Shown: piece by piece, positions 1 to 64,000 of the stretch | How the letters are laid out: each line of letters starts with the position of its first letter | Numbering within the stretch: the first letter of the stretch is position 1 | Source: an uncultured Acidobacteriota bacterium | GTDB lineage: Bacteria > Acidobacteriota > UBA6911 | DNA length: 64,000 nucleotides | Assembly: GCA_963827655.1 (NCBI GenBank) | Contig: CAWHCF010000026.1 | Location: 256,001-320,000, forward strand | Reading direction: 5' to 3' | Notes under the pieces: generated by a model | What the model was told of the DNA's origin: nothing | Seen by the model: only the letters and a program-made list of their open reading frames with translations | Database searches by the model: none | Translations under genes and position numbers: made by a program

Positions 1-499
1 ACTGGGCTCGTAGTAAAAGAACGAGTTGTTCCCCGATACGATCCTTTGTATGGCCTCCTGGAGTGGGACCCGGTAGAGGCTCACCGATACCGGCGGATTT
101 ACCTGGACCGGAACCTCGAAGACCACGCCGGTCTGGGCAGCCAGTTCTTCCAGGACATTGTGAAGGAGGGCATCTCGAATATCAGCCGAGACGTGATTCT
201 CTTCCACGCGGATTTTCATCAGCGGCGTCACTGGAGCCTGGTAAAGGGCGAGCGCGCCGGCAGCCGCCGCTTCCATCGTGAGACCACAGACCAAAAATCC
301 CACCAAGGGAACCAGGCGATTTCTAAGGGTTCGCGCAGGAAATAAGTGCAGCTGCAGCCCCCCCCTGCAGGCCGCAGCCCCGAAGGGGCGCGATCCTCAG
401 CGTGCTTAGCGAACAGAAACCGGTTCATAATTGACCGCCGACTCTTGCGCCAGAATGTGAAGTTATTTTTGCGCGAGCCCTAAGACGAGCCGTTTTCAT
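1..499 (-). pseudogene. Secreted protein with STN/secretin-N-like domain (runs off the window), interrupted at codon 6 by a MITE
   Basis: Removing 327-480 plus one TAA gives MKTARLRNRLVPLVGFLVCGLTMEAAAAGALALYQAP...IRVEENHVSADIRDALLHNVLEELAAQTGVVFEV; ATG at 499 overlaps the STAS stop (ATGA). Confidence 0.65.
327..480. mobile_element. MITE copy 1 (non-autonomous, IS5-family-like ends)
   Basis: TIRs GGGTTCGCGCAGGAAATAA / TTATTTTTGCGCGAGCCC, TAA on both flanks (324-326, 481-483); related copy at 28659-28891. Confidence 0.8.
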
Positions 500-822
500 T
501 CCTTGCCTGTTTCAACCGCATCGACAATTTTCATGAACAGTTGAAAGCGATACATGTCGAAGAGCTCGCGAAGTTTCTGATTGGGATTTATCAGGACCAG
601 ATTTCCCTTTCGATCTCGCATCAGCTTGAAGAGTCTGAGGACTTCTCCTATTCCGGAACTGTCCATGAAGGGGACGTCTTTGAAGTCCAGCACCACTTCA
701 CGCACGCCTTCTTCGAGTAACGAGTCCAGTCGAGTCTGCAGGTCCGGGCAATGCTCAAAAGTAATCTTGTTCTTGATTCGGACGATGCGCCGATCGCCCC
801 GTGATTCAACTTGGATATCCAT
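496..822 (-). CDS. STAS-domain anti-sigma factor antagonist
   Basis: 108 aa with VVLDFKDVPFMDSSGIG motif (phosphorylatable Ser). Confidence 0.9.
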   Translation of the reverse strand: MDIQVESRGDRRIVRIKNKITFEHCPDLQTRLDSLLEEGVREVVLDFKDVPFMDSSGIGEVLRLFKLMRDRKGNLVLINPNQKLRELFDMYRFQLFMKIVDAVETGKE

Positions 823-880
823 AGGCTGTGGTGGAAAATACTGTCACATTTCCCGCGAGGGGGCAAGCACCTCAGTCGCC

Positions 881-1252
881 ATGATTTCAAGGTTCGTCGT
901 CCACCGCCACAAGACCGAGAGATCCCATTTTGACCTCCTTCTGGTGGAAGAGGGCGTCCCGCGCTGCTGGTCTCTTCTCAAGGCACCACCTTCCCGGACT
1001 GGAGAGCACCGGCTGGCGATCGAAAGTGAAAGCTCGCCGGGTGAACAGGAACGCGGGGCTTCGTTGAATAAAGATGCTTTTGGTGAAGGAAAAGTCTACA
1101 TATGGGATGAAGGAGACGTCGAAATAAAGGCCTCGACTCCACGCAAGCTGGTTCTGGTCTTCTCGGGCAAGAAACTTGCCGGCAGTTACGAAATGCTCCG
1201 CATGCTCTGGTACCCAGGGAATCGCTGGTTGCTGCGGAAATCGAGTCTTTGA
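881..1252 (+). CDS. Stand-alone LigD 3'-phosphoesterase-like domain, divergent
   Basis: RFVVHRH..HFD..GV..W...P....RLAI...FGEGKVYIWDEG...FSGKKLAG.Y...WLL matches the LigD_N/PE pattern. Confidence 0.75.
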   Translation: MISRFVVHRHKTERSHFDLLLVEEGVPRCWSLLKAPPSRTGEHRLAIESESSPGEQERGASLNKDAFGEGKVYIWDEGDVEIKASTPRKLVLVFSGKKLAGSYEMLRMLWYPGNRWLLRKSSL

Positions 1253-1574
1253 AATTCCCGGAGTCTTGGAATCACTTCGCCCTTTCGACCAGCCCACTGT
1301 CTGTTCCCCTCAGCACTTTTTACTTTTCACTCTCCACACGGAGGCCATTGTGAGAAGAAAATGGGATTTGGCTTGACAGCAAATCGGAATCTAATAGAAT
1401 TTTTCGCGCAATCTGTCGGGCGTCGCCGAATCGGCGTCCGCCTGTGGCTTCAATTCGCATTCAATTCCCCAGGGAGTCGAAATTGCGCACCGTTTCAGGA
1501 CGAGCTCACTTTTCGCTCTTGCTGAAGGCCACAGCGAACTTCTCAGCGGCCTTTTCGATATCATTTCAGGAGCG

Positions 1575-2603
1575 ATGCCGATGGCTCGTAACATCAACAA
1601 TTGTTGCGGTAATGGCACTCTCCGGCAGTCTTCTGGCTGCGGCTGGCGATTGCAGGTCCCTTGCAGGCGGCGCAGCAGGAGAAACCCTCTCCCACTTCCG
1701 ACTACCAGTACCGGAAGGACTACGCCGAGGTAGAAGAAGGGATCAAGAAAGAGGCGGACCCGCAGAAGCGGGCGGACATGTACCTGGCTTTCATCAAGGC
1801 GCATCCGCAGTCCCGGATGATCCCCCACGTTTCCTCATACTACAGCGAGATCGTCGCAGGCCACGCGAAGGCCGGCGCCTGGCCCAAGGTGGTCTCGATG
1901 AACGAGGCCTTTCTTGCGCTTGTGCCCGATGACAAGGCGGCGACAAGTTCCCTTCTCGCAGCGTACTTTCAGACGCAGAATTTCGCGAAGACTGTGGAGC
2001 TGGGCGAAAAAGTATATGCGGCCACGCCCGATAAAGGCGTGGCTTACATGCTAGCCACATCTTATCTTCAGCTGAAAAACACCGAGAAGTTCGCACCCTA
2101 TGCCGAAAAGACCATCGCGGAATTTCCCATCGACCAGACTTTCGGGCTGGCATTGCCGCTGGCGGGCGTTTATGCCGGAAAGAAAGACCTGGACAAGGCA
2201 GCCGAGTATGCGGGCAAGGTCATGGCTGCGTTTGGAGACAAGGTTCCGCCCGGCCTTCAGGAAAATGCGTGGAATCCAAGCCGAGCGTTTGGTTACGGTC
2301 TGATGGGAGCGAGCGCATACGCGAAGAAAGACTACCCGAAAGCGATCGAAAACTACGAAAGAGCTGCGAAAGCCTCTCCGCAAGCCGAAGAACCCTATTA
2401 CTACATCGGTCTTTCGAAATGGCAGAACAAAGACACGGAAGGAGCCATAGCGTCCCTGGCCAAGGTGGTTGTGCTGAAGAAGGCTCTGGCGCCCAAGGCT
2501 CAGGAATAGTCTCGAAAAACTGTACAAGCCGCTCCACAACGATTCGCTGGACGGCTTGGACCAGGTGCTTGCCAAGGCAAAATCCGAGCTCGGCATCAGT
2601 TAG
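1575..2603 (+). CDS. Secreted TPR-repeat protein (three apparent +1 indels, near 1578, 1645 and 2508)
   Basis: RBS AGGAG; corrected N-terminus MRWLVTSTIVAVMALSG signal peptide; TPR motifs; C-terminus YLEKLYKPLHNDSLDGLDQVLAKAKSELGIS in a shifted frame. Confidence 0.75.
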
Positions 2604-2822
2604 CTCCGAATAAACCGCAAAGGGACTTGCCGGACTCAGGAACTCCCCTCCGAGCCTGAGGAAAATCAGTTGGGTCAGAATCAAACTCTTGTGTTGCGCT
2701 CCCGGAAATGTGCTAGACTTTGACACTATCAGGTGTCGATTTGAATCATCTCCTCTTACATAATCCAACAACGCTATAGTGCCGATCCGGGCACTATAGC
2801 CAAGGACTCCAGGCTAACTAGC

Positions 2823-4130
2823 GTGCCAGACGAAAAGAAAATCTCGATCCAGGAAGCCCTGGATAAAGAAGGCGAACAGCTGCATATCAGCGAGCTGCAA
2901 GCCTTGAATATCAAGGATCTTGCCAAGCTTGGCAAGAAATACAAGCTCACCGATGTCGGAAAGATGAGCAAGCAGGACCTCATCTTTGCCATCCTCCAGG
3001 CACAGGCGGAAAAACACGGGCTCATCTTCTCCGAAGGTGTTCTTGAAGTGCTTCCGGAAGGGTATGGCTTTCTGCGCTCTCCGGACTATAGCTATCTTCC
3101 CGGGCCGGACGACATATACATCTCTCCGTCGCAGATCAGGAAATTCGATCTGCGCACCGGCGACATTGTTTCAGGTCAGATTCGCATGCCGAACGAGGGA
3201 GAGAGGTATCTCGCCCTGGTGAAGGTCGATGCCGTCAACTTCGAGCCTCCCGAGGAAGCGCGTCACCGTATTTTCTATGACAATCTGACGCCGCTGTACC
3301 CGTACGAAAGGATCAGGCTGGAGACCATCAAAGACAATCTTTCCGCGCGGGTCATGGATATCTTCACACCGATCGGAAAAGGTCAGCGCGGGCTGATAGT
3401 GGCGCCCCCGAGAACCGGCAAGACCATGCTCCTGCAGACGCTGGCGAACTCGATCAGCGCGAATCATCCCGAGATCTATCTCATCGTGCTTCTGATCGAC
3501 GAGCGCCCGGAAGAAGTGACCGATATGGAAAGATCGGTCAAGGGAGAGGTCATCAGCTCCACCTTTGACGAACCGGCGACGCGCCACGTTCAGGTGGCCG
3601 AGATCGTCATGGAGAAGGCCAAGCGTCTGGTCGAGCACAAGAAGGACGTCGTCATACTGCTGGATAGCATCACCCGCCTGGCGCGGGCGTACAACACCAT
3701 CGTTCCTTCCAGCGGGAAGGTCCTCTCGGGAGGCGTGGACGCGAACGCCCTGGAAAAACCCAAACGCTTCTTTGGCGCCGCGCGAAAGATCGAGGAGGGG
3801 GGGAGCCTTACCATCATGGCTACGGCGTTGATTGACACCGGAAGCCGAATGGACGACGTAATCTTCGAGGAGTTCAAGGGCACCGGAAACATGGAAATCA
3901 TCCTGGACCGGAAGCTGGTCGACAAGCGCATATTCCCCGCCATCGATATCAATCGCTCCGGGACGCGCAAGGAAGAACTCCTGGTCGAACCCGGCGATCT
4001 GAACAAGATCTGGATCCTGCGCAAAGTCCTGAATCCGCTTTCCATCGATGAAGCCATGGACCTGCTTCTCGATAAACTCCGGAAATCGGATAGCAACGGC
4101 GAGTTTCTCACCGCGCTGAACAAAGGGTAG
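2823..4130 (+). CDS. rho: Transcription termination factor Rho
   Basis: [24 protein letters not shown]-loop, [24 protein letters not shown]. Confidence 0.98.
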
Positions 4131-4289
4131 TTCCCGGCGGTCGTGCCAGGGGAAGAACCCGGAGCGTTCGTCCTTCCTGATCTCGAAACCGCTAATCCTA
4201 TGGCGATCTCTTCTTACTCCTGCTTCTGATCATATGCTTTCGGAGATCAGGGCAAAGCTTGGCTGGTTCGTACAAACCCTGGAGGACCC

Positions 4290-4745
4290 ATGTTGAAAGA
4301 AGGAAACAAAGCACCATCTTTTTCGGTTCTGGACGATCAGGGCAAGACCGTGAACCTGTCGGACTTCGCCGGCAAGAAAGAGGTTGTTCTCTTTTTCTTT
4401 CCCAAGGCGGACACGCCCGGCTGAACCAGGGAGGCTTGCGGGTTCCGCGATGCGAAGCAGGAGATCGAGAAAAGGGGCGCGGCGGTCGTGGGGATCAGCG
4501 CCGACAGTATGGCGGCTCAGAAAAAATTTCGCGACAAGTTCAGTCTCAACATGCCTCTACTCTGCGACACGGAGAAGAAGATAATCGCGGCTTACGGGGT
4601 TTACAAAGAGAAGAACATGTACGGGAAAAAAGTGATGGGGATCGAGCGCACCACCTTCATCATCGGCAAGGACGGAACTATCAGAAAGATTTTCCCGAAA
4701 GTAAAAGTGGACGGACACACGGAAGAGGTCCTGGCGGCTCTTTAA
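4290..4745 (+). CDS. bcp: BCP/PrxQ peroxiredoxin with in-frame TGA at the peroxidatic Cys (putative selenoprotein)
   Basis: RBS GGAGGA; [11 protein letters not shown]...[12 protein letters not shown](4422)-TREACGFRD...[11 protein letters not shown] in one continuous frame, 151 aa. Confidence 0.9.
4434..4458 (+). promoter_or_regulatory. Candidate bacterial SECIS hairpin for bcp
   Basis: GCTT-GCGG[GTT]CCGC-GATGCG-AAGC; loop starts with GT 17 nt after the TGA. Confidence 0.55.
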
Positions 4746-4809
4746 GTCTTAGCGTGTCTTCGCGTCTTTGCGCCTTGGTGGTCAGGTGCTTGAGGAGCCC
4801 GGACAAACC

Positions 4810-5838
4810 ATGAAGATCGTCGACGTTTTCAACCATATTTTCCCCAAGCGCTGCTTTGCGAAGTTTCAGTCAGTCGCGCCGCGCCTGGAAGATATGGGCA
4901 AACGCATCCGGAACATTCCGATGCTGACCGATCTCGACGTGCGTTTTCGAACCATGGACGAGTTCGGGGATTACCGTCAGATTCTCTCGCTGGCCTCGCC
5001 GCCGATCGAAACCTACGCCGGTCCCGACGTGTCCCCGGAGCTGGCGCGCATGGCGAACGACGAGATGGCGGAGCTGGTGTCACGGTACCCGGACCGGTTT
5101 CCGGGGTTCCTCGCTTCGCTGCCGATGAACAACCCGGAGGTCGCCGTCGCCGAGATGCACCGGGCCATCACCGGACTCAAGGCCCGGGGCGTGCAAATCT
5201 ACAGTAACGCCGCCGGCAAGCCGCTCGACGGCGCGGAGTATGCGCCGCTGTTCGAAGGTATGGCCGCAGCCGACTTGCCGGTCTGCCTGCACCCGGCCCG
5301 CGGCGCCGGCCCGGCCGATTATTCCGGCGAGGAGAAGTCCAGGTATGAAATCTGGTGGACCTTTGGCTGGCCCTACGAGACCAGCGTCGCCATGGCCCGC
5401 CTCGTGTTTTCGGGGTTGTTCGACCGCCTGCCGGACATCAAGATCATCACCCACCACATGGGAGCCATGATTCCTTACTTCGAAGGGCGAGTCGGCTACG
5501 GCTGGGACCAGATCGGCACGCGTTCCTCCCAGGAAGATTACGCGGCGTTGCGCAAGTCCATGAAGATGCGCCCCGTGGACTACTTTCACAAGTTCTACGC
5601 TGATACGGCTTTGTTCGGCTCTCTTGCCGCCACGCGCTGCGGGCTGGAGTTCTTCGGGGCCGACCAGGTTCTCTTCGCATCGGACTCGCCGTTCGAGCCC
5701 CAGCCCGGCCTGTATATCCGGGAAACGATCCGTGTGGTTCAAGCTCTGGAGATCTCTTCTCTGGAGCGAGAAAAGATCTGCTATCGCAACGCCGCGCGTC
5801 TCCTCAAATTGCCCGAAGGCGAATCGCTCGCAGCCTGA
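4810..5838 (+). CDS. Amidohydrolase_2 family protein (ACMSD/decarboxylase-like)
   Basis: IVDVFNHIFP, LHP, IITHHMG, VLFASDSPF motifs. Confidence 0.85.
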   Translation: MKIVDVFNHIFPKRCFAKFQSVAPRLEDMGKRIRNIPMLTDLDVRFRTMDEFGDYRQILSLASPPIETYAGPDVSPELARMANDEMAELVSRYPDRFPGFLASLPMNNPEVAVAEMHRAITGLKARGVQIYSNAAGKPLDGAEYAPLFEGMAAADLPVCLHPARGAGPADYSGEEKSRYEIWWTFGWPYETSVAMARLVFSGLFDRLPDIKIITHHMGAMIPYFEGRVGYGWDQIGTRSSQEDYAALRKSMKMRPVDYFHKFYADTALFGSLAATRCGLEFFGADQVLFASDSPFEPQPGLYIRETIRVVQALEISSLEREKICYRNAARLLKLPEGESLAA

Positions 5839-5850
5839 GCGGCTGTGGCG

Positions 5851-6823
5851 TCATCTTGCGTTTCCTGCTGTCTTTGCGCCTGGGCGCTTAGCGCGCCTGG
5901 CCGCGTCGAATTGCTTCCGGATGAAGTCGACCGGGGAGACGCGAGGCTGGTCCTGCCCCTGGAACTGCACGACGCATTCGATGCCGAGCGCGTCCATCCG
6001 CTCCTTGAGCGCGAGCCCGAACTTCGGGTGGTGGACAATCAGGTTGAGTGACGTGTTCGGGCCGACCTCCTCGTTGGGAAGGCTGTAGCTCAGCAGGGCC
6101 GGCGGATCGTCTCTGGAGAGGTAGGTAATGGGCGCGAACTCCTCGTAGCGCTTGTAGGCGCGCGGCGTGTCGATCTCCTCGGCCTTGATGTCATAGAAGG
6201 GGAGAAAGAACTCGTGCCGCTCGAAATTGGGCCGGGGAATACCGATCTTCTCGGCAAAGCGCGGATCGTAAGACGACTGTCCGTTATCCACGGCGACGCA
6301 GGTCATCCGCGTCGACTGCCGGGCGACCGGGTCGGAGCTCTTGGGTTGCGCCAGGTCGTCGTGGAAGGCGAGCCACATCGACGTACCGGCGCCCGCCGAG
6401 CCGCCGGTCGAGGCCACGAGGCTGGGATCGAGGTTCCACTCTTTCGCGTGGTGCCTGAGAAACTGGAGCGCGCGCCCGCAATCCAGGTAGGCCGCCGGTG
6501 CGGGGGCGGTGGTGGTGAGGCGGTAGTTGATCGCGGCCACGGAAAAGCCGGCGTCGAGGTACGCTTTCAGACTGTTCGGGTTCAGGCCCTTCTTGTCTCC
6601 CTGCCGGAAGCCGCCGCCATGGATGAACAGCACCAGCGGCGCGGGCTCCGCGGAGCGCGCTTTCCAGAGATCGAGCACGTTGCGCTCATGCGGTCCGTAC
6701 GATGCGTTCTGCACGTCCGGCGGAGGCAGGGCGGGGGGTGTCGTCTGGGCCGGCTGAGCCTTGCTCGGGGCCAGGGACGTCCATCCGGCGAAGAGAATAA
6801 CCAGCACAATTCGTTTGAAACAT
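5851..6823 (-). CDS. Secreted alpha/beta hydrolase (HSL/BD-FAE-like esterase); indel near start
   Basis: IHGGGF and GGSAG motifs; signal peptide MFKRIVLVILFAG after one-base correction. Confidence 0.85.
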
Positions 6824-6975
6824 TTCCATCATATCCGTCATTGGATTCCCCCTTCTGGGCGAAGCGGCAGTTGGCAGCAAAGAGCGGGCTGCGAGCCGTG
6901 GACAGAATCTAGCAGAAATCCAGGAGCCCGGGCAAGGTAACAGGGAGTTTTGGGAGGTTTAGCTGCCGGGCGAGT

Positions 6976-7060
6976 CTTGGTGTTTCTTCGCGTCTCTGTG
7001 TCCTCGGGTATTTGTTTCGCAGCGCTAACCACAAAGACGCGAAGACACGAAGAAACACTA
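6976..7060. repeat. Inverted pair of 8-bp-period arrays (CTTCGYGT / ACRCGAAG)
   Basis: tttcttcgcgtctctgtgtcctcgggt ... accacaaagacgcgaagacacgaagaaa; same family at 4748, 24718, 26236, 29846, 37756, 40620, 42866-42937, 45244, 46714, 50301. Confidence 0.75.
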
Positions 7061-7076
7061 AGTTGGTGTCCGAGGA

Positions 7077-7799
7077 CTAAGGTAACGTGAAGGAGCTTTC
7101 GGTGATCGTCTGGTTTCCGCCCGCCTCTATTGCCAGCACCTCGAACAGGTGCCGCCCGGACTCGAGGGACGCTACGAATTCCGGCGATACCGTCACGCTC
7201 GTGATCGAAGCCGGGACGGTGACCTGGAAGTCCCCGAGGAGGACCTGGTAGCCGACGATTTCAATCGGTCTATTTGGAAAGCCTGCCGCCGAAGTTTTAA
7301 CGGGGTCCCAGCTGATGGCCAGTGTTTTCCCAGGGCCGACGCGTGCCGAGATATTGGACGGCCCGGCAGGAACAGCGTGCGTGAGCATCGATGCGCCGAA
7401 CAGGATCTTTCCATCGACGGTCCTGCCAAAAAAGTTGTATTGGCCCTCCGGGAACAGGCCCAGAAGCTCGTCGACCGGGACTTCGTCGAGTGATGGCTCC
7501 GCGCCCTCGAAGAAGAGCTCAGTCATTCCGAGTCTGCCAAAGCCGCCATTGCCCTCGACCTCGAAAATGGTGCGTCCCTTCGGGTTTACGATCTCGATCT
7601 CTTTCCAGTCTTCTGCGTCGAGGCGGACATGAAAGCCCGCATCGTTAGCCGTTCCGTTATACTCGATGAAGATCCTCGAAATGGGGAAGGGTATCCCCTT
7701 TTTCTGCGCCCAGCCTGTCGGAGTGGCGGCATTTAAGATCAGAGCCACCATGGGTGCCAGAAAAAGTGACAATACAGGTATGTGTCTGCGTCTCTTCAT
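7077..7799 (-). CDS. Secreted hypothetical protein with C-terminal FN3-like beta domain
   Basis: Signal peptide, RBS GGAGG, ISWDPV...GYQV...FEVLAIEAGGN. Confidence 0.7.
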   Translation of the reverse strand: MKRRRHIPVLSLFLAPMVALILNAATPTGWAQKKGIPFPISRIFIEYNGTANDAGFHVRLDAEDWKEIEIVNPKGRTIFEVEGNGGFGRLGMTELFFEGAEPSLDEVPVDELLGLFPEGQYNFFGRTVDGKILFGASMLTHAVPAGPSNISARVGPGKTLAISWDPVKTSAAGFPNRPIEIVGYQVLLGDFQVTVPASITSVTVSPEFVASLESGRHLFEVLAIEAGGNQTITESSFTLP

Positions 7800-8390
7800 T
7801 TGGTTCCTCCTATTGGTTTATCAGAGTCAGGAAACCGCCTGACATTCGGACCAGCGGCCGGGTAATCGTGGGCGCACGGCGTTCCCGACGATCGGCAAAA
7901 GGAAGCACGCTCCTGATCCAGGAACGTGAGCGATTCATTGTTGTTCCTCAAACGGCCCCCGCTCCGCGTGGCTAAGGCTAGTTGGCACACGTTAGACAGG
8001 CGTAGGCCGGAGAATCCTTCGCTGACGCAAGCCGAATTCGCCGCCGTCATTGGGGCGCGTAGAATTCGATCGTACGGCAGGAGCGGGGCGGGATGGGAAT
8101 CCCCGAGCCGTTGACCCGGCTGGTCCCAATGACGGCGGAGCAAGGGGCAGCGAGACCTAAAACCAAATCAAAACCAGGTTTGAAGAATGTCGAAGCGGTC
8201 TTGCGAAGAGCCGGGGCGGCCATGAAGGATGTCGGCCACAGGCGCACGTGCGGATGGGCGAGGGCGTCGCTTGCGGGAGATCTTTGCCTCGGGCGAGCTG
8301 TTCGTCGTCTACAACGAGGACCGCGATCGCTCGCAGCGAGATTTCGGTATCTTCAGAATCAGGCGCTGATCAACAAGATCAATCGTCGGT

Positions 8391-8771
8391 TCAGGTTTTG
8401 ATGCTCAGCTCCACCGGCTTCCCGTGCGGCGTGTGTCTGTACGCGTCTTCCCACGCTTGCTTGCGTTCGAGGAGCGCCGTCTGGTCGGCCAGTCCGCGCG
8501 AAGTAACCAGGCCTTCGAGCGCCGCGAGCCAATGATGATAGTAGCGCGAGCCGTCGTCGGGTTCGCCGCGGTCGGACGCAGCCTTGAGCTCGGCGGCAAG
8601 CGCAGCAGCCCATTCCTTCCAGGTGAAGTGTCCCTGTTCGGAAAGTTTCACCGCTAGCGCGAACGCCTGCGCCTCCCACGGCTCGGCAAACACGGGTCCG
8701 CCTTCGTCGCGCGGAAGCCGCGGCAACGCCTGAAGGCGTTCGTCGTCGACTGATGACTTAGTCTCGTTCAA
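8391..8771 (-). CDS. Nitrile hydratase accessory/activator protein (P14K-like)
   Basis: PVFAEPWEAQAFALAV..FTW.EW...YY.HWL.ALE.L...TPHG motif; TTG start with GGAG; follows the beta subunit. Confidence 0.88.
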   Translation of the reverse strand: MNETKSSVDDERLQALPRLPRDEGGPVFAEPWEAQAFALAVKLSEQGHFTWKEWAAALAAELKAASDRGEPDDGSRYYHHWLAALEGLVTSRGLADQTALLERKQAWEDAYRHTPHGKPVELSIKT

Positions 8772-9405
8772 GATAGTGCTCCCACATGTCGACATAAACG
8801 TTGTCGCGCGGCGACGCTTGATCGCCCCAGAGCTCACGCGCGGGGAAGCGGACCGTGTAAACGTGCTGCGGCCCGCCAATCGGAACACTTTCGGTGTCCG
8901 TGTCCTGCAGATTCCAGACGCCGTGATCGCGAAGGATCGTCCCTCGCTTCCCGCGAGCGTATCGCGGCAGCCGAGTGTGACCGACCGGGTGCATATTGCG
9001 GACACGAACACGTTGGCCGGCCTTGTAGCGCGCGGGGATACGAACGTTCTGCCGCGCCGCGCTCCGCTGCGCACCGCCGGGCTGCTCCAGAATTCTGGGC
9101 GCCGGCGCTGACGGATCGGCTTTCCCGCTTTCGAGCTCTTTACGGGAGACGAGGCCTGTTCTGACGAGGCGATCGACGAGCACGTAAAACCAGCGCTCGT
9201 AATAACTCATGCGGAGGTACTCGGCAGCGGGTATCCGTTCGAGCTCGTACCGAAAGCCCCGCCACCGGCCTCTGCCCCATCGTCCTGTCGCGCTTATCAA
9301 CGCGTAGACGCGACCTTCCCAGGTCGCGTGGAACACCGGCTCGTTGGCTTCGTATACAATCGGTCCCATGCCGTGCATGCCGCCCATGTCGTGAACGCTG
9401 TTCAT
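8758..9405 (-). CDS. nthB: Nitrile hydratase beta subunit
   Basis: [48 protein letters not shown]. Confidence 0.95.
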   Translation of the reverse strand: MNSVHDMGGMHGMGPIVYEANEPVFHATWEGRVYALISATGRWGRGRWRGFRYELERIPAAEYLRMSYYERWFYVLVDRLVRTGLVSRKELESGKADPSAPAPRILEQPGGAQRSAARQNVRIPARYKAGQRVRVRNMHPVGHTRLPRYARGKRGTILRDHGVWNLQDTDTESVPIGGPQHVYTVRFPARELWGDQASPRDNVYVDMWEHYLERD

Positions 9406-10128
9406 GCGGCGCCTCCCGCCCGCCCGCAGAGACTTTCGCAACGCCAACCATCGCGTCCCGTGTGACCAGCTCAGCGAGCTGCTCCTCACTCAGTTTTTCC
9501 GTCCCGCCGGTCGTTCCGGGAGCACGAGATAGCGGACTTCGGCCGTGCTGTCCCAGACCCTGACCTCGACGTCATCGGAAAGCTCGAGACCGAACTCACG
9601 CAGGACACCACGAGGGTCGATCACCGCCCGCGATCGGTAGGGCGCAGACTTGTACCAGACCGGCGGCAAGCCCAGAGTTGGCCACGGGTAGCACGAACAA
9701 AGCGTGCAAACGATCAAGTTGTGCACCTTGGGTTGGTTCTCGACGACGACCATGTATTCGCCCTGCCCGCCGCTGTAACCGAGCTCGGCGATCGCAGCGG
9801 TCGAGTCGGTGAGCAGGCGCTTCTTGTACGCCGGATCGACCCACGCCCGCGCGACGACCTTCGCGCCGTTGCGCGGTCCCACCTTCTGCTCGTACGTCTC
9901 GACGACAGCATCGAGCTCGGAGGTGGTGACCATTCCTTTTTCCACGAGAACCGACTCGAGAGCTTTGACGCGCAGGGCAACGTCCGACGGAATCGCCTGA
10001 TGTTCGTGTTGATGATCGTGATCGTGCCCGGCGGCCATGCGTGAGTCAGCTATGAAGGCGGCTGCACCGGCGGCAGCGTCTTTGAGAAACTCACGGCGGC
10101 CGGCTGGGCTTTTGGGTTCCTTGGTCAT
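9402..10128 (-). CDS. nthA: Co-type nitrile hydratase alpha subunit (indels near the 3' end)
   Basis: VCTLCSCYP metal motif, [26 protein letters not shown]; C-terminus LVTRDAMVG lies in a shifted frame. Confidence 0.95.
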
Positions 10129-10291
10129 GCGCAACTCCCTTTTCGAGAGCAGATAGTTCGTCTCCGACACGCCTCAGACGCGTGTCTGACACCAGCCGGG
10201 CGTCGAGGGGTACACGCGCCACCGTGCCGCTCCTCGTGCTCTGAGTTCCGGAATGGCCCAGCGTCCGAGAAGCCTTATGCTAACTTTGACT

Positions 10292-10379
10292 GATGTTCCT
10301 CGGTCCTGGATGAGTCCCCGACTCTGCGGATTATACGCCAGGTGCATTGCCGGCGTGAAGAACCTGGCCGTGAATCGTG
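10292..10379 (-). repeat. ~90-bp direct repeat copy 1 containing a sigma70-like promoter
   Basis: Near-identical to 18145-18234; minus strand reads TTCACG-18 bp-TATAAT. Confidence 0.75.
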
Positions 10380-10487
10380 CGGCATTGCGGGCGCTGGTGC
10401 TCGATCCATACCGACACCGCGTCAGCATCAGGGTGAGCGACCGTGCGATGTCATCCGCGGCCGTAGAGCGCGCCTGCGGAAACGGCA

Positions 10488-11468
10488 CTACCGCTTTAAT
10501 TGCTGCGCGATGAAGGCCTTCACCATCTCTCGGGCGCGGTCCGTCTGCGGCCCCGGTTTGGCGACCCACTCGTGTTCGGACCCTTCGAATATCTGCAATT
10601 GACAATCGCCGCCAGCCGCCTTGTATGTCGTCGCGAATTTTTCCTGTACCGCCGGTAGCACGTTGTCATCGAGCTCTCCCTGCATGATCAGCATGGGAAC
10701 CAACGTGACCGCTTCGTGGCGTTCGAGGATCTGCTGCGGATTGCCTTCATAGATTGATTCCCACGGGACGAAGAACGTGGTGTGGTTCTTGATCATGCTG
10801 TCGCGCTTCCGTCTCTCGGCGTTCTGAAAGCGCGCATACGGGTCGCTGATCGGCGACCGCATCGCGACATAGGCCACCGTCGCGTCGACATCGGTCGCTT
10901 CGGGAAGAGGAATCGCGTTGTAGCGCGGATCGCGCGGGCGCAGCGCGAGGAGTTGGGCGACGTGGCCGCCGCTGGAGCTTCCGTAGACACCTGGCTTCGA
11001 TGGATCGCCATTCCATAAGGCTGCTTTCCATTTGAGCCAGCGCACGCCGTAGTTCGCATCCTGCACGCACGCGGGGTACGGGGCTTCGGACGCGAGCGTC
11101 ATGTCGATCGCGACCACGAGCAGGCCGCTGGCGGCCAACGCGCGATCCATCGGCTCCTCTGCGAGGCGGTCTTTGCCGTTCCAGGCGCCGCCGTGCAGAT
11201 CCAGCACGGTGGGGAACGGTCCAGCACCGTTCGGTTGATAGATGCGGGCCATCAGCACCCGCCCGGCTCGATTGCGCCGGAATTCGGCCTCGCTGACCTT
11301 GATCTCGAATCTAGCAGCGGGATCGTAGGAGATCCCCCTGGTGAGTCCAGGGACGATAGCGGTTGCAGACGCGGTTCGATGTCTCAAGGCGGACACGAAG
11401 GCACCAAGGCCGGCTGTGCCGAGGGCAGTCCTGAGAAATTCACGGCGTCCAGGAGGGTAGGTGTTCAT
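10488..11468 (-). CDS. Tat-signal alpha/beta hydrolase (esterase/lipase)
   Basis: GRREFLR signal; LHGGAW, GSSSGG, GELDD and C-terminal His. Confidence 0.85.
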   Translation of the reverse strand: MNTYPPGRREFLRTALGTAGLGAFVSALRHRTASATAIVPGLTRGISYDPAARFEIKVSEAEFRRNRAGRVLMARIYQPNGAGPFPTVLDLHGGAWNGKDRLAEEPMDRALAASGLLVVAIDMTLASEAPYPACVQDANYGVRWLKWKAALWNGDPSKPGVYGSSSGGHVAQLLALRPRDPRYNAIPLPEATDVDATVAYVAMRSPISDPYARFQNAERRKRDSMIKNHTTFFVPWESIYEGNPQQILERHEAVTLVPMLIMQGELDDNVLPAVQEKFATTYKAAGGDCQLQIFEGSEHEWVAKPGPQTDRAREMVKAFIAQQLKR

Positions 11469-11661
11469 CGTGAGACTCCCAGCAAGATGACCGGGAAGGT
11501 TAACCAAACGCTGAGCGGCAGACACACTATCTGACACGTGCCGGGGCGCCGCAAGAGAAAACCTGACGGCCCTGAGGGGATAGGTGCCCCTCTGCTCGCG
11601 CTACGACGCGCCGCAAATCCGGAGTGATGCCGGTCTCCATACCACTTGCGCGAGTTTCTCC

Positions 11662-11695
11662 TTGCCGCCAACTGTACTATGTCATATAGTACAGT
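11662..11695 (+). promoter_or_regulatory. Promoter and YtrA-type GntR operator
   Basis: TTGCCG-17-TATAGT overlapped by perfect inverted repeat ACTGTACTAT-n5-ATAGTACAGT (11671-11695). Confidence 0.8.
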
Positions 11696-11696
11696 C

Positions 11697-12101
11697 GTGC
11701 TGCCCTTCCAGGTCACTCTTCAACCAGGTCTGCCTCTCCACGAGCAGGTGACGTTCGCTGCGAAGAGGGCTCTTGTTTCGGGCCGGCTCAAACCTGGCGA
11801 CCCTTTTCCGTCGGTGCGGGCACTCAGCAGGGCTCTCAAGATCAATCCCAATACCGCGCACAAAATCATTACGCAGCTCATCGAGGAGCGGCTTCTGGAC
11901 GTACGGGCGGCGAGCGGCACCACGGTCGCCGCGCTGCCAGCCTCCACGCGTGCCGAACGCAGCCGGCTACTGCGCACCGAGGTCGAGCAGCTCGTTGTTG
12001 AAGCGAAGAAGCTCGGTCTGGCGCTCGAGGATCTGCAGGAGGCTATCGCCGATCACTGGCAGAAGCTGGCCCCGGCGCAGGCCAAGGAGGTCCAGGGATG
12101 A
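11697..12101 (+). CDS. GntR family (YtrA subfamily) regulator
   Basis: PLHEQV...LKPGDPFPSVRALSRALKINPNTAHK; short protein upstream of an ABC ATPase. Confidence 0.9.
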   Translation: MLPFQVTLQPGLPLHEQVTFAAKRALVSGRLKPGDPFPSVRALSRALKINPNTAHKIITQLIEERLLDVRAASGTTVAALPASTRAERSRLLRTEVEQLVVEAKKLGLALEDLQEAIADHWQKLAPAQAKEVQG

Positions 12102-13000
12102 TTCAGACCCGCAATCTGACCAAACGATTCGGCGCTGTAGAGGCGATCGAAGACCTTACCCTTACGGTGCCGGAATCGTCTGTTTTCGCGCTGATCGGGC
12201 CGAATGGCGCCGGCAAAACCACAACAATCAAGACGCTCATGAATATTTTGCGGCCCACGTCAGGGCGCGCGGAAGTCCTCGGGATCGACTCGCGCAAACT
12301 CGGCCCGGCGCAGTTCGCGCAGATCGGCTACGTTTCCGAAAACCAGAGCCTGCCCGACTGGATGCCGGTGGGGTACTTCCTGTCGTACTGCCACGCGTTC
12401 TACCCGGCGTGGGACAATGACCTCCTACACGCGCTGGTTCGACTCTACGGATTGCCGCTCGATCGCAAGCTCGGGTCGCTGTCGCGCGGGATGCGCGTGA
12501 AGGCGGCATTCGCGTCGTCGTTGGCCTATCGCCCACGGCTCATCATTCTCGACGAACCGTTCGGCGGGCTCGATCCGCTGATTCGCGACCAGGTGATCGA
12601 ATCCACGCTCGATCGCGCTTCTGAATCCACCGTGCTCATTTCCTCCCACGACCTGGCGGAAATCGAAACCTTCGCGAGCCACATTGCGTGGCTCGAATGC
12701 GGGCGCCTGCAGTTCGTCGAGGAAACCCAGAGTCTGCTCGATCGTTTCCGCGAGGTCGAAATCACTCTGGACCGGGCGGCGCAGATTCCTGCCGAATGGC
12801 CCAGCCGCTGGCTGAATCCCGAGCAGTCATCAGCGATCATTCGGTTTACGGATTCGGGATTTTCGCGCGATCGTACCGAAGCGGAGGTGCGCCGGCTCTT
12901 TGCGGGAGTACGCGAGATCAGCGCGCGACCGCTGCCCATGCGATCCATTGCGGTGGCGCTCGGCCGCGCGTCACAGAACAGGGGCCGCACATGCGCATAG
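12098..13000 (+). CDS. ABC transporter ATP-binding protein (YtrB-like)
   Basis: GPNGAGKTT, LSRGM, ILDEP, SSH. Confidence 0.93.
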   Translation: MIQTRNLTKRFGAVEAIEDLTLTVPESSVFALIGPNGAGKTTTIKTLMNILRPTSGRAEVLGIDSRKLGPAQFAQIGYVSENQSLPDWMPVGYFLSYCHAFYPAWDNDLLHALVRLYGLPLDRKLGSLSRGMRVKAAFASSLAYRPRLIILDEPFGGLDPLIRDQVIESTLDRASESTVLISSHDLAEIETFASHIAWLECGRLQFVEETQSLLDRFREVEITLDRAAQIPAEWPSRWLNPEQSSAIIRFTDSGFSRDRTEAEVRRLFAGVREISARPLPMRSIAVALGRASQNRGRTCA

Positions 13001-14519
13001 CCCTGCACATCTTCATGAAAGACGCGCGCCGGCTGCGGATGGAAATCGCGGTCACGGTGGCGCTTCTCGCCTACCTCGCGGATCTCGACCGGCAGCGCAT
13101 GGATGCCGTTCCGGGCGCGCCCGAGGCCTGGCTTAATTTGCTCCTTCCGCTGGCGTGGGCGTTTCTGCTTGCAATGCTGGTTCACCAGGAGCCGCTCGTG
13201 GGCGATCGGCAGTTCTGGATCACGCGTCCGTATTCGCGCGCCGCGCTCGTAACCGCCAAAGGGTTGTTTGCGCTCGCGTTCGTTCACGCGCCCTCGCTCA
13301 TCGCCGATAGCGTCATCTTGATTTCACGCGGCTTCAATCCACTCGACTCCATCGCGTCGCTTTTGTGGAAACAGGCGTTGCTGGCGGCCGGTCTCACGCT
13401 GCCGGTCGCGGCACTGGCTGCCCTCACGCGCAATCTCGCCCAGTTTGCGCTGGCGGCGTTTATTGCGGGTTCAGCCGGAATAGTGCTTGCCTCGTGGACT
13501 GCTCCGGGGCCGGTGGGATGGGGATTCCGCATCGACGACGACCGTGGTGTCGCGGCGTGGCTGCTGTTGATTTCAGCGGCGGTCGCCGTTATCGCCATGC
13601 AATACGCGTTGCGCCGGACAGCGCAGGCTCGAGCTCTGGCGGTCGCGGGAGCAGCGCTTGCCGCGGCCGTTTTCGTGTATCTGCCGCCCGAACGTGCATT
13701 TGCGTTTTCGCGCTCATCCGCCGTTTCGCTGTCGCTTCGTCTCGGACCGGACCTGCCCGAAAGCATGAGGTATGTTTTTGCCGTCGGCCGCGGCGCGCAG
13801 CCGCATGCGATCCCTGTACAGGTGACCGGCCTTGAGCCGCCGAACGGTGTCCGCCTCCGCTTGCTGGATTTCGAGATCCGGAGCGGCAACGGCGCCGCGT
13901 GGAGTGCCGAGGTACGGCCCAAAGAGCGGAGGCCGCCTCAAGCCGGGCTCTTTGTGAGAGACGACAATACGGGTTGGTTGCAATTCACGCTCGACCGCGC
14001 GCTGGCCGAGAGTTTCAAAGGCGTGAAGGTCGATGCTTCCGGCCGCCTTGGGGCGACCTTCTTCACCGAGCGGCAGTCGCTCCGCACGCCGGCGATTTTC
14101 GACACGACTGGAGCGCCGCACATCGGGCGGTGCTTCAGCAAATGGTCTCCAATGTGTTTTACGGCCGCGAGATGCTGAAAGTCACCTGCGAATCGCCCGC
14201 CCGACTCCCGGTGTTCACGCGAGTCATCATGCATCACCCCGCGACCGGCGCCGTCTGGAACCATCGACTCGCAGACGCCATGACGGTCTACAACCGGCCG
14301 GTGGCCACGTGGCTCTCGCCGCTGAATCGAGAGCAGACATTCTTTCATACCGCTGATCGACCGCGCGGCGAGGGCTCGCAATGGCTCGTCCCGGAGGACG
14401 CCGTTCGCGATTCCGAGATCAGCCTGGTCGCGGCGGTGCAAGCGGGCAAGGCCGTGCTGCGCTTTGAACTGAAGGATCTGGACCTCGGACAGTTTGCGTT
14501 TGAGCCGCGCCACCGGTGA
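12991..14519 (+). CDS. ABC-2-type permease-like membrane protein (frameshift near 14143)
   Basis: MRIALHIFMKD..., DRQFWITRPY motif, multiple TM segments, soluble C-terminal domain split over two frames. Confidence 0.75.
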
Positions 14520-14659
14520 CGACTCGCTACGGTAGCGAATCGGAAAGCGAGTAGTAAGAGAGGTAAAGAGAGGGAGATAGATAAGATGAAATTAGGTATG
14601 AGTATAGAGGTGGAGAAATAAATAGCTGAGGAGGACGTTAGACAGGATATAATAGAGCA

Positions 14660-17300
14660 GCGGCGCGGGCGGGCACGACACGCAAGAAGGGCTACGGCGA
14701 TGAGGGAGGAAGGCACGACGACGAACGTGAGAGGATCAGTCGGGTCCACACCGTACAGCAAGCTGGCGGCGAAACGCGTGACGCTCAGGGAAAGCGAGAA
14801 AGCCGAGAGCGATGACCGGTGAACGCCAACGCGAGGCCTGTCTCAGGATCATCGCGAGGATCCGCGCGGTGGGCACCAATGGCCAGGCGGATGCCGAGCT
14901 CCTCCGCCGACGCAGACGGCGAAGCTGATGACGCCGTAGACGCCGATAGATGGCAATCACCAGAGCCGATGGAGCCGGCCGTGACGGAGAACGCAGAGAC
15001 GAGACGCGGGACGATCAAGGCATAGTTGAGATGACTGTCCATCGTGCCGGACGTCGAAGACGGCCAGCGATAGATCGGCGCGCCGGATGACCTCGCGAAC
15101 GGATCGGCATAGGAAGCGGCGCGCGTTAGCTGGATTTCACGACGAGCGTGACGCCTCGCGGGTTTTCGACGGCAGAGTATCGGTCAGGATCGGCAGATAG
15201 ATGGCTGGACGTGGGGCTTCGCCGAACGTGCGAGACTTAGCGGTCGCGACGACTCCGACGATGTCCAGCGGCTTGCCGTCGCCGAGGACACGCCGTCCGA
15301 ATGGCGACGGGTACCGGGAACGACGCCCGGGCGAAGGCGTCGTTGACGATCGCCGGCCCTCGCCGTAAAGCTGGTCGACACGGAAGTCCTCTCCCGCGAG
15401 AAACGAAATCCCCATCGTCGTGAAGAAGTCTGGGCCGACGGGGTAGATGTCGGTGCGGACGCGTGGCGCCTGCGGATTCTTTGCGTTCTCCGCAGAGACG
15501 AAGTTCGAGTTGCTCATGATCAGCGTCAGCGGAACGGAGGTGGTCAGCGTGGCGGACTAGACGCCGGGACACGCGCGGGCTAGCGTCGAGAATGTATCGC
15601 AGCAGCAGTCTGGATTGCGGATCGGGAAGGTGATCCAGGCCAGGATCGAAAGCCAGCAGAAGCAGATTGCGATTCCATCAGCCCGAGATCGATCGCGCGC
15701 GTCGTTGCAGGCTGCGCAGAAAGAGTCCCATGCAGACAAGCAGCACTGTGCAGATGGCAACCTGCGTCACGACCAGTCCGCTGCGCAGCCCGAAGCCGAT
15801 CGACAGTTGGACTTATGCCGCCGAGCATCAGCCTTCAAAGTCGGTGATGAGGTACGGCTTTAGTGGCTCGAAGGGCAGGGACCAGGCCAAAGGAGACGCC
15901 GGTCAGCGATAGACGAGACCGACTGCAGAAAAGCAGGACGCGGTAATAGAGGGAGACCGAGAGGTGTAGAGGCCAACCGAACGGCATGCGGATGAGACCG
16001 AACAAGCGAAGAGACGTACGCGGCGATAGAGCCAGGCCGCCAACGCCACCAAGCAGTGGCGAGCAGCAGGCTCTCGGTGAGAAGCTGTCGCAGCAGACGA
16101 AGGCGGCTGGCGCCGAGAGCCATCCGTGCCGCGATCTCCCGGCGTCGTACCGAAACTCGTCCCGAGAAGTAGATTGGCTGACATTGGCGCACGCCGTAGA
16201 GCAGACGAGCGTGGCGACGGCCAGCTGCCAGCGAAAAGAACGTCAGCGCCATTCTGCGGAATCCGCGGATCGACCTGCCCCGCCCGTTCGAGATGGAAGC
16301 CTCGAGATTCGTCGACGGGCGCATACGTCGGCGTTCAGCGTCCGGACGATGACGTCCAGTTCTCGCACGCGCTGCTTGCGAGTCGACGCCGGGACGCAAT
16401 CTGGCGACGACGCTACAACCAGTAACGCTCCGGTTCTTGCTGACCGGTCCCCTGCGTGACTCGATCTCATCGAGCATCGAGAACGGTATCCAGAATTCCG
16501 GGACGATGCCCAGTTTCCGTGCCGCGGAAAGCGACGTGCAGTCACACCAATCGACGTAGCGGTTCGTTTGTTGATCGAGATCGGTACGGCGGACGATCGC
16601 TGGATCGCTGCCGAAGCGCCGATCGCCAGAGGTTATGGCTCAACACGACAACGGGCGGTTCCCCGAGCGTGTCGTCGCGACGGGTCGAAGCCGCGGCCGA
16701 CAGCGAACCCGGGCTTCACGACAGCGAAGTAATTCGCCGGTGACGAGGGATCTCCAATGCCGTTGGGGATCACCCTGCCGCACCGATAGACAGCGGCAGC
16801 AAAGGATCCGCAAGCCGCGATGCCCTCAAAGGAGCGCGCGATGGCGCAGATCTCGAAAGTCCAGGTACGAGAGCTCGCTGACGGCTTCTCCGCTGCGCCG
16901 ATCGATCTCCGACAGGCTCAAGAGTCGTCGGGCTCGCGCGACAGGTAACGGCTTGAGCACGGCGACGTTGAGGATGGCGAAGATCACCGAGCAGGCGCCG
17001 ATGCTCAAAGCCGAGGATCCCACCGCGATCGCGGCAAACCCCGGCGACTTGCGCAGCGATGCGACGCCGCATAGCGCACGTCTGACGAGCACGTCTCGAC
17101 GGATCGATGCCGAAACGACATCGCGAACGAGTCCCACAGCTTAGATGCTGCACAGCTCTAGTAGGGCTTCGTGGATTGCGCTTCTCTTGGCTCATACCGC
17201 TTTGCATCTTCTGTTAGACTGCAGTTTAGAGGAAGTGACGTCAGTTCATCATATAGCTCGTGTTCCATCCGCGTCTTACTGGAAGAGGAGCATGGAACTA
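14660..17300 (-). pseudogene. Heavily frameshifted duplicated (ADOP/MacB-like) ABC permease
   Basis: Fragments LRKSPGFAAIAV, RRREIAARMALGASRLRLLRQLLTES, IVGVVATAK, LYGVDPTDPLTF in alternating frames. Confidence 0.75.
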
Positions 17301-17344
17301 GCTGATGAGGCGCCTGAGACGACGCCATCACGATCTCTGAGTGA

Positions 17345-17677
17345 AGCGTAGAGAATATTGGCGATTGCGGTGGTTTGCACGTATCAATTGCGCGTCTCTT
17401 GCCTGAGCTTGACTCGTCCAGTGACGGTGAGCGCAATAGTACTTCGCCAGCCGGTTGTTCTCAGTGACCTGCAATTCACCGGTGATCAGCCCGTCCCGCT
17501 CCAAACGGCGCAGTGCCGGGAATAGCTATCCAGCGTTGACCTGAAAAACGCCTTTGCAGAAGTGCTCGAGTCGGACGCCGATGCCGTACCGTGCATCGGT
17601 TCGAACGTGAGAGACTTTAGAAACAGCATGTGCAGCGTGACCTGTACGACGGTCTCTCTCTCTCTCTTCCCCGTGCA
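17345..17677 (-). pseudogene. Heavily frameshifted PadR regulator
   Basis: Fragments [40 protein letters not shown]. Confidence 0.75.
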
Positions 17678-18144
17678 TCTCTACGCTCCTCTAGCGAAAC
17701 TCGATCAGCAGCTACGACTCGTCTCTAGATTGTCAAAAGGAATACATTCCGTTTTATCCCTGTTCGGTCGATTCGCCGGAGTTAATTAAGCCACATCAAG
17801 GATTTACGATAGAAGCGCATCTGATAGAGACACCTACGATCGTGAGATAAGACTCTTATGTGGTTCCGTGACTGCCGCCAAGAAAGAATTTTGACTATTT
17901 CGCTTGCGGGCACGGTGAACATAAGACCCGGGCGCAACAGGCCGGCAAGATGGCGATGGTCCCGCTGAAGGGTTCGACGGCTCAGGATTCGAGGATCGGA
18001 TCGGTGTGATTGAGCAGTCATGTTCGTTTCACTCCGGAGGTGCTGAACAGAATGCTCCTTCTCCGGATTGTCGGCCTCATCAGGAGCTCCCGGGTTAAGC
18101 CGGCCAACCTGACGGACCGCCCCCTATCGTCCTCAGCTCTACCC

Positions 18145-18234
18145 GATGTTCCTCGGTCCTGGATGAGTCCCGACTGCGCGGATTATACGCCAGGTGCATT
18201 ACCAAGCGTGAAGAAACCTGGCCGTGAAATCGTG
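18145..18234 (-). repeat. ~90-bp direct repeat copy 2
   Basis: Near-identical to 10292-10379. Confidence 0.75.
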
Positions 18235-18274
18235 AGATTTGGACTTAAAAAGCGCTCGGACCACCGATCTGCTT

Positions 18275-18652
18275 TCAGGCAGTCGCGGGCAAGACCAGTC
18301 TGCGGCTTGCAGGCCTGGTCGCGTACGAGACGCTCAGAAGGGCCAGCAGCACCAGTGGCATGACCCATATTTGCGCGCCATCGCCCGCCGAGTAGTGGGC
18401 GACGAACGCCATCACCCAGGTGAAAGCCGCGCCCGCGTAGGCCCATTCCTTCAGCAAAGCAATCCCGGGCAGCAGCAGGACGATTGCGGCCGCCGGTTTT
18501 ACAATCCCAAGAATTATCCTGAGGTGCTGCGGGTATCCGGCTTTGGCGAAGGCGGAGACGACCTCCGGACTGCCGGTGAGGTAGCTCAGAGCAAATAGCA
18601 GCATCACTGCGACAAGTCCAGTGCTGGCCCAGTAGACAATCTTGCGAACCAT
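18275..18652 (-). CDS. DoxX-like family membrane protein
   Basis: YWASTG...GYP....ILG..K......LL.PG...LKEWAYAG motif; RBS GGAGG. Confidence 0.88.
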   Translation of the reverse strand: MVRKIVYWASTGLVAVMLLFALSYLTGSPEVVSAFAKAGYPQHLRIILGIVKPAAAIVLLLPGIALLKEWAYAGAAFTWVMAFVAHYSAGDGAQIWVMPLVLLALLSVSYATRPASRRLVLPATA

Positions 18653-18814
18653 GTGTCCTCCTGAATGCATTGGCTGCAATTATTGACCGAATTTCACTGA
18701 CAGCGTTGCAGAATTTTACCCGGTTCCTGAAGGGAAAGGAGAAAAAGCAGGATCTTGGCCGCGGTCGGGTGATAACCTTCGGTTATCGAGCCTGAGATAT
18801 TATTGGAGGCCAAG

Positions 18815-19136
18815 GGCGAAGTAAGCTTCGCCAGGCCCGTAGGGCCGACAGTGCGTAGCTCCGGACCGTTAAGGCCGGGTGGCAGCAAGACCGTAGTCTG
18901 AGGGCCGAAGGCCCGGCACTGCGACACAGGATTTGTGCCGGTCCTACGGACCTCCATGTCATCTGCACACGAACCACGCCCTGACGGGCGTGGCTACTCA
19001 CTGCCGGGCCTTCGGGCCTGGCTACCGGCACCCGAGCTTCTGTGCCTGTGAAATGTCCAAGCTCCATGGCGAAGCAAGCTTCGCCCAACCAGGGCGGTAG
19101 CAAGCTCAGCAAGCTACCGCACTCCAGGAGCGCCCT
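18815..19136. repeat. Composite REP/BIME-like palindromic element
   Basis: Colinear with 51382-51580; includes GGCGAAGYAAGCTTCGCC and AGCAAGCTACCGCACTCC motifs also at 27815, 33708, 51262, 59926. Confidence 0.7.
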
Positions 19137-19197
19137 TGTGTCGCGGCAGCTTGCTGCCGCGCCCAGGGTTCGCAAAATAAATAAGGTCACGCCAACC

Positions 19198-20797
19198 ATG
19201 ACGCAAAATTCTATTCGCAGGTTGATGATGCTTCCCCTGTTCGCGGCTCTTCTTTTGCTGGCTTACTGGAGCCTGGGTCTGGACCGGCTGGAAGGGCGCA
19301 TCCTGGATGACAAGACTGGCGAGTCCGTCGCAGCAACGCTGGTGCTTGCTGATGGAGAAGGAAAGCCGCTCGAAATCGAAGGCAGACATTCCCACGTCGA
19401 GTACCTGGGCAAACGCAGATGCTACGTAGACGGGACCTTCGTATTGAACTCGCGCCCCCGTCGTCTCGTGGTCGAGCTGAGGCGTGGTCTCGAAATCCTC
19501 CCGCTCAAGACCGAGGTCGATCTGACCCAGCCCGGCAGCGAGCCCTTGACTTTCCGCCTGCGGCGCTGGGTGGATATGCGTGAGCTGGGCTATCTGAGCG
19601 GCGACACCCATGTCCATCTCCTGTCGCAATCCGAGTCGCATTTGCAAATGCGAGGCGAGGATCTGAATGTTTTGAACCTGCTGGTCAGTGACTTTACGCG
19701 TGACCGAGAGAAGTTCACCGGCAAACTCGATGCGGTCTCGACTCCTGGTCATGCCGTATTCGTGGGTCAGGAGGCTCGAGACTGGCAACAGGGACACGTT
19801 GCTTTGCTGCGCATTAATCGAATTGTCGAGCCCTTCGAGCCGTTTGGAGGGACGTTTCAGGGGCGAAGTGAGCCCAATCTCGTGCTGGCAAGAATTCTCA
19901 GGGAAGCGCACCGGCAAGGAGGCGTTGCCACCTGGGCCCATTTCTGCAATTTGCCGGGGGCTGAGTCTCCTATCGACATTGCTCTCGGGTTGGTCGATGC
20001 CATTGATCTGATTACCTATGACGACCCGACTCAACTTCCCAGTCACTGGGGCCCCTGGAAGAACTCCGGGATGTCTCAAGCCGAGTTCACCGTCATGCGC
20101 TCCATGGATCTCTACTATCAGTATCTCAACTCCGGCTTTCGAGTTCCGATTGCCGCGGGCACGGACAAGATGGGCGATGATATTCCGGTGGGGAGCAATC
20201 GACTCTATGCGCGCCCTGTGGGCGAGCCGAACTACGAGGGGTGGCTGGCAGGGCTCAAAGCAGGAAATGGCTTCGTCACCAATGGCCCGATGCTGACCTT
20301 CGACGTGGAAGGTCACACCTCCGGCGAGGTCGTTGAATTCACCGGGAGACGCAAAGTCAGGGCGCGAGCGACGGCCAGGTCCATTCTGCCTTTTGGAAGT
20401 CTTGAAATTGTGGTGAATGGAGAAACCGCGGCAATCAGGCGCATGCCCAATCGAAACCGTCCCGGCGCCGGATGGCCTGTACACGTTGGAGCTGGAGGGA
20501 ACGTTCGACCTCGATCGAAGCAGCTGGCTCGCCGCGCGAGTGGCTGAAGATCCCGCCAGCAAGAGCCGTATGCTGCCTCGGGGTCTGACCGTATTCGCTC
20601 ACGCCAATCCGATCTATTTTCTGCGGAGCGGGGCCAAAGTCCGGGAACTATCTTCTATCCGTTATTTGCAAAAGTACCTCAGAGGAAGCGTCCACTGGCT
20701 GAACACAGGAGCTCGCTTTGCCACCTCGGCCGAAAAGGAAGAGGCGCTACGCCTGGCCGATCAGGCGCGCCGCCTCTATGCTGAGCTGGAAAAATGA
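19198..20797 (+). CDS. CehA/McbA-like PHP-fold metallohydrolase (frameshift near 20449)
   Basis: YLSGDTHVH, WAH, AAGTD, FVTNGP, FAHANPIY motifs; N-terminal signal/anchor. Confidence 0.8.
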
Positions 20798-20879
20798 AGG
20801 CATTGATCGGCGCAGTGCGGTAGCTCGTGAGACCTGTGCACGCATCTTGTGTTAGGTCCAGAACGGGCGGTCAGGCGCA

Positions 20880-21090
20880 AGCCCGCGCCCTGAAGGGCGA
20901 CGGAAATTAGTCGAGGTCAAGCGACGAGCGCTGCCCGACGGTGCGCACACAGGCTATTGAACCGCGGCCCTGCAGGGGCGCTGGATGCGACTGTCCATGA
21001 CCTGCGCCCTGACAGGGCGCATGGACTATTCAATGCCCGAGCTGCGCTTCGCTTGCCTGGGCTAATTCCGTCGCCACGCTCCGTGGGCTG
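20880..21090. repeat. REP-like palindromic element
   Basis: GGCGACGGAAATTAG...GCTAATTCCGTCGCC; related element at 33516-33670; both preceded by CACGCATCTTGT. Confidence 0.6.
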
Positions 21091-21159
21091 CAATCTCTCG
21101 AGAGCATCGGATGCAGTGTCAAGGTTCAATGCAAGCACGCGCACTCCAACGAGCCTGTA

Positions 21160-21945
21160 TCACGCGCGCGCGGTCAGGCCGGCGCGGATGCCGGCGATTC
21201 CCTGGCGCAGCCCCTGCTGGTAGATCCAGATGTCGCCCCAGTAGGCCAGGCAACGGAAGCCCCTCTGGACCAGCGCGCGCCCGTCTTCCACGCTCGATGT
21301 CATGAAGCCCGCGGCCTTGCCGTTCTTCCGGCAGGCTGCCAACACCCGGTCCACCGCCGCCTGGTAAGCCGGGTGCGCGAACTGGGCCGGAATCCCCATC
21401 GAGTTGGTGAGGTCGAAGTGGCCGATCCAGAGCACATCGATGCCATCGAGCGCAGCGATGCTCTCGACATTCTCGATTCCCCGCGCAGTTTCAATCAAGG
21501 CGATGAGCATGGTCTCGGCGTTGGCGCTTTCCATCTTCCCCTGCACGTCGCCTTCGCTATAGTCGTCGTGCGCGACGTGAAACGACGCTCCGCGGCGGCC
21601 TGCCGGAGGGTACTTCGCCGATTCGACGATCATTCGCGCCTGTTCGACGCTCTCGACCATGGGCACCATCAACCCCATGGCGCCCACGTCGAGCGCGTGC
21701 GCCAGGAAATGATAGTGCGTCACCGGTACCCGGACCATCGGAACCAGATCGGCCGCTCGCGATGTCGCCATGAGGGAGCGCACGGTTTCAAGGGACCAGC
21801 CGGTATGCTCCATGTCGAAGAGCACAAAATCCGCCCCGGCGCCGGCCGCGATCCGGGCGATGCCCGTCGTGTTGAACTCGAACACCATCGTGCCTAGCGC
21901 CACGCCCCCCTGGCGCAGAGCCCGTTTCACTTTGTTTTCTCTCAT
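21160..21945 (-). CDS. HpcH/HpaI aldolase family protein
   Basis: FDMEH, ALDVGAMGLMVPMV, YPPAGRRG, LIET, IGHFDL. Confidence 0.9.
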   Translation of the reverse strand: MRENKVKRALRQGGVALGTMVFEFNTTGIARIAAGAGADFVLFDMEHTGWSLETVRSLMATSRAADLVPMVRVPVTHYHFLAHALDVGAMGLMVPMVESVEQARMIVESAKYPPAGRRGASFHVAHDDYSEGDVQGKMESANAETMLIALIETARGIENVESIAALDGIDVLWIGHFDLTNSMGIPAQFAHPAYQAAVDRVLAACRKNGKAAGFMTSSVEDGRALVQRGFRCLAYWGDIWIYQQGLRQGIAGIRAGLTARA

Positions 21946-21951
21946 GCGCCT

Positions 21952-22986
21952 CTACCTCCGCGCTCCGAGTTCCCGGAGCCTCTGATCGAGTCGTGGGTCC
22001 TGCAGAACCTCGCGATTCACGACATCGCGCGGGGTCCGCCCGGATGCAACATCGAGAATCGCGCTGCAAGCGCTCTGGCCGATTCTGCGAAGACACTCGT
22101 CAGTCCAGCAGAGCGCATGCGGGCTCACGATGACCCGGTCCAGCTTCAGGATCGGATCTGCGGGGTCGATCGGCTCGGTCTCAAAGACATCGAGACCTGC
22201 CCCCTGGATCCGGCCGTCGGCGAGCGCGCGTGTCAGCGCCTTCTGGTCAACGATCGGCCCCCGTGCCATGTTGACCAGGTATGCCGTAGGCTTCATCAGG
22301 GCGATCTTCTCCTCATCGATCAAGTGCCGGGTTTTGGGCGTCAGCGCGCAGAGGATGCAGACGAAATCCGCCTCGCGCATCAGCGACTCCAGGTCGACCA
22401 GTTCGACCCCGATGGCGGCGAGAGACTCGGCGCTCACGTACGGATCGTAGACGATCTGACGCATCTCTAGCGGGCGAGCCAGGGCGAGAAGCTCGCGGCC
22501 TATGTTGCCCGCCCCCACCACGCCGAGTGTCCGTCCCGTCAGTCCCATCCCCATGTGATCGAGCTTCTCGGCCCATCGGCCGGCTCGTGTCAGGCGGTCC
22601 TTGATCAGCAGCTTGTGGCTGAGCGCCAGGATCAGCGTCAGAGCGGCTGCCGCCACCGGCCGCCGCACGCCGTCGGGAGCAATCGTGAGGATTGTGACAT
22701 TGCGGGTGCAGGCTTCGACATCAACCGTGTCATAGCCCACACCGAAGCGGGCTATGATTGCCAGGCGGCCCGCCTCCGCCAGTGTGGCCGCGGTCACTCG
22801 CGGAGCCAGCACCAGAAGCGCATCGTAGTCCCGAACCTGATCGCTTCGAAGCTCGCGGCTGTTCTCGGCCAGGAACTCATACTCCACATCGGGATTCTCA
22901 TGGAACAGACTGAGGCCAATGTCACCGAAGCTGAGGGTGCCATCGGGCCTGAGGAAGTCGCGCGTGATACCGATCCGGAATGTCAT
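21952..22986 (-). CDS. D-2-hydroxyacid dehydrogenase (PGDH-like)
   Basis: RFGVGYD, GAGNIG, NMARGPIVD, GLDVFETEP, SPH. Confidence 0.9.
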   Translation of the reverse strand: MTFRIGITRDFLRPDGTLSFGDIGLSLFHENPDVEYEFLAENSRELRSDQVRDYDALLVLAPRVTAATLAEAGRLAIIARFGVGYDTVDVEACTRNVTILTIAPDGVRRPVAAAALTLILALSHKLLIKDRLTRAGRWAEKLDHMGMGLTGRTLGVVGAGNIGRELLALARPLEMRQIVYDPYVSAESLAAIGVELVDLESLMREADFVCILCALTPKTRHLIDEEKIALMKPTAYLVNMARGPIVDQKALTRALADGRIQGAGLDVFETEPIDPADPILKLDRVIVSPHALCWTDECLRRIGQSACSAILDVASGRTPRDVVNREVLQDPRLDQRLRELGARR

Positions 22987-22987
22987 A

Positions 22988-24700
22988 CTACTTCCGATAC
23001 ACCACCTGGCCGCCGACCATGGTGTAGAGCACCTCGGTGGCGGGAATCTCGTCTTCAGCCACGCTCATGATGTCCTTGGAAAGCACGGTGATATCCGCCA
23101 CCTTGCCCGGACTCAAAGAACCCTTGATGTCTTCTTCGAAGGCGGCGTAGGCGGCATTGAGCGTGTATGATCGGAGCGCTTCTTCCCGGCTCATTCGCTG
23201 GCTGGGAAAGAAGACGGAGCCGTTGTTCAGTTTTCGCGAGACCGAAGCATGAAAGCTGGCAATCGGACTCACGTCTTCGACCGGCGCGTCGGTGCCGTTG
23301 ACGACCACGGCGCCCGATTTCATCAACTTCTGCCAGACATAAGCGCCTTCCTTCGCCCGGTTTTCTCCCAGCCGGGCCAGAACGTAAGGGGCATCCGAGG
23401 TGCAGTGAATGCCCTGCATCGAGGCGATAACATTCAATTGTCCGAACCGGGCAATATCCGCGGCGGCCAGGTGCTGGGCATGTTCGACGCGCCAGCGCAG
23501 GTCCTTCTTTTCGGGGTGCGACTTGAAGGTTCTTTCGAATACATCCAGCGTTTCCCGGTTGGCCCGGTCTCCGATCGCATGGACGCATAGCTGGAATCCG
23601 TTCTCGACCGCAAGCCGCGCAGTTTCGGCGAGCTCTCCAACCGGAGTGGTGTTCAGCCCGGTGCTCGAAGGGAGGTCGGAGTATGGTTCAAGCAGCCACG
23701 CGCCGCGCGGACCCAGCGCTCCGTCAATCGATTTCTTGATGGCGCGCACGGTCAGGCGCTTGCCTGCAGAGTTGATCCACCGATACTTGGGGAGATTCTG
23801 CGCCAGGCTTGCGTTGGTTTCTCGCACCATGACCCAGAGTCTCAAGCCGAGCTTGCCTTCCTCAGCCAGCTCCTTGAGCAGGTCGATCGTGGCAAAGGAA
23901 GAGCCTGCGTCCTGGAAACTCGTGACGCCTTGCGCAAGGCACTCCTGGATTGCCAGCTCTATTTCCTTGCGCGCCTGGGCTTGAATCTGCTCGGGAGAAC
24001 GCCGGCTGCGCGCCTGGGCCAGGGCTTTGCTGACCAGCCCCGCCGCCGTCTCGCGCAAAACTCCCGTGGGCCTGCCCTGCGTGTCCCGGAGAATCTCGCC
24101 CCCTGGCGGATTGGGAGTGTTTTTGTCGATGCCGGCGAGCGCCAGGGCGCGCGCATTGGCGAAGGCGGCGTGGCCGCTGGCGTGAGTGAGTAGAACCGGA
24201 TTGTTGGGAGAGACCTTCGAGATGGACTCTTGGGTCGGAAAGCCTTCCACGTTGGGCGCCGGTTTCTTATCCCATTTCTCCTGGTGCCAGCCTCGCCCGA
24301 GGATCCAGTCGCCCGGTTGTGCTCGCGTCACGGATTCGGCGACCATCGAGACCACCTGATCCCAGTTCTTGACCGTCATCAGATTGAGGCTCATCCTGGC
24401 CGAACCAAGGCCGGTCAGGTGGCCGTGCCCTTCAATGAAGCCCGGAATAGCCAGTTTTCCAGCCAGATCGATGACCTGCGTCGACTTCCCGATGTGCTGC
24501 TGCACTTCCTGATTGCTGCCGACTGCAAGGATAGTGTCCCCTCGAATCGCCAGCGCCTCGGCGGACGGTTTGGTCCGATCCATGGTGACGATCTTGCCAT
24601 TTCGCAAGACCGTGTCGGCCGGCTGCGCGCGAGCATTCGCCCACGCCAGGACCATCAGAAGCGCAAGGAGCATGGATCGATGACGAGCCCGATTGAGCAT
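22988..24700 (-). CDS. Secreted amidohydrolase_3 (YtcJ-like)
   Basis: PGFIEGHGH, HAIGDRA, RVEHAQ, GTDAPVE, KGSL.PGK.AD; signal peptide. Confidence 0.9.
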   Translation of the reverse strand: MLNRARHRSMLLALLMVLAWANARAQPADTVLRNGKIVTMDRTKPSAEALAIRGDTILAVGSNQEVQQHIGKSTQVIDLAGKLAIPGFIEGHGHLTGLGSARMSLNLMTVKNWDQVVSMVAESVTRAQPGDWILGRGWHQEKWDKKPAPNVEGFPTQESISKVSPNNPVLLTHASGHAAFANARALALAGIDKNTPNPPGGEILRDTQGRPTGVLRETAAGLVSKALAQARSRRSPEQIQAQARKEIELAIQECLAQGVTSFQDAGSSFATIDLLKELAEEGKLGLRLWVMVRETNASLAQNLPKYRWINSAGKRLTVRAIKKSIDGALGPRGAWLLEPYSDLPSSTGLNTTPVGELAETARLAVENGFQLCVHAIGDRANRETLDVFERTFKSHPEKKDLRWRVEHAQHLAAADIARFGQLNVIASMQGIHCTSDAPYVLARLGENRAKEGAYVWQKLMKSGAVVVNGTDAPVEDVSPIASFHASVSRKLNNGSVFFPSQRMSREEALRSYTLNAAYAAFEEDIKGSLSPGKVADITVLSKDIMSVAEDEIPATEVLYTMVGGQVVYRK

Positions 24701-24762
24701 TTGTGGAATCACGATTGGAGTCTTTGCGCCTTGGCGGTGGCTTCTGGGTTCGCGGCCGCCAC

Positions 24763-26220
24763 TCAGGCCGGCACGGCGCCGAGACCTGGGCCTGTGAGAG
24801 TGCTGGTTTGCAACGTGCCTTCTTTGATGCGAAAGATTCCAGGGAATCTTGCTTCCCAGGGCTGATTCGCGGCGGGCACGTACTGCCGCGCATTGGCCTC
24901 TATCCCCGAAGAGCCCGGCACGTGAGCCGCGAGACCGGCCGAGTGGATCAGCGCCGCGCCCGGACAGGTGAGATCCTGAACGCAGAGAAACATCTTGTGC
25001 TTCTGCGCCGCCGCGCCCATCAGCAGCGCCTGGCTCTGTCCCTTGCACGCCTTGAGCGCCGCGCCCGTGTAGCCCATCTCTCTTGCCAGCATCAGGCTTT
25101 CCAGGTCGGTCAGCGACTCGTCGATTACCACCGGGCGCAGCTGTGAGGCCTGGTGCATCACGTTCGACCGATTCGCCTTCAGGTCTCGCGCAGTGGGCTG
25201 TTCGACATACTGAATGCGATAGAATCCCTTTTCAGTCTGTTCTTTCACCTTCCGGAGGAATTCGAGGACGAAGGCGACATTCGGACAATTCTCGTTGAAG
25301 TCGAGGCAGTAGAACCACTCGTCTACGCCGCGTTTCTTCTGAGTTTCGGCCGTTACGCGATCGATTCGGACGGTGCGGTCGATGTCTCCCGCCAGATCCT
25401 CGCCGTTCAACTTGATCTTGACGCGAATCAGACCGTTGTACTGAATCCAGTCCGGCAGCGTTTCAGGAAGGCCGTCGTTGAGGCGGTGCTTGAGGTCGGC
25501 GTCCGTTATCGCGTCTCCAGCTCCTACCGAATGGAACAGCGGCGTGCGCGGCGCCGGTTGCCGCTTCACGTACTGTTCCAGGTACTCTCCGGCGAAGTCG
25601 CGCCCGAGATAACGGGAGAGATCGTAATTGAAGAAGTCAGGGCCGTAGGTGGAATAGCAATTCAGGCCATGGAGTTTGCCGAACGCATCGTGGATGGCGG
25701 CATCGAACGGACTGGCGGTCACCTGGGTACAGAGTTTGGGAATCGGCGCAGCCAGCTTCAATTGTCTGGAAACTTCTTCGGCGGCCTTGAGGTATTCCGG
25801 TTCCAGCTCGCTGTTTATTTCTACCGGATGCCCCCATATTTTGCCGGCGGCCGTAATTTTCGAGACCCGGTCCGCCAGGACTTTCATCGCCCCGAGCGTC
25901 GTGTCGTACGACATGGTTTTCGAGGGAAAAGCCCAGACGTTGCCGAGCGGCATGGCTGCGAATCCCTTTGCCACGCGGCCATTCCTGGCATGAACTGTGC
26001 AGCGGACATTCAGGATCGTGGCGCGATCGACTGTTCTGCCGCCGAACTGGTAGGGCGCGCGGTATCGGAACTCATCGTACTGGTACGAGACGTCATCGAT
26101 GATGATGTCAGTGGGCTTCGAGGAGCGCATGGCGAAACTGAACGGTCCTGCGCTCCTCAAACAGACGATGGGCGAAACGACGGCGGCCTGTATGAGACGT
26201 CGCCGAGTCCACTTGGTCAT
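24763..26220 (-). CDS. Enolase-superfamily (mandelate racemase-like) protein with Tat-like signal
   Basis: KIKL, LDFNE, VEQP, IDES metal ligands; TRRRLI N-terminus. Confidence 0.8.
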
Positions 26221-26268
26221 GGTCGATTCGTCAAGTTTTTGCGTCTTCGCGTCTCAGCGGTAAGAGCG

Positions 26269-27609
26269 CTAAACCTTATCAGGGACGACGTAGGGCGCGC
26301 GATAGCGGCGCGACAGATAACTGTCGGCTTGCTGATCGCCCACGAAACACTCGGTGTTGGGATCGAACACCAGCTGTCGCTTCAATCGATGCGCGATGTT
26401 GGACAGATGGCAGAATACCGTCGAGCGATGCCCTTCCTCGATGTCGGCATTCAGATCCGATAGTTTTCGTGACCGCATGGCGTCCGTGAAGTTCTTGAAG
26501 TGTGGCGAATCCCCGGTCCCCTTGAGGTTCATAGGATCGGCCGCCCCCTCCTTCGATTCCATGCTCGGTCCTGGCTGATTCTTGCGTCCAAGGTAGGTCC
26601 GCCAGGTTGATCCGTTCAGGTGCATCCAGCCCTTGGATCCGTAGAACAGGTTTCCGATCGTGATCCCGTCTTCGGCATTGGTGTAGAGTCCGCGCACCTC
26701 AAACTGGAGAATCTTGCCGTCGGCAAATTCGAGGGTTGCCATTTGAGTATTCGGTGTCTCCTGATCGCAATCGAAGACGAAGTAACCCCCGGCGCAGTGA
26801 ATCTTGGCCGGGTAGTCGTGCTTGTTCATTCCCCATCGAGCGATATCCATCTGGTGCGGCCCCTGATTCCCCAGGTCGGTGCAGCCATAGTCCCAGAACC
26901 AGTGCCAGTTGTAATGGAACCGATTCTCGTTAAAAGGACGATAGGGCGCCGGGCCCAGCCACAGATCGTAATTCACCCCTTCCGGAACAGGGCCGTTTTG
27001 CTTTCTTCCGATGCTCTCTCTCGCTTTGAAGCAGAGCCCCTTGGCCATGTAGATGTCGCCGATCCCGCCTTCATGGAGAAACTTGATGGCTGCCCGAACG
27101 TTGGCATTGCTTCTATTCTGCATGCCCGCCTGCACGATCCGGTTATGCTTGCGCGCCGCTTCCACCATCTTTCTTCCTTCCCAGATGTTGTGCGACGTCG
27201 GCTTCTCCACGTAAACATCCTTGCCTGCCTGGCACCCCCAGATGGTGGCCAGGGCGTGCCAGTGATCCGGAGTGGCGATTGAGATCGCGTCGACTTCTTT
27301 GTCGTCGAGCACCCGGCGAAGATCAGTTTCGGTCTTCGGCTTCTTCGGTGAAAGTTTTTCCATGTTCGAGAGCGCCTTGGGAAACTCGCGCTCGTCGATG
27401 TCGCACAGGTAGCTGACTTCCACGTTGGGGATCTTGGCCCATTCGCTGTAGTGGGACTCCCCGCGTCCGCGGATTCCTATGACGGCAATGTGGATCGTAT
27501 CGTTGGGACTGTTGTTGGCGGACGACCTTCTGACCACGGGACCGGCCGCGAGAGCGGCTGCCACGCTCCCGGTATTCCTCAAGAAGTTTCGGCGATTTAT
27601 CGATTTCAT
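26269..27609 (-). CDS. Tat-signal Gfo/Idh/MocA oxidoreductase
   Basis: NRRNFLR, IGIRGRG, ATPDHWH, VYVEKP, NQGPHQMD. Confidence 0.92.
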   Translation of the reverse strand: MKSINRRNFLRNTGSVAAALAAGPVVRRSSANNSPNDTIHIAVIGIRGRGESHYSEWAKIPNVEVSYLCDIDEREFPKALSNMEKLSPKKPKTETDLRRVLDDKEVDAISIATPDHWHALATIWGCQAGKDVYVEKPTSHNIWEGRKMVEAARKHNRIVQAGMQNRSNANVRAAIKFLHEGGIGDIYMAKGLCFKARESIGRKQNGPVPEGVNYDLWLGPAPYRPFNENRFHYNWHWFWDYGCTDLGNQGPHQMDIARWGMNKHDYPAKIHCAGGYFVFDCDQETPNTQMATLEFADGKILQFEVRGLYTNAEDGITIGNLFYGSKGWMHLNGSTWRTYLGRKNQPGPSMESKEGAADPMNLKGTGDSPHFKNFTDAMRSRKLSDLNADIEEGHRSTVFCHLSNIAHRLKRQLVFDPNTECFVGDQQADSYLSRRYRAPYVVPDKV

Positions 27610-27860
27610 CTTCGTTTCCTTCCTCCTCCTCTGCTCTAAGAGGTAAAACGCCTGCCTGGGCGGATATCGCTCTGAAGTCTGACTATTATAGTCCTAGGGC
27701 GCAAAAATGACAGTGCTTTTCCTATTCTCACACCTGCGAGACGCGGATCTCGAACAACCGCGCCGACCACGGGCACGTTCCATACGCCGTACGGGAATGC
27801 GGTTTCCCCACGAGGGCGAAGCAAGCTTCGGCACCAGGCGGATCAAGTTGCCTCGATCGC

Positions 27861-28646
27861 TCAGCGGCCGAGGATGGCCACGATTCTTAACGGCCCGCCG
27901 CTTCCACCCTGGATTTTCATGGGCAGGGCGATAACCTGGAAGCCTTTCTCAGGCAGCTCCTCCAGGCGGGCGACATTCTCAAAGGCCGGAATGCCCGCTT
28001 TAAACAGAATCTGATGGCTTTCGTATAACCGGGACTGACCCCGATCGATGCTCGGGGTATCGAGCCCGATCGCTGCTATCTTGCGATTCTCGACCAGCCA
28101 TTTTGCGCCCGCAGGATCCAGGCCCGGAAAGTGCAGTTCCGCTACAGCCTCGCGGCCGCGCCGGTCGGTTCCCAGGTACTTCTTGCGATCGGGATAGAAC
28201 TTCCCCCATCCGGTTCGGAGTAGCACGATCGTATGGTCCGGGATGCGACCGTTCTTCTTCTCCCAATGGGTCAGGTCCTGAACCGATACAAGATAGTCCC
28301 GATCGTTCGCGGCGCGAGCCTGCACGTCGACTACAATTCCGGGTGCGATCAGCCGTTCCAGCGCAATCTGATCCACTGTCGCCATGCCCTGAGCGAAGTG
28401 AACCGGCGCATCGATGTGGGTTCCTCCGTGTTCCGCGGCGCAGAAGCTGTTGGCCGCGTAGTAGTAGCCTTTTTCGGTCAACCCCGCAGCCTCGACCTTC
28501 AGTCGAAATCCTTCTTCGGTCGGCCAGTAGATCGTCTGCTCCGAGAATGAGTGAGTGAGGTCAATGAGCTTAGGGGATGGTGTTTGAGCCATTCCGAAGC
28601 AGGCAGGCAGGAACAGCCAGGAAAAGGTCAGGAGATGGTTTTTCAT
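27861..28646 (-). CDS. Secreted cyclase-family (kynurenine formamidase-like) protein
   Basis: HGGTHIDAPVHF, IGLDTPSID, PMKIQGGSGGPLR. Confidence 0.9.
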   Translation of the reverse strand: MKNHLLTFSWLFLPACFGMAQTPSPKLIDLTHSFSEQTIYWPTEEGFRLKVEAAGLTEKGYYYAANSFCAAEHGGTHIDAPVHFAQGMATVDQIALERLIAPGIVVDVQARAANDRDYLVSVQDLTHWEKKNGRIPDHTIVLLRTGWGKFYPDRKKYLGTDRRGREAVAELHFPGLDPAGAKWLVENRKIAAIGLDTPSIDRGQSRLYESHQILFKAGIPAFENVARLEELPEKGFQVIALPMKIQGGSGGPLRIVAILGR

Positions 28647-28658
28647 AGGCAATCCCAA

Positions 28659-28891
28659 GGGCTCGCGCAGAAATAACTTCACATTCTGGCGCGAGAGTCG
28701 GTGGTCAATCATGAATCGGTTTCTGTTAGTTAAGCACGGCGAGGATCGCGCCCCTTCGGGCTGCGGCCCGCAGGCCCGCTGGCTTTGTTGCTCGCTCCTC
28801 ACGTACCGCACCGGGTACGCATCGTCGCTCGCGCCTCGCCAGCGGGCCTGGGGGCCTGCAGCAGAATGCGAACTTATTTCTGCGCGAACCC
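28659..28891. mobile_element. MITE copy 2 (inverted relative to copy 1, with an extra internal hairpin)
   Basis: TIRs GGGCTCGCGCAGAAATAA / TTATTTCTGCGCGAACCC; flanks CAA/TAA. Confidence 0.8.
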
Positions 28892-28920
28892 TAACAGGCC
28901 GTCGGGCCGAGCGTTCCTGA

Positions 28921-29823
28921 TCATACGGCGAGGGCGCGAATCACGGCCGGCTCGGTTTCTCCGGGTTTGCGCTTCACCGTCCAGTTGCCGCGAACCAGCA
29001 TCGCCACGACAACCAGGTTGACAAGCGCCACGAGGATGCCTGATTCGCCGACCCAGACGGACTTCCCCTGGGTAGAGGCGTCGAACACACCCTGGATGAT
29101 GGCATTCCACGCAGCATGCACAAGGGTAGCCGGCCAGACGCTACCCGACTCGAGCCGGAGGCGGGCCGCCAGGTAGGCGAAAACGGTGATGTTCAAGAGA
29201 AAGATGCAGGCAGACAGAGCCGGGTAGGGTCCCGACGCGTACTGCCCGCTCAGTATGAGCGGCAGATGCCACAGCCCCCAGATCAGGCCGCTCGCCAGAA
29301 CCGGCCGGGGAATCTTTGCGTCGATCAGCCGCGTCAACATGTATCCCCGCCAGCCGATCTCTTCTCCCGCAGCGAACAGCGTCCCGAAGACAGTAGCAAG
29401 GCTGAAAGTGAGGGCGAGTAGCACTCCGAACCGGGTTAAAGGAGGCGCGAGCTGCAGGTTGAATGGTTCCAGGAGTGGCGGTGAGAAGACGGATAGACCG
29501 GCAAGCCAGGCGAATCCGTAGGACGGTCCCCCTACGGCCAGCGGATAAATCCAGGCAACCAGAAGGGCCTTGGCGCCTTTGACTCCGCCAAACCGGAACG
29601 ACACATCTCGAATGCCTTCGCGCAGCAAAATTCGCGCGATGAATGAAGCGAGTGCAGGCACCCACATCAGCGCGAATACGAGTCCGAGATGCTTTTCGAT
29701 CGGGTCCCCGGTCCTCAGAAGCAGCCATTCCAGTAACGCGGATGCTGGAACAAGCACCGAAAAATAGATCGCAAGCCCCTGCCGGGCGCGCTGGACACTC
29801 TGGCTCATGAAACTCTCGACCAC
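28921..29823 (-). CDS. CPBP (CAAX/Abi) intramembrane metalloprotease
   Basis: GEEIGWRGY, WGLWH, HAAWN motifs. Confidence 0.92.
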   Translation of the reverse strand: MVESFMSQSVQRARQGLAIYFSVLVPASALLEWLLLRTGDPIEKHLGLVFALMWVPALASFIARILLREGIRDVSFRFGGVKGAKALLVAWIYPLAVGGPSYGFAWLAGLSVFSPPLLEPFNLQLAPPLTRFGVLLALTFSLATVFGTLFAAGEEIGWRGYMLTRLIDAKIPRPVLASGLIWGLWHLPLILSGQYASGPYPALSACIFLLNITVFAYLAARLRLESGSVWPATLVHAAWNAIIQGVFDASTQGKSVWVGESGILVALVNLVVVAMLVRGNWTVKRKPGETEPAVIRALAV

Positions 29824-30266
29824 GAATCTTACGACAAATTTTTATCGGCGTCTTGGTGTCTTAGTGCGGTTTCATGAATACGGCAAAAGTGCCTGTAGGG
29901 GAAGACGTAGGCTAGGCGAAGCGGGAATGGGGGAGAGAAAGAGAGTCGAACGGTTTGAGGATCTGATTGGGTCTGTGGACGCGGATCAGAGGCTGTCGCA
30001 AAACCCCGTCCATGTGCGGACGGGCTATCAAGCCCGTCTTCGGCCCTGGAGGGGCATTCCTGAACTTTTAAGGTAGGCATAGCGATTACGTAACTTGCGA
30101 CGGGCCCAATGGCCCGTCGCCACAGCGTGCTCGGAAAGTGTCACGCGTACTTGGAGACGGCGGACTTACGAGCTAGGCGGAATGAAGTTTCGACGGGCGG
30201 CGCTTCGAGTGCGCCTGATCCGGCCTGTCGCGTGTTGGTCGCGGGGTTATTGCAGCGTGATCGGGT

Positions 30267-32937
30267 TCACTCCTGGCGCAGCGACTGCGCGGGATCGATC
30301 CTGAGCACCCGCCGTGCGGGCACGTAGCAGGCCGCCATTGCGACAAGCGTGAGGCCGAGCGCCACGGCCAGCAGCGTCGAGTGGATCCGATGGCGACACG
30401 CCCACAAGCGCAGCCCGAATCAAGCCGCCCGCCACGTAGACGCCCGGCGCGCCGATCAGCACCCCCAGGCCCACGAGCCGAGCGCCCTCGCCCAGCACGA
30501 GTCGAAGGACGGTACGGTGATCGGCGCCGAGCGCGAGCCGCACGGCAAGCTCGTGACGGCGTCGCGTAACCGATCCCGAGATCACGCCGAACAAGCCCAT
30601 CGCGGCGAGGAGCAGCGCGCCGAGCGCAAAGCCGGCGACGAGCACCGCGCTGACACGCTGCTGGCGAAGCGCGTCGCCGACGATCTCGTCCATGGTCCGC
30701 ACATCGGCGAGCGCGAGTCGCGGGTCGATACGCCGGATTGCCGCTCGCACGTCCGGGACGAGGCTGTGCGGTTCACGCCCGGCGCGGAGCACGAACGACA
30801 GCGTGCGGTAGCCCCAGTCCTCGGCGCGCACGAAGAGCTGCGGACGGCCGTCCTGATGGACGTCGTACAGCCGAGCCTGCCCGACGACGCCGACGATGGT
30901 CAGCGAACGATCGCGGAACGGGATCTTTGCGCCGAGCGGGTTGCCGGTCGGAAAGAACTGCCTCGCGAGGAGGCCGTCGATCAACGCCTCGCGCACGTCG
31001 TCGCGGCGCGCGTGGTCGAAGGCGCGGCCGGCAAGCAGCCGCATGCCCATGACCTCGACATAGGCCGCGCGGGTGCCGATGTAATCGACGAGCGGCGCGT
31101 CCCGATCGGCATCGCCGGTGTTCCCGGGCGCGCCCGGGATTCTGATCGTATTCTGACTGGCGGAGGCCGTGAGCGGCAGCGCAGATGTGGCGCTCACGCC
31201 CGTGACGCCGGGTATCGCCGCAAGCGCGTCCTCGACCCGGGCCTGGAGCGCGAGGGCGTCGGCGATTTCCGGGAAGATCTGGGACGGCATGGGCACGCGC
31301 ATGGTGAGGACGCCCTCCGGCTTGAAGCCCGGGTCCGCACCGAGCAGCCGCTCGAAGCTCCGCACCACCAGGCCGCCGGCGCTGAGCAGCACGAATGTCA
31401 GGGCAACCTGCGCGACCACCATGCCGCGTCGCATGCGGCCGTGACCGCCGCCGCCCCGCACGGCGCTTGCCGCGAGCAGCGACGACAGCGACGCGCGCGC
31501 CGCCCACACCGCGGGCGCGGTCGCGGCAATCAGACCGAGCAGCACACCCACGCCGATGACCATGGCTCCGATGCCCCAGTCGACCACGATCGCTTCGCGG
31601 CGCGGCAGGTCGAGCGGCGCGAGCGCGACGAGCGTGCGCGTGCCCCAGATGGCCGCCAGCGCGCCCGCCACGCCGCCCAGGAGACCCAGCAGCCCGCCCT
31701 CGATGAGGGTCGCGCGTACGATGACGGCGCCGTTGGCCCCGAGCGCGCGCGACACCGCGAACTCGTGCTCACGCTCGGCCGCGCGCGCCAGCAACACCGA
31801 CGCGAGATTCACCATCAACACGAGCACCAGGAACACGCCGGCGAAACCGAGGACGAGGAGGGCGGGGCGGACGCGGGAAACCAGGTCGGGCTTGAGCCCG
31901 ACCGGATACAACTTCAGGCCCCGGCCCTTGAAGTCACGCGCGTCGACGGCTCTGCCGACGGCGGCCACGGCGGCCGCCACGGCCTGCGGCGACGTGCCGC
32001 GGCGCGCGCGGATCAGACCCGCGTAGGATCCGGCGCCCGGATTGGTCTCCTTGAGATTGACGCTGAACGTGACATACGCGTCGGCGGGCTGCGGCGGCCC
32101 TAGACTGGCGTTCTGGACGAACGCGAAGGTCGGCGGCATCACACCGATAATCGTGTGCGGCTGCCCGTTCAATCGCACGTCCGTGCCCACGATCGATGGA
32201 TCGGCGCCGAGCCGGTTCCACAGCCCGTGCGTCAGCACGATCAGCGCCGGGCGGCCTGGGCCCGCTTCGCTCGAGGCGAAACCCCGACCGAGTGCCGGGC
32301 CCACACCGAGCAGCTCGAAGAGGTTCGGCGTCGTGACCATCACGGTGATCTCGGTCGGGTCGATGCCCTCCCGCGCGGAGAATGTTTGCCGCGTTCGCAG
32401 CAGACCCACGGCGTCCTCGATGACGCCGCCGGACTGCTGCAGTTCCGCGATGTCCGTCCCGCCGAGCCAGCCTCGGTTGAGGTCGAAGTACGCCGTGTAG
32501 TCGCGCCAGACGAAGTAAAGATCGTCCGGATTCCGGTACGGCATGGGTTCGATGAGGATCTTCTGGACCACCGTATAGACGACCGCGAATGCGCCTAGTC
32601 CTACCGTCAGCGTCCCCACCATGGCCGCGGTCAACGCCGGCGAGCGCATCAGCCGGCGGGCCACCCTCTCCATATCCCGGCCCCAGTTGCCGCCGCGCCG
32701 CCACGCTGCCGCGGGCCGCGCGCGCTCGCCCGGACCGCTGCGCACCGAGTCGGCAAGCGCGTTCAACCACACGCCTGCGAGCCGAATGATGCCGCCGCGG
32801 TTCAGCGCCTCACGCGCGCGGTCCCGGTACGTCTCCACCATCGAGCCGCCCATATCGTCGCGGAAGTCGGGCGGGTAAAGCCGCAGCAGGAGCCTGAACC
32901 AGCGCTCGGACGCATTCATCAGGCGCTCGTCCTTCAT
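30267..32937 (-). CDS. Duplicated (ADOP/MacB-like) ABC permease (frameshift near 30380)
   Basis: Two FtsX-like halves with REFAVSRALGA / RHELAVRLALGA; corrected end PARRVLRIDPAQSLRQE. Confidence 0.88.
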
Positions 32938-33287
32938 TTCGTTACCCTCGTGAGCAGGCCGCCGATCCGCGCCGCCCGCGTCAGCGCTTCCAGCCGCCGC
33001 GCCTCCGCCCTCGCCACGCGCAGGCCTGCAGCCGTGATGCGGTAGTAGTTGCGCCGCTCGTCGCCCGCGTCCGGCGCCGGCCGGCGGGCCGCCGCCTCGA
33101 TGAGCCGATTCTCCACCATGCGCGCCAGCGCCCGGTACATCGTGCCCACGTCGGGCACCCCTGTCTCGCCACGCGCCTGAATGTCCTTGATGATCCCGTA
33201 GCCATGCCGCTCGCCAGCAGCGAGGCTGAGCAGGATGTGAAACTCGACCATCCGTAGCGGCATGCTGCGGTCCCTGTCCATTGCCAT
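32934..33287 (-). CDS. PadR family transcriptional regulator
   Basis: HILLSL...RHGYGI...GTMYRAL.RM...RRNYYRIT; ATGA-coupled to the permease. Confidence 0.92.
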   Translation of the reverse strand: MAMDRDRSMPLRMVEFHILLSLAAGERHGYGIIKDIQARGETGVPDVGTMYRALARMVENRLIEAAARRPAPDAGDERRNYYRITAAGLRVARAEARRLEALTRAARIGGLLTRVTK

Positions 33288-33317
33288 AGCGTCACCTCGC
33301 CAGCACCGGTGTGTGAG

Positions 33318-33357
33318 TGTGCAGCACATATATGCACTACGCATACATAGCTGTCAA
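33318..33357 (-). promoter_or_regulatory. PadR promoter with candidate autoregulatory operator
   Basis: TTGACA (33357-33352) and inverted repeat TATGC-n5-GCATA (33331-33345). Confidence 0.55.
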
Positions 33358-33815
33358 GTCCTGCGTCAGGCTCTAGGTTCTACCCGGATTGCGGCTCAGA
33401 CACTTTCCGAATCCTCATGTGGCGACGGGCGATCAGCAAGCGTCGCCGAACCATGATCGGTAGGACTCTAGCCTAACACGCATCTTGTATTGGTCAGAAG
33501 ACAGTTTGCCAGCTGCCCTTCAAAGGGCGAAGGGATTGCAGCAAGGCCTGCGTAGCAGCGAGCGCTGAACCGACGGCCACGCAGCGCCCCTTAAGTGACA
33601 AATACAGATCCATGACCATGAGCTGCGCTTCGCTGCCACGGGGCTAATTTCCGTCGCCCCTCCGGGGCGAGATCGCGAGACCTGATGAGATGCGCGTAAC
33701 GCTAAGAGCAAGCTACCGCACTCCAAGAGCGCCCGCGTCTCAGGGCGGGCAGATTGAATCGGAAGAAACACGCAGGTATAATACTGCGCCACTATAGCTC
33801 GAATGGAGTTTCAGG

Positions 33816-34535
33816 ATGAATCGTTGCTGCCTCGCCTTGTACATTTGCCTGACGATCGGACCGGTTTCACTTCCGGCGCAGCAGAAGACCGCAACCATCG
33901 CATTCGATAGCCTGACGAAGGACTTCGGGTCGGTCGTCGAAGGACAGAATCTCAAGCACGTTTTCAAATTCAGCAATAAAGGGGGCGCTCTCCTTCAAAT
34001 AATCCGGGCTGAAGGTTCCTGAGGGTGCACTGCCACTTTGCTGTCAGCAAAGCAAATCGAACCGGGTAAGACGGGACAGCTTGAGGTAACGGTTCACACC
34101 GAAGGGATTACCTCCAAGGTAACCAAGACGGTAACAGTCACAACCAACGATCCTCGACAACCTCAGGTCATTCTTACTGTGATGGCGACGGTCCGGTCGG
34201 AGTTCACTCTTTCCGAAAACAGAATTTTCTTTGGAAATGTCCCGACAGGAAAAGAAGTTTCGAAAGAGATAGTGATAACCATCGTAGGCGAGCGTCCGCT
34301 CAAACTCTTGAGTGCTGTTTCCACCGATAACAACGTGCGAGTGAAACTCCAGCCTGTCCCCGGCTCAGGTAAAAGTTTCAAGCTGGTGAGCATCCGGAAA
34401 CTGGACGCGAAACCGGGCCATCATTCCGGAAGCATCGTGGTGAGAACTTCCAGTATCTACAAGCCTGAGCTGAAAATCCCCGTCAGTGGCATGATCGCCC
34501 CATTCCAATTGACGATTGATTCGATTTACGATTGA
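33816..34535 (+). CDS. Secreted DUF1573 (Ig-like) protein with in-frame TGA in the S-C-G-C motif (putative selenoprotein)
   Basis: Signal peptide, DFGSVVEGQNLKHVFKFSNKG..LLQI..AEGS-TGA(34020)-GCTA...IEPGKTGQLEV...KTVTVTTNDP; the two ORFs in the track share one frame. Confidence 0.88.
34036..34052 (+). promoter_or_regulatory. Candidate bacterial SECIS hairpin for the DUF1573 gene
   Basis: CTTTGCT[GTC]AGCAAAG perfect 7-bp stem; loop starts with GT 20 nt after the TGA. Confidence 0.65.
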
Positions 34536-34771
34536 CGATTTACGATTGACGATTGAAAAGTCACGGAAGAGAACGTGCGGTCTTGATTGAAGCGACAACC
34601 ATGGAAAGGAGTTCATCGGCTTCCTTCATCAGATCGGCAACCGGCAGCCGATATTCGATTTACGATTGACGATTGAAAAGTCACGGAAGAGAACGTGCGG
34701 TCTTGATCGAAGCGACAACCATGGAAAGGAGTTCATCGGCTTCCTTCATCAGATCGGCAACCGGCAGCCGA
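34509..34771. repeat. 7-mer array (KACGATT) plus a 120-bp-period tandem duplication
   Basis: 34536-34651 equals 34656-34771 except T34588/C34708. Confidence 0.9.
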
Positions 34772-35034
34772 CTCTTGTGTCTCATTTCGTCAAATAACTC
34801 CAGCCAGTAGAGCGATTCGTCGCACTCCTCCTCAACAATCTTCAACTTCGCAATGAAATCGGCGCGCGATCGAGCCCGACATGCAGAACGATAATTTGCT
34901 CCCACCGAGGTCCCTGCACGAACCAGTTGTCCTCCTATTACGTAAGATGCTCCTGAGTTCGGCAATCCTTCGACGAACTGAATGACTCTAATGGCAAATC
35001 TCTTGGTTCGCTTCCTGAACTCGTCAGCATTCAT
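34681..35034 (-). CDS. Four-helix-bundle protein (23S rRNA IVP / bAvd-like family)
   Basis: RTKRFA....QLVRAGTSVGANYRSACRARSRADFIAKLKIVEEECDESLYWLEL. Confidence 0.92.
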   Translation of the reverse strand: MNADEFRKRTKRFAIRVIQFVEGLPNSGASYVIGGQLVRAGTSVGANYRSACRARSRADFIAKLKIVEEECDESLYWLELFDEMRHKSRLPVADLMKEADELLSMVVASIKTARSLP

Positions 35035-35086
35035 CTACCTTCTAACAGTGTGCCTTGAACAATTGCCAACAAAATCTCGGCTTTTA

Positions 35087-35118
35087 AATCGTCAATCGTC
35101 AATCGTAAATCGTCAATC
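35087..35118. repeat. 7-mer array (AATCGTM)x4.5, inverted relative to 34509-34556 and 34656-34676
   Basis: aatcgtc aatcgtc aatcgta aatcgtc aatc. Confidence 0.9.
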
Positions 35119-35119
35119 C

Positions 35120-35602
35120 TTACATAAATGCTTTGATCAGTTCCGTCTGTATGACCTTCAGATTGTTGTGGGCATGGTCGAGTTCCGCAATCTTCGACTC
35201 CAGAGCGCGGATCAGGGCTCGTTTCTCGAGTCCGTTCTTGACTATCATGAGCAGAGCGTCGTTGTCCCAGGGCTTCTCGATGTACTGGTACAGGCCGACT
35301 TCGTTGATTGCTTTGATGGCGTTTTCCTTGTCGGCGTAGCCGGTCAGAAGCACTCGCACGGCTTGAGGCTGGACGTCCTTGAAGACTGTCAGAAAACGTA
35401 TGCCGTCCATTCCCGGCATCAAGTAATCAGTGATTACCAGGTCGATCGTATGGTTCTTGGCGTCCGCAAGAGCTTGTTCCGGAGAGATATGGACGACGAG
35501 ACGATAATCCGTTTGTAACCGGAAGAGGTTGCGCAACGAGGTCGTCACCATTTCCTCGTCGTCCAGGATGAGAACCGTAGGTCGGTAGTTTTGTTCAGCC
35601 AT
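35120..35602 (-). CDS. Response regulator (REC plus short coiled coil)
   Basis: LILDDE, ITDYLMPGMDG, LLTGY, YIEKPW. Confidence 0.92.
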   Translation of the reverse strand: MAEQNYRPTVLILDDEEMVTTSLRNLFRLQTDYRLVVHISPEQALADAKNHTIDLVITDYLMPGMDGIRFLTVFKDVQPQAVRVLLTGYADKENAIKAINEVGLYQYIEKPWDNDALLMIVKNGLEKRALIRALESKIAELDHAHNNLKVIQTELIKAFM

Positions 35603-37302
35603 TCGCCTTCCTTTCCGCGCCTTCCTGTATGGGGAGCACAATGGTGAACGTTGTGCCTCGGCCTGCTTCGCTTTCAAGCTCGATGCGCCCGCCGTGGTCC
35701 TGGATGATCTTCAGGCAAATGGACAGGCCAAGTCCAGTTCCCAGCCCCGCCTGCTTGGTGGTAAAGCCGGGGTCGAAGACCTTGGATTGGAATTCGGGCG
35801 GTATGCCCTTGCCGTTGTCGCTGATCGCTATGCGAACCGTTTCGTCTTCTTCCCAGGTCCGTATGCGGATCTCGCCCTCTCCCTCGATGGCCTGTGAGGC
35901 ATTCACCAGCATGTTCATGAAGACCTGGTTGAGCTGGTTAGGGTAACACTCGATCTCACGCACCGCGCCAAACTCCTTGACCACGTTTATCCGGCGCTTG
36001 AGCTCGTGGGCGACCAGCGTCAGAGTACTTTCGATTCCATCGTGAATATTGACCTTCTTTCGCTCTGCCTCGTCGAGACGAGCGAAGTTGCGAAGGCTCC
36101 GGACGATCTTCACGATGCGCTCGCAGGCCATGCGATTCGTCCGAATGGCATCGTCGACGATTTCGATAATACCTTCCAGCTCTTCGTTTGTGCCTTCCGG
36201 TTTCAGTTGCGACTTGAGGTAAGGCTGAACCTTCTGGAAGGTAAGGGCGAAAATGTCGTTATTGCTGTTAATACTGCCGAGCGGCGTGTTGATCTCATGA
36301 GCCACGCCGGCAACCAGGCTTCCAAGGGCCGCCATCTTTTCGGCTTGTAATAACTGCGCCTGCGACTCCAGAAGGAGCTTATGCTTTTCCGAAAATTTCC
36401 CTTCGAGCGAGCGGGTGTAGCTGGCCAGGTCCGCTTCCATCTTGCGCATCGTGGTCACGTCGCGGCAGATGCGGTGGATCAACTTCTGGCCGGCCGCCTC
36501 CAGGATCGAGCAGCTCACGCTCATGATGATTCGGTTCCCGTCCTTGGTCAGGAAGGGAAGGTCGCCGGTAACGCCACAGCCGCATCGCCTGCTCTACCAG
36601 GTCGGCAAATTCCTTGACCCGATCCATCTCGTCGGGCGGATACAGGTCCCGCTCGTTCATGCTGACGAGCTCCTCGAAGGTGTACCCGGTGATCCTCTCC
36701 GCTTGCAGGTTAGCGTCGAGGATTTCACCCGACGCGGCGTCAAGAGTGAAAATGGCATCGTTGGCAAGATTGAACAGTTCTCGATATCGCAGCTCGGTCT
36801 CGAGTAGCGCCTGGTTGCCTCGTTCGACGCGCTGTTCGAGAACGACGGCGTGTTTGAGCAGCATTTTTTCCGCTTCTTCCAGCCGGCGATTCTTATCTTC
36901 CAGCTCCTGCTGGTAGCGCAGATTCTCCTGCTCGAGCTGCCGTAGTTCGGTCGCGCGCCACACGGAGTTGCGCAGGTGAGCGACGTCGACGGGTTTCGTC
37001 AGGTAGTCCAGCGCCCCGTCGCGCAAGCTCTGGACCGCCAGGTCATGCGTGCTGTGGCCCGTGACAATGATGACGGGAGGCGATCCCGGGCGGCTCTTCA
37101 ATTCCCTCAGGAAAGACATGCCGTCCATCTCAGGCATGTTAAGGTCGCTGACAATGACGTCCGGATCAAAGGACTGTTGGGTTTCGAGGGCTTCGCGGCC
37201 ATTGGCAGCCAGCGCCACCTCGTATCCCAGGTCCTTCAGCGCCTCTCGCACAGTCTGGCGCGAGGCTTCATCATCATCGACAATCAGAACGCGATGAACC
37301 AT
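35595..37302 (-). CDS. Hybrid REC-PAS-histidine kinase (frameshift near 36580)
   Basis: REC (IVDDDE, DLNMPEMDG), PAS, H-box AHEINTPL, N/G boxes DNGKG, GTGLGL. Confidence 0.9.
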
Positions 37303-37303
37303 G

Positions 37304-37730
37304 CTACTGCTCTACCACGCTGGCCAGCCTGCGGAGTCGCTGTACCAGGTGCTTGAAAAGTCCCTCGACAATGTCCACGTGGTCGGAAAGGACTTCGTAG
37401 AAATCATCCCGCGAGACAAAAAGCAGGCGAGACTCTTCCACAGTCTTGGCAGTTGTCGAGACGAGGCCCGTCATCGAAGAGAGCCCACACGCCGAAAGAG
37501 GTATTGGGGCCCATGCGGTCGATTTCCTCCTGTCCCCGGTGCATTCCCACAGATCCTGAAACGACGACGTAGAGTCCATCCGGAGCATCATTCTCCTGGT
37601 ACAAGACGCGCGCGGGCTGGACCGTGACCTCCTCGGCGATCGCGGCGAAAAAGGAAAGTTGTTCGGAAGTAACATAGGAAAAAAGATCGATATTTTGCAA
37701 CAGCAGAACTTTCTCAATAACGGTCAACAT
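37304..37730 (-). CDS. Stand-alone cyclic-nucleotide-binding domain protein (frameshift near 37458)
   Basis: IEKVLLLQNIDLFS...LYVVVSGSV...FGVWALFDDGPR.TTA. Confidence 0.85.
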
Positions 37731-37837
37731 CGCTCATTACCAACAAAGCCGCGATTCTTAGCGTCTTTGCGGTTGGCACATCAAGACAAAAGCCCGCCGC
37801 AAGATACAGAGGCCCGATTGCTTGCCGGCGGGCTCGG

Positions 37838-40613
37838 TCACCGCTCACGGCTTTCGATGCATTTCAACGCCCACTCCGCTGTCTCGCGAATCAACGGATC
37901 AGAATCCGACGAAAGCTTGCGGCACATATCCGCCAGATCAGAAATGCGCTCATCGCCAATCTGATAGAGGGCGCAGACTTTCAACCACACATCAGGCTGC
38001 TCGAGAATCATCCTCAAAGCTTCCTTTCGCTCTCTTTTCTGGATGCCAAAGAGGCGCGACGCCCGATCGATAAGCCGTTCCGTCGAAGATTCCTCCAGCA
38101 AAGGAAGAATAATCGATTTCAGATTCTTGTGCAGCATGTTGTCCAGGAATTCAATCGCTGCGCTCCGGCGCTCGGCGCGAGCTCCCTTGAGCGCGTGGTA
38201 TGCGGAATACATGTCTTTCTGAGGATATTGCAGGCCCAGCAGCCGGAATATGATCTCGAGATTCTGGTCCAGTCGCTCTTTCAATGCGCGGCCCAACAAT
38301 CTCCGGCCGTTCTTTTTGCCATCGGGCGCAACGACCCATGGCGAGCGCCAGCGCTTCGTAATAAGCCTGGGTTTCGGCATAGATCCGCTCGGCGATTTTG
38401 GGACGCGGCTTGAGAAGTCCCGGGTTCGATTCGTGCAGTCGATTGAGCGCCTTTACTACGCGGTACTTCAGCAAAGGATCCCCAACTCCCAGGTTGCTTA
38501 TCAGAATCTCCACCGAGCCTTCGCTTGGAATACGAGCGAGAATCCAGGGAATTTCGTGACGCAGGGCCACGTTTCTCTGCGGGTCGCAAAGCGCGTCGCC
38601 CAGGGTCCCCGTGATTCGGGCGCCATACTGGACGAGGGTCTCTCGAGACGCGGCCCGCAGGCGACGATCGGCCAGCATTGACATGATCTCCGCGACAAGC
38701 TCCACGTGGCCGGCGGCGCCCGCCGCTCGCGCGGCTGCGGCCGCGACCTGGCGATCGGGGTCTTTCAGAAGATCTTTGAGCAGAGGAACCGATTCGGCGG
38801 CCGGCAGCCGGACGGCCAGACGCGCCGCGGCCTCACGGGCTTCGCTGGCTCGGTCGCCCTCGACGTTCAGCAGACTTTGGATGAGTTCAAGGGAGGGCCG
38901 GAAATCGCTGCGTTCTGCAGCGTAGTGTGCTGTCGCCACGCGGGTGTCGAGATTTTCGTGACGAAGGAGGTGCTCGAGCTCTGACGACGTCCTGGCCGGA
39001 TCCCGGGCGCACAGGTATTCTACGGCCGCCTGCCGCACCCCCGGGGAGCCGTCCGCTAACAGCCGCCGCGCCTCGGCCCTGAATTCACCTGGGAGCGCGA
39101 TCAGAGTCCGGGTCGCCTCCTCCCGGACAAAGGGCGAATCGTGATTGAGAAGCGGCAAGAGTTGTGGCGCGAAATCGACGCCGCGGACTGATTGCAGCAG
39201 CCGAAGAGCATAAAGGATTTGACGCTCGTGCGCGCTCTCCAGCGTTGCCACCAGCAAGCGCACCGAGGCCGGGTCCGTGACGAAGCGCGACAGCGTTTCC
39301 AGATCCATCTCTCGAAGCGCGAGCTGCTGGCGAAACGCTTCGACATAACTGTTGCGCAATCGCAGGGCGACTACCAGGCAAACCCCCGTGATGATCACAA
39401 CGGCAAGCGCGGTCCCGCGCAGGCCGAAATCAAAGGACTCCGCGGTGAATAAGAGTATGACGAATGCCGCCGCCGCGCGTCCGAAGCGGTCAATGAACAC
39501 GTCGATGAATAACTTGATCTTCTTTCGTACTTCCGGGGAGAGCGGCAGGTAAAGCAGCTCGAGCCCGGACCGGTTGATCGAGTAGCGGAAGACCGAGTTG
39601 AAACCGAGCGCCATGGTGGTGCTCCGAAGGGAGGGCGCCGTGAAGACGGCGATCGAGCTGAAGAATAGCCCTGCGGGCAAAAACAGGATCGACGCCCCAA
39701 TGCCGAGCCGGCTGACCACGAAACCGGTCAAGGTCAGCTGGAGCAGAATTCCGGCCAGGTTCGTGATCAGATTGAACCTGCCGCGAAAGCCCTTGATCTC
39801 CTGCGCCATTTCCGACTTGGGAAGATGCTGGAACGCTTGCTGGGTGGCGTAGTCTACCTGCCAGTCCGTGATCTGGGAGGCAATCATGGTCAGGAATATC
39901 AGGACCACCAGGAGGACGAGATGGCGCGAGCCAAATACCAGTTTGTAAAGGTCGTAAAAGCGTTCGCCCGACGCCGACGCCTCGAACCGGCGCGACTCGG
40001 TGATTTTCTCCGCTTCGGCCCGGCGGTGTAGCCAAACGAGATGGCTCACCAGGATGAGCCCGAGGCAAATGCCGACGCAGATCATCAGCATCGATTCCGA
40101 ATTCATGCGTTTGAGAAAATCCGAAAGAAAACTGCCGGCGCTGGCTCCCGCGATCGCCCCGGCCCCCAGCACACCATAGATTCGCTTCGCTTGCCGGCTG
40201 TCGTAGATGTATCCGGCCAGTAGCCAGAACTGCCCCACCGAGACCACCGAGACGATCTGGACATAGACAAAGTAGGCGTAAGGAAGTTGAGCGAGGTTCC
40301 GGCCGATTGCCCAGCGGAAGACGAAAAGCGATCCGATAATCGCGATGTTTGTGACCGTCAGCAGCTTGAGAGTGGAAAGCCGGCCGCTAAGCTTGAAAAC
40401 CAGCGTTACCAGCGGCCCCGCGATCAGGGCGGTCAATAGATACGCTTTGGGCAGATCGCTCGCGGGGAGTTCGCTGAGAAAGAGGGCGCTCCGCAGCGGC
40501 TTGAGGATGTAATAGAACGTCAAGACACCGAAAATGTACAAGAACATCAGCCCGGATACACCCCATTCTCCGGGTTTGATCGGAAGGGCCTGAGCTAATC
40601 GCTTTATCATCAA
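37838..40613 (-). CDS. Npt/TLC (NTT-like) MFS transporter fused to HEAT repeats (frameshift near 38345)
   Basis: YYILKPLRSALFL, QFW....YDSRQAKRIYG, ELLYLPL....K.K.FID; about 12 TM segments followed by HEAT repeats. Confidence 0.85.
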
Positions 40614-40649
40614 GTTCTAGCGTTTCGTCTTGGTGTCTTCGTGGTTGAT

Positions 40650-41240
40650 TTACTTCACTTCCTTTATGAATTCCTGCATTTCGAGAAAGAACTTTCGAAT
40701 TCGCACGGGGAAAAGGGGCGTTTGCTTCAGATCCCTGGGGACGTTGCTGATGGAGTCAACCACTTTGAGGCCCGAAATAACTTCGCCGATGATGGTGTAC
40801 TTGCCGTCGAAATAAGCCACTTCCTGCAAGCAGATGAAGAACTGGCTCCGGCTGGTAGAATCATCCTTCGGATGCGCCATCGACACTGTGCCGGGATGGT
40901 GCTTCAGATCATTCGTTTCAAGCGCCACGGGTTCGACGGTAACTTCGGCCTCGAGCGCCTCGGAACGAGTTTGAGGATCGCCTCCCTGGATCAGCAAGCC
41001 GGGAAGGACTCTGTGAAAGAGTATTCCATCGAAGAACTTCGCTCGAACCAGACTCTTGAATTTCTCCACGGTCTTCGGCGATTCCTGGGAAAAGAAGCGC
41101 AGGGTAATTCGTCCTATATTGGTATCGATAACGGCAACTTCCTCCCGAACCTTTTCTTTCTTGGTCCCGTAGGCCGTCGTGCCCGGAAAAACCATAGCCG
41201 AACCGGCAAGAACGAGCAATGTACTAACCCATTTTGTCAT
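40650..41240 (-). CDS. Exported cyclophilin-type peptidyl-prolyl isomerase
   Basis: FHRVLPGLLIQGGD, GTVSMAH, SQFFI, DGKYTIIG. Confidence 0.9.
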   Translation of the reverse strand: MTKWVSTLLVLAGSAMVFPGTTAYGTKKEKVREEVAVIDTNIGRITLRFFSQESPKTVEKFKSLVRAKFFDGILFHRVLPGLLIQGGDPQTRSEALEAEVTVEPVALETNDLKHHPGTVSMAHPKDDSTSRSQFFICLQEVAYFDGKYTIIGEVISGLKVVDSISNVPRDLKQTPLFPVRIRKFFLEMQEFIKEVK

Positions 41241-41275
41241 TGCCCCATCTCTTCCTATGCGCTAGATAAATTCCT

Positions 41276-42862
41276 GTGACGCACATTCGAAAGGTTTTTG
41301 GCGATTCATTGCCTCTCCCCGTCTTCCGGGCGAACGTATCAAAACCGGCAAGACACGAATGCGCGGTGGGTCGCGGCGCTCTCAGCCGTCGAACTGGCCC
41401 GGCCTGCTCGAAACTTTGCCTGCTCATTATAGCTTGCTTTCTCTATTTCATGGGAAGAGCCCCATTCATGGGCCAGTGGGATAGCTTCGACTATCTGAAA
41501 CAGATTGTCACTCATCAGTTTTCGGATTTGGGAATCGGACGCCCCGTTTTCATCGGATATAACATTATTCTCTGGGAGCTCGTGAGCAAAGTTTTCAGGC
41601 TTTCCGCGCTTGAGGTGGAGTCCGTAGTGGTCATCGAGATAGTTGTTCTCGGAGGCGCCGGAGTTTTGCTTTTCGATCGGCTGGCGCGCCGGATCCTGCC
41701 CGTTCGAGCCGCGCGGCTGGCGACCGTGGGCCTGCTTCTTTCGCCGGTTTATGCGCTCTACTCGGGTTACGTGATGACCGAGGTCCCCATGCTCGTGACG
41801 GCCATTGCCGCCGCGGCGATTCTCTGGGGAGCGGAGCCGGGCCCGCGCATTGGGCGCGAGGTGCTCGCCGGGCTGCTCTTTGGAATATCCGTCGGGATTC
41901 GAGAACAGGCCGTGACCCTGGCCGCGGCTTTCCTGTGGATACTCTGGGTGCGCCGTCTTGACTTCTCCTCCTGGGTACGCAGTTCACTGCGCTTCGGCGT
42001 CGCCTCCGTGCTGGTGATCGTGGCGCCTGCAGCTTTGTTCTATCTTTATGATCCTTCGAGATTCATGCAGCGAACCAGGGTCTGGCTCGGCATCCTTCCA
42101 ACGGGCGAAGTCCACTTCTGGGAAAACGTCCAGGCAAGCCTGCTCTACACATTCGCAGTTTGTCCAGCCGCCTGGCTGGCGCTGCTGAGCGCGGGAATCT
42201 GGTATTTGTGGCGCCGGCTCCGCCGGGCCCGGAGACCGCTGGCGGCAGGCGGCGGACCGCCCTCCGCCGGCGACGCAGCGGGGATTCCGTCCCCCCTGCT
42301 TGGGTTCATGTGCTGTCTGTTTATCCCCCTTGCGATTCTCTGGCGCGACGCCGACGTGCAGATACACCCTCGTTACTTGCTCGTCGTTCTACCGGCGTCG
42401 TTGATTCTTTGCGCCCGGCTCTATCACCGCTGGACGGGCACCACTCGGGCGGCCGTGCGATGGGCCGTCCTGCAGCTTGTTGTCTTCGGCATCGCCCAGG
42501 CCGGGATGCAGCCGCTGCGGCAGCTCCAGGCGGAAAAGCGGGACTATGCGCAAATGGTAAGGTCTCTGGTTCCTGGAGAGGCGCTGTTGATTGCGGGAGG
42601 CTATAGCCCTATCCTGGACTACTATCGAGGGCTGCGAGACCGGCCCGGTTGGCGAATTCTCTGGTCTGGCTGGATATGGGACAGGGATAAAGCCGCTGCC
42701 GAGATTGCGCAGTCGTGGGCGCGCAATGAGCCGGTTTATCTGTGCGACGGACCGGCTGCCTGGCTCTATTTTGAGGATCAACGGCTGGACCTGTATTACA
42801 TTTTGCGCGGCAGTCGAAGCGAGAAAGTAGCTCCTGGCCTGACTCGCGTCGAGCCAAGATGA
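41276..42862 (+). CDS. GT-C (PMT/ArnT-like) integral membrane glycosyltransferase
   Basis: WDSFDY after TM1, MTEVP, GIRE, many TM segments; start uncertain. Confidence 0.65.
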   Translation: MTHIRKVFGDSLPLPVFRANVSKPARHECAVGRGALSRRTGPACSKLCLLIIACFLYFMGRAPFMGQWDSFDYLKQIVTHQFSDLGIGRPVFIGYNIILWELVSKVFRLSALEVESVVVIEIVVLGGAGVLLFDRLARRILPVRAARLATVGLLLSPVYALYSGYVMTEVPMLVTAIAAAAILWGAEPGPRIGREVLAGLLFGISVGIREQAVTLAAAFLWILWVRRLDFSSWVRSSLRFGVASVLVIVAPAALFYLYDPSRFMQRTRVWLGILPTGEVHFWENVQASLLYTFAVCPAAWLALLSAGIWYLWRRLRRARRPLAAGGGPPSAGDAAGIPSPLLGFMCCLFIPLAILWRDADVQIHPRYLLVVLPASLILCARLYHRWTGTTRAAVRWAVLQLVVFGIAQAGMQPLRQLQAEKRDYAQMVRSLVPGEALLIAGGYSPILDYYRGLRDRPGWRILWSGWIWDRDKAAAEIAQSWARNEPVYLCDGPAAWLYFEDQRLDLYYILRGSRSEKVAPGLTRVEPR

Positions 42863-42943
42863 GCGTTTCTTGCGTCTTCGCGTCTTGGTGGTATTTGTTC
42901 TGCAGCTCTAACCACGAAGACACGAAGACACGAAGAACATTCG

Positions 42944-45226
42944 ATGAGTAAACAGGAAGGATACCTGGTGAAGGGATTCCAACACTTCCTGCGACGGCTC
43001 GTGGGAGCCGGGCTTTATCTGATTCTGCTCACGCCCCTTCTGGTGTGGCATGGCTTCCTGTTCCCGCATTTGACGGCGAAAGTCCTTGCCTTCCAGGTCC
43101 TGGTCGAAATCGTCTGCGCCGCGGCTCTGGCCCTGGTGTTACTTCAGATTCGCCGGCCGGCTCGACCCACGAAGTGGCATGCTACAACGTCGTCGCTGAC
43201 GATTGGCCTGGCTCTTTACCTGATCTACTCCGTGGTCAGTTCATTTTTCGGAATCGATCTCAGGCGAAGCCTCTGGGGTTTTGTAGACCGTCAGGATGGG
43301 CTGATCCTGTCGCTGCATTTTTTCGCATGGTTTGCCTTGCTGGTGTGGTTCTACTCGAACCCCAGGAATCTCTCTCCTGCGGAACCGCACGGGCATCCGG
43401 TCAAAGACAAGGGCCATTCGCCGGACAGGGTCCATCCGCCGGGTTTGAAAGAGCCCAGGATCATTTCCTATGTGAAGTTTTCTTTCTGGGTGAGCTTTGC
43501 AGTCGCCGTGACCGCCCTGATGGAGTGGCTAAGCGTCAGGTACGCAGATAGCGTCCCTGTGCTCCTGCAGACACCGTTTCCGGAACGGCCCAGTGGAGTC
43601 CTTGGGAATCCGATGGCGATCGGGCCCTATCTTCTGGTTCACTTTTTTTACGGCCTTTATTATCTCGTCGTCATTGCCCGTCGCGAGACGCCTCACCAAC
43701 ACGCTTCCAAGAACCAGCGCCGCTCTGGCGTCAAGCCTCGCTGGCGTCCGAGTTTCTTATCCATCCTGATTCTGGCGGCCGAGCTCGTCTTGCTCGTCGT
43801 CATCCTTCTGGGCCAGACTCGCGGCGTGATCTTCGCGCTCCTGGGCAGTCTCTTCACGGTAGCTGTCGTTTTCCTCTTCAAGGGAGAGGGAACACGCCGG
43901 CTCAAATTCGCGGCTGTGATTCTCTGCCTGCTGGTACTCGCCGGTGGTTTGGCCGTCTGGAAGTTTCGCGAGACAGATGCCGTGAGAAAGATGCCCTTGC
44001 TGGAGAGATTGACTCGCATTTCGATTACCGAGAATGAGAGCACCCGCATGCGTCTCATGGTGTGGCAGAGCACCGCGAAAGGCTTCCGGGACCATCCCCT
44101 CCAGGGGTGGGGGCACAACAACGTCTATTACGCCTTGAACCGGCACTATGATCCGAGACACGTAAGCTTTCAGCCGGACTTCGCGGAATCGAGAGCCACC
44201 TGGTACGACAAATCTCACAATGCCTTGTTGGAGATGCTGGCTGAGAAGGGCTCTCTGGGAGCCCTCTTGTTCGTGGCAGTGGTGATTGCGGTTCTGATCA
44301 ACTTATACAAAGTGAGAGACAGCGCCCTGTGCCTGTGTCTGATCGGGGCTCTGTCGGCTTACGCTTTCAGCAACCTGGTCGCGTTCGACACTTTTGGCTC
44401 TCTGTTCGGGCTATACCTGTCCTTGGCTCTCCTGGCGGCGTCGACACACTCCAAGGAAGCAATAAATCCCGAGCCCAGGAAGAAGGCCGATAAGAAACCT
44501 CCGGGAGAGCTAGGTTTCGCCCGGCAGATAGGCATCGTGGCTATCTCGGCGGGGCTGGTGCTTGCGCTTTATGTGAATAGAGAAATTGCCGTCGCGAATG
44601 CGAGATCCTTTGAGGCGCACACTGTATTCGATCAGTCTCCGGCGAGTGGTGAAGCGCTCTATCAAGAGGCCTTCAAACATCTTTCACCCTACCTGCCGAG
44701 GGAAAAGCTCAACTACTGCTATCGTGTCGTCAACAGTCTTATCAACAAGAGACCGCTCGGGAATAACAGCCTGGAACAAGCTCTGCAGGGGGCGAGGGAA
44801 GCGGTGGCGGCGCATCCCTTCGATGTGGCGGGTTACATGATTCTCAACGAGGTGTACAACGGCCTGGGGCTGCACGTCGACAAGAAGTATCTCGATCAGG
44901 CCGAGGTGGCCGGCCGGAGGGCTCTCGAGCTCAGCCCGACGCGGCAGGAAGCGATCTTTTTCCTGGGCCGCACCTATATCTTGCGCAATGAGCCTCGCCG
45001 CGCGGTCGAGCTGAACGAAACGATGGTCAAGAGCTATCCCGATTTTGCCCTGGGTCACTGGTTTCTTGGCCTGTCTCTCATTGCGGACAATGCGCAGGAA
45101 CGCGCGCGCGCCGAGATCAAGCAGGCTCTTCAGATGGGCTACAAGTTTCGCAATGACGAAGAACGCAACGTGGTGAAGCAATTATTTGGTGAGAAGGCTT
45201 TCAACGAGTTGATAAACCACCAATGA
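42944..45226 (+). CDS. O-antigen ligase-family protein with C-terminal TPR
   Basis: QTRG, R..VW......DHPLQGWG, SHNALLEMLAEKG motif; TPR tail. Confidence 0.85.
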   Translation: MSKQEGYLVKGFQHFLRRLVGAGLYLILLTPLLVWHGFLFPHLTAKVLAFQVLVEIVCAAALALVLLQIRRPARPTKWHATTSSLTIGLALYLIYSVVSSFFGIDLRRSLWGFVDRQDGLILSLHFFAWFALLVWFYSNPRNLSPAEPHGHPVKDKGHSPDRVHPPGLKEPRIISYVKFSFWVSFAVAVTALMEWLSVRYADSVPVLLQTPFPERPSGVLGNPMAIGPYLLVHFFYGLYYLVVIARRETPHQHASKNQRRSGVKPRWRPSFLSILILAAELVLLVVILLGQTRGVIFALLGSLFTVAVVFLFKGEGTRRLKFAAVILCLLVLAGGLAVWKFRETDAVRKMPLLERLTRISITENESTRMRLMVWQSTAKGFRDHPLQGWGHNNVYYALNRHYDPRHVSFQPDFAESRATWYDKSHNALLEMLAEKGSLGALLFVAVVIAVLINLYKVRDSALCLCLIGALSAYAFSNLVAFDTFGSLFGLYLSLALLAASTHSKEAINPEPRKKADKKPPGELGFARQIGIVAISAGLVLALYVNREIAVANARSFEAHTVFDQSPASGEALYQEAFKHLSPYLPREKLNYCYRVVNSLINKRPLGNNSLEQALQGAREAVAAHPFDVAGYMILNEVYNGLGLHVDKKYLDQAEVAGRRALELSPTRQEAIFFLGRTYILRNEPRRAVELNETMVKSYPDFALGHWFLGLSLIADNAQERARAEIKQALQMGYKFRNDEERNVVKQLFGEKAFNELINHQ

Positions 45227-45275
45227 ATGTAGTTTTGTTAGTATTTCTTCGTGTCTTTGTGTCTTAGAGGTATTT

Positions 45276-46712
45276 GTGGAATCGTCCGAAGTCAGCACGC
45301 TAATACGCCGGAAAGAGAGTCTAGCCTCGACTGAGCTAGACCTCTCGCGCCATCTCTTCCTGGTAGTCCTGGGGGACTGCGTCGTCGTGCTTGCGGCGTA
45401 TGTTGTGGCATTTCAGTTGCGCTCTTTGGTTCCGATCCCGTTCACGAACGAACTGCTCCCATCCGAGCGCTTCTTGCAGGTGAGGCACTACTGGTGGCTC
45501 ATCCTCGCCCTTCAGCCCGCGCTTCTCTTTCTCCTCGACACTTACCATGAGATTCGTCTCAAGAGCCTTCGGGAGTTCATCCAATCGATAGGCGCCGCCA
45601 GCGGGATTCAGGTTTTGATCTTGATCGCGGTCTATTTCTTCAGCGGGAACCTGACGTTCCCGCGAACCATCTTTCCGATTTACTGGATGTTGAACTGGGC
45701 CGGCCTTGTGGTCTGGCGGCTGGCGGTCAAACGAACGGCGAGCCAGAGGAAACGGCGGGCGTTGATTGTCGGAACGGGACCACTTGCAGAGCAACTGATA
45801 GCAGAGTTAGAACGGACGCCCGAGATCGGGCTTGAGGTGGCAGGGATCGTATCGGATCGAGTAGGCAAAGGAGAATTCGTGGACCGGTACGAGGTTCTCG
45901 GAAGAAACGAGGATGTCCCCGACCTGATCCGCTTGCATGAAATCGAGCAGATCATACTGACGCCGGAAGAAACCACCTGGAGAGACCGCCTGGTGCACTC
46001 GATCAGCCGGCTCGGGGCATCCCGGGTGAGCGTCAGCATAGTGCCTTCGGTTTACGAGATCCTGATCGGACGCATCAAACACTTCAACATTCGGGACATT
46101 CCACTCATCGAGATGGTCGAGAAACCCAACGATCCGGTTGCCGCCTTTTTGCGCAGATCCCGCGACCTGGTCTTTTCGATCATGTTTATCCTGATTCTCA
46201 TACCGTTGTGGGCGGTGGTCGCCGTGGCCATCAAGCTGTCGGACGGCGGTTCCGTGCTCTACGGTCAGAACCGGGTAGGGAAGGGAGGAAAGCTTTTTCG
46301 CCTGTATAAATTTCGAACCATGCTGCAAGGATCCGAGGATGAAACCGGACCGGTCCTGGCGAAGGCGGATGATCCGCGTCTGACTCGATTGGGGCGATTC
46401 TTGCGCGGCTACCGGATTGATGAGACCGTCCAGCTGGTTAACGTGTTCAAAGGTGACATGAGTCTGGTAGGGCCGAGACCCGACCGGCCGGAGTTTGTGT
46501 CGCGCTTCGCCACGGAAATCCACGGATACGACGAAAGGCACAAAGTGAAACCGGGAATCACGGGCCTGGCCCAGATCCGCGGTTATTATCATACCGACCC
46601 CGCGATCAAGCTGAAGTACGACCTGGCCTATATCTATAACTACTCCTTTTTTCTGGACTTGATTATTCTGCTTGAGACATTCAGGATCGTGGTGCGGAGG
46701 CGTGGAGTCTAG
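45276..46712 (+). CDS. Polyprenyl-phosphate sugar phosphotransferase (WcaJ/WbaP-like)
   Basis: YKFRTM, DPRLT, DMSLVGPRP, KPGITGLAQI. Confidence 0.93.
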   Translation: MESSEVSTLIRRKESLASTELDLSRHLFLVVLGDCVVVLAAYVVAFQLRSLVPIPFTNELLPSERFLQVRHYWWLILALQPALLFLLDTYHEIRLKSLREFIQSIGAASGIQVLILIAVYFFSGNLTFPRTIFPIYWMLNWAGLVVWRLAVKRTASQRKRRALIVGTGPLAEQLIAELERTPEIGLEVAGIVSDRVGKGEFVDRYEVLGRNEDVPDLIRLHEIEQIILTPEETTWRDRLVHSISRLGASRVSVSIVPSVYEILIGRIKHFNIRDIPLIEMVEKPNDPVAAFLRRSRDLVFSIMFILILIPLWAVVAVAIKLSDGGSVLYGQNRVGKGGKLFRLYKFRTMLQGSEDETGPVLAKADDPRLTRLGRFLRGYRIDETVQLVNVFKGDMSLVGPRPDRPEFVSRFATEIHGYDERHKVKPGITGLAQIRGYYHTDPAIKLKYDLAYIYNYSFFLDLIILLETFRIVVRRRGV

Positions 46713-46729
46713 ATTCTTGGTGTTTCTTC

Positions 46730-47923
46730 GTGTCTTCGTGTCTTCGTGGTATTTGTTTCGTGCTCATCGGGATCGACGTAACCTCGGCGTTAGCCAGCCA
46801 GACCGGCGTTGGAGTCTGCGTCCGCGAGCTGGTCCACGCGATGCTCTCGAGTTCGAATGGCGGCAACACTTTCCGGCTGTGCGCGGTCTCCGCGCGCCGT
46901 GATTCGTTGCCGCGCCTGCGCCGCGCGTTTCCAAACGAACAGGTGAAGTTCAAGGTCCGGCGTCTTCCGATGCGACTGGCCCAGCCGCTTGCAGATTTCG
47001 CACCGCTGCTGAGCCTCGAGGCGATGTTCGGGTCCATGGACGTGTTTCACGCCAACCACCTCATGGTTCCCGCTCCGCGCCGGACTGCGACGTTGATGAG
47101 CGTCTACGATCTGACGCCGCTCCGTTTCCCTGAGTTTCACCTCGCCAGCAATCGGTTCACGGCGCGCCAGCTGCGGCGCTGGACCGACCGGGCCGACCGT
47201 GTGATCGTGAATTCCCGGGCGACATCGCAAGACCTCCAGGATCTCGCCGGAGTCGACGCGACCCGGATCCGGGTCGTTCCTCTCGGGGTGCGAGCCTGTT
47301 TTCGTAAGCTCCCGGTGGAAGAAGATGCCGGCGGACTTCTGCGCGAGCTCGGGCTCGATCGGGACTATATTCTGGCGGTCGGCGCGCTGGAACCGCGCAA
47401 GAACCTGCCCCGCCTTCTCAGAGCCTTCCATATCCTGCGGGAGAATTACCGGATTCCCCACGTGCTCGCGCTGGCAGGTCCCAAGGGGTGGAATTCAGAC
47501 GGAATTCTGGAGGCAATCCGGGAACTCAGGCTCGAGCAAGCGGTCCGGGTCACCGGATTCGTCGAGGACCGGACTCTGAACATTCTCTACAACCGGGCCT
47601 CCGTCCTCGTCTACCCTACTCTGTACGAGGGGTTCGGACTTCCTCCGCTGGAAGCCATGGCGGCGGGTTGCCCGGTCGCCGTCTCGAACTCGAGCTCAAT
47701 ACCCGAGGTGGTGGGCGATGCGGGCCTGTATTTTGATCCGGAGAAGCCGGACGAGATCGCCTCGGCGGTCTATCGGATCCTGGACTCGCCCGAGCTTCGG
47801 CGCAGGCTCGTGCAGTCGGGCCTGCAGCGGGCGCAGGATTTCGCGTGGCAGAAATCGGCGGAACGTGTGCTGGCAGTGTACGGTGAAGCCCGCGAGGAAA
47901 AGAGCCGGCGCGCAATACCATGA
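46730..47923 (+). CDS. Glycosyltransferase family 4
   Basis: [20 protein letters not shown]; start uncertain. Confidence 0.9.
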
Positions 47924-48815
47924 GCTCGCGAGCAGCTAACGCATCCAGGCGAGAGGTGATTATCGAGCGCCGCTCGGTCTCGGCGCCTTTCGACAGCATC
48001 CTCAGGAATCTGAATCCGCTCGCCCTGGCGCGCAACCTCTGGACGCACCGTGACCTGGTCCGGCAGTTCACCGGCCGGGAGATCGCCGGCCGGTACAAGG
48101 GTTCTTTCTTCGGTTTGTTCTGGTCGTTCTTTCACCCGCTTGTTCTTCTCCTGACTTACACGTTCGTGTTCGGTCTCGTGTTCCGCGCCCGCTGGGGCGA
48201 ACGCGGCTCCAGTTCTCTCGGAGAATTTTCGCTGGTGCTGTTCAGCGGACTGATCGCCTTCAACATTTTCAGCGAGTCTGTGAACCGGTCGGCCGGCCTC
48301 ATTCCCACGGTGCCCAATTATGTGAAGAAGGTAGTTTTCCCGCTCGAGATCCTTCCGGTGAGCGTTCTCGGCTCGGCTCTTTTTCACGCGCTGGTGAGCC
48401 TGGCGATTCTGCTGGGCGCCAGCCTCGCGTTCGGACCCGGGCTTCAGTGGACATTGATTTTGCTGCCGGTCGTAGCCCTGCCCCTCCTTTTCCTGACCCT
48501 GGGGCTGAGCTGGTTTCTCGCCGCGCTCGGGGTTTACGTTCGAGATGTTCACTACACGGTGACTCTGGCCGTTCAGGTGTTTTTCTTCCTGACTCCGATC
48601 TTTTATCCTTTAGAAGCCGTGCCTGAGGGCTTTCGAAGGCTTGTCGGACTGAATCCTTGAGTCCGGTGGTCGAAGATTTCAGGCGGGTAATTCTGTGGGG
48701 AACCCTGCCGGAGTGGAGGTGGTTTGGCGCCTGGCTCGCCGCCACGGCGGTCGTGATGCTTCTCGGATATGCCTGGTTCATGAAGACGAAAAAGGGCTTT
48801 GCGGATGTCATCTAG
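47920..48815 (+). CDS. wzm: Polysaccharide ABC transporter permease (frameshift near 48657)
   Basis: RYKGSFFGLFW, NYVKKVVFP, TPIFYP; C-terminus FMKTKKGFADVI in a shifted frame. Confidence 0.9.
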
Positions 48816-48851
48816 GCCCCGAATCCCCGTCGTGTTATATTCCTGACCCAG

Positions 48852-50324
48852 ATGATCGATCAAACGGCGGATATGACGCAGCCGGCGCCGGCCTCGGGGC
48901 TTGCCCGGGACGTGGCAGTCCGCGCCAGCGACCTCGGCAAGATGTACCGGATCTACGACCGGCCGGAAGATCGTCTGAAGCAGATGCTTCTTTGCCGTCT
49001 CGGACGAAGCTACGGGCACGAGTTCTGGGGTCTGCGCCACGTCAGCTTCGAGGTTCGCCGCGGAGAGCGGTTCGGGATTATCGGGAAAAACGGGGCCGGC
49101 AAGAGCACGCTTCTCCAGATCATCGCCGGTACGGTCGCGCCCTCCGAGGGCGAGGTTCGGCTGCGCGGGCGCGTCTCCGCCTTGCTCGAGCTGGGTAGCG
49201 GATTCAACCCGGAGTTCACCGGGCGGGAGAATGTGTTTCTCAATGGCTCGATCCTCGGAGTGCCGCGCAGCGAGATGGAAGCCCGCTTCGACGACATTGC
49301 CGCCTTTGCGGATATCGGCGATTTCATCGACCAGCCGGTGAAGCTCTACTCGAGCGGGATGTTCGTGCGCCTGGCGTTCGCGGTGACCACGAGCGTGGAT
49401 GCGGATATCCTGGTCATCGACGAGGCGCTGGCGGTTGGGGACATCTTCTTCCGCCAGAAGTGTTACAAGAGACTGGAGGAGCTGGTCGAGCGCGGCGTCT
49501 CGATCATCCTGGTGAGCCATGCGATGACGGAGGTGGAGCAGTTCTGCCAGCGCGCCCTCCTGCTCGATCAGGGCGCGCCGTTGCTTGTCGGTTCGGCTTC
49601 TGAAGCCGTAAAGCGCTATTACCTGCTCGAGCAGCAGGACCGTTCGGTTCCTGCGCCGAAGGCGGGTGCTGCAAGCTCAAACTCCCCGGAGAGGTTGTCG
49701 GAGGGGCCGGAGCCTTTCTTCCGGCCTTCGCCGGAAAGCTTTCTCGACATCAGCCAGGTTACGCAGGTGAGCAATGGCTGGGCCCGATGCACGGGTGTTG
49801 CGCTCTGCAACACGCGGGACGAGCCCTGCGCGGTCTTCGAGCAGGGCGAAACGGCGCGGTTTTTTTACGAGTTCGAGTTGCTCAAGGACATTGACGTGCC
49901 CATAGGCGGCATCGTCCTTCAAAACGACAAAGGTGTCATCGTCCATGGCAAGAGCACGCTCGAATACGGCTCTGAAGCGCCCAATTCGGTCAGGCATGGA
50001 AGCCGCCTCTTGTTTCGACAGGATATATGCCTGGAACTGGGCATCGGCGACTATACCTTCGAGGTCGGATTGGCAACAGTATCGCCGGCGGTCTATGAAC
50101 GCCGGCATCTCCGCACCTGGCCGGAGTTGAGCTCGGCCATCGAACGGATCTGCCATTTGCCCGGCGTTGGTCAACTCGCGGTCATTTTCCGAACGGCTGC
50201 CGGTCCAACTCAGCTGATGCATCACGGCGTCGCCAACCTTCCGGGGAATTGTCATCTATTCGTAAGAGCCCCGGAGGTTGAGCTGGAGAGTACAAGGCAT
50301 CTTGGTGTTTCTTCGCGTCTTTGA
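48852..50324 (+). CDS. wzt: Polysaccharide ABC transporter ATPase with Wzt_C domain
   Basis: GKNGAGKST, YSSGMFVRLAF, DEALAVGD, C-terminal beta domain. Confidence 0.92.
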   Translation: MIDQTADMTQPAPASGLARDVAVRASDLGKMYRIYDRPEDRLKQMLLCRLGRSYGHEFWGLRHVSFEVRRGERFGIIGKNGAGKSTLLQIIAGTVAPSEGEVRLRGRVSALLELGSGFNPEFTGRENVFLNGSILGVPRSEMEARFDDIAAFADIGDFIDQPVKLYSSGMFVRLAFAVTTSVDADILVIDEALAVGDIFFRQKCYKRLEELVERGVSIILVSHAMTEVEQFCQRALLLDQGAPLLVGSASEAVKRYYLLEQQDRSVPAPKAGAASSNSPERLSEGPEPFFRPSPESFLDISQVTQVSNGWARCTGVALCNTRDEPCAVFEQGETARFFYEFELLKDIDVPIGGIVLQNDKGVIVHGKSTLEYGSEAPNSVRHGSRLLFRQDICLELGIGDYTFEVGLATVSPAVYERRHLRTWPELSSAIERICHLPGVGQLAVIFRTAAGPTQLMHHGVANLPGNCHLFVRAPEVELESTRHLGVSSRL

Positions 50325-51254
50325 GTCTTGGTGGTATTTTGAGCCTTTCAGATCGGCTTCCCCGAATTACGGTAATCACTCCCAGCCTCAATCAGGGTGA
50401 GTTCATCCGGCAGACCGTTGATAGTGTCGTCTCCCAGGGCTACCCGGAGCTCGACTACTGGGTAATTGATGGTGGATCCAGCGACGGCACGCTCTCGATT
50501 CTCCGGTCTTATCAGAACGCGCTCCGTTACATCTCGGAGCCCGATGCGGGCCAGGCGGAAGCCGTTAACAAGGGGTTTCATCGGGCGACCGGGGACGTGA
50601 TCGGCTGGCTGAATTCCGATGACATGTATCTTCCCGGCGCGCTGGAGACAGTAGGGATTTTCTTCCGCGACCACCCGGATACCGCCGTGCTATACGGGGA
50701 CGCGTACTACTGTGATGATTCCGGAAAGATTCTGGAGCCGTATCCGACCCGGGACTTCGACTGGGAAAGCTTTTCGAGCGAATGCTACGTTTGCCAGCCC
50801 TCCGTCTTTTTTCGCCGGCGAGTCCTTGAGGATGTGGGCGTGCTCGAATCCAGCGCTTCATTTCTCAATGGATTACGATTTCTGGATCAGGGTCTTTCGA
50901 TTACACCCTCCGCGGCGCATCCGTCAATTTCTGTCGGTTTCGAGGATGTACTCGCGCAACAAGACATTGTCAAACCGCCCGGCAGGTCTGGCGGAGACCA
51001 TCCGGGTAGTTCGACATCATTACGGCCGCGTACCGTATAAATGGGCCTTCGCCTACGCAAGTCATCTCAGGCACGGGAACGACCAGTACTATGACAGACG
51101 GGCTCCCACGGTCGCCGATAGCCTGTCGGCCCTGCTCTGGCTGGCCTGGTTTAATCGAGCGAACCCTCGGTATTTCATCCAGTGCCTTGCGGAGAGGTTT
51201 CAGGCTCTGCGCTCCGTGGCCGCCCTGAAGCACTCGATTAATGAGCGATCCTAG
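50321..51254 (+). CDS. Glycosyltransferase family 2 (frameshift near 50850)
   Basis: ITPSLNQG, DGGSSD, WLNSDD, MDYDFW in a shifted frame. Confidence 0.88.
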
Positions 51255-51261
51255 GAGACTT

Positions 51262-51580
51262 TGGAGTGCGGTAGCTTGCTTCGCCTGGAATTGCGACGGC
51301 CAGAAGAGACTGTCGCAAAAGTCAGCTCTACCCTGAATGCGGCTAGACACTTTCCCACGAAGTCTGTGAGCAAACAGCCGCAAGGCCCGTAGGGCCGACA
51401 GTGCGTAGCCCCCTCCGGGAATGGGCTCACTGAGCGCCGACAGGTGCGGCACGGTCGGAGTGCCGGTCCTCGGACCTCGGACTCGGGTCTGCCAGCTTCG
51501 CCTTGACGGCGGGGCTATTCACTGCCGGGCCTTCGGCCCTGGTTAACTGCACCAGTATCCGTGCCTGCAAATGTCCAAGT
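51262..51580. repeat. Composite REP/BIME-like element with an IS-end-like segment
   Basis: Colinear with 18833-19062; AGAGACTGTCGCAAAA at 51305 resembles AGAGGCTGTCGCAAAA at 29988. Confidence 0.65.
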
Positions 51581-51681
51581 CCAGGCGCCGCGCCATGACG
51601 CTCGGGAACGCTTGAGCGGAGTAGGAATTGGTTGAGGCCCGCAAAAGCCGGCAGCGGGGACATTTACTCTCGGTCTAATAA

Positions 51682-52527
51682 GTGCAAAATCTCTCGATGA
51701 AACAAGTGCTCCTCGCACCCAGTGACGTAGCCGCCGGCTACGAGAAAATGAGCGAAGTTTATCCCTGCATTCCCCCCTTGATTGTCTGGCGGGCGTGGGA
51801 GCTTGCCGCCTATAAGCGATACTCTCTGCGCGAGCCCATCCTTGATCTGGGATGCGGTGACGGTCAGTTCTTTCGTCAATCGTGGCCCGACTTGCGCGAC
51901 GTCGTTGGAGTCGACATCAACCCGGGGACGGCGGATCTGGCCCGCCGGTCCGGAATTTATCGTGAAGTGTATGCTTCCCCGGGACATGAGTTACCTCTTG
52001 GCGCGGCGAGTTTTTCCTCGGCATTTGCCAATTGCTCCCTGGAACATATGGACCGTTTGCCGGATGTTTTAGCTGAGATCTCACGTACCCTTCGTCCGGA
52101 AAGTTATTTTCTCCTCAGCGTCGTCACTGATAAGTTCCTGAAATGGGCTACATTGCCGCTCATGATCAGCGAGATGGGAGACCCGAAATGGGCGGAATCT
52201 CTTCAGACCGGTTATGAGGCGTATCACCACCTTGCCAATCCTCTCCCGCTGGAAACCTGGACCGAGCGCCTGGAAGGGGCCGGCTTCCAGGTTCTCGAGC
52301 ATGTTCCGATCCTGCCGGAGATGACGAGCCGGGTCTTCCTGTTTCTTGATCACCTGTGGCACATTCCGAACTCTTCGGGAGAGATCGGCAACATTCTTTA
52401 CCCCTATTTCCAGTCCCTGAGTCATTTCTCTGATGTCTTCCAACGAATCATGAACGAGATCTTGCAGCTCGAACGCGACTGGACGGTCGGAAGCGGAGCG
52501 GTTTTCCTGGCATGCAAAGCCAAGTAA
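51682..52527 (+). CDS. Class I SAM-dependent methyltransferase
   Basis: ILDLGCGDG, GVDI, SLEHM. Confidence 0.88.
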   Translation: MQNLSMKQVLLAPSDVAAGYEKMSEVYPCIPPLIVWRAWELAAYKRYSLREPILDLGCGDGQFFRQSWPDLRDVVGVDINPGTADLARRSGIYREVYASPGHELPLGAASFSSAFANCSLEHMDRLPDVLAEISRTLRPESYFLLSVVTDKFLKWATLPLMISEMGDPKWAESLQTGYEAYHHLANPLPLETWTERLEGAGFQVLEHVPILPEMTSRVFLFLDHLWHIPNSSGEIGNILYPYFQSLSHFSDVFQRIMNEILQLERDWTVGSGAVFLACKAK

Positions 52528-54055
52528 GAAAGAAGGCTCCTCAAAGCTGCTGGTGCGGCAATTCCGCGCTCTCGCCATTTTCGCCAGGCTACTTGAAATG
52601 TGATGCCTGCGAGACGCTGGTCCTGGCTGACATGCCCGAACATGAAATCGCCAGGGTAGCGCGGGACGAAGACGGCCTGTACGGAAAGTGAATACTGGTT
52701 CTCCCACCAGGAGGAGAATTTGGGAATCACGAATATAGAGCTCCGCGCGCGGACGGATCTACCTGAACGCTGTCTTCACTGGCTCAAGACGCTCCTGAGG
52801 TACAGGCAACCTCCCGCTTCCGTGCTGGAATTAGGGTGCGCGCACGGAGGTTTCGTCGCGCTCGCGCGAGCGGCGGGTTTTGACGCCACCGGCCTCGAAC
52901 TGAGCCCCTCGATTGCGAATCTGGCGCGGCGCTTTTTCGACATTCCCGTTCTCGTGGGTCCGGTAGAGGATCAAAGGATTCAACCCGCCTCCCTGGATGT
53001 GCTGGCAAACTTCGACGTATTGGAACATCTCCAGGATCCGGTTGGAACGCTGCGTCACTGCCTCGCGCTGCTGAAGCCGGATGGACTTCTACTGATCCAG
53101 ACCCCCCGTTACCGCGAGGGCAATACTTATGACTCGATGGTTGCAGCCAAGGATCCCTTCCTTAGTCTCTTGAGACCTGACGAGCATCTCTACCTTTTCA
53201 GCGAGAGCTCGATTCGCAGCTTCTTTCGCCGGCTGGGCGCCGATTTTCTTGAGTTCGAACCTCCGATCTTTTCCCACTATGACATGTTCCTCCTGGTCAG
53301 CCGCCAACCTCTGATCCGTCACGACCGCACGCCTGCTCCATTGGACAGCGGAGTCTCGGGTCGCCTGCTTCAGGCGATGTTAGATCTGGATGCCTCGATC
53401 CAGGATCTCGTGAAAAAATACGGAGAAATGGATGCAGACCGCGCCGCGCGGCTTGAGGTGATTCACCAGCAGGGGGCGCGGGTAGGCGAGCTGGAAGCGG
53501 AACGAAACAACCTCAAAGCCCAGCTCGACAGCTTGAGTCAGAGCTTTGCCTTCGCCGAAGCGGATCGCGCCGCGCGGCTCGAGGTAATTCACGCAGCAGG
53601 GGGCGCGGGTAGGCGAGCTGGAAGCGGAACGAAACAACCTCAAGGCCCAGCTCGACAGCTTGAGTCAGAGCTTTGCCTTCGCCGAAGCGGATCGCGCGGC
53701 GCGGCTCGAGGTAATTCACGACCAGGGGCGCAGGTTCGCTGAACTGCAGACTCAATATGAGGATCTTCGCGGCAAACTTGCTGAACAGCAATCCCTCGAT
53801 CAAGATGTAAATCAGGAAACTCGGCGAAAGCGAGGAACAAAGATCTGCGCTGGCATTGGTTGCCGCGGCGCGGGCGGAGCAGATCCAAAGAATCTTGGCG
53901 CAGCTCAGAACTCTCCAGGACGCTGCTTCAGCTGAATCCGACATTCGAGAGCCTATCGTCTCATAAGACGTCTCGGCCGCTGGCGTTGGGTGGACGAAAT
54001 CGTCAGCAAGTCGTTCAATGGGGTCAGTCCGCCTGACGAAAACAAAACGTCTTGA
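52512..54055 (+). CDS. SAM methyltransferase with long coiled coil (WbdD-like architecture; several indels)
   Basis: MQSQVRKKAPQSCWCGN..KCDAC Cys cluster, VLELGCAHG, DVLEH, 42-aa repeats, amphipathic tail SRAYRLIRRLGRWRW. Confidence 0.75.
53434..53729 (+). repeat. 126-bp coding tandem repeat (~2.3 copies)
   Basis: Units start at 53434, 53560 and 53687 (one extra base in unit 2). Confidence 0.92.
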
Positions 54056-56557
54056 CAAGGTTCACACAAACGAAGTTGAACTTTCTTATCCTGAACAAGG
54101 ATCTTCCCGTTTTTCCCGGACGTGCCGGTCACGAGTACCTTCACACGACGCATTTGACCAGAGTGGCTCGAAAAGTTGGACTCGTCTCTCTGGTACATGA
54201 GCGCGAGCAGGAGCAGAAGAAGAGTAGCCTGATCGATTGCGGTGTCAGGCTTTACCTCTGGCGCAACCCTGATCTGGATGCGCCGGTTCCGTCCGGCCCA
54301 AGGCGTTCGTCCCTGCTGCGGCGGTTTGGCAGAGCGGTTTATGACAACATCCGCTCGCTCCCGGATCGACCCCTGGATACGATTCCGGAAGATCGCCAGT
54401 TTCGCAATCTGTCAAATCCCATTCAAACTGCTTTGAGCGAGGAGATCTGGCAGGCGCTTCTGGTTGTCCAGAGCAGTCTGGCGCACTGGATCGATTATCT
54501 GCCTCGAATGCCTGTCAGCGTCCTGGTGCTCCATGACGTGAGAGCCCTGGTTTACCGGCGCCGTTCACGTCTCGCTGGATCCGTCAAAGAGTGGCTCAGC
54601 TGCATGCGCGAGTATTACAGCTACTCCCGGTTTGAAGCCCGCTATTGCCGGGCTTTCGACCTGGTCATCACCGTTTCGTCATCGGATGAAGCATGGGTTG
54701 CCCGGAAGTACCGGCCACGAAAGCTGCTTACGATTCCAGTCCCGATAGATGTCGCGTATTTTGTCCCCGCTGCGTGGAATCGTCGAGTGCGAATTCCGGA
54801 TCGTCTTCACCGGCCTGATGAACCACCCACCCAATACCGACGCAGCCGTCTTTTTCGCGCGCGAAGTCTTGCCGAGAATCCAGAGACAGATCCCGCAGGC
54901 TGAATTCTGGATAGTCGGACGCAATCCTTCGGAAGAAGTCCGCAGACTGGTCGGGTCGCCGGGAGTCGTGGTAACCGGGTTCGTCGAAGACATCCGTCCC
55001 TATATTGCCGAGGCAGCCGTCGTCGTGGTTCCCCTTCGCTTCGGATCGGGGATGCGCAACAAGATTCTGGAAGGTTGGGCAATGGAGAAGTGCATCGTCT
55101 CGACCAGGGTAGGCGCGGAAGGTCTCGATTATCAGGACGGACTCAATATCCTGATTGCCGATGATGCGGAGACGCTCGCCCATCGGACTGTCCAGGCGCT
55201 GAAAGACCCGGCTCTCAGGTCGAGGCTCAAGCATCACAGCCGGCAGTGGGTGGCGACGAATCACGATGCGTCCCGGAATGCGCGTAGCTACTGCGCCGCC
55301 GTACAAGAGGTCGTGCGCGAAAAGCGGCAACGAAGCCTTCCTGTCAGAACTCTGATTGACTTGCGCTGGATGAAACCTGGAATTGCCGGAGGGATCGAAA
55401 CACTATCGCGGTCTTTCCTCCAGCACCTGATGAAAATCGACGGTTTCAACCATTATCGGGTTTTGCTGCCCTCTCAGGCGAGGTACGATTTTACTTCGGC
55501 CGTCCAACGGAATTTCAGAATGATCAGCGCGGATGGTCCCCTTCAAGACTGGCGTCGAGCAACCTGGAGGGCGGGCCAGTATCTTCACAGACGTCTCAAG
55601 ATCGACTACTGGCGCTCCCCAGACGTGGAACGGCTCCGTACCGCTCGGGGTTATGATTGCGAAGTGGCGCTCTCGATGAGCGGTTACATTCAACCCGATC
55701 TGTATCCGCTGGAAAATGTTTTGATCGTACCCGATATTCAGCACGAGTTCTGTCCCGAGTTTTTCACGGCGGCGAGCCTGGCAGAACGGCGACGGGTGTA
55801 TGGCGATGCGATTCGACGAGCCCGGCATATTTGCGCGATTTCCGAGTTCACGCGGCAGACGCTGCTCGAGAGGATGAACGTGCCGGCCGACCGGGTCACC
55901 ACGACGCCCCTGGCGGCCGATCCCATTTTTCATCCCGGCAGCAAGTTCCGCGGGAGGTCCAGGGAAGTGCTGGCCAAGTACGGTTTGACGGCGGGTAGCT
56001 TTCTCTTTTTTCCGGGCAACACCTGGCCCCACAAGAATCATCGCACCGCTTTCGCGGCCCTGCGAGTGCTGCGCGACGAATACAAGCTCGATCCATTGCT
56101 TGTTTGCACTGGAAGCGCCAAAGAAGCCCAGTCGGAGCTCCTGAAGCTGGTTCAGGATCTCGACCTTTCGGGCCAGGTTCGTTTTCTGGGTTATTGCCCG
56201 GTCGAGGACATGCCTGGTCTGTACGAGGGCGCTGCCGCGCTGGTCTTTCCTTCCCTTTTCGAAGGGTTCGGGATCCCCCTCACCGAGGCCATGTGGTGTG
56301 ACTGTCCGATCGTAAGCAGCAACGCGACCAGCCTCCCGGAAATAGCAGGGAACGCCGCTCTTCTGGTGGATCCGCGATCTCCGGGGGACCTTGCTCACGC
56401 TTTGAGTCAAGTCCTGACCGACGGGAACCTGCGCCGGGGCCTGATCGAAAACGGGAGGCTTCAGGTCAAGCAGTTTTCCTGGCACAGGTTTACCCTTGAG
56501 ATTGTTCGCACTCTTTACCGGGTTCGTGAACAACGTTACTCCCTGGAGATTTCTTGA
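54052..56557 (+). CDS. Tandem double GT4 glycosyltransferase (frameshift near 54778)
   Basis: First module PLRFGSGMRNKILE; second module PHKNH, EGFGIPLTEAM. Confidence 0.85.
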
Positions 56558-56558
56558 C

Positions 56559-57905
56559 GTGGAGAAGCGGCCGCGAATCTCGATCATTACGCCATCTTTC
56601 AATCAGGGGAAGTACATAGCCGAGACCATCGAGTCGGTCTTCAACCAGCAGTATCCTGATCTCGAGCACATCGTAATCGACGGCGGATCGAAAGATGACA
56701 CTCTCGACATTCTCAGGAGATACCCGCATCTAACCGTGATCTCGGAGCCTGACCGCGGTCAGGCGGACGCGATCAATAAGGGATTTCGCCGCGCGACCGG
56801 GCAAATCTGGGGGTTCTTGAACTCCGACGACACCCTGTTGCCGAATTCGCTGGAGCGCGTGGCCCGTGAAATCGATCCGGTCAGAGGGCGCCACATTGTC
56901 ATGGGGCGCTGCAGATTCGTCGACGAAACGGGTTGTTTCACCGGGATTGAACACCCGAGCAGGTTTGACGGCCACCGTAGAGTCCTCGAAATCTGGAAGG
57001 GGCACACGATTCCCCAGCCTGCCGTCTTCTGGACGCCTGAAGTCTGGCGCGCCTGCGGGCCACTCGAGGAGGGTCTGAAATCTTCGTGGCTGGACTACGA
57101 CCTGTTTTGCCGCTTTTCCAGGAAATACGACTTTTACTTCGTCGACCAGGTCCTGGCCACTTATCGGCTTCAGCCCGAATCCAAGACGGTCAGTCGCACC
57201 GAGGCCGAACGCCTGGCGGAGTGTATTCAGATCAGCCGGCGTTACTGGGGGTCGCGGTTTTCGCCGTTCTACTGGCGAATGGCACTTTCACTTCGGCGGC
57301 ACCGGCTCACGCGCGACCGCATAGAGCGCGCCCGTAGCCTGTACCGGCGCTTCCAGGAGACGAGGCGGCACCAGAAACCGCTTGCAGCCTTGCCCTACGC
57401 TTTGGCTGCGGGCGTCCTTGCGCCGGAGGTCGCCTTTTACTACGGCGTCTATCCGGCGCTGCGCGACCGGGCAACCGGCGTGGCCAAAACAGTTCTGGAG
57501 CGTATCGGAGAGAAAAGACGTCTGGATCCGCAGACGGAGGTTTACCTGAACCACACCACCCTGTGGTCTGACGGCTGGGGCGGTCCCCGTCTGGTGTTTT
57601 CCCGAACTGCTGGACCGGATGCTCGGATCCTGCGGGTTCGGGGCACGACCAACCTGAAGTATTTACGGAAGCCATTTTCCCTGAGCGTCCGGATCGACAA
57701 CCAGGAACCGAGTGGCCAACAGGTAGTTCAAAAGGGCGATTTCGCCCTCGAATTTGCGTTACCTCAGGCTGTTCCCGGTGGCGAGCACGAAATTGAGATC
57801 ACGGCGAGCAGCTGGTTCGTTCCGCATCATTATTCACATAATCAGGATTACCGTCCGCTCTCCTGGCGTTTCGTGAGCGTTGAATTCGACACTGCTCCGC
57901 GCTAA
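56559..57905 (+). CDS. Glycosyltransferase family 2 with C-terminal extension
   Basis: ITPSFNQG, DGGSKD, FLNSDD, LDYDLF. Confidence 0.88.
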   Translation: MEKRPRISIITPSFNQGKYIAETIESVFNQQYPDLEHIVIDGGSKDDTLDILRRYPHLTVISEPDRGQADAINKGFRRATGQIWGFLNSDDTLLPNSLERVAREIDPVRGRHIVMGRCRFVDETGCFTGIEHPSRFDGHRRVLEIWKGHTIPQPAVFWTPEVWRACGPLEEGLKSSWLDYDLFCRFSRKYDFYFVDQVLATYRLQPESKTVSRTEAERLAECIQISRRYWGSRFSPFYWRMALSLRRHRLTRDRIERARSLYRRFQETRRHQKPLAALPYALAAGVLAPEVAFYYGVYPALRDRATGVAKTVLERIGEKRRLDPQTEVYLNHTTLWSDGWGGPRLVFSRTAGPDARILRVRGTTNLKYLRKPFSLSVRIDNQEPSGQQVVQKGDFALEFALPQAVPGGEHEIEITASSWFVPHHYSHNQDYRPLSWRFVSVEFDTAPR

Positions 57906-58260
57906 CCATAGCTATGCGAAGTGGGGGCCAACTTCGATGTGGCGCTACCGGCCACTCTGGTCAGTCTGTTCTCAGTTTCCGGTAAGCCGACTACACGGAC
58001 AAGTGGCTTTTATTGGGGCCGTGGCTCACCAGCACCACTGGATCAGCGATGTGCTTTCTTCGTCAGACCGGAATTTTGCAGCGCCCAGAGCTAAGCTGCC
58101 GCGATGTTGAAGAACGCGAAATCACTGCGAGCACCGCTTGCCCGAGTTAGAGCTCGGAGCAACGTGATGCCGTCTTAGCCTGTAATGCGCTCCAGCATCG
58201 AGCTGGACTGGAGCACCGATAACCTTTAGAATCTGCGACGATTAAGATTATTTGTCTGGG

Positions 58261-58482
58261 ATGGATATGACTATCAGGGCAAAGTACGAAGATGGCGTTT
58301 TTAAACCCTTGGATGAGGTGAACCTTAAAGAGGGTACAGTTCTAGAGATCTATCTGCCGTCGGGCAGGCAGAAGCGCATTCTTGCCGAGTCGCTTCCGAT
58401 AACAGGCATGTGGAAGGATCGCAAAGACATCAAAGACGGCGTGAGCTACGTGGATCGACTGCGAGAAAACCCACGGGCGTGA
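58261..58482 (+). CDS. DUF104/AF2212-like antitoxin
   Basis: TIRAKYEDGVFKPLDEVNLKEG motif; GMWKDR.D....YV..LR tail. Confidence 0.82.
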   Translation: MDMTIRAKYEDGVFKPLDEVNLKEGTVLEIYLPSGRQKRILAESLPITGMWKDRKDIKDGVSYVDRLRENPRA

Positions 58483-58486
58483 ATGA

Positions 58487-58560
58487 ATGGCCCACTTGGT
58501 CGACACCGATGTCCTAACGATCTGCGCACACACCGGGCGCAAAGACTCGTGCGGCCCGCC
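58487..58560 (+). pseudogene. 5' remnant of a PIN/VapC toxin
   Basis: MAHLVDTDVL directly after the antitoxin; similarity is lost thereafter. Confidence 0.6.
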
Positions 58561-58571
58561 GTTTGCCGAAC

Positions 58572-59447
58572 TCAGGCCTTGGGCAGCACGAACTCGAGTT
58601 CGATCATTTGCGTAAGTAATCGGGATAGTTGAGTTCGCGCCGACGCTCCGCGACGTGCCGGGTGTCGATGTAATACAGCGTGTGACCGCCGCCAGGCGCT
58701 TTGTACCGCGTGACACGCTCGGGAGCAATGCCGATAAGGTTGAGAAAATCCAGCAGCAGACCGTCGCTGAAATAGAAGCTGTGAAAGAGTAGCCGCGCCG
58801 GATCGCGCTCCCAACCGCTGGTTAACTCGAGCGAGTGGCCGGGCATATCGCGCACGCCGGTATCGAGGATGAGCGTCTCGTTGGCGAGGTGGACCAGGCG
58901 GCAGAGCCCATAGAACGGCATCAGAAAATGGTTGTGGACCTCGGAGAGGAACACCACGTCGCGGGGCTGCAGGGTCAAATCCATCAGGAAATCAGTGTTG
59001 AGGAACTCGACGTTCTTGTGACCGAGCACGCCTGCGGCCCACACGGCACTGGCGTATGGCTGCTCGACGACTTCCACGCCCGTGACCGACCCGGCGCCAG
59101 CCTCCGCGAAGCGGAAGCTGAAGAAGCCATTGCAGGTGCCAAGCTCGAGCACCGATTTGCCGCGCAGGTCGGGCAGCACGGGTTCGATGTAAAGCCATTT
59201 CGGAAAGGGCCGCATGATGGACGCTTCGTCGCTCGTGAGCCGGCCTTCGAGAGTGTTGAGGCCGCCTTCGTCGAAGCAAGCCCACTTGTGATTCGAGGTC
59301 GAGCTGATGTGCTGCGCCGGGAACTCGATGCGCTGGAACCAGTAGCCCCAGAACGATTCAATCCCACGTGCCAGCTCGCTGTTGAGCGCGGCGAGCGTTT
59401 CGGGCGAACTGTCCCGGGCGAGCGCCGCACGCACTTGCGCGACCATG
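58572..59447 (-). CDS. CmoB/DUF1698-like SAM methyltransferase (start uncertain; indel near the 3' end)
   Basis: YWFQRIEF, DLRGKSVLELGTCNGFFSF..AEAGA..VTGVE, LILDT. Confidence 0.75.
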
Positions 59448-60183
59448 GCCTTCGCGCTCTCGGCGGTGTAGAGCTCGCGTACTGGGCTGGCTGCGAACGG
59501 ATCCGGGCCGCGCCGGATTCCTGTCTGAACACGGTGCCTTCCTGCAAGCGTTGGCTTTTTACCCAAGTCTCGCCTTTGTTCGTCACGCAATCTCCTTTTC
59601 GACCTCAACGACCGCCCGAGCACGCTCTCGTGCAAAGACTGGCCGCCTACGGATCCTGCTCAATGCCTCAGGATACCTTTCATAATCGCGGGAAAGCGGA
59701 AGGGGAAAATGAAATCACGGTTTACAATAACCTCCCCCGCTTCGCTCGAACGTTCTCCACTGGCTGTTCCGGAGTTTAACGACGCGCGGATTCTACACCA
59801 TTGAAGAGGCACAGTTTGTGAAATTTGCAGAAATATCCTGTTGGCCGTCCTGGGCGGAGCCCGAACGGCGCGTCGAGATTTCCACACGGCTGCGGCCCGG
59901 ACTCAGGCGTTGATTTTCGAAAAGTGGCGAAGCAAGCTTCGGGAAACAAGGCGGTAGCAAGTGACCGCACTCATCCACACATTACGGAACGATGTTTCGT
60001 GCTATTGCCTTGACCTGTAGCGCGGGGAGGCGTATGAACTTCAATTCAGAACTCCTTTATTATTGCGATGGCGATTGCGATGGCGCTCGTCGCGCCGCTG
60101 GTGGAACTGGAATAAGAGCGCGTTACGGAGCAGCTCCGTTCCGCGCCCCTGCGCTGCCGCAGGTTCACATTCGAGGGGAGCCA

Positions 60184-63165
60184 ATGAACAGAAAAAACGG
60201 TGTGGGTCAGTCTATCCTGCTCAGTATCCTGCTCTTGATATTCGCGGCGAACGGCCAGGCACAGGTCACGACAGCGACGATCGAGGGCCTTGTCGTGGAT
60301 CCGACCGGCGCCGCTATCCCGGGCGCCGCCGTCAGTGTAGCCAACCAGGGGACCGTCCTGAAGAAGAGTGCGATTGCGAACGAGCGCGGCGAGTTCACCG
60401 TCACGTTCCTGCCGCCTGGAATCTACACGATCACTATCGAGGTGTCCGGTTTCAAGGCGCACCGTCAGACCGACCTCGAGTTGGTCGCCGGACAGAAACT
60501 TCGACACGACTTCAAGCTCGAGATCGGCACGATCGGCGAGCAGGTGACGGTGAGCGCCGAGCCGCCTCTCGTCAATGCCATGAACGCGCAGCAGGACATC
60601 AACCGCACCGAAACCGAGGTGAAAGAGCTGCCGCTCGCGCGGCGGGATCTCAGGAACATACTCAACCTCGGGACCGGGATCTCCGCCCAGACCGACGTGG
60701 GAGTCTCGATGAATGGACTGCCACCCCGCGGCTTCCTTTTCACCATCGACGGCATCAACGCCGCTGGTGACGCCGAGCTTCGCTCGCTCGGCCTGTATCA
60801 GGACTTCAACATCATCAAAGGCGTCAGCATCGAAGCGGTGGAGCAGGTGCAGGTCGCCAAGAGTATTTTTTCAGCGGACGTGGCCAACACAGTGGGTGGA
60901 AACGTCAACCTCATCACCAAGAAGGGGACGAATCAGCTTCATGGGAGCGTGTTCGAGAACTACCAGGCCGGCGGCCTGAATGCCCGCAACCAGTTTGCAA
61001 CCACGCCAGAGTCTCTGGTCTTCCATCAGTTCGGCGGATCGGTCGGCGGCCCGATTCGCAAAGACTCGATGTTCTTTTTCGGCGCCTTTGAAGGATATCG
61101 GCTCACGGCCCAGCGGGCGCTCACAGGCTTCGTGCCGACCCAGGAATATCGAGACCTGGCCATTAAAGGAACTCCAGAGATGAAGGAGGCGCTGGATTTC
61201 ATTCCCCTCCCGACCGATCCTTATCCTCCGGGATCGGATACCGGGTTCTACCGTGGCCGCGGCGCGGCAAAAGAGACCGAGAACCACGCTGTGGTCCGGT
61301 GGGATTGGAACGTCACTCCGGTAAACCTCCTGACCGCTCGTTACAAGCGCGGTCGACCCTACACGCTCTCGCCCCGCGTAGTAACCGCAAATGAGCAGAC
61401 GCAGGTCGGAGTGGACGAGAGTATAGTCACCAGCTTCCTGCACGTCGCACCCGGCTGGAGCTCCGAAACGAGGGGTGGTTATAACCGGGACGATATGGAT
61501 CGCATCGACGGCTTGTACAACTACGGCATTACGACGATCGCGGCGCCCAACGTCGCCTTCGGTGACGGCCGCGTGTTCATCAAATCGGGTTCCACTTCGA
61601 CGATCGACCAGAACTTCGCTCTCACACGAGGTCGTCACGCGCTCAAGGTCGGCGGCACATATCAACTGTTGTATGTGCGCCGGCAGGACCAGGCCATCCC
61701 TACCTTCACGTATCAGACACGGGCCGATTTCATCGGCGGGATACCCCTGTCGGCATCGTACCGGTTCGGGCTGGACCCCTGGCAGATGACCTCCTGGCAA
61801 CTCGGTGCCTTTATTCAGGACGACATCAAAATCAATCGCAGGCTGGTTTTGAACCTGGGCTTCCGTTACGACTACTACTCCGTTCCGCGGGAGCGAGACA
61901 ACCGCATATTCAACCACGACGGCCCAGGCGGCCCGTTCCGGCCCCCGGACTCAGCCTGGAACGCCCAGTACAAGAATTTCTCCCCTCGGATAGGCCTCGC
62001 GTTGAGGCTGGACGAGGAGGGAAAAACCGTCCTCAGGAGCGGCTTCGGGATCTTCTTCAGCAGTCAGAACCTCTTCTCCGGGCCGGTGGAGACGGTCCGA
62101 AACGGGCCCGGCATTCCCACGAGCGTCACTTTCAGTCAGGCCGAACTGACGCGGTATGGCCTGAACTATCCGGATGGGGATGAGGAGGCACTCGCCTTCT
62201 TGACGGCCTCGCCGATCAACACGGACCTGACTGTCGATCCGAACTGGAAGAACCCGTACAGCCAGCAGTGGACCCTCGGTATCCAGCGACAGTTGACCGG
62301 GACAATGGTCTTCGACGTGGCTTACGTCGGCAGCCACGCGCTGCGTCTGCCGTACAGCCCGAGCTGGAATCGCGTGGACCGCGTCACGGGCCTGCGCCCG
62401 ATTCCCGGTTTCGGGGCATTTGACTACTATCAACCCGCGGATTCCAGCAACTACAACTCGTTGCAGACGTCGCTTCAGAAACGGTTCTCGCACAACTTCA
62501 ATCTCAACGTGAACTACACCTGGGCTAGCAACCTCGCCTACTTCCGCGGCGATATGCACTGTTGCGGCGCGGGGGAGCAACCTCAGGACCTGAACAACCT
62601 GCGGGCGAACCGGGGACCGACGACCTTCTTCGTCCAGCATGCATTCCGGAGCAACTGGATCTACGAGCTTCCGTTCGAGAGCTTGTCGAAGAGCAGGAGC
62701 CGGGTCTCCACCCTGGTGCTAGGCGGGTGGCAGGTGAGCGGGATCCTGATCGCCCAGACCGGCCAGTCTTTCGACGTTTCTCAAACCTCTGCCGTAACCG
62801 CCCGTCCGGATGTCGTGAGTCCGAACGTGTATACCAGCGATTGGAAAACGACCTTGCAGTACCTGAATCCCGCCGCATTCATGCGCGTGGCGGTCGATCC
62901 CGTCTCGAGGGCGACGGTTCGGCCCGGGAGCCTGGGACACCGCGCCCTGTTCCAGCCTGGCTACTGGACTACAGATCTCGCATTATCCAAACGGCTCCGG
63001 CTCAACGAGAGAGTCAATCTGCAGATTCGGGCCGACCTGTTCAACGCCTTCAACAAGACCTTCTTCGCCGGCGTCACGAGCGGCATCGACTCGACGTCCT
63101 TCGGACGGTTCACCAGCAGCCGCGGAGCGAGAGTCGTCCAGCTGAATACCCGGCTCCAGTTCTGA
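60184..63165 (+). CDS. TonB-dependent receptor (carboxypeptidase-regulatory N-domain, Oar-like)
   Basis: Signal peptide, GLVVDPTGAAIPGA, TKKGTNQLHGS, NFSPRIG, C-terminal RVVQLNTRLQF. Confidence 0.92.
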   Translation: MNRKNGVGQSILLSILLLIFAANGQAQVTTATIEGLVVDPTGAAIPGAAVSVANQGTVLKKSAIANERGEFTVTFLPPGIYTITIEVSGFKAHRQTDLELVAGQKLRHDFKLEIGTIGEQVTVSAEPPLVNAMNAQQDINRTETEVKELPLARRDLRNILNLGTGISAQTDVGVSMNGLPPRGFLFTIDGINAAGDAELRSLGLYQDFNIIKGVSIEAVEQVQVAKSIFSADVANTVGGNVNLITKKGTNQLHGSVFENYQAGGLNARNQFATTPESLVFHQFGGSVGGPIRKDSMFFFGAFEGYRLTAQRALTGFVPTQEYRDLAIKGTPEMKEALDFIPLPTDPYPPGSDTGFYRGRGAAKETENHAVVRWDWNVTPVNLLTARYKRGRPYTLSPRVVTANEQTQVGVDESIVTSFLHVAPGWSSETRGGYNRDDMDRIDGLYNYGITTIAAPNVAFGDGRVFIKSGSTSTIDQNFALTRGRHALKVGGTYQLLYVRRQDQAIPTFTYQTRADFIGGIPLSASYRFGLDPWQMTSWQLGAFIQDDIKINRRLVLNLGFRYDYYSVPRERDNRIFNHDGPGGPFRPPDSAWNAQYKNFSPRIGLALRLDEEGKTVLRSGFGIFFSSQNLFSGPVETVRNGPGIPTSVTFSQAELTRYGLNYPDGDEEALAFLTASPINTDLTVDPNWKNPYSQQWTLGIQRQLTGTMVFDVAYVGSHALRLPYSPSWNRVDRVTGLRPIPGFGAFDYYQPADSSNYNSLQTSLQKRFSHNFNLNVNYTWASNLAYFRGDMHCCGAGEQPQDLNNLRANRGPTTFFVQHAFRSNWIYELPFESLSKSRSRVSTLVLGGWQVSGILIAQTGQSFDVSQTSAVTARPDVVSPNVYTSDWKTTLQYLNPAAFMRVAVDPVSRATVRPGSLGHRALFQPGYWTTDLALSKRLRLNERVNLQIRADLFNAFNKTFFAGVTSGIDSTSFGRFTSSRGARVVQLNTRLQF

Positions 63166-63219
63166 GCGTCGCGCTTTCGCTCCAAATGGCGCAATGGACT
63201 CCAGGATGAGGGAAATGCC

Positions 63220-64000
63220 ATGACGACAACCAGACGAATCTTCATCGTGTCGCTCGCCCTGGCCTGCGTCTCGGGCTACCAGAGGTCGCCGGGCCCCGCG
63301 CATGTGATCGTGTCCAAGGAACCGGGGCGATTCGGCGGCTGGCCGGCCAACAACGGGATCTGGTCGTGGGGGAACGAAATCGTCGTCGGCTTCGTGTGGG
63401 GATACTTCAAGAACACCGAAAGAGGGCACGCCATCGACGGAGAGAAGCCGTCTCTGCTGCGCTTTGCGCGCAGCCTCGATGGTGGCGAAACCTGGCGAGT
63501 CGAGGTGCCGTCGTTTCTGGATGACCAGGGCGGAGAGAGGGATCCGCTCGATTATCCCGGCGGGATCGACTTCAGCAATCCGGATTTCGCCATGCGGGTG
63601 CGGATGAATGCAAACGGCGCCGCCCCCTCGCGCATCTATTACTCGACCGACCGCTGCAAGACCTGGCAAGGCCCCTACAAGCTCCCGATGTTCGGGCAGA
63701 AGCGGATCATGGCGAGGACGGATTATCTGGTCAACGGGCCGGGCGATCTGATGGCCTTCGTCACCGCCTCGAAGCAGGACGGCAGGGAGGGGCGAGTCTT
63801 CTGTACGCGAACCATCGACGGCGGCAAGACGTGGGAGTTCGTCTCGTGGATCGGCCCTGAACCCAAGGGCTTCTCGATCATGTCGGCTTCGGTCCGGCTT
63901 TCACCGTCGAGGATATTGAGCACCATCCGGTGCAAGGAAGGGCCTTCGCACTGGATCGAAGGGTGGTTGTCGGAAGATAACGGGAAAAGCTGGAACTTTC
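63220..64000 (+). CDS. Secreted BNR/Asp-box (sialidase-like) protein, partial
   Basis: Signal peptide; SLDGGETW, STDRCKTW, TIDGGKTW, SEDNGKSW Asp boxes. Confidence 0.88.
   Translation, partial: MTTTRRIFIVSLALACVSGYQRSPGPAHVIVSKEPGRFGGWPANNGIWSWGNEIVVGFVWGYFKNTERGHAIDGEKPSLLRFARSLDGGETWRVEVPSFLDDQGGERDPLDYPGGIDFSNPDFAMRVRMNANGAAPSRIYYSTDRCKTWQGPYKLPMFGQKRIMARTDYLVNGPGDLMAFVTASKQDGREGRVFCTRTIDGGKTWEFVSWIGPEPKGFSIMSASVRLSPSRILSTIRCKEGPSHWIEGWLSEDNGKSWNF

Follow-up and report, generated by a model that had tools for sequence, protein, structure and literature searches.

In this study, we found that the window, a 64,000-nucleotide stretch of DNA corresponding to positions 256001-320000 of contig C26 in an 8.18-Mb assembly of 53 contigs (G000), very probably holds an intact gene for an exported, two-domain Ig-like protein of 239 residues that belongs to the catalogued DUF1573/OS_HP2 family of selenoproteins. 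Judged from the gene and its relatives, the in-frame TGA at 34020-34022 is in all likelihood decoded as selenocysteine (Sec). Under translation table 11 the locus appears as two open reading frames (ORFs) in one frame, 33816-34022 (68 aa) and 34038-34535 (165 aa, with a TTG start), parted only by this TGA at codon 69 in the context AEGS-TGA-GCTA. The original prediction, which had described adjacent same-frame ORFs split by a TGA at codon 69, is thus borne out by ORF calling and translation, and the readthrough product has 239 aa and reads ...IIRAEGS-U-GCTATLLSAKQ... around the site. The locus comprises the following features.

33805..33808, plus strand: Shine-Dalgarno-like GGAG, 7 nt before the ATG, read from the sequence
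33816..34535, plus strand: probable DUF1573/OS_HP2-type selenoprotein gene, complete, with 239 codons and a terminal TGA stop at 34533-34535, the predicted Sec codon being codon 69
33816..33878, plus strand: predicted Sec-pathway signal peptide, residues 1-21, consisting of MNR, a hydrophobic core and L-P-A, followed by QQ
33897..34187, plus strand: domain 1, DUF1573 Ig-like (PapD/ASH-type) beta-sandwich, residues 28-124, carrying S-U-G-C
34020..34022, plus strand: predicted Sec codon UGA (U69), which together with C71 gives the only Cys-type residues of the mature protein
34036..34052, plus strand: SECIS-type stem-loop with a 7-bp stem and a GUC apical loop, encoding T-L-L-S-A-K
34203..34499, plus strand: domain 2 of the structural model, a second Ig-like beta-sandwich, residues 130-228, with neither Cys nor a Pfam match

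In the proposed scheme, the stem-loop at 34036-34052, lying inside the coding sequence, would recruit SelB bound to Sec-tRNA(Sec), and with its help the UGA at 34020-34022 would be read as Sec. The GGAG at 33805-33808, which stands at an equal distance ahead of the start codon in most of the orthologues displayed, may act as the ribosome-binding site. The N-terminus is probably a signal peptide cleaved near L-P-A/QQ, and the protein is predicted to be exported; all 18 aligned orthologues have an N-terminus rich in K/R, then a hydrophobic run, and a small residue ahead of Q, E or D. Such a signal peptide would send the protein across the cytoplasmic membrane.

Residues 28-124 match Pfam DUF1573 (PF07610) with an E value of 4.9e-25 and 87.9 bits against a gathering score of 26.1, covering model positions 1-96 of 98, and the HYDIN/VesB Ig-like family PF22544 also matches, overlapping DUF1573. 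The best NCBIfam match is NF041425, "OS_HP2 family (seleno)protein", which scores 95.0 bits, U being replaced by C, over residues 36-126 (model positions 7-97 of 98), a near miss of the curated cut-off of 100 bits. Among the relatives, the orthologue L016 scores 98.0, the Cys-containing orthologue L022 scores 101.6, and L034, a Sec type with three domains, scores 126.4. Because 95.0 bits is below the cut-off of this narrower model, we file the window gene under the family described in the literature and not under NF041425.

The protein was used as a query against 41 related genomes, its own included, and 25 of these matched at E <=1e-10 (25 of 40 if the unpublished G034, where nothing matched, is left out). 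A separate search for related loci with the single protein gave only six distant loci, from Verrucomicrobiia and Bacteroidales MAGs, which were left out of the comparison. At the 20 loci fetched, the Sec column, found at S/T/G-[U/C]-G-C, is TGA in 12 (the window gene, L016-21, L024, L025, L027, L032 and also L034, which is more distant and 374 aa long) and TGC in 8 (L022, L023, L026, L028-31 and L033). The 18 two-domain orthologues are full-length and share 41-55% identity with the window protein. U/C69, G70 and C71 are invariant in all of them, their mature part has no further Cys, and apart from C-G-C the positions that never vary are occupied by G, F, N, L, D, E and S.

These comparisons bear directly on the possibility that there is no recoding, and that the locus represents a nonsense mutation or two separate small genes. 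Calling with table 11 does yield two ORFs, and the public gene call is a 158-aa fragment (P0002). However, a TGA stands at this column in 11 related loci and in another 38 relatives, and the others have Cys there. Moreover, the upstream piece would consist of a signal peptide and half a beta-sandwich, and the downstream piece would have no signal peptide and a TTG start inside the hairpin. We consider this explanation very improbable. That the TGA might be private to this assembly, a point on which the original prediction could have failed, is likewise contradicted by its recurrence at the Sec column in 11 of 19 related loci, the own locus aside (TGC in the other 8), and in all 38 of the relatives fetched from the phylum at large.

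The stem-loop was found exactly as had been predicted, namely as a perfect CTTTGCT[GTC]AGCAAAG hairpin with its loop 20 nt downstream of the TGA. The arms CTTTGCT (34036-34042) and AGCAAAG (34046-34052) form a perfect 7-bp stem around the loop GTC (34043-34045), and the loop opens exactly 20 nt past the UGA, the intervening stretch being 34023-34042. The bacterial SECIS consensus, as given in the Fig. 2 legend of PMC13188914, has an apical loop of 3-9 nt with at least one G at the first or second position, mostly G followed by G or U, an upper stem of 4-16 bp, a spacing of 16-37 nt and a minimum free energy that does not exceed -7.5 kcal/mol. With its 3-nt loop starting with GU, 7-bp stem and 20-nt spacing, the hairpin lies within the published limits for loop, stem and spacing, and its energy depends on the stretch folded, being -10.9 kcal/mol when the 52 nt past the codon are folded and -5.6 for the bare 7-bp stem. 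Shuffled versions of the 71 nt around the site are as stable or more so in 181 of 200 cases (z +1.20), but TGA or TGC stands at the one column in all 20 loci compared and the hairpin tracks the TGA forms of the gene. That the site goes beyond chance is thus argued from comparison and not from folding energy. A scan of 33700-34700 against Rfam at E values up to 10 gave no match to a SECIS family, a result which is uninformative because the bacterial SECIS models of Rfam cover few families.

The stem-loop (G)CUUUGCU-GUC-AGCAAAG(C) occupies the same position in all 11 two-domain Sec forms and in none of the 7 two-domain Cys forms. The eighth stem pair is missing in the window hairpin, whereas the stem has 8 bp in 9 of the 10 remaining Sec orthologues with two domains. 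The hairpin-encoded LLSAK is unchanged in 10 of the 11 Sec forms, the exception being LLSAR in L027, which accompanies a compensatory change of the stem (U-A to C-G), and it varies in the Cys forms. A second compensatory change, G-C to A-U, occurs in L020, and L034 has a stem of other sequence, CGACUUU-GAU-AAAGUCG, at the same place. In an alignment of 12 sequences, 94.7% of the cells are paired and 3 of the 8 pairs are altered on both sides; only 1 of 500 shuffles is as good, and pairing drops to 23-50% in a control in which the stem partner was slid. A peptide that appears constrained in Sec forms and free in Cys forms is the behaviour of a SECIS element inside a coding sequence, as far as can be judged by alignment.

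The same pattern was seen on a larger scale. A search with the NF041425 profile at E <=1e-15 matched 90 of the 201 genomes sampled from the phylum (89 of 199 when the unpublished G034 and G063 are set aside). One TGA lies within the match of about 95 codons in 40 of the 135 match rows, the G063 row having none. Thirty-eight of these 40 were fetched, the remaining two being the window gene and L027, and in all 38 the TGA encodes the first residue of [G/S/T]-U-G-C and is followed by a stem-loop. The stems have many unrelated sequences across the paralogue types. As a control, the best perfect hairpin with its loop starting 11-36 nt past the codon was taken from 46 distinct Sec and 35 distinct Cys forms, and its median energy was -9.15 kcal/mol in the former versus -1.7 in the latter. 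Hairpins of -6 kcal/mol or lower are present in 40 of 46 Sec forms versus 4 of 35 Cys forms, with a p value of 2e-11 that is overstated since relatives are not independent. Loop spacing is 16-21 nt in 36 of the 46 Sec forms, and the poor perfect-hairpin scores of four of them (L108, L114, L116 and L104) reflect stem mismatches that RNAfold tolerates. As the contrast between Sec and Cys forms is clean, the set should be useful for training SECIS predictors. The survey shows that predicted DUF1573 selenoproteins are common in this soil phylum, with several paralogue types and with Sec forms making up about 30% of the family matches. Since a six-frame match rises above the NF041425 cut-off in only 1 of the 201 sampled genomes, NF041425 is narrower than the family as it occurs in the phylum.

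It could also be argued that TGA stands where the true codon is TGC or TGT, through an error of base calling or assembly, given that the assembly contains errors. The errors seen, however, are indels and not substitutions, and orthologues at 41-55% protein identity share the TGA. For comparison with independent data, Logan contigs were placed on 33600-36600; they stem from four studies, with three runs on DNA and one on an RNA library. Four contigs, one from each run, cover the codon: X1 (33751-34275), X2 (33956-34501), X3 (33828-34111) and X15 (33828-34514). None has another letter at 34020-34022 or at 34036-34052, though differences occur nearby, at 34008 (G>A) and at 34031 (T>C, synonymous). 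TGC or TGT, either of which would have spoken against the original prediction, is therefore found in none of the four independent runs, and the chance of such an error appears next to negligible. The RNA-library contig X15 spans both "ORFs" unbroken; it comes from a relative about 95% alike and from a library that may hold DNA, and does not prove transcription.

The genome encodes the components with which Sec would be inserted. Its tRNA-Sec scores 74.1 bits against a gathering score of 47 and is called by ARAGORN as tRNA-SeC(tca), selB (380 bits) is an intact open frame of 768 aa, and selD (384 bits) is an intact open frame of 370 aa in the Cys form. Of the selABCD set to which the original prediction had looked for support, selB and selD are thus sound, as is tRNA-Sec, and selA (C23, 243631-244996) is found too, its main piece scoring 398.5 bits, but is spread over three open frames of 141, 352 and 72 aa. 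These breaks are the main caveat to Sec decoding. Taken at face value, they would leave the cell unable to make Sec and mean that the Sec trait is decaying, in which case selA would be truly frameshifted, the UGA would terminate, and the gene would be a relic giving a 68-residue fragment. The first junction between the selA frames is not within a long homopolymer, which speaks for genuine decay. On the other hand, the same assembly breaks the essential rpoB into frames with 1161 and 392 aa and rpoC into frames with 573 and 828 aa, and at 36585-36586, in a response-regulator/PAS/kinase gene that is itself in two frames here, indels distinguish the window from the contigs of other runs. We discount the selA breaks because rpoB and rpoC are frame-split in the same indel-prone assembly, and regard them as most likely assembly artefacts. 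Furthermore, selB, selD, tRNA-Sec, the SECIS stem, the 170 downstream codons and bcp, bar its TGA, are all intact, which makes decay of the trait highly improbable, if somewhat less so than the two explanations without Sec weighed above.

Two further claims of the original prediction agree with the data. The statement that the other disruptions are indels fits the frame-splitting of selA, rpoB and rpoC in the assembly. The second clean TGA, reported in bcp, was confirmed at 4422-4424, within T-P-G-U-T of a PrxQ/Bcp peroxiredoxin, and bcp is a second predicted selenoprotein gene in the window, intact apart from its TGA.

The main import of these results concerns annotation, in that public gene calls truncate DUF1573 selenoprotein genes. 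The public record of the window gene is the 158-aa fragment mentioned above, and among 40 public protein matches 25 have a length of 156-169 aa, which amounts to coverage of 46-67% of the protein. Near-full-length records of 215-249 aa, with 85-95% coverage, make up 7 of the 40. The truncation leaves the shortened records without the signal peptide and the putative active-site turn.

An AlphaFold model of the protein has a mean pLDDT of 89.6 and a pTM of 0.71. It begins with a helix at 4-14 and a low-confidence linker, followed by beta-sandwiches at 28-127, with strands of pLDDT >90, and at 130-228. In the model, the three residues 68-70 form a turn that joins strand 60-67 to strand 71-75; U69 sits within this turn, and C71 starts the second strand. 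Fold searches gave only generic Ig-like, PapD, ASH, HYDIN and MSP matches, and the structural matches of domain 2, over 127-230, are Ig domains of S-layer, filamin and pilus-chaperone proteins.

The gene is flanked in the window by a divergent PadR regulator and by a convergent response regulator and histidine kinase, and the latter two are the sole conserved neighbours of the two-domain orthologues, at 6 of 18 loci. The neighbours of 29 relatives in the phylum are housekeeping genes such as those for NAD kinase, EF-P, FtsJ, Mur ligase and RNase PH. Among the 92 ORFs around these 29 relatives and the neighbours in the window, no redox, cytochrome-maturation, copper or mercury family was found. 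A search for longer (fused) relatives of the domain found none, which is weak evidence. One relative with the Cys form, L033, carries a C-terminal c-type cytochrome domain (Cytochrome_CBB3, 7.3e-12). A link between DUF1573 and selenium metabolism was also considered and rejected as chance. It had been suggested by a Cys-containing DUF1573 paralogue directly upstream of selD in the window genome, an adjacency present in 1 of 30 selD loci (1 of 29 without the unpublished G034), and by a selA fragment near the DUF1573 gene of one other genome (L076), where the two are convergent.

Selenocysteine takes the place of redox-active Cys in most known selenoprotein families. In the reading we put forward, U69 and C71, in the turn of domain 1, would act as a redox centre, held on an Ig-like scaffold, by reversibly forming a selenenylsulfide. 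This reading is favoured by the usual replacement of redox-active Cys by Sec, by the exchange of Sec and Cys among the relatives, by the lone U-x-C pair of the mature protein and by the cytochrome c fusion of L033, which hints at electron transfer. The gene neighbours and the generic Ig-like fold are uninformative on this point. Nevertheless, that U69 and C71 make up an extracytoplasmic selenenylsulfide redox centre is a tentative proposal, to which we give somewhat less than even chances. The original description of the protein as exported and either redox-active or metal-binding would be consistent with the signal peptide, the lone U-x-C and the single cytochrome c fusion.

The second half of that description corresponds to a different use of the turn, in which Sec decoding is accepted and U-G-C is a soft-metal site, for Cu(I), Hg(II) or a similar ion, of a protein that carries or scavenges metal outside the cytoplasm. 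Binding of Cu(I) by C-x-C motifs occurs in other proteins, and U69 and C71 are adjacent chalcogen ligands and the only ones in the mature protein. Against this, no copper or mercury family occurs among the 92 ORFs around the 29 relatives or among the neighbours in the window, the orthologues have no conserved His- or Met-rich motif, and the cytochrome c fusion of L033 fits electron transfer better. A soft-metal site is the main alternative for the function, but seems to us rather unlikely, and less probable than the selenenylsulfide centre. The candidate chemistries may accordingly be listed as a selenenylsulfide relay to c-type cytochromes or other partners, and chalcophilic metal capture.

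In the phylum sample, genomes hold several Sec paralogue types, each with its own SECIS sequence. It is reasonable to speculate, if only as a doubtful possibility, that in this phylum the U-G-C turn of exported DUF1573 proteins is a widely used extracytoplasmic selenol centre, built on an Ig-like and not a thioredoxin scaffold. If the U-G-C turn is indeed a catalytic redox module, it would represent a new structural class of periplasmic oxidoreductase. The two-domain form is a small and well-modelled candidate for the first biochemical work on the U-G-C site.

To our knowledge, the DUF1573/OS_HP2 selenoprotein family is a computational prediction, and a full-text literature search on DUF1573 retrieved no function given for the domain. 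The DUF1573 U-G-C selenoprotein family has already been reported with the same motif, and the window gene adds a member to it. Table 2 of Zhang and Gladyshev 2007 (PMC1976440) names OS_HP2 among the new selenoprotein families from the metagenome of Olavius symbionts. The GOS survey of 2008 (PMC2398784) has the entry "OS_HP2, pfam07610, UxC" followed by the numbers 2, 2 and 354, of which we read the last as the count of Cys homologues, the column heads lying outside the passage. Two reviews (PMC9312934 and PMC13188914) tabulate the family as PF07610, UGC. The passages on OS_HP2 in these four sources contain no experimental statement. Like the catalogued family, as described in those passages, the window protein has PF07610, Sec as the first residue of U-G-C, and Cys homologues at that column. 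In contrast to the first OS_HP2 members, described there from deltaproteobacterial worm symbionts and marine metagenomes, it comes from a soil Acidobacteriota-type genome and has a 239-aa two-domain form.

The only solved structure found by sequence is PDB 2qsv, from Porphyromonas gingivalis W83 (E 9.4e-5), which is likewise two-domain and Ig-like and matches the model over 27-227 with a Z score of 11.7, at Foldseek rank 25. Unlike the window protein, 2qsv has no C-G-C at the place aligned by HMMER, and, as a protein of unknown function, it adds no mechanism. The best structural matches of domain 1 are the C-terminal Ig-like domains of Vibrio cholerae VesB and VesC (4lk4 and 6bqm) and the PapD-like HYDIN/ASH/MSP domains; the Z score is 12.0 for the VesB Ig domain, with an rmsd of 1.9 over 97 residues, and 11.7 for VesC. 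These domains differ from domain 1 in having 8-11% identity and no U/C-G-C, and the shared fold shows no function. The N-terminal domain of DsbD is a periplasmic Ig fold with a redox-active Cys pair, whose job is thiol-disulfide exchange. Although its Cys spacing differs and it is absent among the best 50 structural matches listed, the DsbD N-terminal domain may serve, by analogy and not by membership, as a precedent for the way in which the window protein is proposed to work.

Sec is used heavily throughout the whole clade. Among the selD matches in 41 related genomes, 34/43 carry an in-frame TGA of their own (33/42 without the unpublished genome G034), and selD of the window's genome is of the Cys form. 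Three loci with relatives of the DUF1573 selenoprotein gene stand out, one in the window's own assembly (G000) and one each in two other genomes (G027 and G043):

L033 1477-2211 (G027:C17), plus strand: DUF1573 Cys form with a c-type cytochrome domain (Cytochrome_CBB3) fused at its C-terminus
L035 3258-3668 (G000:C50), minus strand: single-domain DUF1573 Cys paralogue with P-G-C-G-C-T, 98.0 bits to NF041425 (cut-off 100 bits)
L035 2082-3137 (G000:C50), minus strand: selD
L076 2-592 (G043:C52), plus strand: 3' part of selA, with a DUF1573 gene of the Cys form ~900 nt away

The cytochrome domain of the fusion protein matches Cytochrome_CBB3 at 7.3e-12, with two CxxCH motifs visible, and this fusion is the sole hint at a function of the DUF1573 family seen in this analysis. 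In L035, selD lies directly downstream (~120 nt) of the single-domain paralogue on the shared strand. Since this adjacency is present in only 1/30 selD loci of the relatives, it is probably due to chance. In L076, the selA part and the DUF1573 gene are convergent on opposite strands.

The region around and beyond the 3' end of the DUF1573 gene (window 34528-35120) contains the following features:

34681-35034, minus strand: 23S_rRNA_IVP gene (four-helix-bundle)
34529-34648 and 34649-34768: 120-nt tandem duplication

Inverted arrays of the heptamer ACGATTG/ACGATTT flank the 23S_rRNA_IVP gene on both sides (8 matches vs 0.1 expected). In soil-metagenome contigs from three DNA runs and one RNA-library run, the summed depth of the arrays is 142-3914, or 682-3914 for the DNA runs alone, and the depth beside them is ~2-25; the arrays are joined there to many differing inner sequences. 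Because orthologous loci have the response-regulator gene ~130 nt past the DUF1573 stop, the element is an insertion of ~500 nt. The last codons of the selenoprotein were replaced by it as well: the C-terminal end reads ...APFQLTIDSIYD in the window vs ...AAQQAN in relatives.

Several genes of the window's assembly are broken in frame:

window 36379-37302, minus strand: response-regulator + PAS ORF
window 35595-36524, minus strand: HisKA + HATPase ORF
G000:C23:243631-244996: selA, spread over three frames
G000:C8:77700-81924: rpoB, spread over two frames
G000:C8:82147-86155: rpoC, spread over two frames

The first two, which together span 35595-37302, overlap in different frames and look like a single hybrid kinase gene split by an indel. 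At 36585-36586, the contigs of other runs carry an extra CC or lack one base. The assembly is indel-prone, and therefore, without reads, its frame breaks should not be taken for pseudogenes.

The original prediction had also placed a second clean TGA of the window on a conserved Cys, and this is borne out by its bcp gene:

window 4290-4745, plus strand: PrxQ/Bcp peroxiredoxin gene with in-frame TGA at 4422-4424

The product matches AhpC-TSA (2.2e-40) and NCBIfam PRK09437 (153.8 bits, above the cut-off of 140), and the TGA occupies the position of the peroxidatic Cys (D-T-P-G-U-T-R-E-A). By eye, a short stem closed by a GUU loop can be traced ~20 nt downstream of the TGA, but RNAfold did not predict this stem. 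Sec-type PrxQ/Bcp is a selenoprotein type already known.
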